IMG/VR virus record: IMGVR_UViG_3300042361_000388
Coordinates: 1-25,530 of that record
Source: a virus
Taxonomy: Duplodnaviria > Caudoviricetes
DNA: 25,530 bases
Direction: 5' to 3' (one strand)
Within the stretch, counting starts at the first letter, position 1, and each line of letters opens with the position of its first letter. A program made the translations under genes and the position numbers. Positions 1 to 25,530 of this stretch are shown piece after piece. The notes beneath the pieces were generated by a model. It was not told where the DNA came from. It ran no database searches and was given only the letters and a program-made list of their open reading frames with translations.

Positions 1-143
1 AAGCGAATGTCGTCGTTTTCGGCTATGTTAGCGGTATTGCCGCCGTTTTGCGTAGAACGCACGTATTCATTGTACAGAGTCGGAACGTCTGGCTCATTAG
101 ATGAGAAAATCAGTTCGTCGCCGTGGTTTTTATAGTTTTTCAT
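1..143 (-). CDS. N-terminus of a protein running off the left edge, probably the portal
   Basis: ATG at 143-141 opens MKNYKNHGDELIFSSNEPDVPTLYNEYVRSTQNGGNTANIAENDDIR with no stop before the edge. It overlaps the stop of the HTH gene. The portal call rests on position downstream of TerL. Confidence 0.5.
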   Translation of the reverse strand, partial: MKNYKNHGDELIFSSNEPDVPTLYNEYVRSTQNGGNTANIAENDDIR

Positions 144-319
144 TTAAAATTTTTGATAAGGTTAAGTAAGTCTTCTCTAAAATAGCGTTTATGACCGCCC
201 TTGGTAGTGAATACCTTTATAATTCCGTTAGTTGCAAGTTTTTCAAGAGTTTTTCTCGAAAGTCCAGTCATATTTATGGCTTTCTTCCTAGAAAGTATCT
301 CTGGGTAGTAGATTTCCAT
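140..319 (-). CDS. Small excisionase/MerR-like (HTH_17-type) DNA-binding protein, 59 aa
   Basis: MEIYYPEILSRKKAINMTGLSRKTLEKLATNGIIKVFTTKGGHKRYFREDL fits the winged-HTH pattern (LsxxEAxxxLGvSxxTLxxw...GghRrf). Start moved to the ATG at 319 that overlaps the TerL stop. Confidence 0.75.
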   Translation of the reverse strand: MEIYYPEILSRKKAINMTGLSRKTLEKLATNGIIKVFTTKGGHKRYFREDLLNLIKNFK

Positions 320-1920
320 CAGTAACTTCCCCCACCCCAGCCTTTCATGGTATCTTTTGTCAAATATATGGGGTTCATGGTGATTAGATACCTCAGGCAG
401 TCGATTGGGTCCTTTGTAGCACCCTTTTCTCCATCCAATCCAGTCCATTCCTTGATGCAATATATTAAGTTTTGGCATGATTCTGATATATATAGTTTTG
501 GCTTGTTCAAGGGGGACATTTCTATATTCTGGTCGAAGGAAAAGCCGTCATTTATCATTGCGACGCCCTGTTCTATCTTTACGCCAGCCGCTGGAACGAA
601 ATGCATCGGATTTTCGCCGTCATCAAGCATGTCAATGAGCGTCACACCGCCGTCTTCTGTCACAGCCTTGGTTCCGCCAGCCCTAGGGTCGATATATCTT
701 TCAGATATTTCCTCACCGTCTTCTAGGTCAAGGATGAGATTCTTGTAATCGGCTAGACTCCGTCCAGCGTTAGAACGCTGGGCGGTTCCGATTTTTCCGT
801 CGGGGTCCGCCGACGGCAGGGCCCATTCGCCTTCTGACGTGTCGGGCCACTCCCTGTAGACGTAGATATTACCGTCGGCGTCAACCCGACCCCATATCAT
901 GAACCAATTTCTGGCTCCAGCGGGGTCTGCGACCATATAATTCGTGCCTTCTTTTGGAATATGCTCGTCCTTGATGATGTTCACATGGTCTATGAATCTT
1001 GGGAATTGATTTCCTGTGATGTTGTCGGCCCATCCGTACGCACGAATCTTGACCTCGTACGATTTCTTGCCAGCGAGCGTCTTCTTCAATTGCTCGAAAG
1101 GATTATACGGGTTTAGTTCACTATGGAACCATATCACGGCGGCTGGCCTGACATGGGACTTAGCAACGTAGGGCATGACGCCCTTAGGACAGCCGTTGAC
1201 GTTGACAGTATCTGGGAGCAGGGGGCTTTCTCTATGCTTGATTATCTTAGCACCAGAGACATACTCTTTGACTACTGGACTATAACCCGTGACTGGAGTG
1301 AAAGTCACCAGCAACTTGCCGCTTCTGGTCACGATGCGGTAGCGTAGCGTCTCAATCCAGTCTAAAGGAACCAACTCGTCGCACCAAATCAAATCGACTT
1401 CGCCGCCTTCGATGACGTCACGCTTCTGGGCGTAGTTCATGAAGAAGCATTGAGATTTGTTCGGTAGGATGAAAGTGTTGTCGCTGAAACCGTTCTTCTG
1501 CGTGTACTCGACGTTCTGGACCTTGTTCTTCTTGAGGTTCTTGTATTCCGACGGGAGGTATTTGTACACGACGTTCTGTTGCATCTGGATGCTCGACTGG
1601 TTCGTCGTGTGCAGACACCAGACACGGGCGTCCTTCAGGTTTATGAGCGTCTGGGCTACCCGCTTCGCCGCCCACTCCGTTTTCGACGCACGGTTCCCTC
1701 CGAGCACAAGCAACTCGTTGTTTTCTTTGAGCAACAGGTCCGCTTCTTTCCAATGTGGTAGGTCGAACCCGTGCCTGTACGGGTCGAGTTTTTCTGCGAG
1801 TATCTTGTCCTCACGGATTGATAATAGTTCTGCGACCTTTTCCGCACCGTGCTTCTCCGTGAGGGCTCTTATCTCCTCGACGGTAGGCACTACCAGAACT
1901 GGGTGCGGGGTGAGATTCAT
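319..1920 (-). CDS. terL: Terminase large subunit
   Basis: 533 aa. Walker A GGNRASKT, Walker B LIWCDE, coupling motif TFTP, RNase H-like nuclease acidic residues (VADP, YIDP, KDPIDCLRY). Confidence 0.93.
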   Translation of the reverse strand: MNLTPHPVLVVPTVEEIRALTEKHGAEKVAELLSIREDKILAEKLDPYRHGFDLPHWKEADLLLKENNELLVLGGNRASKTEWAAKRVAQTLINLKDARVWCLHTTNQSSIQMQQNVVYKYLPSEYKNLKKNKVQNVEYTQKNGFSDNTFILPNKSQCFFMNYAQKRDVIEGGEVDLIWCDELVPLDWIETLRYRIVTRSGKLLVTFTPVTGYSPVVKEYVSGAKIIKHRESPLLPDTVNVNGCPKGVMPYVAKSHVRPAAVIWFHSELNPYNPFEQLKKTLAGKKSYEVKIRAYGWADNITGNQFPRFIDHVNIIKDEHIPKEGTNYMVADPAGARNWFMIWGRVDADGNIYVYREWPDTSEGEWALPSADPDGKIGTAQRSNAGRSLADYKNLILDLEDGEEISERYIDPRAGGTKAVTEDGGVTLIDMLDDGENPMHFVPAAGVKIEQGVAMINDGFSFDQNIEMSPLNKPKLYISESCQNLIYCIKEWTGLDGEKGATKDPIDCLRYLITMNPIYLTKDTMKGWGGGSY

Positions 1921-2501
1921 CGACTGGTAGGGGTCGAGTTCGGCATCAGCGAGCCGTCAGGCTGTACCGTGAACATCTTCGGGTCGTACGCTGGCATGTT
2001 GATTGACACGTCTTCGTCGGTGGCAAGCCTGTAGCCTTGCTTCTCGATTTCTTTGAGCCTTGTGTTCGGGTCCTTGTTCTTGGGTGCAAGAGCCGTGTAC
2101 ACGCTTTCGAAAGAATTATAACTCAGGTCCTGTATGTGACCATAGGCTTCCTGACGATGCTTTAGGTAAGCGGCGGCTATCTTCGCCGAGTTTTCTGGCA
2201 CGGCGGCGAGTTTAGGGTCTTGCGTGAGAGGAATACCAGTAAGGCGTTCCATATGCTCGTAGTTCTTACGACCCGTGAGTTGAATATACCCACGACCTAC
2301 GTTAAAGCCACCGCTGTCTCCAGCCCAGCCTTTTTTCCAGTCGCCTTGGACTGCGTCGGCACGACCCCATCCGCTTTCTACGAGTAGGTTGGGAAGGATG
2401 TTCTTAATCTGCGAAGGACTGAACCCAGACTTCCTGAGTTCGTCGATGAGGGTCGCAGACCACTCGTATTCCGTATCTGATGGTTTAGGCATAATTACCA
2501 A
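1917..2501 (-). CDS. GH19 chitinase/lysozyme-fold peptidoglycan hydrolase (candidate endolysin)
   Basis: Catalytic VESG followed by the GH19 signature GRGYIQLTGRKNY and DPKLAAVPENSAKIAAAY. Confidence 0.8.
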   Translation of the reverse strand: MVIMPKPSDTEYEWSATLIDELRKSGFSPSQIKNILPNLLVESGWGRADAVQGDWKKGWAGDSGGFNVGRGYIQLTGRKNYEHMERLTGIPLTQDPKLAAVPENSAKIAAAYLKHRQEAYGHIQDLSYNSFESVYTALAPKNKDPNTRLKEIEKQGYRLATDEDVSINMPAYDPKMFTVQPDGSLMPNSTPTSR

Positions 2502-2737
2502 GCCTTGCAGGACCAGTATCTGGGGGTTGTCTTATCCTTAGCCGTAGCACACTTGTGCCGAGCATGGAAAGATTTGCGACGGGCTGGGTTGTTCTTCTTG
2601 ATACTCATCTTCGGGTCGCCGAAGCGGACAACCTTGACCTTGCTACCAGATTTGACGTAGACTGCGGACTTCTTCGGTCCGTTCGGAGTCCTGAAAGGAC
2701 GGTTCAATGTGACCTTGCGGCCTTTGTATGTAGCCAT
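2495..2737 (-). CDS. Small basic conserved phage protein, 80 aa
   Basis: K/R-rich. Motifs VRFGDP, RRKSFHARHKC and YWSCKAW resemble a recurrent hypothetical protein of aquatic phages. Tightly packed with neighbours. Confidence 0.75.
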   Translation of the reverse strand: MATYKGRKVTLNRPFRTPNGPKKSAVYVKSGSKVKVVRFGDPKMSIKKNNPARRKSFHARHKCATAKDKTTPRYWSCKAW

Positions 2738-2738
2738 G

Positions 2739-3140
2739 TTAGTATTTACCCACGAAACGAGGGTGCTTGGAGACGACCCATCTCAGGCCGTCCCACTTAA
2801 TCTTGACGTCCATCCCCATGCTGAACTTGCTGGAATCCTTGCAAAGAACATTAAGGGTCTTGCCCTCGACGAGCACGGACATAATCCTAGGGTTTTTGAA
2901 CTTCGCAGAAACGACGCCTTCCTTCTCTTCGAGGGGAGGGGGAGGGTCAATCGTGATGTCCAATCCGAGGTTCTTCCTGAGCATCGACATTCCCTGTTCG
3001 GTCCAGACGACCTTCCAGAGATTCTTCGGCTTGTTGCTTTCCTCACGAATCCAATGCATGCCTTCGGTGTACGAATCACGCATCATCTTCAGCATCTCCC
3101 TAGAGACGCCTAGCGAAACTGAAAGTTCTTTTTCTTTCAT
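2739..3140 (-). CDS. Hypothetical protein with N-terminal HTH-like segment
   Basis: MKEKELSVSLGVSREMLK... Start uncertain (ATG 3140 or 3167). The TTG at 3176 more likely belongs to a TTGACT -35 element. Confidence 0.7.
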   Translation of the reverse strand: MKEKELSVSLGVSREMLKMMRDSYTEGMHWIREESNKPKNLWKVVWTEQGMSMLRKNLGLDITIDPPPPLEEKEGVVSAKFKNPRIMSVLVEGKTLNVLCKDSSKFSMGMDVKIKWDGLRWVVSKHPRFVGKY

Positions 3141-3188
3141 TCGTTCATTACTGATATCTTTATTCATATTAGTCAAGCGTTATGTTAA

Positions 3189-3264
3189 TGGCAGGGATAG
3201 GGGGATTCGAACCCCCGACTTAGCCCTTATAAAGAGCCCACTCTAACCGCTGAGTTATACCCCC
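3189..3264 (-). tRNA. trnI: tRNA-Ile (anticodon TAT) with encoded CCA
   Basis: GGGGGTATAACTCAGCGGTTAGAGTGGGCTC-TTTATAA-GGGCTAAGTCGGGGGTTCGAATCCCCCTATCCCTGCCA forms a full cloverleaf with GTTCGAATC T-loop. Confidence 0.9.
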
Positions 3265-3272
3265 ATGTAAAG

Positions 3273-3343
3273 AACCCCGACTAGGATTCGAACCTAGACA
3301 AAGAGAACCAAAATCTCTAGTGCTACCGTTACACCATCAGGGT
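3273..3343 (-). tRNA. trnQ: tRNA-Gln (TTG)
   Basis: ACCCTGA-TGGTGTAACGGTAGCAC, anticodon arm AGAGA-TTTTGGT-TCTCT, T arm CTAGG-TTCGAAT-CCTAG. No encoded CCA. Confidence 0.9.
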
Positions 3344-3346
3344 AAA

Positions 3347-3418
3347 TCGACCCGCTAGGAATCGAACCTAGATAACCCGCTTAGAAGGCGGGTGTTCTAT
3401 CCGTTGAACTACGGGTCG
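3347..3418 (-). tRNA. trnR: tRNA-Arg (TCT)
   Basis: CGACCCG-TAGTTCAACGGATAGAAC, anticodon arm CCCGC-CTTCTAA-GCGGG, T arm CTAGG-TTCGATT-CCTAG. Confidence 0.92.
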
Positions 3419-3425
3419 GAAAGAG

Positions 3426-3497
3426 AGCCCCGTGTAGGGATTGAACCTACGACCTACTGTTTACAAAACAGTCGCACTACCGCTGTGCTAACGGGGC
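3426..3497 (-). tRNA. trnT: tRNA-Thr (TGT)
   Basis: GCCCCGT-TAGCACAGCGGTAGTGC, anticodon arm ACTGT-TTTGTAA-ACAGT, T arm GTAGG-TTCAATC-CCTAC. Confidence 0.92.
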
Positions 3498-3689
3498 ATA
3501 TTCAAAGAACACCCCCTATCCTATACTCTATTTGACGAAGTCAATATGAATCATCGGCAATCGGCTCTTTGTTAGAATATCTCATTTTGCTGCTTGACAA
3601 CATACAGGCCGTCCCCCCTAATAACCCCCCTGCCTCGCTCCGCTCGGCCTCCTCACATCCCACCTCCTTTTTGGGATAAAAAGTTTCCC

Positions 3690-4100
3690 TGTCTGGACCC
3701 GTACTTCCTCAGGGGGACGGACAAAATCCCGACCCCCTCCCCCCCCCTAGGGCTGGGGGTGCGGAATGGGGGGTGCAGGGCTGGGGCTGGGGACGGGGCT
3801 GGCTGGGGGCTGGGGCAGGGCGTCGGGCCGACGTCGTCGGCAGGGCCTCAGGCTGGGGCAAGGCGGGGCTTTTAGGCGGTGAAGGTGGTAGGGGTCGGGA
3901 CGGGTTCCTGAGGGGTTCCTGACGGGCTCCTGAGAGCGTCCTGAGGGCGTCGGGCCTGAGGGGGCTGGGAGGGCTGGGAAGGGGTAGGGCTCCACGGTTG
4001 ACGGGCGGGAAGCGGGTGAGGGCCAGGTGCTAGGCGGGAGGCAGTCAGGTGGAACTATCCGGGCGTCTCAGGCCGTCGGGCAGGGTAAGGACTGGGCCAA
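3690..4100. other. Non-coding G-skewed region, candidate genome terminus/packaging region
   Basis: A C-run (GACCCCCTCCCCCCCC, 3731-3748) is followed by many GGG/GGGG tracts on the + strand. Only low-complexity Pro/Gly ORFs are present. Lies between the packaging genes and the early cassettes. Confidence 0.55.
3906..3960 (+). repeat. TCCTGA direct repeats with 11-bp period
   Basis: TCCTGA at 3906, 3917, 3928 and 3939, plus CCTGAG at 3955. Confidence 0.75.
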
Positions 4101-4103
4101 ACG

Positions 4104-4127
4104 AAAAGGGCCCCCTTGCGGGGGCCC
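4104..4127 (-). terminator. Intrinsic terminator of cassette A
   Basis: GGGCCCCC-GCAA-GGGGGCCC-TTTT on the minus strand, just after the stop at 4134. Confidence 0.88.
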
Positions 4128-4133
4128 TGAGGC

Positions 4134-4610
4134 TTAGGAAGCACCGTCGCCGTTGAACTGTCCCTTCCTCCTGTCGGGCTCCAGTCCACGGGCTCGAAGT
4201 TCGGCGAGATAGGAGTCGGCGAGACGTCGGTTGCGGTCACCTTTGTTATGCCCACCAGCCTGCATCGCTGTGACGTTTGCGTTCGCATACCACGTTTGCA
4301 GTTCGTCGTCGCTGGTCTTCGCATTGCGTCCGATTTCGTACATCGCCTGAGCGACGTCGTCTTCGATTGCGTCGAGTGCCCTGTAAGCCTTCCGCAGTTC
4401 GTCCCGCTGGGAGCGAAGGAACGGGAGGCGACGGTCAGCAACGGGCATCGCTTCGATTTCGTCGTGCAGGGCGATAACTTCGTCGCCGACGTGCGTCTTC
4501 CGAAGCCTGACGGCTTCGAGCGTCTTTTTGAGGTTGCCGAGAATCTCTTCGGCGGAGTTCGAGCGGGGGAGACGCTCAGGAGAATTGTCCCCGTGGTTGA
4601 TAGGTTCCAC
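4134..4610 (-). CDS. Cassette A cargo, hypothetical helical protein (158 aa, starts MEPINHGD)
   Basis: GTG start, open 158 codons, flanked by promoter and terminator. Confidence 0.85.
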   Translation of the reverse strand: MEPINHGDNSPERLPRSNSAEEILGNLKKTLEAVRLRKTHVGDEVIALHDEIEAMPVADRRLPFLRSQRDELRKAYRALDAIEDDVAQAMYEIGRNAKTSDDELQTWYANANVTAMQAGGHNKGDRNRRLADSYLAELRARGLEPDRRKGQFNGDGAS

Positions 4611-4616
4611 GGCTCG

Positions 4617-4645
4617 AATGTGAGACGTCGGGCGTCCTGATGCAA
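4617..4645 (-). promoter_or_regulatory. Sigma70-like promoter of cassette A
   Basis: TTGCAT-17-CACATT-6-GTG. Confidence 0.7.
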
Positions 4646-4648
4646 CGC

Positions 4649-4677
4649 AAAAGAAAAGGGCCCCATCGCTGGGGCCC
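4649..4677 (-). terminator. Intrinsic terminator of cassette B
   Basis: GGGCCCCA-GCGA-TGGGGCCC-TTTTCTTTT. Confidence 0.88.
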
Positions 4678-4682
4678 TGAGT

Positions 4683-5129
4683 TCATTCGTAATGTGGTAC
4701 GGTATGACTGGATTCTGAGAACGGGACGTCGTCGTCGAGTACGATGTGCGTCGCACGTCGTCGGGAGGCGGACCAGAAAGCGGGAGTTTTGATACCGTCG
4801 ATTTCGTCGCCTTCGAAGATTGCCCCGTGTTCATTCCTGAAGCGTTCGAGCATCGCCTTGCGGTCCTCCTGACTGAACGGTTCCCTGACGCAAGCGATGG
4901 GGGTGAGCCAGTCATACCACCATCCTCCTTCCTCAGGTCCGCCGAAGCACCGTTCGATTTCATACAGCGAAGACCAGCGGGGAGGCGACGGGCCCCAGTT
5001 GCGATTCTTGTGCAGGAACGTCGAGAGGTTGCACAAGCCTCGGTTGATGTTGATGCCGACAGCGTCGTCGGCGGACTGATTCGAGAGGGGGTTCGAATCG
5101 GGATTGCCCTCAGGTGTGTTAGGTTCCAC
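4683..5129 (-). CDS. Cassette B cargo, hypothetical protein with GGPEEGGWWY motif (148 aa)
   Basis: GTG start MEPNTPEG. The motif YEIERCFGGPEEGGWWYD is recalled from uncharacterised phage early proteins. Confidence 0.85.
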   Translation of the reverse strand: MEPNTPEGNPDSNPLSNQSADDAVGININRGLCNLSTFLHKNRNWGPSPPRWSSLYEIERCFGGPEEGGWWYDWLTPIACVREPFSQEDRKAMLERFRNEHGAIFEGDEIDGIKTPAFWSASRRRATHIVLDDDVPFSESSHTVPHYE

Positions 5130-5135
5130 GTCCTG

Positions 5136-5164
5136 ACAAAAGCCTTACACGATGCCCGACGCAA
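5136..5164 (-). promoter_or_regulatory. Promoter of cassette B
   Basis: TTGCGT-17-TTTTGT-6-GTG. The -10 is weak but spacing matches the other units. Confidence 0.55.
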
Positions 5165-5165
5165 C

Positions 5166-5194
5166 AAACAAAAAGGGCCCCATCGCTGGGGCCC
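5166..5194 (-). terminator. Intrinsic terminator of cassette C
   Basis: GGGCCCCA-GCGA-TGGGGCCC-TTTTTGTTT. Confidence 0.88.
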
Positions 5195-5201
5195 CGTTGC
5201 T

Positions 5202-5621
5202 TTATTCGTCGCTGTCTTCGTCGTCGTCGTCGCTGTCCTCTTCGTCGTCTTCGACGTAGTCGGCGACGCTCAGGCCGATGCAGAAGGAGAGGAGTTCGTC
5301 GTATCCTTCCATTTCCTTCCTGAGGTTCTCGCTGAGCGTTCGAGCGTTCGGCACGCTCTCAGGAAGTTCTCCCGCCATTGCGAACTGGCTGAGGATTCGG
5401 AGGCGGTCCGCAACGTTGCGGTCCGTATGCTTCCACGCCCTGCTGAGCGTTCCGAGGACGGCGAAGATGTTGCCGTCGGTGTTCCAGTTGACGCTGGGGA
5501 ACTTGCCCTTGTACTCGCCGAGGATGTAACGGCGGAGCGTTTCGGTTGCCGACAAGACCGTCGGCTGGTTGAGAGCGGGGGAGACGCTCTTCTGGATTTC
5601 CCCGTGGTTGTTAGGTTCCAC
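5202..5621 (-). CDS. Cassette C cargo, hypothetical protein with acidic tail (139 aa)
   Basis: GTG start MEPNNHGE, DGNIFAVLG..YDELL motif, C-terminus EDDEEDSDDDDEDSDE. Confidence 0.85.
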   Translation of the reverse strand: MEPNNHGEIQKSVSPALNQPTVLSATETLRRYILGEYKGKFPSVNWNTDGNIFAVLGTLSRAWKHTDRNVADRLRILSQFAMAGELPESVPNARTLSENLRKEMEGYDELLSFCIGLSVADYVEDDEEDSDDDDEDSDE

Positions 5622-5627
5622 GGGAGA

Positions 5628-5657
5628 ACACTAGGCGACAAAAGGCCGGGCGTGCAA
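5628..5657 (-). promoter_or_regulatory. Promoter of cassette C
   Basis: TTGCAC-18-TAGTGT-6-GTG. Confidence 0.7.
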
Positions 5658-5675
5658 GCGACAAAAACGGGAAAC

Positions 5676-5699
5676 AAAAAAGGCCCCCTTGCGGGGGCC
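5676..5699 (-). terminator. Intrinsic terminator of cassette D
   Basis: GGCCCCC-GCAA-GGGGGCC-TTTTTT. Confidence 0.88.
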
Positions 5700-5704
5700 A
5701 GTTG

Positions 5705-6112
5705 TTAGTTCAGCCTGACGTCGTCGGGCGTCCCTTTCTTCTTCTTCCGTTGCACGACTCGGAACTGGAGCGTTGCGAGTTCCCGCTCGAACTTGTCGGA
5801 CAAGAACCGCTCGATTCGGTCGGCAATGTTCTTCGTATCGGCGGGGCTGATGTCAGTCGGGTCGGCGAACTCTTCGAACGTGTCTTCGAGAATCAGAAAC
5901 AAGTGCGTGCCGTCGGGCTCGATTCGAACGCCGTCCTCATCCTCAACGTACCAGCCGATGTTCCGAATCTGGAGTAGAATCGTGTCTCGCTGGTGGAGTT
6001 CGTTTTTAGGGAACTCGCACAAGCCGACGAAGTTAGTGCCGAAGATATCGTCGGCGGATTGGGAGCGGGGGAGACGCTCACCGTTGTTTTCCCCGTGGTT
6101 GATAGGTTCCAC
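5705..6112 (-). CDS. Cassette D cargo, hypothetical protein (135 aa, starts MEPINHGE)
   Basis: Start reassigned from 6127 to the conserved GTG at 6112, which is in frame. Confidence 0.85.
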   Translation of the reverse strand: MEPINHGENNGERLPRSQSADDIFGTNFVGLCEFPKNELHQRDTILLQIRNIGWYVEDEDGVRIEPDGTHLFLILEDTFEEFADPTDISPADTKNIADRIERFLSDKFERELATLQFRVVQRKKKKGTPDDVRLN

Positions 6113-6118
6113 GCTCAC

Positions 6119-6147
6119 AATCTGCACGGCCTACAGGACAAACACAA
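6119..6147 (-). promoter_or_regulatory. Promoter of cassette D
   Basis: TTGTGT-17-CAGATT-6-GTG. Confidence 0.65.
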
Positions 6148-6152
6148 GAAAC

Positions 6153-6177
6153 AAAAAGGGGCCCCTTGCGGGGCCCC
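6153..6177 (-). terminator. Intrinsic terminator of cassette E
   Basis: GGGGCCCC-GCAA-GGGGCCCC-TTTTT. Confidence 0.88.
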
Positions 6178-6183
6178 GTCGTG

Positions 6184-6723
6184 TCATCCGTAGATGACGT
6201 CTCCGCACGTCGCAACCTGAAGGAAGCAGTCATAATCCACACCGTCGAAGTCGAACGTACTCAGGATTTCGTCGGCATCGTCGTGCAGTCCACGGGCGTG
6301 CAGTTCGACGACGCATAAGAGTTTGACGAATCGGGCACGGGCGTGGGCCGTCATTTCTCGCTTCCCGTAAGCGTATCGCTTCCAAACGGCGACGGCTGAC
6401 TTGGCGGTGATTCGCTTGTACGGTGAATCTGCGTCGTCGTCTTCGTCGTTTGCATTCATCCGCACCGTCAGGCTCCAGTCTTCCCGTGCGGGTTTCCCGC
6501 TGGGAGTGTCGAGCCCGCCTTCGGCAAAAGCGGCGTCGAGAAAGCCGTCGTGACTTCGCTTGTGCTTTAACTGAAACCAATTCGGGTTGAGTCCAGTTTC
6601 TAGGGCCCCGTTCAAAATCCCAGCGACGAAGAGGGAGGTTTTGAAACTCGCCGACAAGACCGTCGGCTGGTTGACGCTGGGGGAGACAGCGTCGTTTTTT
6701 TCCCCGTGGTTGATAGGTTCCAC
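6184..6723 (-). CDS. Cassette E cargo, hypothetical protein (179 aa, starts MEPINHGE)
   Basis: Start reassigned to the conserved GTG at 6723. C-terminal DGVDYDCFLQVATCGDVIYG resembles a DxxxQxAxxGevvYG end motif of uncharacterised phage proteins. Confidence 0.85.
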   Translation of the reverse strand: MEPINHGEKNDAVSPSVNQPTVLSASFKTSLFVAGILNGALETGLNPNWFQLKHKRSHDGFLDAAFAEGGLDTPSGKPAREDWSLTVRMNANDEDDDADSPYKRITAKSAVAVWKRYAYGKREMTAHARARFVKLLCVVELHARGLHDDADEILSTFDFDGVDYDCFLQVATCGDVIYG

Positions 6724-6729
6724 GCTCAC

Positions 6730-6758
6730 AATGTGGAACACGACGACGTCGAACGCAA
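6730..6758 (-). promoter_or_regulatory. Promoter of cassette E
   Basis: TTGCGT-17-CACATT-6-GTG. Confidence 0.7.
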
Positions 6759-6763
6759 TAAAC

Positions 6764-6788
6764 AAAAAGAGCCCCCTTGCGGGGGCCC
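6764..6788 (-). terminator. Intrinsic terminator of cassette F
   Basis: GGGCCCCC-GCAA-GGGGGCTC-TTTTT. Confidence 0.88.
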
Positions 6789-6810
6789 GTTGTGGAACCT
6801 TTCGGTTGGA

Positions 6811-7131
6811 TTATTTCGGCGTCTTAAGTCGGAAACCCTTCAGGGCCTTCGTCGCAAGGGTGAACAGAACCTTGCGGTCCGATTCGCTGACGTTGTGCCC
6901 ACTCGCTTGTTCGGCGAACTTTCGGGCCTCCTCTAGATTTTCCATAATCTTGTTATAGGAGTGGAGGATTCCGTTCTTTCTCGCACGGGTGCGAGAGAGG
7001 GCCGTCAGAAACCGCTTTTCGGCGGGGCTGGCAGGATTGGCAGAGAACGGCACGTGTTCCGAAGAACCGCTTCGGGCGGTGACGCTGGGGGAGACAGCGT
7101 CGGAGGATTCCCCGTGGTGGTTAGTGTCCAC
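6811..7131 (-). CDS. Cassette F cargo, hypothetical basic protein (106 aa, starts MDTNHHGE)
   Basis: Start reassigned to GTG at 7131. The longer ORF-track call would run through a terminator and a promoter. Confidence 0.8.
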   Translation of the reverse strand: MDTNHHGESSDAVSPSVTARSGSSEHVPFSANPASPAEKRFLTALSRTRARKNGILHSYNKIMENLEEARKFAEQASGHNVSESDRKVLFTLATKALKGFRLKTPK

Positions 7132-7137
7132 GGGTTG

Positions 7138-7166
7138 AACGTGTAACACATTAGGGAGGCCGTCAA
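7138..7166 (-). promoter_or_regulatory. Promoter of cassette F
   Basis: TTGACG-17-CACGTT-6-GTG. Confidence 0.75.
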
Positions 7167-7176
7167 CACGTAAGGC

Positions 7177-7207
7177 AAAAAAAGAAGGGAGCCTTTCGGC
7201 CCCCTTC
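7177..7207 (-). terminator. Intrinsic terminator after the 407-aa gene
   Basis: GAAGGGGGCC-GAAA-GGCTCCCTTC-TTTTTTT. Confidence 0.88.
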
Positions 7208-7214
7208 GCTTTGC

Positions 7215-8438
7215 TTACCAGCCCCGCTCTTCCGCCAGTCTCAACAGGTCCCTTTGGTTGATACGGTGACAACCTATCAGGACGAACCCGTCGGCAACCT
7301 CTCGCATTTGGAACGGCCCGACGGCGACGGGAGGCTCGAACTTGTGGGCGTCCTTCCTGAGTTCTTCGGCGTGTCGGCGAAACACCCTTGAGGCAATCCC
7401 TTCGGGAACTCTCGCACCCCGTGACGTCGCAACCTCTTCGGCCTCTACCCTCAAAACCTCTCCCGTGTCGGCGAGAGCATCGGCCCCTTTAACCTCTTCG
7501 ACGATAAACCTGACGAATGATGTGAAGGAGTCGAACGCCGTGTGCTTCTTTCGGTCCTGAAGTTCTTCCCAGAAACTGCGGAACATCAGCCCCGCCTTCT
7601 TCGAGCCGTCAGAGAACACGGAGAACGGTGACGTCAGGTGCATCGGCATAACTCCCTGCCTCCACGCTTCCCGTCGGAACCTGAGTTCCTCTAGGCAAAC
7701 GTCCACGGCGTCCCGATATGATTCGCCGAACTGGTTGAGTTTACTGCGGACCGCTTGCACGCTATCATCTAATCGCTTCTGCCTAAGTTCTCCCTTACGT
7801 GCGTTGTAATCTTCGACACGTGCGACATATTCCTGAGCGGTCTTTCTGAACTTCTTCCCGACGTTGCGAAGTGCCTTGCTCACTCGCTTCTCTTCGCCGT
7901 CTCGCTGGTTGAGAACTTTCTGAAACCATTGTGCGGTTTTCAGGAGTTTATAGTTCCGCCAGATATCAATAACGCTTGCGGACCTGATTCGCTTGTTCCC
8001 GATGTGTTCGAGAAACTTCCCGATTTGCTTCGCAACGTCTTCGACGACGGAGTGGGAGAAGGAGAAGAAGGGGCCGTCAATCGGGAACGTTACGGCATAC
8101 CCTTGTTTAATCCTGTACTGGATGAACTCATCCACGGTCTTCCAGTCGAGTGTCGCTTCCGTCGGGCAAGGGATTTCAAGGGGAATCGAGCGGTAGAGGG
8201 CCCCCTTGTGCCGAGTCGAACTTACGGAGTAGGTTCGGGAGTTAATCAGGAAGACGGCGTTCCTGTTGACGTCGTCGAAAACCTTACGCTTTGCCAGCGT
8301 CGTCGAGTACGTGACAAGGCGGGTTTCGTCGCCGTCGGGAATGGAACTCACATTCCCGCTTACCATTTCTTTCTGCACCCCGTTCGCATAATTGTGAATC
8401 AGGGAAGTAATATTCTTTTGATGTTTTTTGATTTTCAT
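7215..8438 (-). CDS. Hypothetical protein, 407 aa
   Basis: Long ORF with ATG preceded by an AC-rich leader (GCACAACCAC), with its own promoter and terminator. Confidence 0.85.
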   Translation of the reverse strand: MKIKKHQKNITSLIHNYANGVQKEMVSGNVSSIPDGDETRLVTYSTTLAKRKVFDDVNRNAVFLINSRTYSVSSTRHKGALYRSIPLEIPCPTEATLDWKTVDEFIQYRIKQGYAVTFPIDGPFFSFSHSVVEDVAKQIGKFLEHIGNKRIRSASVIDIWRNYKLLKTAQWFQKVLNQRDGEEKRVSKALRNVGKKFRKTAQEYVARVEDYNARKGELRQKRLDDSVQAVRSKLNQFGESYRDAVDVCLEELRFRREAWRQGVMPMHLTSPFSVFSDGSKKAGLMFRSFWEELQDRKKHTAFDSFTSFVRFIVEEVKGADALADTGEVLRVEAEEVATSRGARVPEGIASRVFRRHAEELRKDAHKFEPPVAVGPFQMREVADGFVLIGCHRINQRDLLRLAEERGW

Positions 8439-8461
8439 GTGGTTGTGCGATGTGCGTCCTT

Positions 8462-8490
8462 AAAATCGGAAGGACTGGGAGGGCTGTCAA
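8462..8490 (-). promoter_or_regulatory. Promoter for the 407-aa gene
   Basis: TTGACA-17-GATTTT. The -35 overlaps the upstream gene's TGA stop. Confidence 0.65.
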
Positions 8491-8786
8491 TAGTCTTTCC
8501 AATCTTTTGCCAGTTCCTCCCGAATGGGGGCGTCTCGGTTCAACCGCTCGACCACGGCGTCGGCGAGACGCTCCCAGCCGTCAGGGGTCAAGCCATTCAG
8601 GGGGCCGTCAGGCCCGACGGTTTCCCCCTTGCGTTCGGCGTCCGTCAGGAGAACGGAGACGAAAGTTGCTTCCTTCCCGAAGTGCGAAGACTCGACGACG
8701 TAACAGGCTGACCCGCTGACGGTGTATTCCGTACTCCCTTCGAAGGGTACGGAGAGACGACGGAAGACGAAAAAAGGGAGGCTCAT
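8487..8786 (-). CDS. Hypothetical protein, 99 aa
   Basis: ATGA overlap with the upstream gene and tight tiling. Confidence 0.7.
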   Translation of the reverse strand: MSLPFFVFRRLSVPFEGSTEYTVSGSACYVVESSHFGKEATFVSVLLTDAERKGETVGPDGPLNGLTPDGWERLADAVVERLNRDAPIREELAKDWKDY

Positions 8787-9115
8787 TTCTGAGCCTCCTT
8801 TGCTTCTTCGGGAGTGGGCAACAGGGGTTGCACCGTTTCGGCGAACTCCTGCTTCGCAAGTATTGCCATATCGAACTCACTCTTCGCATAAACACGGACC
8901 GAATGAATCGAAGGGTAGACGCAAATCTCCGTGAACTGAATCGTGAGGAGAGGACGCTTGTCGGCGTCGAACGTCTTCTCATGTTCCAAGCGTTCGATTT
9001 TTGCGGTCCGCAACGCTTCGGTTGCGGTTTCGCACAACTGGAACCTTATGACAAGGCTGTCGCTATAAGAACTCTTGTGCATCATGATGACCTGATATTT
9101 GTCGGGGAACTTCAT
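8783..9115 (-). CDS. Hypothetical protein, 110 aa (MKFPDKYQV...)
   Basis: Start reassigned to ATG 9115, just after the stop of the upstream gene. Confidence 0.72.
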   Translation of the reverse strand: MKFPDKYQVIMMHKSSYSDSLVIRFQLCETATEALRTAKIERLEHEKTFDADKRPLLTIQFTEICVYPSIHSVRVYAKSEFDMAILAKQEFAETVQPLLPTPEEAKEAQK

Positions 9116-9129
9116 ATGTTTTAGGGAGA

Positions 9130-9369
9130 TTAGGAGTTGGAAATCTGGTGGAGACTGTCGGCGAGTTTGCCGACTGCCTGATGTGCCTGTTCGAGACGGG
9201 CCGCTAGGGACAAGACTTCGGCGTGCAGGATATCGGCACGGCGGAACTGGTCCGACGGGCGGCATTTGTCCCAATTAAGGGCCATGATGCCGTCGGGCGT
9301 GCAATGCTTCATTACGGCATCGTGGGCCTTCTGTTTACGTTCTTCGGTATAGGTTTCGGGGATACGCAT
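9130..9369 (-). CDS. Hypothetical protein, 79 aa (MRIPETY...)
   Basis: ATG 9369 with CCACAACC leader, TTGACA at 9415-9410. Confidence 0.7.
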   Translation of the reverse strand: MRIPETYTEERKQKAHDAVMKHCTPDGIMALNWDKCRPSDQFRRADILHAEVLSLAARLEQAHQAVGKLADSLHQISNS

Positions 9370-9411
9370 GGTTGTGGAGGGAATTGGGTTGTAATACGGT
9401 GTGGGCACGTG

Positions 9412-9621
9412 TCAAGCGTTGTTTACGGGCGTCTCGCCGTCCATCTGGAGTCCGCCGACGTCGGGCATCGGGATGTAGATGAACTCAGGCAGGGGCGGGA
9501 GCGTGCCGTTCGCTTTCTGCTTCACGTACTCTTCCCGTTCCTTACGGCGGGCGAGACGCTGGGCGGACGCTTCGGCCTGTTTCTTGTTCGCTTCGATACG
9601 GTCTTGTTTGGATTTTCTCAT
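9412..9621 (-). CDS. Hypothetical basic protein, 69 aa (MRKSKQDR...)
   Basis: ATG 9621 with AACAACCAC leader, TTGACG at 9674-9669. Confidence 0.7.
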   Translation of the reverse strand: MRKSKQDRIEANKKQAEASAQRLARRKEREEYVKQKANGTLPPLPEFIYIPMPDVGGLQMDGETPVNNA

Positions 9622-9670
9622 GTGGTTGTTAGGGGGAGGAGAGATAGGAGAATGCTGGGGGAGGACAACG

Positions 9671-9898
9671 TCAACCCTTTTTTGCATGGAACTTGAAGCC
9701 GATGTTCGAAGGCGAGTTCGAGTCCAGCCATAGGCATAGGTCCGCATAATGGGCCCTGTAGGTCGAGGCAATCTGCCATGCGGGGGAACCGCCTTCTCTC
9801 TTGTGCATCTGGTCCTGCCAGTACTGCATACGCTGGTAGGCCCTGCTATAGAGGGCATAGAAGTATTTGTTTTCGGGCGTCAGTTGGTTGTTGGACAT
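9671..9898 (-). CDS. Hypothetical protein, 75 aa (MSNNQLT...)
   Basis: ATG 9898 downstream of TTGACG at 9936-9931. Confidence 0.65.
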   Translation of the reverse strand: MSNNQLTPENKYFYALYSRAYQRMQYWQDQMHKREGGSPAWQIASTYRAHYADLCLWLDSNSPSNIGFKFHAKKG

Positions 9899-9932
9899 AG
9901 GACCGTCAGGCGTATCACGGCCCACCCTGACG

Positions 9933-10202
9933 TCAAGACTTTTTGGACCTGAGGGCAACCGAACGGGCTATATGCACGTCGTTATTCAGCACGCCCAGCA
10001 GGGGCATCTCCAGCGAGTCGAGGAACTTGCGTTCCCTGATGATGCCAGATTGACCGATTGCCTCCTCGACGACGGCTGACTCGAAGACGGCTTCGTCTCC
10101 TCCTTCGTCCTTCTCGACGGTGTAATGAACTTTTGCATATAAGACGTACTCCCTGCCGTCGTGCCTGAGCCTGAAGTTATTGAGGTTGTGCGTATGCGTC
10201 AT
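9933..10202 (-). CDS. Hypothetical protein, 89 aa
   Basis: ATGA overlap with the upstream HTH gene. Confidence 0.7.
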   Translation of the reverse strand: MTHTHNLNNFRLRHDGREYVLYAKVHYTVEKDEGGDEAVFESAVVEEAIGQSGIIRERKFLDSLEMPLLGVLNNDVHIARSVALRSKKS

Positions 10203-10669
10203 TTCTTTTCTTCAACGTCTATAATAATCGGGGCCTTCTCGCCCTTCAGCATCATGTTTATGTCTTCGTGGGATACCCGTAAACGATGTTCTACCACCGT
10301 GGTCGGGGCGTCCTGTAGGGCCAGCACCTTGTCGGTCATGATTGCAATCGCTATCGGCAGTTGCCCAGCGGGGATGTTCTCTATCTCCGTCAGGAGCCTG
10401 TTGCTACCCTTCGAGACTATCTGCGAGAGCAGGGACGCCGTGTTCTTCTTCCACGTGCCTAGGTTGAACTTCCCTGCGTCCTCCTCGTCCTTACGTATGG
10501 CTATCACGGACTGCTTTGAGACTTCGGCCTGACGAGCCACCTCGTTCGTGCCGACGCCGTCGTGCAGGAGGTCAAGCACCTTCTTCCGCTTCTCCTTCGG
10601 GATGTTCTTGCCGTTGCATTGCACGGACGGGTTCGTGGACAGCCTATCGGGTTTAGATTCGTATTCCAT
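10199..10669 (-). CDS. HTH DNA-binding protein, possible terminase small subunit
   Basis: N-terminal HTH (KVLDLLHDGVGTNEVARQAEVSKQSV), then a helical segment GQLPIAIAIMTDKVLALQDAPTTVVEHR and a beta-strand-like tail. This is TerS-like architecture. Confidence 0.6.
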   Translation of the reverse strand: MEYESKPDRLSTNPSVQCNGKNIPKEKRKKVLDLLHDGVGTNEVARQAEVSKQSVIAIRKDEEDAGKFNLGTWKKNTASLLSQIVSKGSNRLLTEIENIPAGQLPIAIAIMTDKVLALQDAPTTVVEHRLRVSHEDINMMLKGEKAPIIIDVEEKK

Positions 10670-10725
10670 TTTTCATAACTAAAGGATTGACAGCAGGAAT
10701 GCAAATGGCATTTCCCACCGCCCTC

Positions 10726-10884
10726 ATGATTCCGTTCCTGTACGTCGCTGGCCTGTGCCTTGCTGGGTTCTATCTGCTGGTCTATGCAATCGTCTTTATA
10801 CGCCTCTTGCTGGGGCACGGCGACGAGGTGCTGGACAGCCAGCGTAAAGAGCGTATTAGGTTACGGAATGCGTATAAAGACTAA
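10726..10884 (+). CDS. Small membrane protein, ~52 aa
   Basis: Hydrophobic run FLYVAGLCLAGFYLLVYAIVFI. TTGACA at 10687-10692 upstream. Start uncertain. Confidence 0.55.
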   Translation: MIPFLYVAGLCLAGFYLLVYAIVFIRLLLGHGDEVLDSQRKERIRLRNAYKD

Positions 10885-11239
10885 GGATATTCCTGCCCTT
10901 CGTGAGAGACTGATTTCTGAGCAGGGCGACGTGTGCCCGTTGTGCCACGGCCCTCTCAGGGATTCGAACCCGTGCCTAGACCACGACCATACCGACGGCA
11001 ACGTCAGGGGCGTGCTGTGCGGGAACTGCAACGGCATCGAGGGAAAGATTCACAACCTCGTCAGGCGGGGCCGACGTGCGTTGGGGAAATCCGAATACGT
11101 GACGCATATCCTGAACTACTGGAAGAAGCACGCCGACAGCCCTATGCCCATCCTGCACCCGACGCACAGAACCACCGACGAGAAGAGGTTGGCGAAGAAC
11201 GCACGGGCTAGAAAGCGACGGGCCAAAAATAAGGGTTGA
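10868..11239 (+). CDS. Recombination endonuclease VII family nuclease
   Basis: CPLC...LDHDH..GNVRGVLCGNCN His-Me finger with Zn-binding cysteines. Confidence 0.9.
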   Translation: MRIKTKDIPALRERLISEQGDVCPLCHGPLRDSNPCLDHDHTDGNVRGVLCGNCNGIEGKIHNLVRRGRRALGKSEYVTHILNYWKKHADSPMPILHPTHRTTDEKRLAKNARARKRRAKNKG

Positions 11240-11280
11240 CAGTTGTGATACGCCTGTAATCGTGGGCGTCCCTCACCAAC

Positions 11281-12081
11281 ATGAAGCACATCAATCCTGA
11301 CAATACTACTGGCAAGGCTTTCGCTGGCATGCCAGACCCTGAATACCGTTCCGCCGAAGGTCTGAGCAACTCGATGCTCAAGGAGTTCCGACGGACGCCA
11401 GCCCACTACAAGGCCAGCCTCAGCCAGCCTCACAAGGACACCAAGGCCCTGAACTTCGGGACCGCCCTGCACAGCATGGTCCTGACGCCTGAACTCGACG
11501 GCGTGGTCGTCTCGCCTGAGTACGACGCTCGCACTACCGCTGGCAAGGCCATCCGTGACGAGTTCAAGGCCAAGTCCGTAGGCAAGACCGTCGTGACCGC
11601 CGAAGAGCACGCCCAGTTGGTCGGCATGCTGGACTCCATCATGATGCACCCGAAGGCCCGTTCCATCATCGAGGGCTGTGCGTACAAGGAACTCAGCCTG
11701 TTCACGAAACTGAAGAACGTCGCATGCAAAGGTCGCATGGACTTGGTGGACGTCGGCAACGGAATCATCGGGGACCTGAAGTCGTGCGAAGACGCCAGCG
11801 TCGAAGGCGTCAGGAAGTCGATTCGCAACTATGGTTATGACTTCCAGAACGTGCATTATGAGAAGTTGTTCGAAGAGTGCTTCCAGCGTAAACTTCAGGC
11901 GTTCGAGTTCATCTTCGTGGAGAAGGAACCGCCGTTCGCAGTAGCCGTTTATCGCATCGGAGATATCACGCTCGACAGGGCTCGCAACGAGTGGGACGCC
12001 CTGATGAACAAGTTCGACGTGTGCTCGACTGGCGACGTCTGGCCCTGCTACAGCACGAACACCGTCACCGTCGAAGTCTAA
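11281..12081 (+). CDS. RecE/Exonuclease VIII-like PD-(D/E)XK nuclease (DUF3799-type)
   Basis: YxxxxGLSNSMLK, FGTALHSMVL, CKGRMD, DLKS, YGYDFQ..HY, FIFVEKEPP motifs. Confidence 0.88.
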   Translation: MKHINPDNTTGKAFAGMPDPEYRSAEGLSNSMLKEFRRTPAHYKASLSQPHKDTKALNFGTALHSMVLTPELDGVVVSPEYDARTTAGKAIRDEFKAKSVGKTVVTAEEHAQLVGMLDSIMMHPKARSIIEGCAYKELSLFTKLKNVACKGRMDLVDVGNGIIGDLKSCEDASVEGVRKSIRNYGYDFQNVHYEKLFEECFQRKLQAFEFIFVEKEPPFAVAVYRIGDITLDRARNEWDALMNKFDVCSTGDVWPCYSTNTVTVEV

Positions 12082-12082
12082 C

Positions 12083-12736
12083 ATGGACCGCCCGAAGTTC
12101 ACGGGAGTCTGGATTCCCGCTCAGGTCTTCCAGTCCGAACTGTCCAACACCGCTAAACTGCTCTACGGGGTAGTGGCGGGTCTGGACGGTGAGGATGGGT
12201 GCTATGCCTCCAACGCCTACCTCCAAGCCCACCTGAACCAGAATGAGCGGTCCATTCAGGTCCTGCTGAAGCAACTCGAAGACGCTGGCCTCATCGTCAG
12301 GGAAGAGGTCAACGGAAAACGCATCATCCGCACCGTGGAAGGCATCGCCCTCAAGGGGTGCAAAAATCTGCGGGGGGGGGTGCAAAAAAATACGGGGGAG
12401 GGGTGCAAAAAAATGCACCCATATAGTAAAGTAGATAAAAAAGAAGATAAAGATACAACACAGGAACAGGCTTGGATTGTGCGTCTTCCTTTTGGTTCTC
12501 AGGCATTTCTGGAGGCTTGGAAGTCTTGGGTTGCCTACCGTAAGCAAATCCGACGCAAACTGACTGACGCCAGCGTACAGGCCCAATGCAAGGACTTTGC
12601 CACGTGGGGCGAGAGCAAGTCCATCACCGCTATCGAGCAGTCCATCAAGCAGGGCTGGCAGGGCCTGTTCGAACCCAACAGGTCGAACGCCAACACAAAG
12701 CCCTTGACAGCCAACGACCACAATCAAGGATTCTGA
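12083..12736 (+). CDS. Phage replication initiator protein (N-terminal wHTH)
   Basis: ELSNTAKLLYG..CYASNAYL..SIQVLLKQLEDAGLI, C-terminal AWxxWVAYRK..IEQSIKQGWQGLF. Directly upstream of a DnaC-like gene. Confidence 0.85.
   Translation: MDRPKFTGVWIPAQVFQSELSNTAKLLYGVVAGLDGEDGCYASNAYLQAHLNQNERSIQVLLKQLEDAGLIVREEVNGKRIIRTVEGIALKGCKNLRGGVQKNTGEGCKKMHPYSKVDKKEDKDTTQEQAWIVRLPFGSQAFLEAWKSWVAYRKQIRRKLTDASVQAQCKDFATWGESKSITAIEQSIKQGWQGLFEPNRSNANTKPLTANDHNQGF
12355..12460 (+). repeat. Iterons plus A-rich tract: probable replication origin within the initiator gene
   Basis: GGGGTGCAAAAA at 12355, 12377 and 12400, inverted TGCACCC at 12414-12420, followed by an A-rich run. Confidence 0.75.
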
Positions 12737-12737
12737 C

Positions 12738-13415
12738 ATGAGCGATATCGCATGCCATTGTGGGAAACGTGGAGCCCTGTTCGCCAGACAGGACAGGACG
12801 CTGGTTCGCTGGCATCATTGCCGTGAGCATCTTGACAAGGAGCGGGTAGCCAGCGAGGGCCTGACGGACAGCAAGGCCCCGCCGTCGATGCCGAGCGTGT
12901 TCCTTGACACCAAGGTCGAACTCCTGCACCCGAAGATTCAGGCGTCCTTGGACTGGCGTCCTCAGGGCGACGTCAGCGGACTGCTGTACCACGGCACGAC
13001 TGGCGTCGGCAAGACCAGAGGCATCTGGGAGGTCGTCAGGCGTATGTGGGAGGAGCACGCCAAGCGTGACAAGCAACTGAACTATACCTTCCTGACGATG
13101 CGTAAACTCGAAGGCATCATCGAGGCTGGGTTCGACACGAAGACCCACAACAAGGAAATCGACAAACTCATCTCCTGCGGTCTGCTGGTCCTTGACGACC
13201 TAGGCAAGGAGCGTCTGACGAACCGCATGGCCTCCGACCTGTTCGCCATCATCGACGAGCGTAGCACGTCCCGCAACCCGACCATCATCAGCACGAACTT
13301 CAACGGCTCCGCCTTCCTTGACCGCTTCGATGGCAAGGACAAGGAGACTGGAGCCGCCATCATCCGACGCCTGAGAGATTATTATAAGGCTGTCGGAATT
13401 GGGCTTGACAACTGA
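12738..13415 (+). CDS. DnaC/IstB-like AAA+ helicase loader
   Basis: Walker A GTTGVGKT, Walker B LLVLDDLGKE, IIDER...TIISTN, RRL. Confidence 0.9.
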   Translation: MSDIACHCGKRGALFARQDRTLVRWHHCREHLDKERVASEGLTDSKAPPSMPSVFLDTKVELLHPKIQASLDWRPQGDVSGLLYHGTTGVGKTRGIWEVVRRMWEEHAKRDKQLNYTFLTMRKLEGIIEAGFDTKTHNKEIDKLISCGLLVLDDLGKERLTNRMASDLFAIIDERSTSRNPTIISTNFNGSAFLDRFDGKDKETGAAIIRRLRDYYKAVGIGLDN

Positions 13416-13435
13416 TTAGGCCCAATGAATATGCA

Positions 13436-13511
13436 CCTGTTGTCATTCGTGGTTGTGTGACTCCACAGGGGTGGGTCGGAGAAATCTGACCCGCCCTTCC
13501 TCTTTCCTCTT
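13436..13511 (+). ncRNA. Candidate small RNA ending in an intrinsic terminator
   Basis: TTGACA at 13405-13410 and GAATAT at 13427-13432 upstream. No + strand ORF. Terminator GGGTGGGTCGGA-GAAA-TCTGACCCGCCC-TTCCTCTTT at 13469-13505. Confidence 0.5.
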
Positions 13512-13550
13512 GACCCGTATTACCATTTTCCCATAACCCGACTTCCACCC

Positions 13551-13718
13551 ATGAAAACCAAGATTACCGCAATCCGCACCAACAACGAGGCAATGCTCAC
13601 CGTCCGCATGCCATCCAGCACGTTCAAGAAACTGACGGCCCGTGCCAAGTCCAGCGACTTCGCCACCCGTTCGGACCTCGTCAGGTCCCTCATCGAACGC
13701 TTTTTGAAGACCGTGTGA
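13551..13718 (+). CDS. Ribbon-helix-helix (CopG/Arc-like) regulator, 55 aa, below the ORF-track cutoff
   Basis: MKTKITAIRTNNEAMLTVRMPSSTFKKLTARAKSSDFATRSDLVRSLIERFLKTV. TTGACC at 13510-13515 upstream. Confidence 0.8.
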   Translation: MKTKITAIRTNNEAMLTVRMPSSTFKKLTARAKSSDFATRSDLVRSLIERFLKTV

Positions 13719-13761
13719 TTTGTTGTTGACAACCAGTAAGACACGGTAAAACCTATCTCCC

Positions 13762-14535
13762 ATGTATCCTCTCAACATCCATTCCTACACCGCCATGACC
13801 CCCGAAAATACCGAAGCCCAAACCAAACTGTACAAGGCCCTCGTCAACTTCATCGCCGAGACGACTGACATTCAGGCCGACGACTACAACCCGCACTTCC
13901 GCTCGAAGTTCGCCAGCCTCTCCATGCACCTCAAGGTGCTGAAGCCCATCGCCAAGAAGCACGGCCTCGCCATCGTCCAGATGCCCATCGGCGACGAGTA
14001 CGGCGTCGGGGTACGCACGACCATCGTGCATACCGACGGCGGCGTCATGTCCGCCGACGCCATCGTCCCCTCCGAGCGTGGCATGCAGGGCCAGCACGCT
14101 GGGGCCATCTACTCCTACCTCCGTCGCTATGCCCTCGCCTCCGTGTGCGGTTGTGCCACCGACGACGACGATGCCGAAACTGACCGTCAGATTAAGACGA
14201 CGTCCAAGCCCTCTGCCAGCCCCGCCACGGCTCAGCCCGTGAAGAAGGCGGTCAGCACCCAGTCCGCTCCTGCCAGCGGCTCCAACGCCTCGTTCGTGGT
14301 TCCTTTCGGCGACGCCAAGGGCGTGGCCCTGTCGGAACTTCCCCTGCGTTCGACGGACAAGTCCAAGAAGTGTGCCGACCTGAACTACTGGGCCAACGTC
14401 TGGGAGCCCCGTCCGTTCGGCGACAGCGGTAAGATTTCCGCCAAGGACCTTGCGACCAAGGCTGAAGCCCAGCGTCTCTGGTCCTCCGCCAACGGCCCTC
14501 AGGAAGACGCCCCGTCCGACGAAGTCCCCTTCTAA
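13762..14535 (+). CDS. erf: ERF-family single-strand annealing protein
   Basis: NPHFRSKFASL, KKHGLAIVQ, TTIVHTDG, QHAGAIYSYLRRYALASVCG..DDDDA. SSB-like acidic tail SDEVPF. Start may be 13795. Confidence 0.88.
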   Translation: MYPLNIHSYTAMTPENTEAQTKLYKALVNFIAETTDIQADDYNPHFRSKFASLSMHLKVLKPIAKKHGLAIVQMPIGDEYGVGVRTTIVHTDGGVMSADAIVPSERGMQGQHAGAIYSYLRRYALASVCGCATDDDDAETDRQIKTTSKPSASPATAQPVKKAVSTQSAPASGSNASFVVPFGDAKGVALSELPLRSTDKSKKCADLNYWANVWEPRPFGDSGKISAKDLATKAEAQRLWSSANGPQEDAPSDEVPF

Positions 14536-14554
14536 TCCCAACTGAACCACGAAC

Positions 14555-14755
14555 ATGAAGCCTCATTACTACAAGTATCCTGACAGCCAGTACATCGTGC
14601 TCGAAGACGGCACGGTGGCTCGCACCCTGAAGGAAACCAAAATCCATAATCAGACCTACTACAATCTCATCCTCAATGGTGAGATGAAGCGGGTGAACAA
14701 GGAGAAACTCATGGAACCCTTCAGCGAAGTCAACGATGATAACCTCAACGCTTAA
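14555..14755 (+). CDS. Hypothetical protein, 66 aa
   Basis: Operon tiling, AACCACGAAC leader. Confidence 0.7.
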   Translation: MKPHYYKYPDSQYIVLEDGTVARTLKETKIHNQTYYNLILNGEMKRVNKEKLMEPFSEVNDDNLNA

Positions 14756-15113
14756 GACCAGCGGAGTCTTCTACCTCAGACGAGCACTAGCAATCTGCAA
14801 GCGTAACGCCAAGAACAAATACGTGACAATCCCAATCGAGAAGGCCGAGGAAATCATAGAACAGGCAAGCCAGATGAACCCACAAGGAACATACGACCAC
14901 AGGCAGAACTCCGTGCGAGCCGCCGCCTTGGTCCTGTGCGTCGAGCCGAGTGAACTCGTCGAACGCATGAACGGCAAGACGCCTAAGGAGTACATGGCTG
15001 AAATCGCTGAACTCAAGAACAAGATTAAACTCTTGGTCGAGGCTGGCGACGCCGTCGCTGAGAACAACAACGTCAAGCACGTCCGTGAATGGGTGCGTGC
15101 CAAGAACTTCTAA
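14736..15113 (+). CDS. Hypothetical protein, 125 aa
   Basis: Operon tiling, C-terminal coiled coil. Confidence 0.72.
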   Translation: MITSTLKTSGVFYLRRALAICKRNAKNKYVTIPIEKAEEIIEQASQMNPQGTYDHRQNSVRAAALVLCVEPSELVERMNGKTPKEYMAEIAELKNKIKLLVEAGDAVAENNNVKHVREWVRAKNF

Positions 15114-15114
15114 G

Positions 15115-15423
15115 ATGACTATCCGAGAAATATACAGGCTCGCCGTGTGCGAGGGACTGACAGCCGTGGAAGCGGGGCAAAAGTATGGTTGCAAGTCCAT
15201 ATCCCTGCACAAGATTGGCTCCAAGTACAAACTCCCTAAACTCAAGACGGAGTTCAGGAAGAAAATCGACGAGCAAATCAAGGGCATGAACGACGTCCAA
15301 CTGGAGGCGTACTGGAACGCCATCCAACTTCCTAAGAACGCCAAGACTGGCTATCAGGAACGTGAAGCCGTCCAAGAAGAAATCGCACGCCGTAAAGCCA
15401 ATGTCATTCAAGGAAGCAATTAA
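15115..15423 (+). CDS. Hypothetical protein with HTH-like N-terminus
   Basis: MTIREIYRLAVCEGLTAVEAGQKYGC. ATG lies 1 nt after the previous stop. Confidence 0.7.
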   Translation: MTIREIYRLAVCEGLTAVEAGQKYGCKSISLHKIGSKYKLPKLKTEFRKKIDEQIKGMNDVQLEAYWNAIQLPKNAKTGYQEREAVQEEIARRKANVIQGSN

Positions 15424-15631
15424 TCGCCTAGGCTTCGACTCTTGGGCTGACAATAAGATTGTCAACGCCATCGAGGACACGCCGTACCTCATGCATGGAG
15501 AGGGCAACGTGACGTACGAATACGAAGACGTCACCGTACGCTTGGAGTGGACGCCGTTAGGCTACACGGCAAGCCTACGTGCCTACACTTGCGACGGCTG
15601 GAAGGAAACCTCCAAGGCTTTCAGGAAATGA
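15401..15631 (+). CDS. Hypothetical protein, 76 aa
   Basis: ATG 15401 (MSFKEAIN...), operon tiling. Confidence 0.65.
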   Translation: MSFKEAINRLGFDSWADNKIVNAIEDTPYLMHGEGNVTYEYEDVTVRLEWTPLGYTASLRAYTCDGWKETSKAFRK

Positions 15632-15798
15632 CCAAGCACCCTAAGCAAGTAGGCATGTCCTGCAAGAACACCCGCTTCGTCAAGAAGGGCCTGACATGGG
15701 AAGAAGTCCAACGTGTCGAGAAGACCACGAAAGCGGACAGGGACAGATGGAATGAACTCATGTCAAAACCTTGGAACAAATGGACTCCGACAAAATAA
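15628..15798 (+). CDS. Hypothetical protein, 56 aa
   Basis: ATGA overlap (MTKHPKQ...). Confidence 0.6.
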   Translation: MTKHPKQVGMSCKNTRFVKKGLTWEEVQRVEKTTKADRDRWNELMSKPWNKWTPTK

Positions 15799-16022
15799 AT
15801 CACGAAATAACAATCAGGTACTCTCACTTCGAGTTCCTAAACAAAAACGTGCTAGACCTTGGCAAGCAAGTCCGTGAAGTCTGCGAGGAGCGTGACCGCC
15901 TCAAGGCCGAGGTCGAGATGCTCAAGGGTCAGGTAAGATACTGGAAGGTTGAAGCCGAGTGCGACCACGGGCGTTGGTTACGTACCCTTGAAGACCTCGA
16001 ACACCTGAGGAACCTCAAATGA
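15780..16022 (+). CDS. Hypothetical coiled-coil protein
   Basis: MDSDKIN...EERDRLKAEVEMLK. Confidence 0.65.
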   Translation: MDSDKINHEITIRYSHFEFLNKNVLDLGKQVREVCEERDRLKAEVEMLKGQVRYWKVEAECDHGRWLRTLEDLEHLRNLK

Positions 16023-16222
16023 TTCACGAGTTTCGTAATACCATTCCAGTCAAGACCAAACTTGGATATGGGTATCTGCTGTACGTCCAAAGCGGTGGGA
16101 CTTTTTGCAACGATATCTTCGCCGTGGTCCTTGAGAAAGATGGTGTCATCAGGCATATGCTTTCCGACCAGTTTGCCGTCATCCGAAACGATACGTTCGA
16201 CATAAAAAATGAAACGCCATAA
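16019..16222 (+). CDS. Hypothetical protein, 67 aa
   Basis: ATGA overlap, IPVKTKLGYG..ND.FAV motif. Confidence 0.7.
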   Translation: MIHEFRNTIPVKTKLGYGYLLYVQSGGTFCNDIFAVVLEKDGVIRHMLSDQFAVIRNDTFDIKNETP

Positions 16223-16424
16223 ACGAAAGTTTCAAATGGGTGAACTTAAGGAAAAGATGTACGCACTAGACGCAAAGAATCTTTATCCTGTTGACGCCGC
16301 AAAGATTCTTGGCATAAGCATGAGGACTCTTTACACATTGTCCTACAGGTACAACATAAACTTTGCAAAAGCACCGTATGGATATAACATCTTATCACTA
16401 AAACAAAATGAGCAAAGTAATTAA
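16209..16424 (+). CDS. Small HTH protein, 71 aa
   Basis: VDAAKILGISMRTLY, a Fis-like HTH. Confidence 0.7.
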   Translation: MKRHKRKFQMGELKEKMYALDAKNLYPVDAAKILGISMRTLYTLSYRYNINFAKAPYGYNILSLKQNEQSN

Positions 16425-17148
16425 GTTCGTAGCCGTCGGAGATAACCACGGCGACATGGTAGACGAGTCAGCCGCCAAGGAACTGTTTAACTTCTGCGAC
16501 AAGTATCAGCCAGACCAAATCGTACACCTTGGTGATGGGTATGATTTCAGAAGCATTAGGCGTGGAGCGTCTGGCAAAGAGGCTGACGAGTCATTGGTCA
16601 AGGACGTACTCAAGGGACATTGGTTCAACAAACGCCTACAGCCTACGGTGTACATGTACGGCAACCATGAGGACAGACTTGAGCAGATACTATCCAGCAC
16701 GCAGAACGGAATCCTGCACGACTACATCGAGGACCTAGACGGCGACGTCAAGGGTACGCTGAAGGACGCTGGCTGTAAGAAGATATACCCGTACCACGCC
16801 GAACTGGGCGTGCATCGCATCGGACCTGTGGCGTTCGTACACGGATATACATGCGGAGTCAGGGCCGTCGAAGAGCATGCCATTCATTATGCGGACCGCC
16901 ACGGTGCTCTTATCATGGGCCACATCCATTCTATCCAGCAGACCAATGCACGCAAGTTCGGAGGAGCCGTTGGCTTCTCTGGGGGTTGCTTGTGCAAGAA
17001 ACAGGCTATGGGTTATGCAAAGAATCGCTTGAATACCAGCAAGTGGGGTACAGGCTGGACCTACGGCTACATCCAAGGAAAGAACTGGAAGGTCTGGCAA
17101 GCACACAAGGTAGGAGACAAGTTCATTTTCTCATACACAGACCTATGA
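16408..17148 (+). CDS. Calcineurin-like metallophosphoesterase
   Basis: GDNHG, HLGDGYD, GNHE, FVHG, GHIH motifs. Confidence 0.9.
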   Translation: MSKVIKFVAVGDNHGDMVDESAAKELFNFCDKYQPDQIVHLGDGYDFRSIRRGASGKEADESLVKDVLKGHWFNKRLQPTVYMYGNHEDRLEQILSSTQNGILHDYIEDLDGDVKGTLKDAGCKKIYPYHAELGVHRIGPVAFVHGYTCGVRAVEEHAIHYADRHGALIMGHIHSIQQTNARKFGGAVGFSGGCLCKKQAMGYAKNRLNTSKWGTGWTYGYIQGKNWKVWQAHKVGDKFIFSYTDL

Positions 17149-17396
17149 AAAAAAAGATGACCAATAAGCGTTTGCTGGAACTACAGCACATGCTCAACGT
17201 GAAATTAGTTGACAAGGTTCCAAGCGGGTGGTACACGTCAGATAAAATATGCAAAATGCTAGGAAAGCCAAGAACAACTTCTATGAATTTGATAACAAGC
17301 CTAGTAAAGAAATGTGTCATTCCTGCACCTAAGATATTTCGCATTGAACGTAACGGAGTTGTCCGTCCTTATCCACACTACAAGATTGATATCTAA
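17145..17396 (+). CDS. Small winged-HTH-like protein, 83 aa
   Basis: ATGA overlap, VPSGWYTSDKICKMLGKPRTT. Confidence 0.65.
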   Translation: MKKKMTNKRLLELQHMLNVKLVDKVPSGWYTSDKICKMLGKPRTTSMNLITSLVKKCVIPAPKIFRIERNGVVRPYPHYKIDI

Positions 17397-17677
17397 TGCC
17401 ATCCAAAAACAAACTCAGGGAGTACTTAGCCGAGATAGACGAAGGCATCGTCTTGGCTGACGGTCACGACTCAGCGTTCGTAGGGATAGCCTCGACTCCC
17501 AATGGCGTTGTAGCCGTGTACTCATGCGACGCAATCATATCCAACCTGATGAATCAGGACATGATGGACGAGGAGACGGCAGTCGAGTACGCCGAATATA
17601 ATATTTTCAACTGCTACGTCGGGGACCGCACCCCTATATTTCTTGAGACGGTTCCTTGGGACGAGGACGAAGAATAG
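17396..17677 (+). CDS. Conserved acidic phage hypothetical protein, 93 aa
   Basis: ADGHDSAFVG..VAVYS..AVEYAEYNI..YVGDRTPIF pattern recalled from aquatic phages. Confidence 0.75.
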   Translation: MPSKNKLREYLAEIDEGIVLADGHDSAFVGIASTPNGVVAVYSCDAIISNLMNQDMMDEETAVEYAEYNIFNCYVGDRTPIFLETVPWDEDEE

Positions 17678-18302
17678 AGTACAGTATGCAGAGCGTCGTG
17701 GTTGCTATGGCTCCGCCGACTATCCACATAAACCAAGTGGAATCGAATATCCAAGACGAGGCCATAGCCAGCATGCCTCCAGCCATAGTTATACCAGCCG
17801 ACTTCTTGAACGGAGTAAAGGCCATTGCAAGGAGGCCAGCCACGAAGATTCCAAGGCCAGCGGTGCTGTACTGCCATAGTATCTTCTGCTTGAACTCAGC
17901 GTCTGCTTTGGCATAAGCCTCTGATATCTCGAAGTCCTTCTGCATGACTAGGTCGTACAGGGCGTTCGTTTCTTCCTCGACCTTCTCCGCCTTCTTCTTG
18001 TCCTTCTCTATGGCCTTGGTGTCGTTCTGACTTATTATACGGGTGAACTCCTGCACCTTCTTGACGTCAGGCTTTGCGACACCAGACAAACGGGTCACTT
18101 GGGCTTCGACAACTTCTCTGACAGTTCCTTTATCGAGGACAGGAACGACAGCAGTAAGGGCAGAAGCAGAGTCAGATACGACTGCTTCGACCTTCTCGAT
18201 GTACTTGTCTTTCTCTTTGTTCTCAATTTTAGGCGGGGTTATTGGTTCTGGTTGCTTGGTGGCACAACCCGTAAGAAGGATTGCTACAATAATGAATCTC
18301 AT
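17634..18302 (-). CDS. Lipoprotein with coiled coil and C-terminal TM helices (spanin-like)
   Basis: Signal peptide II MRFIIVAILLTG-C (start 18302), helical middle, 2-3 hydrophobic segments at the C-terminus. Confidence 0.7.
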   Translation of the reverse strand: MRFIIVAILLTGCATKQPEPITPPKIENKEKDKYIEKVEAVVSDSASALTAVVPVLDKGTVREVVEAQVTRLSGVAKPDVKKVQEFTRIISQNDTKAIEKDKKKAEKVEEETNALYDLVMQKDFEISEAYAKADAEFKQKILWQYSTAGLGIFVAGLLAMAFTPFKKSAGITMAGGMLAMASSWIFDSTWFMWIVGGAIATTTLCILYSILRPRPKEPSQEI

Positions 18303-19468
18303 TTTATGTGTTCTTTTATGTCGTCGTTGATGGACGGGACCCAACTGTTCGCACGTTCCATAATTCTTCTTGACGCTTCATCTCCAGCGTCACCCATTCT
18401 GGCAGGACCACGTCCGCCTCGTCCTTCGTTGCTACCGAATCCAGCCATGCCCATTGTAATTGAGTTAGCCACAGAGCCAAGTACACCCGTACCCAACATC
18501 CCTGTTGTTTCCAGTAGGCTGGCGTCTCTTGGACCAGTATAGTTTTCTGGATACTTGGACCTTCTTATCCTGTCCTCATGGGCTGTTATAGACGGTGTCT
18601 CAAACAAGAAAGAAGCAATGCCTCCTATTTTTCCAGCGATTCGACCTGAGCGTCCTAGCGTATCAACCGTTTTTACACCCTGTCCTGTCCTTCCATGCAA
18701 TTGAATAGTTTGAGTATCAGGGTCTATTACTCCAGCAGTACGAGAATATCTTTCTATTGTATCTGAAGTAGGAAAAAGTTCGCTTGCTGTATTCGTAGAT
18801 AAATAGGAAGCGGCTTTGGCCTCGTTACCACCCTGAAGAATTAACCTAGGAAAATTGTACTGCTTCTTCCAAGACTTAATCCATTCCTGTCCGTGGCTAT
18901 GATTGGTAGTAGCACCTCCAAAAGGAGGGTGTTGAGCCAATGGAATCATCGCCGCTTCTTCGCTTCCAGCAACGACAGTAAGTGGAGAGGGAACTGTGAA
19001 CACACCTTGATTCTTTAATCCGCCAGCAAAGTAATATTTTAAATCCCTAGGAGCAGTAGCGGCATTAACATCGGTGTAAAACCTTTTTGAGTACCAAGCC
19101 CGATTTTCTATCTGGTTTATTGCCTGTTGTATTTCGAGTCGTGTCGCCTCTGTGGTTGCGTTTGCAAGCGATACTCTAAGTGTCTTTAATTTTGCCTCTG
19201 CGTTTGCGTTTATTGCAGACTGAGGAAGCCTAGCGTCTCTATCAGGACCCTGAAAGTCAGCCCTTATCCCTAAGTATCTTTCATTGGTTGGGTTAAATCT
19301 TCTATTGAACTCGCTTCCCCGTGTATAAGCAACGGCATCATCTACGTTTGTAAACGTCCTAGTTACGTTTTCGGCAGGGATAAGTTGAGCCTTGCCCGAC
19401 AAGGCATCAAGATAAGGAGCATTGAATAGCCAAGCACCATGATAAAGTGGAAAGTTTTGTTCAGCCAT
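18299..19468 (-). CDS. Hypothetical protein, 389 aa, C-terminal ~100 aa shared with the next gene
   Basis: ATG 19468 lies immediately after the upstream stop (MAEQNFPLYHG...). Confidence 0.82.
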   Translation of the reverse strand: MAEQNFPLYHGAWLFNAPYLDALSGKAQLIPAENVTRTFTNVDDAVAYTRGSEFNRRFNPTNERYLGIRADFQGPDRDARLPQSAINANAEAKLKTLRVSLANATTEATRLEIQQAINQIENRAWYSKRFYTDVNAATAPRDLKYYFAGGLKNQGVFTVPSPLTVVAGSEEAAMIPLAQHPPFGGATTNHSHGQEWIKSWKKQYNFPRLILQGGNEAKAASYLSTNTASELFPTSDTIERYSRTAGVIDPDTQTIQLHGRTGQGVKTVDTLGRSGRIAGKIGGIASFLFETPSITAHEDRIRRSKYPENYTGPRDASLLETTGMLGTGVLGSVANSITMGMAGFGSNEGRGGRGPARMGDAGDEASRRIMERANSWVPSINDDIKEHIK

Positions 19469-19469
19469 G

Positions 19470-20933
19470 TTACTTGGAGTGTTCTTTGATATCGTCGTTG
19501 ATGGATGGGACCCAACTGTTCGCCCTCTCCATAGTCCTTCTGGTAATCTCGTTTCCAGTATCTTCCATGCGTGCAGGGCCACGTCCTCCACGGCTTTCAT
19601 TACTGCCGACGCCAGTCATACCCATTGTAAGTGAGTTAGCAACAGAGCCAACCACGCCCTTGCCTACCATCTGTGCCGTCTCAAGTAGGCTGGCATCTCT
19701 TGGACCAGTATAATCAGCAGGGTACTTAGACCTTCTTATTCTATCCTCACGTGCCGTTATAGACGGTGTCTCAAGCAAGAACGTCGCCGCACCTCCAGCC
19801 TTTGTAGCACCAGCGATAGCGGTCTGAACTTCAGGTTGAACGTAAAGGCTTGTTGCGTTCCACTTGGCGTTTCTAAGATGTTGACCAATAGTTCTTTCTG
19901 TAAAAGGAGTTATGCCGTCGTAAAGTGTCCTCATATTAAGAGGACCAATAGTGGTTGTTACTGCTTTCATTTCCTTTGGGATAATAGTATTTCCAGAATA
20001 CCTTGGTCTATACATGCTGTTACCAACAGGAATGAAATCTCTATCAAGTATTTCTTGTGGAACGTTTCCAACAAGCCTATAAACCTCTGAGCCATTTGCT
20101 ACTGGGGCTGTGCTTGTTTGCATAACTCTAAGCCCCTGCCTGTTCCAAGGATTTACCCTATCTATGAAAGAAGGATTTTCACTTGGATTAAGAGCAAGAT
20201 ATCCGTTGTTAAATGGAGTTGCCTTTAGACTAACGCCTTGAGATGCCTTCTCCCATTCTTTAAGTGCTTCTGGCCTGATTATTTTCCAAGGGTCGCCTTG
20301 TCTTGTTTTGTCGGTCAACAAGTCAGAGCCTTGAGATATAAAGCCTCTACTTGATATAGAGTCATACAAAGGATTAGCACCACTTGCCGCTCTTTCCATA
20401 AATTGCGGCGTAGCCTGAATGTAAATGTTTTTTGTTAATGGAGTTGCCCTAGATGTATACATTCCGAAACTACCCATGTTATCTACTTGGTTTCCAAGTT
20501 TGTCAAAAACAGCAGTAGACCGATATTCTTCAGCAGGAAATCCAGCGTTAAAATAAGCAGAGCCTCCAAATCCAGCCGTGCCACGAACTTGTCCAGTTCT
20601 CAGAAGGTCATTTACAGGATTTGTAAGATATCCCTCTTTCGTAACTGATGCTCCTTCTTGTGATAAAACCCTCCAAGTGTCGTACTCGTCATAAGAAAGG
20701 GTTCCTTTAAGGTTAGGATTATTACGTCTCCACTTTAACCAATTGTTTTCTGAAAAAGGTTTATTATGTACGTTTGGAATTAGCGGGGCTGGTTCAACAT
20801 CCATAAGCCTGTAGAAGTCACTACCTCTGCTAAAGTTGTTTGATGAAACAGGGTGTGTATACAGGTCATAGCCGATGCCATCCTTTATAAATCCATCATT
20901 AAATCTTGTTACTGGAAGAATAGGGTCAGCCAT
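19470..20933 (-). CDS. Hypothetical protein, 487 aa, C-terminal ~100 aa shared with the previous gene
   Basis: Long ORF with near-identical tail ETPSITAxEDRIRRSKYP...SWVPSINDDIKEHxK. Confidence 0.85.
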   Translation of the reverse strand: MADPILPVTRFNDGFIKDGIGYDLYTHPVSSNNFSRGSDFYRLMDVEPAPLIPNVHNKPFSENNWLKWRRNNPNLKGTLSYDEYDTWRVLSQEGASVTKEGYLTNPVNDLLRTGQVRGTAGFGGSAYFNAGFPAEEYRSTAVFDKLGNQVDNMGSFGMYTSRATPLTKNIYIQATPQFMERAASGANPLYDSISSRGFISQGSDLLTDKTRQGDPWKIIRPEALKEWEKASQGVSLKATPFNNGYLALNPSENPSFIDRVNPWNRQGLRVMQTSTAPVANGSEVYRLVGNVPQEILDRDFIPVGNSMYRPRYSGNTIIPKEMKAVTTTIGPLNMRTLYDGITPFTERTIGQHLRNAKWNATSLYVQPEVQTAIAGATKAGGAATFLLETPSITAREDRIRRSKYPADYTGPRDASLLETAQMVGKGVVGSVANSLTMGMTGVGSNESRGGRGPARMEDTGNEITRRTMERANSWVPSINDDIKEHSK

Positions 20934-21228
20934 TTTGGTTCAGTTTGTCTGAGATTTTTTTCCTCATCCACTCGAACATTTCTGGGGCAAAGGAACCAGA
21001 CACACAAGACAAGACGCTCTTATAGAAAGGGTCTATGTCCATCCTGTATATAGAGAAGTAACAGATGACCCCTACTATGGAGCCAGCGATTACCATGCGT
21101 ACCCATCTGATGGAGTTGTACTTCTCGTCCGTAAGTATGAGCCTAGCGAGCATACCTAGGCCACCGAGTATGGCGAAGAGCCAGCCAGTCTTCTTGAACT
21201 CTTCGGCGATATCGCTCATGTCGTTCAT
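20926..21228 (-). CDS. Probable holin (3 TM helices)
   Basis: 100 aa with three hydrophobic segments and a basic C-terminal tail (MRKKISDK). Confidence 0.7.
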   Translation of the reverse strand: MNDMSDIAEEFKKTGWLFAILGGLGMLARLILTDEKYNSIRWVRMVIAGSIVGVICYFSIYRMDIDPFYKSVLSCVSGSFAPEMFEWMRKKISDKLNQNG

Positions 21229-24200
21229 CTCTTCGGCCTTTCTCTGAGTGCCCTACGCTTGGCTTCTTCGATATCCTTGTATACACCGATGATTTCACGG
21301 GAAGGATTGTACAGCCTGAACTTGCCGTTGATGTGCATGATGGCGTAGTTCATGGCGTTCTTGACCATAGAGGTCTTGCCGTTATCGACAGGAATCCAGT
21401 CCTTCCAGACTCTGTAGTCTTCACGTGTAAGGTCACGTTGAGGCAGGGGAGTAGAGGGCTCCTGACCTTCTGGGGGAGGACGTCTGTCAGGCGGTACTGT
21501 CTGGTCTTCGCCAGTATCTTGCTGAGTCTCACGTTCAGCCTCAGTCTCTTTGGTCGTCGTTTCCTCTTCCTTCGGGGGCTGTGTTTGCTCTTGCTGGGTC
21601 TGTTGTTCAGCCTCTTGTTTCTTTCTTTCCTTAACAGCCTTATCGATTTGAGCCTTGTTTTCTTTCGTGGCCTTATTGTCAATCTTGCCTTTCTCAACGT
21701 CCCAGACGTTTCCGCTGTCGTCGATGTACTTGACATCAAGGAAGCCTTCCTTATCTGTGAACAGGGTTTTCTTGAACTCAGCGGGGATTTCTGGGTTACG
21801 GATAATTCCCTCGATGCCACCTATACCAATCATCTGAGATTCCTCTCTTGTGTACTTAAGAGGTCTTTCTCCTTGGGTTGGGCCAAAGTACCAAGTCCAA
21901 TAATTTGAGTTATCTTTCCTGTTCTTTAGTTCTTCCCACAATTCGAAGTCAGAAAGACCTTCGGAGAAGTCTTCACCGTAGCCTTTTTCCTTCCACGCTT
22001 TAAGTGCTTCTCTGTGCATTCCCATCATTTCCTTTTCAGATGGAGTAAGGAAACCGTGCGGACGGTCTGGTAGAAATGCTGTTGGTGTATCCCTGCCTAG
22101 CATAAGTGATGTTCTTTGAATATCTGCCGTCGCACTCATGTCATTTATGTCTATTCCCTTTGAGCCACGTCTGTTAAGGTCTAGTATTCTAACAACCTCT
22201 TCGAGCAACATATGGGCAGCACCATACTTTGGAGCACCATCGACGCTCAAGAACCTAGCCAAGTCCCATGCCATTTGATTATGCAAAGATGCCACGTTCT
22301 GAGAAAATCCAGTCCTTATAGCATCAGTATCGAGATTGGTAAGAAGGTCTGGGTTTATCTTCATTCCAGTAAGTTGAACAAGGAACTGAGGGTCGTTCAT
22401 CAGGGAGATGAAAAACTCATGCGGATATGCAAGTCTATATTCCTTGCTAGAGTCAAAGAATGCTCCTACAAGTGGACCAGTTCTTCCAGCCTTTCCGATA
22501 TCAAGGGCAATCTGTGTATCAAGTATCGCTTTCCCAGAGTATGTTGATGAAGAGGGGATTGTTTTCCAGCCTTTTTTCAGGCTTCCACGCTTAGGGTCAA
22601 GAGTCACTTTCCCAGTCTTGTCGTTTACCTTTATGTAATTTTTGTTGTGCTCTATTACCGCAGGGTCCCATAGGTTGGAAATTGTTCCAGTCTTTTCGTT
22701 CTTTACTAAGTAGTTCTTCATGACCTCTCTGTAGAGTTTCATGAATCTGGCATAAGACAGTACTATTGGGTCTACGACTGTCGGGTCATTGATGATACGC
22801 TTTTCATACATGTCGATAAACTTATCGACGGCATCCATCCAAGCCTTTCCAGAGGTGTTTCCTTCCCCTTGTGAATTTATCTGCTTAAGGAGGCCAGTAC
22901 TATCTCTGGCTTCTGCTTCACTTGCGATTCTTCCTTCGAACGTATGGCCTATCTCTTCAAGTGCAACTCCTTCAAACGAGCGACCTTGAAGCGAGTTCCA
23001 GATAAGTTGAGCCTGAGATGGATATGTTCTTTTCTTTTCCACTCCCTTTTCTGTCTCAGTAAAGGTTATTGTTCCAGCACGCTCTCTCTCATACATCTTA
23101 TCAATAATCATCTGCAACGGCAAGTAAGCGAATTGCTGATGAACCATCGTCTTGTTTATGACCTTATATGGCTTTTTTGTCTTTGTCTGCTTACCAGCGT
23201 CTTTATCCAAGATTGCGTTCTCTGAATCGGTTTCACCAAAGTCCTCTCCGACATCTTTCTTTTCCTGTTTTTCACCTTTCTTTTTCGGTTCTGGGTCGTC
23301 TTCAACCTTGTCAAAGCGGAAGCCTCTTTGATTGGTTGGGTCTGATTCAAATGACTGAACCTTCTCATGCTTGAGGCCAAGCACAGTTTCAACAGAAGAA
23401 GCAAAGGCTTCGTCCTTTTGAGTAAGGGTCAGGATTCTGTTAAGTTCACGCTCTGACGCAAGCGACATAAGCGTCCTAGCCCAATTGGACCAATAACTTC
23501 TGGCGATATTAGAGTGAACAGAAGTTCCTTGGTTGTCTAGGAATTGAAGGACGTCCTTGATTGTGAGCGGTTTGTTAAACTCAGCATGCCAACGCATGAA
23601 CGTGTATAGCGTGCTATCCTTATGCGAAGGCTTTACGTCTGGATAGAGTTTGACAGCCTTGCCATCTAACCCCTTGTCGTATTCATAAGGGTCAAGCATT
23701 GGGAATGGGTCGGAACCCTCTGGCAGGAAGTAGCCTCCGTAACCCATATAAGAGTCCTTGAACATTGGCTCCTTCTTTCTGGACGGAAACCTTACAGCCT
23801 CACCAGCACCTTCGGCAACAGACCTATTGATATCAGCAGAGGCCCTGTTGAAACGTTCGCTCTTCGGGACAGGATTTCCGTGTGCGTCTGTGGTGATGAG
23901 TTTATCAGACTTAATCTGCTCAGGGAAAAACACGGCCTTGTCCATGCCGTCGTCAATACCGTCGAAGCCATGCCTGACAAGGAGGTCACGCATAGCGTTC
24001 GGGTTAAGTATAGACTCAATTCCTAGATAAGAGAATGACCCGCTGTTCTGGAATCTCTCCATCTTGCCATCAACCCAGCCGTCGCTGAGGGCGGAGTTCT
24101 TTTCCTTGGCCCTAACAAGGATGGCACGAAGGTCTTCAAGCAGTTCCTTGGTAATGCGGTTTCTGCCCTTTACGGTTCCGTCGGAGTTGTACGTACGTCC

Positions 24201-25529
24201 ATCGAGGCCCCACGGGTTATGAAGGCTCAGGTGAGCGGTATACAGGTTTGAACCGTACTGACGCATTTCTGCTGGGTTCGATGTTCTGCGGAAGTAGATG
24301 CCAGAAGGGTTGCTGGTTCTGTTCTTTGGCTGGGCTTGCACATCAAACACCCTGATGCCTTGTTCGTTCGAGGCATGCACGTAGCCGAGTTCATTGTACC
24401 CTCTGCTTGCGGCGTATTCCCTGAGTTCATACTCGCTACCAAAAGCATCTCCTCTGAGAATCGGGTTGTTAAGAACCATAGGCGGGTTCTTTCTGATGTT
24501 CTCAAGGGCAACCTTAGAAGCCTCGTCCATCGTGGCGAATCTGCCGAGTCTGGTCCCCCTGTCGTCGAACACCTCGACGCTACCATATGGGGCAGAGTCA
24601 GCCTGTTGCGACTCCTTCATCTTGACGAGGAAGGTATAGCCAGACGGGTGCTTGAAGTTGAAGCCCTGAGGCGTAGGCTCGCCGTCAAGTTCCTTCGGGT
24701 GCATGTTCCTGACGATATCCTTGTAGGCGTTCTTGAACGTGAACGGCAGTTTCTGGTCACGAAGACGCAGATTGGTCATTCTGTTCAGGCTGAATGACAT
24801 GACCGTGGAAAGGTGGTTTCTGGCGATTTCCCCGTTAGGAGTATTAAGGTAGGTGTCAGCCTGACCCTTAGCCATACCCATCACTTGATGCAAAACGTTG
24901 CGACGTTCGCCACCCTTGCCGTCAACCCATAGGTCTGCCGAAACGACCCTTGTCTTGTCCATTGGGTCCTTAGAAGCGTTCTCCAGATACCTGAAGAGGT
25001 CGGTCATGTAGTTCGTGTGGTTGCCGTTCCACAGCATCTGGACGATAGGATTACGCCATTGGTTGTTGGCTCTGGTCTGGATGTTGTCGTAGTCGAGCAT
25101 GTTGCCCTTTATCTCGAACTCGCCTCTGGGGGAAATCTTCACGTCAAGGCCGAAGACGACGCCAGTACGCATCTTGAACGGCACGGCATTGCCCTTGAGT
25201 CTTGGAGGATTGCTACCGCTCGAAAGCATTTCCATCGACGCACCGATGCCGCCGAAATCGACGATGTTGCTGTCCAGACGTCCTTCCGTGATGTTCTGGA
25301 AGAGACGCATCTTATTAGCCATCTCTCTGCTCATATGACCAGAGTTGACTATCATATCCAGAATCTCGTCGCTGAAAGGACCTCTGATGCTACCGTCGGC
25401 ATCGACCCTGAATGTACGCTTATCCATCGGCACACCCATCAGCAACTTGTAAACTTCTTTACCCTTGAACTTGTTCTCACGCTTTATCTGAGCCTGAGTC
25501 TTCGGCTTATAGGAGCCGTCAATGTTGCG
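21225..25529 (-). CDS. Very large polyvalent/internal virion protein with an ART-like domain, 5' end beyond the window
   Basis: The frame stays open upstream of 25445 to the window edge (>1430 aa). Contains ART-PolyVal-like motifs and a zincin-like segment. Confidence 0.85.
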   Translation of the reverse strand, partial: RNIDGSYKPKTQAQIKRENKFKGKEVYKLLMGVPMDKRTFRVDADGSIRGPFSDEILDMIVNSGHMSREMANKMRLFQNITEGRLDSNIVDFGGIGASMEMLSSGSNPPRLKGNAVPFKMRTGVVFGLDVKISPRGEFEIKGNMLDYDNIQTRANNQWRNPIVQMLWNGNHTNYMTDLFRYLENASKDPMDKTRVVSADLWVDGKGGERRNVLHQVMGMAKGQADTYLNTPNGEIARNHLSTVMSFSLNRMTNLRLRDQKLPFTFKNAYKDIVRNMHPKELDGEPTPQGFNFKHPSGYTFLVKMKESQQADSAPYGSVEVFDDRGTRLGRFATMDEASKVALENIRKNPPMVLNNPILRGDAFGSEYELREYAASRGYNELGYVHASNEQGIRVFDVQAQPKNRTSNPSGIYFRRTSNPAEMRQYGSNLYTAHLSLHNPWGLDGRTYNSDGTVKGRNRITKELLEDLRAILVRAKEKNSALSDGWVDGKMERFQNSGSFSYLGIESILNPNAMRDLLVRHGFDGIDDGMDKAVFFPEQIKSDKLITTDAHGNPVPKSERFNRASADINRSVAEGAGEAVRFPSRKKEPMFKDSYMGYGGYFLPEGSDPFPMLDPYEYDKGLDGKAVKLYPDVKPSHKDSTLYTFMRWHAEFNKPLTIKDVLQFLDNQGTSVHSNIARSYWSNWARTLMSLASERELNRILTLTQKDEAFASSVETVLGLKHEKVQSFESDPTNQRGFRFDKVEDDPEPKKKGEKQEKKDVGEDFGETDSENAILDKDAGKQTKTKKPYKVINKTMVHQQFAYLPLQMIIDKMYERERAGTITFTETEKGVEKKRTYPSQAQLIWNSLQGRSFEGVALEEIGHTFEGRIASEAEARDSTGLLKQINSQGEGNTSGKAWMDAVDKFIDMYEKRIINDPTVVDPIVLSYARFMKLYREVMKNYLVKNEKTGTISNLWDPAVIEHNKNYIKVNDKTGKVTLDPKRGSLKKGWKTIPSSSTYSGKAILDTQIALDIGKAGRTGPLVGAFFDSSKEYRLAYPHEFFISLMNDPQFLVQLTGMKINPDLLTNLDTDAIRTGFSQNVASLHNQMAWDLARFLSVDGAPKYGAAHMLLEEVVRILDLNRRGSKGIDINDMSATADIQRTSLMLGRDTPTAFLPDRPHGFLTPSEKEMMGMHREALKAWKEKGYGEDFSEGLSDFELWEELKNRKDNSNYWTWYFGPTQGERPLKYTREESQMIGIGGIEGIIRNPEIPAEFKKTLFTDKEGFLDVKYIDDSGNVWDVEKGKIDNKATKENKAQIDKAVKERKKQEAEQQTQQEQTQPPKEEETTTKETEAERETQQDTGEDQTVPPDRRPPPEGQEPSTPLPQRDLTREDYRVWKDWIPVDNGKTSMVKNAMNYAIMHINGKFRLYNPSREIIGVYKDIEEAKRRALRERPKR

Positions 25530-25530
25530 T

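What the first reader, a model, noticed from the sequence alone, without database searches (positions are those of the whole stretch)
4104..7207. Array of six stand-alone gene cassettes with a shared promoter/leader/terminator chassis and unrelated cargo
Six units of about 400-610 bp are stacked head to tail on the minus strand. Each reads -35 (TTGnnn), 17/18 nt, -10, 6 nt, GTG GAA CCT AwC AAC CAC GGG GA, a structured segment, an unrelated 106-179 aa ORF, and a GC-rich GNRA-loop terminator whose U-tract runs into (or, for C, lies ~20 nt from) the next -35. Cargoes show no similarity beyond the first ~25 codons. Leader halves are mosaic: A/D share ERLPRS, B/D QSADD, C/E NQPTVLSA and E/F DAVSPSV. 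This suggests exchange by recombination at the repeated parts. No integrase lies in the window, but the phage encodes RecE-like and ERF proteins that could act on such short homologies. It is conceptually like the PeSL cassettes of T4-type phages or the SPO1 host-takeover module, but here the conserved element lies inside the coding sequence. It may be a plug-in platform for host-takeover or anti-defence genes.
Basis: partly seen in the sequence, partly recalled or inferred. Interest (0 to 1): 0.92.

Follow-up and report, generated by a model that had tools for sequence, protein, structure and literature searches.

The report
Phage gene cassettes with pseudoknot leader
A lake phage carries a row of one-gene units that are gained and lost whole among relatives, and each unit's gene opens with GTG followed by the same predicted RNA pseudoknot, which likely helps ribosomes start on messages predicted to have no leader sequence.

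Summary
The six cassettes are real. Their shared part is an RNA structure, not a peptide tag: GTG at the predicted transcription start, about 18 A/C-rich bases, a 5-bp pseudoknot on a 7-8-nt hairpin loop, then a second hairpin. It covaries (7 pseudoknot haplotypes, all Watson-Crick) and matches no Rfam family. In 8 records, 29 of 29 GTG cassettes have it (26 with 5 bp or more); 0 of 21 promoter-led ATG genes do. The pseudoknot moves from +18 to +22 while GTG stays in frame, so translation most likely starts leaderless at GUG. Cargo E and C also occur with a plain ATG, so the leader was added to them. Two sister phages differ by two exact cassette-length indels with breakpoints in the promoter and the leader's 5' end, as in T4 PeSL cassettes. 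But gene order is fixed, only about 10 cargo families turned up, no integrase was found, and no host-takeover or anti-defence function is shown. Best mechanism (inferred, 0.45): the pseudoknot acts as a backstop that holds 70S ribosomes on a weak GUG. The main rival is a translational operator. No RNA data; host unknown.

The parts
7184..7207 (-). terminator-like hairpin (GAAA loop) closing the upstream 407-aa gene
7132..7166 (-). predicted promoter F (TTGACG-17-CACGTT-6)
7059..7131 (-). RNA leader F: GTG at +1, pseudoknot strand 7113-7109, hairpin 7101-7081; second hairpin ambiguous
6811..7131 (-). ORF F, 106 aa, unknown; homologs in L007, L222, distant in L263/L268 (J)
6769..6788 (-). terminator-like hairpin after F
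6724..6758 (-). predicted promoter E
6650..6723 (-). RNA leader E
6184..6723 (-). ORF E, 179 aa; widespread phage family, 45 of 54 homologs lack the leader; confident model with no PDB match
6158..6177 (-). terminator-like hairpin after E
6113..6147 (-). predicted promoter D
6038..6112 (-). RNA leader D
5705..6112 (-). ORF D, 135 aa, unknown; homologs in L007, L226
5682..5699 (-). terminator-like hairpin after D
5622..5657 (-). predicted promoter C (18-nt spacer)
5548..5621 (-). RNA leader C
5202..5621 (-). ORF C, 139 aa, helical with acidic tail; ATG-started without pseudoknot in L263/L268
5174..5195 (-). terminator-like hairpin after C
5130..5164 (-). predicted promoter B
5055..5129 (-). RNA leader B (compensated pseudoknot GAGGG/CCCTC, 8-nt loop)
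4683..5129 (-). ORF B, 148 aa, weak PHROG 30656/7302 (unknown function)
4657..4678 (-). terminator-like hairpin after B
4611..4645 (-). predicted promoter A
4536..4610 (-). RNA leader A
4134..4610 (-). ORF A, 158 aa; a 73%-identical allele sits in an otherwise near-identical genome (L001) and beside this allele in runs X2 and X6
4107..4128 (-). last terminator-like hairpin of the array
7215..8438 (-). 407-aa gene (phrog_7247, unknown) directly upstream of the array in every record that covers the site; candidate partner only
11281..12081 (+). RecE/exonuclease VIII-like gene, candidate for microhomology recombination
13762..14535 (+). ERF single-strand annealing gene, candidate for microhomology recombination

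Best explanation
The array is a row of single-gene cassettes that are gained and lost whole among relatives, and each GTG-started cassette opens with a covarying, predicted RNA pseudoknot 18-22 bases into a predicted leaderless mRNA, where it likely acts as a backstop that holds the ribosome on the weak GUG start. Shown: the repeated anatomy; compensatory pairing in three helices; GTG staying in frame while the pseudoknot shifts; the GTG-with-pseudoknot versus ATG-without split; two cassette-length indels with breakpoints in 8-10 bp of shared chassis. Inferred: host RNA polymerase starts at the G of GTG and stops at the hairpin terminators; a 70S ribosome loads on the open A/C-rich first 18 nt; the pseudoknot sits at about the mRNA entry channel and stops the ribosome sliding past GUG; the ribosome then unwinds it and makes a 25-30 residue N-terminal extension with no conserved sequence; phage RecE/ERF anneal the short repeats, so cassettes and leaders move and a cargo can gain the leader in place of its own ATG.
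For: Structure: 90 of 90 pseudoknot cells Watson-Crick in 18 leaders; in 9 gap-free leaders 99.4% of cells paired, 13 of 19 pairs changed on both sides, 0 of 500 shuffles as high, slid controls 37-57%; 7 haplotypes, 1 of 5040 permutations fully paired. G-U pairs fall on the sense strand. Start site: pseudoknot strand at +19 in 23, +18 in 4, +22 in 2 of 29 leaders, GTG in frame in all; stops in 0, 5 and 17 of 20 leaders for frames 0, +1, +2; no shared internal ATG/GTG/TTG. Bases +5 to +18 are 88% A/C; CA repeats after the start codon enhance leaderless translation and GUG is the weaker leaderless start in E. coli (PMC9031893). 29 of 29 GTG cassettes have the fold, 0 of 21 promoter-led ATG genes. 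E homologs without it start at ATG, 13 of 14 after an A/C-rich tract. Mobility: 311-bp and 527-bp indels; ERF in 5 of 5 and RecE-like in 4 of 5 records. Analogy: alphavirus DLP (PMC4872096).
Against: No transcript, ribosome or reporter data; the start site is predicted from weak -10 boxes. GTG and the pseudoknot travel together and probably arose once, so 29 of 29 is not 29 independent events. The same review says stable structure around the start codon lowers leaderless translation, and a weak hairpin over GTGG is predicted in the window's leaders. One leader (L263 A) keeps only 3 pseudoknot pairs and two (H type) only 4. Sequence alone cannot separate an enhancer from an operator or a stability element. 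Relatedness inflates the shuffle tests.
Confidence: 0.45

Rival explanations
1. The pseudoknot is a shared translational operator or switch. A phage or host protein (or a ligand) would stabilise it and trap the initiating ribosome, turning all cassettes down together; leaderless mRNAs have no 5' UTR in which to put such a site.
For: Invariant unpaired or closing bases (second loop C, A10, a G-U closing pair in 8 of 9) suggest a recognised 3D surface. Precedent: E. coli rpsO pseudoknot entrapment by S15 (PMC3985624). The 407-aa gene is found in 4 of the 5 leader-bearing records (the fifth ends inside the array) and 0 of 20 others.
Against: The 407-aa protein has no RNA-binding family or PDB hit, evolves fast enough to be missed elsewhere, and its co-occurrence may be shared ancestry. 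An operator does not explain why no pseudoknot cassette starts with ATG.
Confidence: 0.25
2. The pseudoknot and hairpin would protect the mRNA from 5'-end-dependent decay, giving long-lived early messages; the GUG start follows from a promoter class that starts with G.
For: Compact structure near the 5' end and a terminator hairpin at the 3' end of every unit; relatives have promoters followed by GTT/GTC-ATG. Protective 5' structures are recalled knowledge.
Against: 18 open bases precede the structure; an exonuclease stopped there would already have removed the start codon. ATG cassettes in the same arrays lack it.
Confidence: 0.12
3. The 7-nt-loop hairpin would mimic a tRNA anticodon arm paired in cis to its codon and start translation without a start codon, like dicistrovirus IGR IRES PKI; the first 18 nt would be an ordinary A/C-rich 5' UTR.
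For: The pseudoknot strand lies where ATG sits after the A/C tract in ordinary genes of these phages; five pairs on the 3' side of a 7-nt loop is anticodon-arm geometry (recalled).
Against: The reading frame is not fixed to the pseudoknot: offsets +18, +19, +22, and +18 versus +19 for the same cargo A, while GTG stays in frame.
Confidence: 0.06
4. The leader would act on RNA polymerase as a put-like nascent RNA that causes read-through of the cassette terminators or pausing.
For: It lies in the first 75 nt of each predicted transcript and has two closely spaced hairpins; HK022 put RNA is recalled.
Against: Every cassette keeps its own promoter and terminator, which read-through would make redundant; the tie to GTG starts is unexplained.
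Confidence: 0.05
5. The element would be a DNA recombination site or an N-terminal targeting peptide for an integron-like platform.
For: One indel breakpoint lies in the leader's first 8 bp; leaders are exchanged between cargoes.
Against: The other breakpoint is in the promoter of an ATG cassette with no leader. Pairing, not sequence, is conserved, and the same hairpin is read in different frames. PF00589 in 0 of 5 records, which are 75-93% complete. Order is fixed and the cargo pool small.
Confidence: 0.05

Closest known systems
PeSL cassettes of T4-type phages (PMC2839356, PMC4122927)
   Same: Repeated promoter plus stem-loop terminator ahead of genes of unknown function in a variable region; gain, loss and replacement by crossover in the repeats.
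   Different: PeSLs end in a Shine-Dalgarno sequence and start codon; here there is no SD, the start is a predicted leaderless GTG, and a covarying pseudoknot lies in the coding sequence. The genome is a ~40-kb non-T4 phage with O/DnaC-type replication and RecE/ERF. Mini-circles not shown.
Alphavirus downstream loop, DLP (PMC4872096)
   Same: Viral RNA structure inside the coding sequence at a narrow distance from the start codon, preceded by open sequence; the model for the proposed backstop.
   Different: Eukaryotic scanning 40S and eIF2 bypass, a plain stem-loop 27-31 nt from AUG; here bacterial, a pseudoknot at +18 to +22, GUG start, function untested, no homology.
E. coli rpsO (S15) pseudoknot operator (PMC3985624)
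   Same: Pseudoknot reaching into the coding region that a bacterial ribosome meets during initiation.
   Different: rpsO includes 5' UTR, SD and AUG and is autoregulatory for one gene; here it lies wholly downstream of the start and is shared by about 10 unrelated genes.
Dicistrovirus IGR IRES PKI (recalled)
   Same: Anticodon-arm-like hairpin with five loop bases paired in cis.
   Different: Partner strand is 5' rather than 3' of the hairpin, and the frame is not set by the pseudoknot.
SPO1 host-takeover module (recalled; search listing only)
   Same: Cluster of small early genes with host-type promoters and terminators.
   Different: No homology found, no shut-off activity shown, and no such RNA leader recalled there.

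Membership tests
PeSL cassettes | repeated sigma70-like promoter plus stem-loop terminator ahead of unknown-function genes | tested here: met
   (by sequence; promoter activity not measured, -10 weak)
PeSL cassettes | insertion, deletion or replacement of genes with crossover in the repeat | tested here: met
   (311-bp and 527-bp indels)
PeSL cassettes | Shine-Dalgarno and start codon at the element's 3' end | tested here: not met
   GTG follows the -10 box by 6 nt; PeSL anatomy
PeSL cassettes | T4-like genome | tested here: not met
   O-like initiator, DnaC, RecE, ERF; complete relatives mostly 41-49 kb
PeSL cassettes | excised mini-circles in infected cells or virions | tested here: inconclusive
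   contigs of 8 runs show no circle joint, but contigs drop rare variants
Integron cassette array | tyrosine-recombinase integrase | tested here: inconclusive
   PF00589 in 0 of 5 records, 75-93% complete; control rang in 14 of 14
Integron cassette array | mostly promoterless cassettes driven by one array promoter (recalled) | tested here: not met
   19 of 19 leaders have their own promoter-like sequence and each cassette a terminator
Any Rfam 15 family | match at gathering score | tested here: not met
   only tRNAs pass in window 3200-7400 and in L007, L263, L268
Alphavirus DLP | stable structure in the coding sequence at a constrained distance from the start codon | tested here: met
   +18 to +22 in 29 of 29; analogy only
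Alphavirus DLP | promotes initiation by stalling the ribosome on the start codon | not testable with these tools
   needs reporter and toeprint assays
IGR-IRES PKI-type initiation | reading frame fixed by the pseudoknot (recalled) | tested here: not met
   offsets +18, +19, +22 with GTG always in frame
rpsO-type operator | pseudoknot spans 5' UTR, SD and AUG | tested here: not met
   structure lies downstream of the predicted start
rpsO-type operator | a protein binds the pseudoknot and represses | not testable with these tools
   candidate 407-aa protein has no informative hit
Host-takeover or anti-defence module | cargo with known shut-off or anti-defence family or fold | tested here: inconclusive
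   no family above cut-off; fold searches for E and C gave no match above background

The most novel reading that the evidence does not exclude
A phage lineage has evolved a portable RNA translation-start module, GUG plus A/C landing pad plus pseudoknot, that replaces a gene's own ATG region, spreads between unrelated genes by recombination, and drives or gates leaderless 70S initiation: a bacterial counterpart of the alphavirus DLP and a gene-specific cis element for leaderless mRNAs.
Probability: 0.45. Interest if true: 0.88.

Novelty: new variant of a known kind. Interest (0 to 1): 0.72.

Why it matters
How single leaderless mRNAs are recognised and regulated is stated as an open question (PMC9031893 abstract). 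This gives a 75-nt element with natural compensatory variants, natural spacing variants and natural ATG controls on the same cargo genes, so the question can be tested with short reporters. It could also serve as an SD-independent expression part. It also shows PeSL-like cassette turnover in a small non-T4 phage, with exact breakpoints.

Tried and rejected
Rfam: no family for the leader. Cargo: no Pfam, PHROGs, PADLOC or NCBIfam function; ESM Atlas blank for C and B. E model (pLDDT 95): no PDB match by Foldseek; VIA-align best Z 3.5, with two Tad1 chains at Z 3.3-3.4, rmsd 4.5 A, 89 aligned, which is background and not taken as evidence; BFVD gives only uncharacterised phage proteins. C model: nothing above background. 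No RNA holder listed. No circle joint in contigs of 8 runs; the one long joint (X4, 4166-6064) is better read as a sister-phage A cassette than as a deletion. Host not identified: two MAG contigs (Acidimicrobiaceae, Fluviibacter) may be mis-binned; best INPHARED hit 33%, no host. Metagenome pattern scan: 10 loci, 2 new true contigs, 2 already known, 6 chance. Last viral pattern scan: 16 new loci, 2 true. The GTGG/CCAC hairpin as a fixed helix was dropped: its register varies. Tandem-duplicated paralogues rejected: no similarity past the leader. HDV-like ribozyme rejected by topology (recalled) and Rfam. Literature: searches returned 0 papers; one search listed 17, none on such an element by title and abstract start; one search listed 2. 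The library lacks most subscription papers and no supplements were read, so absence from print is not proven. Earlier-findings look-ups returned nothing.


Full report
Setting. The window is a linear virus record of 25.5 kb, 61% complete, with terminase, four tRNAs, O-like initiator, DnaC, RecE-like and ERF genes. Eleven lake-water DNA runs hold half or more of the array's words, one of them possibly its source. The host is unknown. An SD-like 4-mer precedes 3 of 25 starts examined; many are preceded by A/C-rich tracts instead.

Observation. All six units are present as described. Each has TTGnnn, 17 or 18 nt, a hexamer ending in T, 6 nt, then GTGG; this holds for 19 of 19 leaders with upstream sequence, and for 8 of 82 GTGG sites on the window's minus strand, 6 of which are the cassettes. 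That spacing would put the transcription start on the G of GTG. The -10 boxes are weak and the consensus scanner missed them, so the start is a prediction.

The shared element is RNA. After GTG come bases that are 88% A/C (+5 to +18), a 5-nt strand, a 5-10 nt linker, a 5-7 bp hairpin whose 7-8 nt loop pairs by its last five bases with that strand, and a second hairpin. In 18 leaders 90 of 90 pseudoknot cells are Watson-Crick, with 8 haplotypes of the first stem. In the 9 leaders that align without gaps, 99.4% of cells pair, 13 of 19 pairs change on both sides, no shuffle of 500 reaches this, and slid registers give 37-57%. With the sister phages there are 7 pseudoknot haplotypes, and 1 of 5040 permutations pairs them all. 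These sequences are related, so the shuffle figures are not probabilities. G-U pairs lie on the sense strand. The peptide is not conserved beyond its first residue because the same hairpin is read in different frames. Rfam has no such family.

Where translation starts. In 8 records, all 29 GTG cassettes are in frame with their cargo; 27 end just before a terminator and 2 run off the contig. The pseudoknot strand starts at +19 in 23, +18 in 4 and +22 in 2. For cargo A it is at +19 in the window and +18 in L268. A contig in run X4 appears to place it at +21 with GTG still in frame; this is arithmetic on the tables and assumes two pieces are one record. Stops occur in 0, 5 and 17 of 20 leaders for frames 0, +1, +2, and no internal start codon is shared. 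So the frame follows GTG, not the structure. That favours leaderless GUG initiation and argues against an IRES-like start, although the pseudoknot strand does sit where ATG follows the A/C tract in ordinary genes.

The leader was added to the cargo. Of 54 E-family proteins, 9 carry the leader peptide and 45 do not, most of these starting with Met near E residue 25-30. Fourteen such loci have ATG, 13 after an A/C-rich tract, and no model hit. C has the leader in 14 of 15 homologs but starts with ATG and no pseudoknot in L263 and L268, as does an E-like gene there. Overall 29 of 29 GTG cassettes have the fold (26 with 5 or more pairs, 2 with 4, 1 with 3) against 0 of 21 promoter-led ATG genes; one further ATG row (L081 690) lay outside any array and was dropped, and it also lacked the fold. 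GTG and pseudoknot are inherited together, so this is probably one invention, not 29. The model finds the leader in 5 of 41 whole records, only in this array. More distant relatives have cassettes with a 3-nt leader before ATG and A/C-rich first codons, or 15-20 nt A/C leaders.

Mobility. Downstream of the 407-aa gene the order is F,E,D,C,B,A in the window; F,G,E,D,C,B,H in L007 (terminase 88%); and J,E-like,(L),K,C,B,A in L263/L268, where J is distantly like F. L263 and L268 (87-90% identical) differ by two exact units: 311 bp with the breakpoint in a 10-bp promoter repeat, and 527 bp with the breakpoint in the first 8 bp of the leader. The 311-bp cassette's gene is homologous to one lying upstream of the array in the window. 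Leader identity ignores cargo: window E is 94% like L007 C but 61% like L007 E; L222 G equals L226 E. Cassette A has a 73%-identical allele in a near-identical genome and both alleles occur in runs X2 and X6. ERF is in 5 of 5 and RecE-like in 4 of 5 records, a tyrosine integrase in 0 of 5. Annealing of short repeats by ERF/RecE is the likely route, by inference. Against an open platform: order is kept, about 10 cargo families carry the leader, and the leader-peptide profile returned 14 proteins, 12 of families A-G, one repeat protein and one not read.

Cargo. No function could be assigned. E folds confidently and resembles uncharacterised proteins of other phages; neither E nor C matches a solved fold above background. 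Own promoters of host type suggest early expression; host takeover or anti-defence remains a guess.

Mechanism. A ribosome with +1 to +3 in the P site covers about 15-18 nt downstream (recalled), so the pseudoknot begins about where the ribosome ends. CA repeats after the start enhance leaderless translation and GUG is a weak leaderless start in E. coli but works in several actinobacteria (PMC9031893, part 1 of 5 and passages). I read the structure as a backstop that confines 70S to an 18-nt window whose only start codon is GUG (0.45), as the alphavirus DLP does for 40S (PMC4872096, abstract and section 16). The same review says structure near the start usually inhibits, so a shared operator in the manner of rpsO (PMC3985624, introduction) is the main rival (0.25). 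The 407-aa gene co-occurs with the leader (4 of 25 records, all leader-bearing) but has no informative hit. Stability, IRES-like, put-like and DNA-site readings are weaker.

Comparison and verdict. The array works like PeSL cassettes (PMC2839356, part 1 of 6 and passages; PMC4122927, part 1 of 3) but fails membership on SD/ATG anatomy and genome type. The RNA leader has no match in Rfam or in my literature searches (open-access library only, no supplements read). Verdict: a new variant of a known cassette system that carries an undescribed, well-supported RNA structure of untested function. Interest 0.72.

Noticed in passing
L226:1042-1341 (-): A 100-aa LuxR/GerE-type HTH ORF (PF00196, E 6.5e-10) overlaps the stop of cargo G inside that cassette, making it two-gene; absent in L007, and L222 has a longer G instead.
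   Followed up: partly
window 3600-4090 (-); same site in L001, L007, L020, L263, L268: A strand-biased C-rich low-complexity tract between array and tRNAs, ending in a G-run and a short T-run/A-run motif seen in several relatives; L263 and L268 contigs end in it. Possible genome end, packaging site or origin.
   Followed up: no
window 3189-3497 (-); L022 6982-7698; L020 1475-2037: tRNA cluster beside the array varies in content: 4 genes in the window, 8 in L022, 7 in L020.
   Followed up: partly
L081:5200-7500 and L086:5400-7600: Relatives have arrays of individually promoted genes with a 3-nt leader before ATG and, in several, a shared A/C-rich motif about 25-35 nt into the coding sequence; a pseudoknot-free version of the same design.
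   Followed up: partly
window 18299-19600 and 19470-20933 (-): Two adjacent large ORFs share about 300 nt at 79% identity at their 3' ends; no family found.
   Followed up: no
window 9130-9900 (-): Three small genes upstream of the array each have their own TTGAC-type promoter and a short leader before ATG, without terminators; one has a homolog inside the array of L263.
   Followed up: partly
L263:3526-3600 and L268 equivalent: The ATG-started C gene keeps a 5-bp hairpin with a 7-nt loop near the position of the leader hairpin, with at most 2 pseudoknot pairs; possibly a remnant or precursor.
   Followed up: no
L060:5900-7600: Several early genes in this relative are preceded by a repeated A/C-rich intergenic motif of about 20 nt before ATG, another repeated chassis.
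   Followed up: no

What the first reader, a model, noticed from the sequence alone, without database searches (positions are those of the whole stretch)
4535..7134. Covarying three-hairpin/pseudoknot element embedded in the first ~80 nt of every cassette ORF
Conservation is structural rather than peptide-level. H1 is CGTGG-10 nt-CCACG (A, C, D, E, F). H2 is GAGCG-TCTCCCC-CGCTC (A, C, D), GACGCTG-TCTCCCC-CAGCGTC (E, F) and GATTCGA-ACCCCCTC-TCGAATC (B): three different stems, with the loop always starting at nt 38-39. H3 is GCCGA(C)..(G)TCGGC (A-E) or CCGAAG..CTTCGG (F). The H2 loop is complementary to the upstream GGGGA, and in B both partners change together (GAGGG / CCCTC), implying a pseudoknot or switch. 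The same H2 17-mer is read as ERLPRS in A/D but SVSPA in C, i.e. in different frames. I cannot match it to a known riboswitch or ribozyme. Possible roles: translation-initiation or stability element for leaderless mRNA, protein-binding operator, anticodon-arm mimic (5-bp stem, 7-nt loop), or ssDNA recombination site.
Basis: partly seen in the sequence, partly recalled or inferred. Interest (0 to 1): 0.9.

Follow-up and report, generated by a model that had tools for sequence, protein, structure and literature searches.

The report
Phage pseudoknot behind leaderless GUG starts
Six neighbouring genes of a bacterial virus each carry a predicted RNA pseudoknot, whose paired letters change together across related phages, exactly 18 letters after a GUG codon that likely forms the very start of the message, where it likely helps ribosomes begin on messages that have no leader.

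Summary
The element is real. It lies on the minus strand of a phage early-gene array of six terminator–promoter–gene cassettes. Promoter geometry puts the predicted transcription start on the G of an invariant GTG, and that GTG is in frame with each gene. Nt 19–23 pair with the last five nt of the 7–8 nt loop of hairpin H2: 5 of 5 Watson-Crick pairs in 22 of 23 distinct copies, in six sequence versions. H2 and H3 covary strongly. H1 is weak, and H3 is missing in one divergent copy. The module goes with zero-leader GTG starts. In one relative, a GTG cassette with the pseudoknot sits beside ATG cassettes without it, and homologous genes elsewhere start at ATG and lack these ~20–25 codons. No Rfam family matches. 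Best reading (45%): an aid to leaderless GUG initiation, held just outside the ribosome's mRNA entrance, loosely like the alphavirus downstream loop. Rivals are a repressor-binding operator (20%) and an mRNA-stabilising obstacle (15%). A tRNA-mimic IRES, a ribozyme or a DNA recombination site is unlikely. Transcription start, translation start, folding and function are untested, and the host is unknown.

The parts
4535..4610 (-). Element A: GTG, 15 A/C-rich nt, pseudoknot strand nt 19-23, H2 (loop ends at nt 45), H3
   Evidence: 74.6 bits
5054..5129 (-). Element B (GAGGG/CCCTC pseudoknot, 8-nt loop)
5547..5621 (-). Element C (loop ends at nt 44)
6037..6112 (-). Element D
6649..6723 (-). Element E: pseudoknot 6701-6705 with 6680-6684; H2 6673-6693; H3 6650-6667
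7058..7131 (-). Element F
4134..4610 (-). ORF A, 158 aa from GTG, unknown function
4683..5129 (-). ORF B, 148 aa; phrog_30656 and phrog_7302 (unknown function) match residues 51-101; cassette absent in L101/L105
5202..5621 (-). ORF C, 139 aa, unknown function
5705..6112 (-). ORF D, 135 aa from GTG; no in-frame ATG
6184..6723 (-). ORF E, 179 aa; weak phrog_2355; homologues without the element start at ATG about 20-25 codons further in
6811..7131 (-). ORF F, 106 aa from GTG
4617..4645 (-). Predicted sigma-70-type promoter of A (TTG at -35, 17 nt, xAxxxT at -12 to -7)
   Evidence: missed by the strict scan
5136..5164 (-). Predicted promoter of B (no A at -11)
5628..5657 (-). Predicted promoter of C (18-nt spacer)
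6119..6147 (-). Predicted promoter of D
6730..6758 (-). Predicted promoter of E
7138..7166 (-). Predicted promoter of F
4107..4128 (-). Intrinsic-terminator-like hairpin after A
4657..4678 (-). Terminator-like hairpin between B and A
5174..5195 (-). Terminator-like hairpin between C and B
5682..5699 (-). Terminator-like hairpin between D and C
6158..6177 (-). Terminator-like hairpin between E and D
6769..6788 (-). Terminator-like hairpin between F and E
7184..7207 (-). Terminator-like hairpin upstream of F
7215..8438 (-). 407-aa uncharacterised early protein (ATG, predicted 17-nt A/C-rich leader, no element) that heads the array in every element-bearing locus long enough to show it; candidate partner only

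Best explanation
Each cassette likely makes a leaderless mRNA that begins with its GUG start codon, and the predicted pseudoknot at nt 19-51 (usually followed by hairpin H3) likely helps the ribosome initiate on that weak start. Shown by sequence comparison: the covarying pairs, the fixed 18-nt distance, the in-frame GTG, and the link of the module to zero-leader GTG starts. Inferred: (1) these early promoters start transcripts with G, so a zero-length leader forces GUG instead of AUG; (2) the A/C-rich nt 4-18 stay nearly unstructured and enter the mRNA channel; (3) the pseudoknot sits about 6 nt outside the roughly 12 nt covered by an initiating 70S and acts as a backstop or docking surface (uS3/uS4/uS5 entrance, or bS1) that holds GUG at the P site until fMet-tRNA binds; (4) elongating ribosomes then unwind it, and the first 20-25 codons are a passenger N-terminal tail.
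For: Pairing: 5 of 5 Watson-Crick pairs in 22 of 23 distinct copies, 4 of 5 in one. Six strand versions each fit their own loop best, and slid registers give 19-66 of 105 against 105 of 105. Three G-U wobbles that would be A-C mismatches on the plus strand favour the mRNA strand. Promoter geometry: T at -7 in 23 of 23, A at -11 in 20 of 22, TTG at -35/-36 in 22 of 22, pyrimidine at -1 in 23 of 23. Frame: no stop in nt 1-75 of the GTG frame in 25 of 25 (other frames: 5 and 22 of 25 have stops), and no in-frame ATG before codon 30. The ORF ends 5-22 nt before a terminator in 21 of 23; the other two are cut by contig ends. The loop ends at nt 44 or 45, H3 moves with it, and the frame is restored only downstream. 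18 of 18 other window genes examined start with ATG. None of 22 ATG starts of early genes has a pseudoknot of 4 bp or more at this place. In G033:C40 all five predicted starts are G; the three led ATG starts lack the pseudoknot, the complete GTG cassette has it, and the fifth (GTG) is cut by the contig end. Literature: GUG is usually a poor leaderless start and CA repeats downstream enhance leaderless translation (PMC9031893); 12 nt span P site, A site and entry channel (PMC10491246); a downstream structure at a set distance promotes initiation in alphaviruses (PMC4872096); bS1 binds pseudoknots with high affinity (PMC10931766).
Against: No transcript end, protein N-terminus, probing or reporter data. 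The strict promoter scan found no minus-strand promoter here. GTG and pseudoknot may travel together only because they arose once as a block, so the association does not prove dependence. Nt 19 is about 6 nt beyond the +11/+12 position at which ribosomes sense structure (PMC12170187), so a plain backstop would have slack. Stable structure around a leaderless start lowers translation in some species, and GUG is an efficient leaderless start in some actinobacteria (PMC9031893); the host is unknown. H1 could pair the GUG itself: predicted -2 to -4 kcal/mol in 13 of 16 distinct 5' ends. Two degenerate copies keep only 4 bp in a register shifted by one, and one copy lacks H3. One of 18 ATG genes (12083) passed a loose pseudoknot test.
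Confidence: 0.45

Rival explanations
1. The structure is a shared operator: a phage or host protein binds it and shuts off (or licenses) translation of all these early genes together, for example by trapping the ribosome as uS4 and uS15 do on their pseudoknots.
For: Rigid geometry and some conserved unpaired bases (A25, C40, A53; G and U in the H3 loop) suit a specific binder. Entrapment pseudoknots near start codons are known (PMC10931766 passages). The 407-aa gene heads the array in window, L014, L093, L101/102/105 and L142.
Against: In L142, early cassettes of the same type lack the element. The 407-aa fold family occurs in unrelated phages and has no significant match to a solved structure. 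Stem sequences vary freely.
Confidence: 0.2
2. The structure stabilises the short leaderless transcripts by blocking 5'-end-dependent scanning by RNase E or a similar nuclease; it lies in the coding region only because there is no leader, and 18 nt keeps it clear of the initiating ribosome.
For: Coaxial base pairing protects distal sites from RNase E (PMC9943677 abstract). An element placed just beyond the ribosome footprint fits this.
Against: It does not explain why the spacer is never 21 or 24 nt, why H3 keeps a fixed distance, or why ATG cassettes with 3-7 nt predicted leaders in the same array lack it.
Confidence: 0.15
3. The pseudoknot is a programmed early-elongation pause or recoding signal: ribosomes meet it after about two codons, and the purine-rich strand could later act as an internal Shine-Dalgarno sequence near the C-run.
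For: Structure is sensed at +11/+12, which nt 19 reaches at about codon 3. Nt 19-23 are purine-rich in all copies.
Against: No slippery heptamer in nt 1-18; the other frames do not lead to the conserved domains or end at the terminators; only 3 of 21 window genes examined have an SD-like 4-mer upstream.
Confidence: 0.06
4. The element is a ligand-sensing switch or a self-cleaving ribozyme at the 5' end of each transcript.
For: Compact pseudoknot; H1 could hide the GUG, and one copy has a two-sided H1 change.
Against: No Rfam riboswitch or ribozyme model matches the element, even at E up to 10; few conserved unpaired bases; no conserved alternative fold; H1 overall no better than shuffles.
Confidence: 0.05
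5. Initiation without initiator tRNA: nt 1-18 are an ordinary A/C-rich leader, and the H2 loop paired to nt 19-23 mimics an anticodon on its codon, as in dicistrovirus IGR IRES pseudoknot I.
For: Nt 12-18 of copies A, C, D, E match the end of the predicted leader of the 407-aa gene, so nt 19 sits where its ATG sits; nt 19 is in frame; five pairs on the 3' side of a 7-nt loop resemble that mimic (comparison recalled).
Against: The codon-like strand is 5' of the hairpin, so the 7-10 nt linker would have to hold the A-site codon and return to the stem (inference). Frame is not fixed relative to the end of H2 or H3; loops are 7 or 8 nt. GTG stays intact when nt 4 changes.
Confidence: 0.04
6. A DNA element: a single-stranded recombination site or homology patch that shuffles cassettes.
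For: Cassettes are gained or lost, and element A differs as a patch between near-identical genomes (6 of 8 differences in 4240 nt).
Against: The cassette B junction is in the terminator; all six patch differences keep or improve RNA pairing; position is tied to promoter and reading frame.
Confidence: 0.03

Closest known systems
Alphavirus downstream loop (DLP) in 26S mRNA
   Same: RNA structure inside the coding sequence, at a set distance after the start codon, behind an A/C-tolerant spacer; promotes initiation by stalling the small subunit on the start codon (PMC4872096).
   Different: Eukaryotic 40S scanning and ES6S trapping, a simple hairpin at 25-40 nt, AUG start, led mRNA. Here: phage of a bacterium, pseudoknot plus hairpin at 18 nt, GUG at the predicted 5' end; function untested.
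PeSL cassettes of T4-type phages (RB49, phi1)
   Same: Repeated sigma-70 promoter plus G/C terminator hairpin in front of unknown small early genes, with cassette gain and loss (PMC2839356; here).
   Different: PeSLs end in a Shine-Dalgarno sequence and start codon; the section read describes no structure inside the gene. Here there is no SD and no leader, and the conserved structure is in the ORF.
uS4 (alpha operon) and uS15 (rpsO) entrapment pseudoknots
   Same: Pseudoknot near a bacterial start codon (PMC10931766 passages).
   Different: Those enclose or precede the ribosome-binding site of led mRNAs and bind their own gene product; this one lies wholly downstream of the start and is repeated on unrelated genes.
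Bacterial SECIS element
   Same: Coding-region structure just outside the roughly 11 nt held in the mRNA tunnel, where it can hold a factor for the codon being read (PMC4513850 passages).
   Different: Hairpin after UGA, binds SelB, acts in elongation; no UGA, no Rfam match and no known factor here.
Lambda cI-type leaderless mRNA with CA-rich downstream enhancer
   Same: Start codon at the 5' end, A/C-rich first codons (PMC9031893; PMC10491246).
   Different: AUG start and no conserved downstream structure; the review says control of individual leaderless mRNAs is not understood.

Membership tests
Any Rfam 15 family (riboswitches, ribozymes, cis-regulators) | Match to the covariance model at gathering score | tested here: not met
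   Only four tRNAs at gathering. At E up to 10 the hits are on terminators or are chance matches, best 24.5 bits against gathering 50; same for L093 and L100.
Leaderless mRNA | Start codon at or next to the transcription start | tested here: inconclusive
   Promoter geometry fits in 22-23 copies, but no 5' end was observed and the strict scan missed these promoters.
Leaderless mRNA | No Shine-Dalgarno sequence and no other usable start for the gene | tested here: met
   No in-frame ATG before codon 30 in 25 of 25; no conserved alternative GTG/TTG.
Alphavirus DLP | Stable structure in the coding region at a constrained distance after the start codon | tested here: met
   18 nt in 23 of 23 full copies plus L142; 17 nt in two degenerate copies.
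Alphavirus DLP | Alphavirus 26S mRNA, 25-40 nt spacing, 40S scanning | tested here: not met
   Tailed-phage genome, 18-nt spacing, pseudoknot.
Alphavirus DLP | Structure raises initiation, depending on distance | not testable with these tools
   Needs reporters or toeprints.
PeSL | Repeated promoter plus terminator hairpin before small unknown genes, with cassette gain/loss | tested here: met
PeSL | Shine-Dalgarno sequence and start codon at the 3' end; T4-type phage | tested here: not met
   Six nt between the -10 box and GTG, no SD; related complete genomes are 41-46 kb in most cases.
Dicistrovirus IGR IRES pseudoknot I (features recalled) | Anticodon-like hairpin 5' of the codon-like strand, ORF following that strand in a fixed frame | tested here: not met
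   Order is reversed; frame after H2 and H3 differs between length classes.
Entrapment operator (uS4/uS15 type) | Pseudoknot bound by a repressor protein | not testable with these tools
   No binding data; the 407-aa protein gave no functional fold match.
Integron attC site (consensus recalled) | Long imperfect palindrome with two core sites at the cassette boundary, plus an integrase | tested here: not met
   Three short hairpins inside the ORF start; the cassette junction is in the terminator. No integrase among the 19 proteins scanned, but the genome record is partial.

The most novel reading that the evidence does not exclude
A portable, gene-independent RNA module that lets bacterial ribosomes start efficiently on a 5'-terminal GUG by docking a pseudoknot at the mRNA entrance: a structured, mRNA-specific initiation element for leaderless translation, which a phage clade has grafted onto at least eight unrelated early genes.
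Probability: 0.4. Interest if true: 0.85.

Novelty: new variant of a known kind. Interest (0 to 1): 0.72.

Why it matters
A review of bacterial leaderless translation says it is not understood how individual leaderless mRNAs are selected or regulated, and that structure near the start usually inhibits them (PMC9031893). Here evolution has kept a specific pseudoknot at a fixed distance behind a leaderless GUG, at the cost of 20-25 junk codons, on many unrelated genes, with element-free versions of the same genes as natural controls. That makes the question directly testable with a 76-nt reporter. If it is an enhancer, it would be a bacterial counterpart of the alphavirus downstream loop and a small portable part for leaderless expression. 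If it is an operator or a stabiliser, it is still a new phage cis-regulatory RNA family hidden inside coding sequence, where intergenic RNA screens do not look.

Tried and rejected
Rfam at gathering and at relaxed E-values: no match to the element. Strict sigma-70 scan: no minus-strand promoter; the promoters rest on alignment to the GTG. A specific DNA pattern in 185,579 GTDB genomes: 0 matches, although a divergent copy later turned up by covariance model in a binned phage contig, so that pattern was too narrow. A loose pattern in two such genome bins: 17 against 16 control matches and 6 against 4, i.e. chance. Of 24 metagenome loci, 7 held true elements (L093, L100, L101, L102, L105, L111, L112) and 17 did not. 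The 4 new loci and the 24-bit hit in L099 were chance matches. Two 13-bit hits (G004, G015) were not inspected, and L160 was fetched but not read. Host: terminase relatives lie only in short contigs of two bins with different labels (Acidimicrobiaceae, Fluviibacter), and the best annotated phage is 33% identical, so the host is not assigned. RNA runs: none was listed, which is no evidence either way. Earlier scan findings: nothing. The 407-aa protein: model pLDDT 85; no PDB match at E up to 0.001; only helical-bundle matches, Z up to 8.2; uncharacterised phage look-alikes. Cassette proteins: no Pfam family. H1 as a conserved hairpin, a conserved alternative fold, a fixed start after the pseudoknot, an SD-led start 5-10 nt after nt 19-23, and a recombination site were considered and rejected as explained in the report. 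In one search two peptides were read from the wrong offset; corrected. R-scape was not available. Ten literature searches showed no description of this element. The library lacks most subscription journals, and no supplementary motif tables were read; such tables could hold it.


Full report
Setting. The window is a 25.5-kb virus record of a tailed phage: terminase-like gene, endolysin, exonuclease VIII, replication initiator, DnaC-like loader, Erf recombinase and four tRNAs. Between 4107 and 7207 the minus strand holds six cassettes, each made of a G/C terminator-like hairpin with U-tract, a promoter-like stretch, a GTG-started ORF of 106-179 aa and the next terminator. The proteins have no Pfam family and only weak or unknown-function PHROG matches.

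Observation. To test them I gathered relatives by DNA pattern, by terminase and by cassette proteins. A structure-only descriptor with no condition on the start codon gave 18 distinct hits in the window plus 89 loci, and 14 of them have GTG exactly 18 nt before the paired strand; 6 of the 14 are the window's own sequences. A covariance model built from 21 copies without the pseudoknot pairs gave 39 hits of 68-94 bits in 100 sources (1,033,662 bases), and the next hit scored 24 bits; most of these match by construction. Among the 23 distinct sequences behind those hits, nt 19-23 make 5 of 5 Watson-Crick pairs with the last five loop bases in 22 and 4 of 5 in one (L101 cassette D). Two degenerate last-cassette copies, added by hand, keep 4 pairs in a register shifted by one. 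Six strand versions occur (GGGGA, GAGGG, GGGAG, GGAAG, GGGGG, GCGGG), each fitting its own loop best; sliding the strand by 1-4 nt gives 19-66 of 105 cells against 105 of 105 (this set of 21 was partly picked with a descriptor that asks for the pairing). On the MAFFT alignment, with 3 of the 5 pseudoknot pairs countable, 94.0% of 336 cells pair, 13 of 16 pairs show two-sided changes, 0 of 500 shuffles reach this, and slid partners give 31-57%. That control ignores relatedness, and R-scape was not run. Between the window and the 99.8% identical L002, 6 of 8 differences in 4240 nt fall in the stems of element A and all keep or improve pairing. An independent copy was found by the model in a binned phage contig (L142, 31 bits): same pseudoknot position, a new H2 stem, no H3. 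Eleven protein-only relatives begin with peptides whose codons allow the same pairing (10 with a 7-bp H2, all 11 with 6 bp; 0 of 100-200 control windows each), with six codons before the pseudoknot strand in every case; they were selected by likeness to the element peptide, so this is supporting, not independent.

What to correct. H1 is the weak part. Its 5' C is predicted to be untranscribed and its 3' G is pseudoknot base 19, so 4 bp remain, in a register that shifts between copies. Over 16 distinct 5' ends the summed energy is reached by 20% of composition-matched shuffles. In its favour, L142 shows a two-sided change, reached by 2.3% of shuffles. H3 (6 bp, mostly a 6-nt loop beginning with G) has at least five contiguous pairs in 17 of 21 copies and a mismatch next to the loop in the other four, and is absent in L142. 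The core is therefore the pseudoknot: 5 bp, a 7-10 nt A/C-rich linker, a 5-7 bp stem, 2-3 nt, then the paired loop running straight into the 3' strand. G-U pairs that would be A-C on the plus strand favour the mRNA strand.

Where transcription and translation likely start. Aligned on the GTG, upstream sequences show T at -7 in 23 of 23, A at -11 in 20 of 22, TTG at -35 or -36 in 22 of 22 and a pyrimidine at -1 in 23 of 23. With standard sigma-70 geometry (established knowledge), this puts +1 on the G of GTG. The strict consensus scan did not call these promoters, and no 5' end was observed. The GTG frame has no stop in nt 1-75 in 25 of 25 copies (5 and 22 of 25 have stops in the other frames) and no ATG before codon 30. 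It ends 5-22 nt before a terminator in 21 of 23, the other two being cut by contig ends. The loop ends at nt 44 in some copies and nt 45 in others, H3 moves with it, and the frame is restored only after H3; gene E occurs in both classes. So RNA geometry is rigid, the peptide is free, and no start at a fixed place after H2 or H3 can be in frame for both classes. Codon-position bias supports the GTG frame in all six ORFs.

Natural controls. All 18 other window genes examined start with ATG. Homologues of E in more distant relatives begin at ATG behind A/C-rich, SD-less leaders and lack the first 20-25 codons; B homologues likewise start at ATG with no element. None of 22 ATG starts of early genes shows the pseudoknot (for one, L142 cassette 4, only the first of two ATGs was tested). 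The array in L142 is mixed: all five predicted transcription starts are G, the three led ATG starts (predicted leaders 3-7 nt) lack the element, the complete GTG cassette has it, and a second GTG cassette is cut by the contig end. This suggests why the start is never ATG: these promoters likely begin with G. Of 34 records searched whole, only four held the element, always in this array, so it is confined to one clade within a larger phage family. Cassette B is missing in L101 and L105 with the join in the terminator, so cassette shuffling resembles PeSL cassettes and does not need the element.

Mechanism. From the literature: GUG is usually a much weaker leaderless start than AUG, though efficient in some actinobacteria; CA repeats just downstream enhance leaderless translation; and control of individual leaderless mRNAs is not understood (PMC9031893; parts 1-2 of 5 read). 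Twelve nt span P site, A site and entry channel (PMC10491246; passages), and structure is sensed at +11/+12 (PMC12170187; passages). The pseudoknot thus begins about 6 nt outside an initiating ribosome. That is the zone where the bacterial SECIS is accessible to SelB (PMC4513850; passages), and it is the bacterial-scale analogue of the alphavirus downstream loop, whose effect depends on distance from the start codon (PMC4872096; abstract and one results section). I therefore infer a cis-acting aid to leaderless GUG initiation (45%): the A/C-rich 5' end enters the channel, and the pseudoknot backstops or docks at the entrance, or binds bS1, which favours pseudoknots (PMC10931766; passages). The 6-nt slack, the unknown host, the possible H1 over the GUG and a single origin of GTG plus pseudoknot as one block all count against certainty. 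A shared operator (20%) fits the rigid shape, and the 407-aa gene heads every element-bearing array long enough to show it, but its fold family is widespread and uninformative and sister cassettes lack the element. A nuclease obstacle (15%; PMC9943677, abstract only) does not explain the fixed spacing. A pause or recoding signal (6%), riboswitch or ribozyme (5%), initiator-free tRNA mimic (4%) and DNA site (3%) are disfavoured for the reasons given in their entries. The tRNA-mimic idea keeps one point in its favour: nt 19 sits where the ATG of the 407-aa gene sits behind a similar leader end.

Comparison and novelty. No Rfam family matches. The cassette architecture is PeSL-like (PMC2839356; abstract and one section) but lacks the SD. 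The UG27 ncRNA arrays (10.64898/2026.09.22.753630; passages) are intergenic 135-167 nt units beside a reverse transcriptase, unlike this. Ten searches (listings only, apart from the papers named) showed no description of the element; subscription papers and supplementary motif tables were not seen. The features of IGR IRES pseudoknot I and of attC sites are recalled, not taken from a call. I rate it a new variant of a known kind (a downstream RNA structure governing start-codon use) and a member of no known family. If the enhancer reading holds, it would be a new kind of element for bacterial leaderless translation.

Verdict. Observation confirmed with one correction (H1). Structure strongly supported by comparison; leaderless GUG start well supported but unobserved; function inferred. 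Interest 0.72.

Noticed in passing
window 3600-4100; L012 1000-1340; L014 6380-6860; L075 2200-2700: A non-coding, strongly strand-asymmetric G-rich/C-rich stretch with short repeated motifs lies between the early array and the tRNA cluster in all relatives read; possibly the genome end, packaging site or origin.
   Followed up: no
window 18299-19600 and 19470-20933: Two tandem paralogous ORFs share a 300-nt repeat (79% identity) at their 3' ends.
   Followed up: no
window 3189-3497: Four tRNA genes, including tRNA-Ile with a TAT anticodon; L014 has a longer cluster at the same place.
   Followed up: no
L014 6076-6327; L012 569-925: The last cassette carries a degenerate element (4-bp pseudoknot shifted by one, different H2 and H3) on a gene unrelated to the window's A.
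   Followed up: partly
L142 (G033:C40) 1-2921: Mixed array with GTG-plus-pseudoknot and ATG cassettes; two ATG genes have the same predicted 3-nt leader. The contig is binned in a genome labelled Acidimicrobiaceae, probably by mis-binning.
   Followed up: yes
L100 about 1040-1345 (minus strand): An extra ORF overlapping the stop of a cassette gene looks by eye like a LuxR-type helix-turn-helix protein; L125 has a similar-looking gene near 2370-2625.
   Followed up: no
L047 2900-8200; L052 5600-8200; L075 1000-2160; L149: Element-free relatives use A/C-rich, SD-less leaders before ATG throughout, and only 3 of 21 window genes examined have an SD-like 4-mer; the host may initiate largely without Shine-Dalgarno pairing.
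   Followed up: partly
window 7215-8438: 407-aa early protein with a DUF8033-like N-terminal part; structural look-alikes are uncharacterised proteins of phiCbK, crAss-like and Achromobacter phages.
   Followed up: partly
window 4055-5167 (minus strand): A 370-codon open frame runs across cassettes B and A one base off the real frame; most likely a by-product of codon bias.
   Followed up: partly
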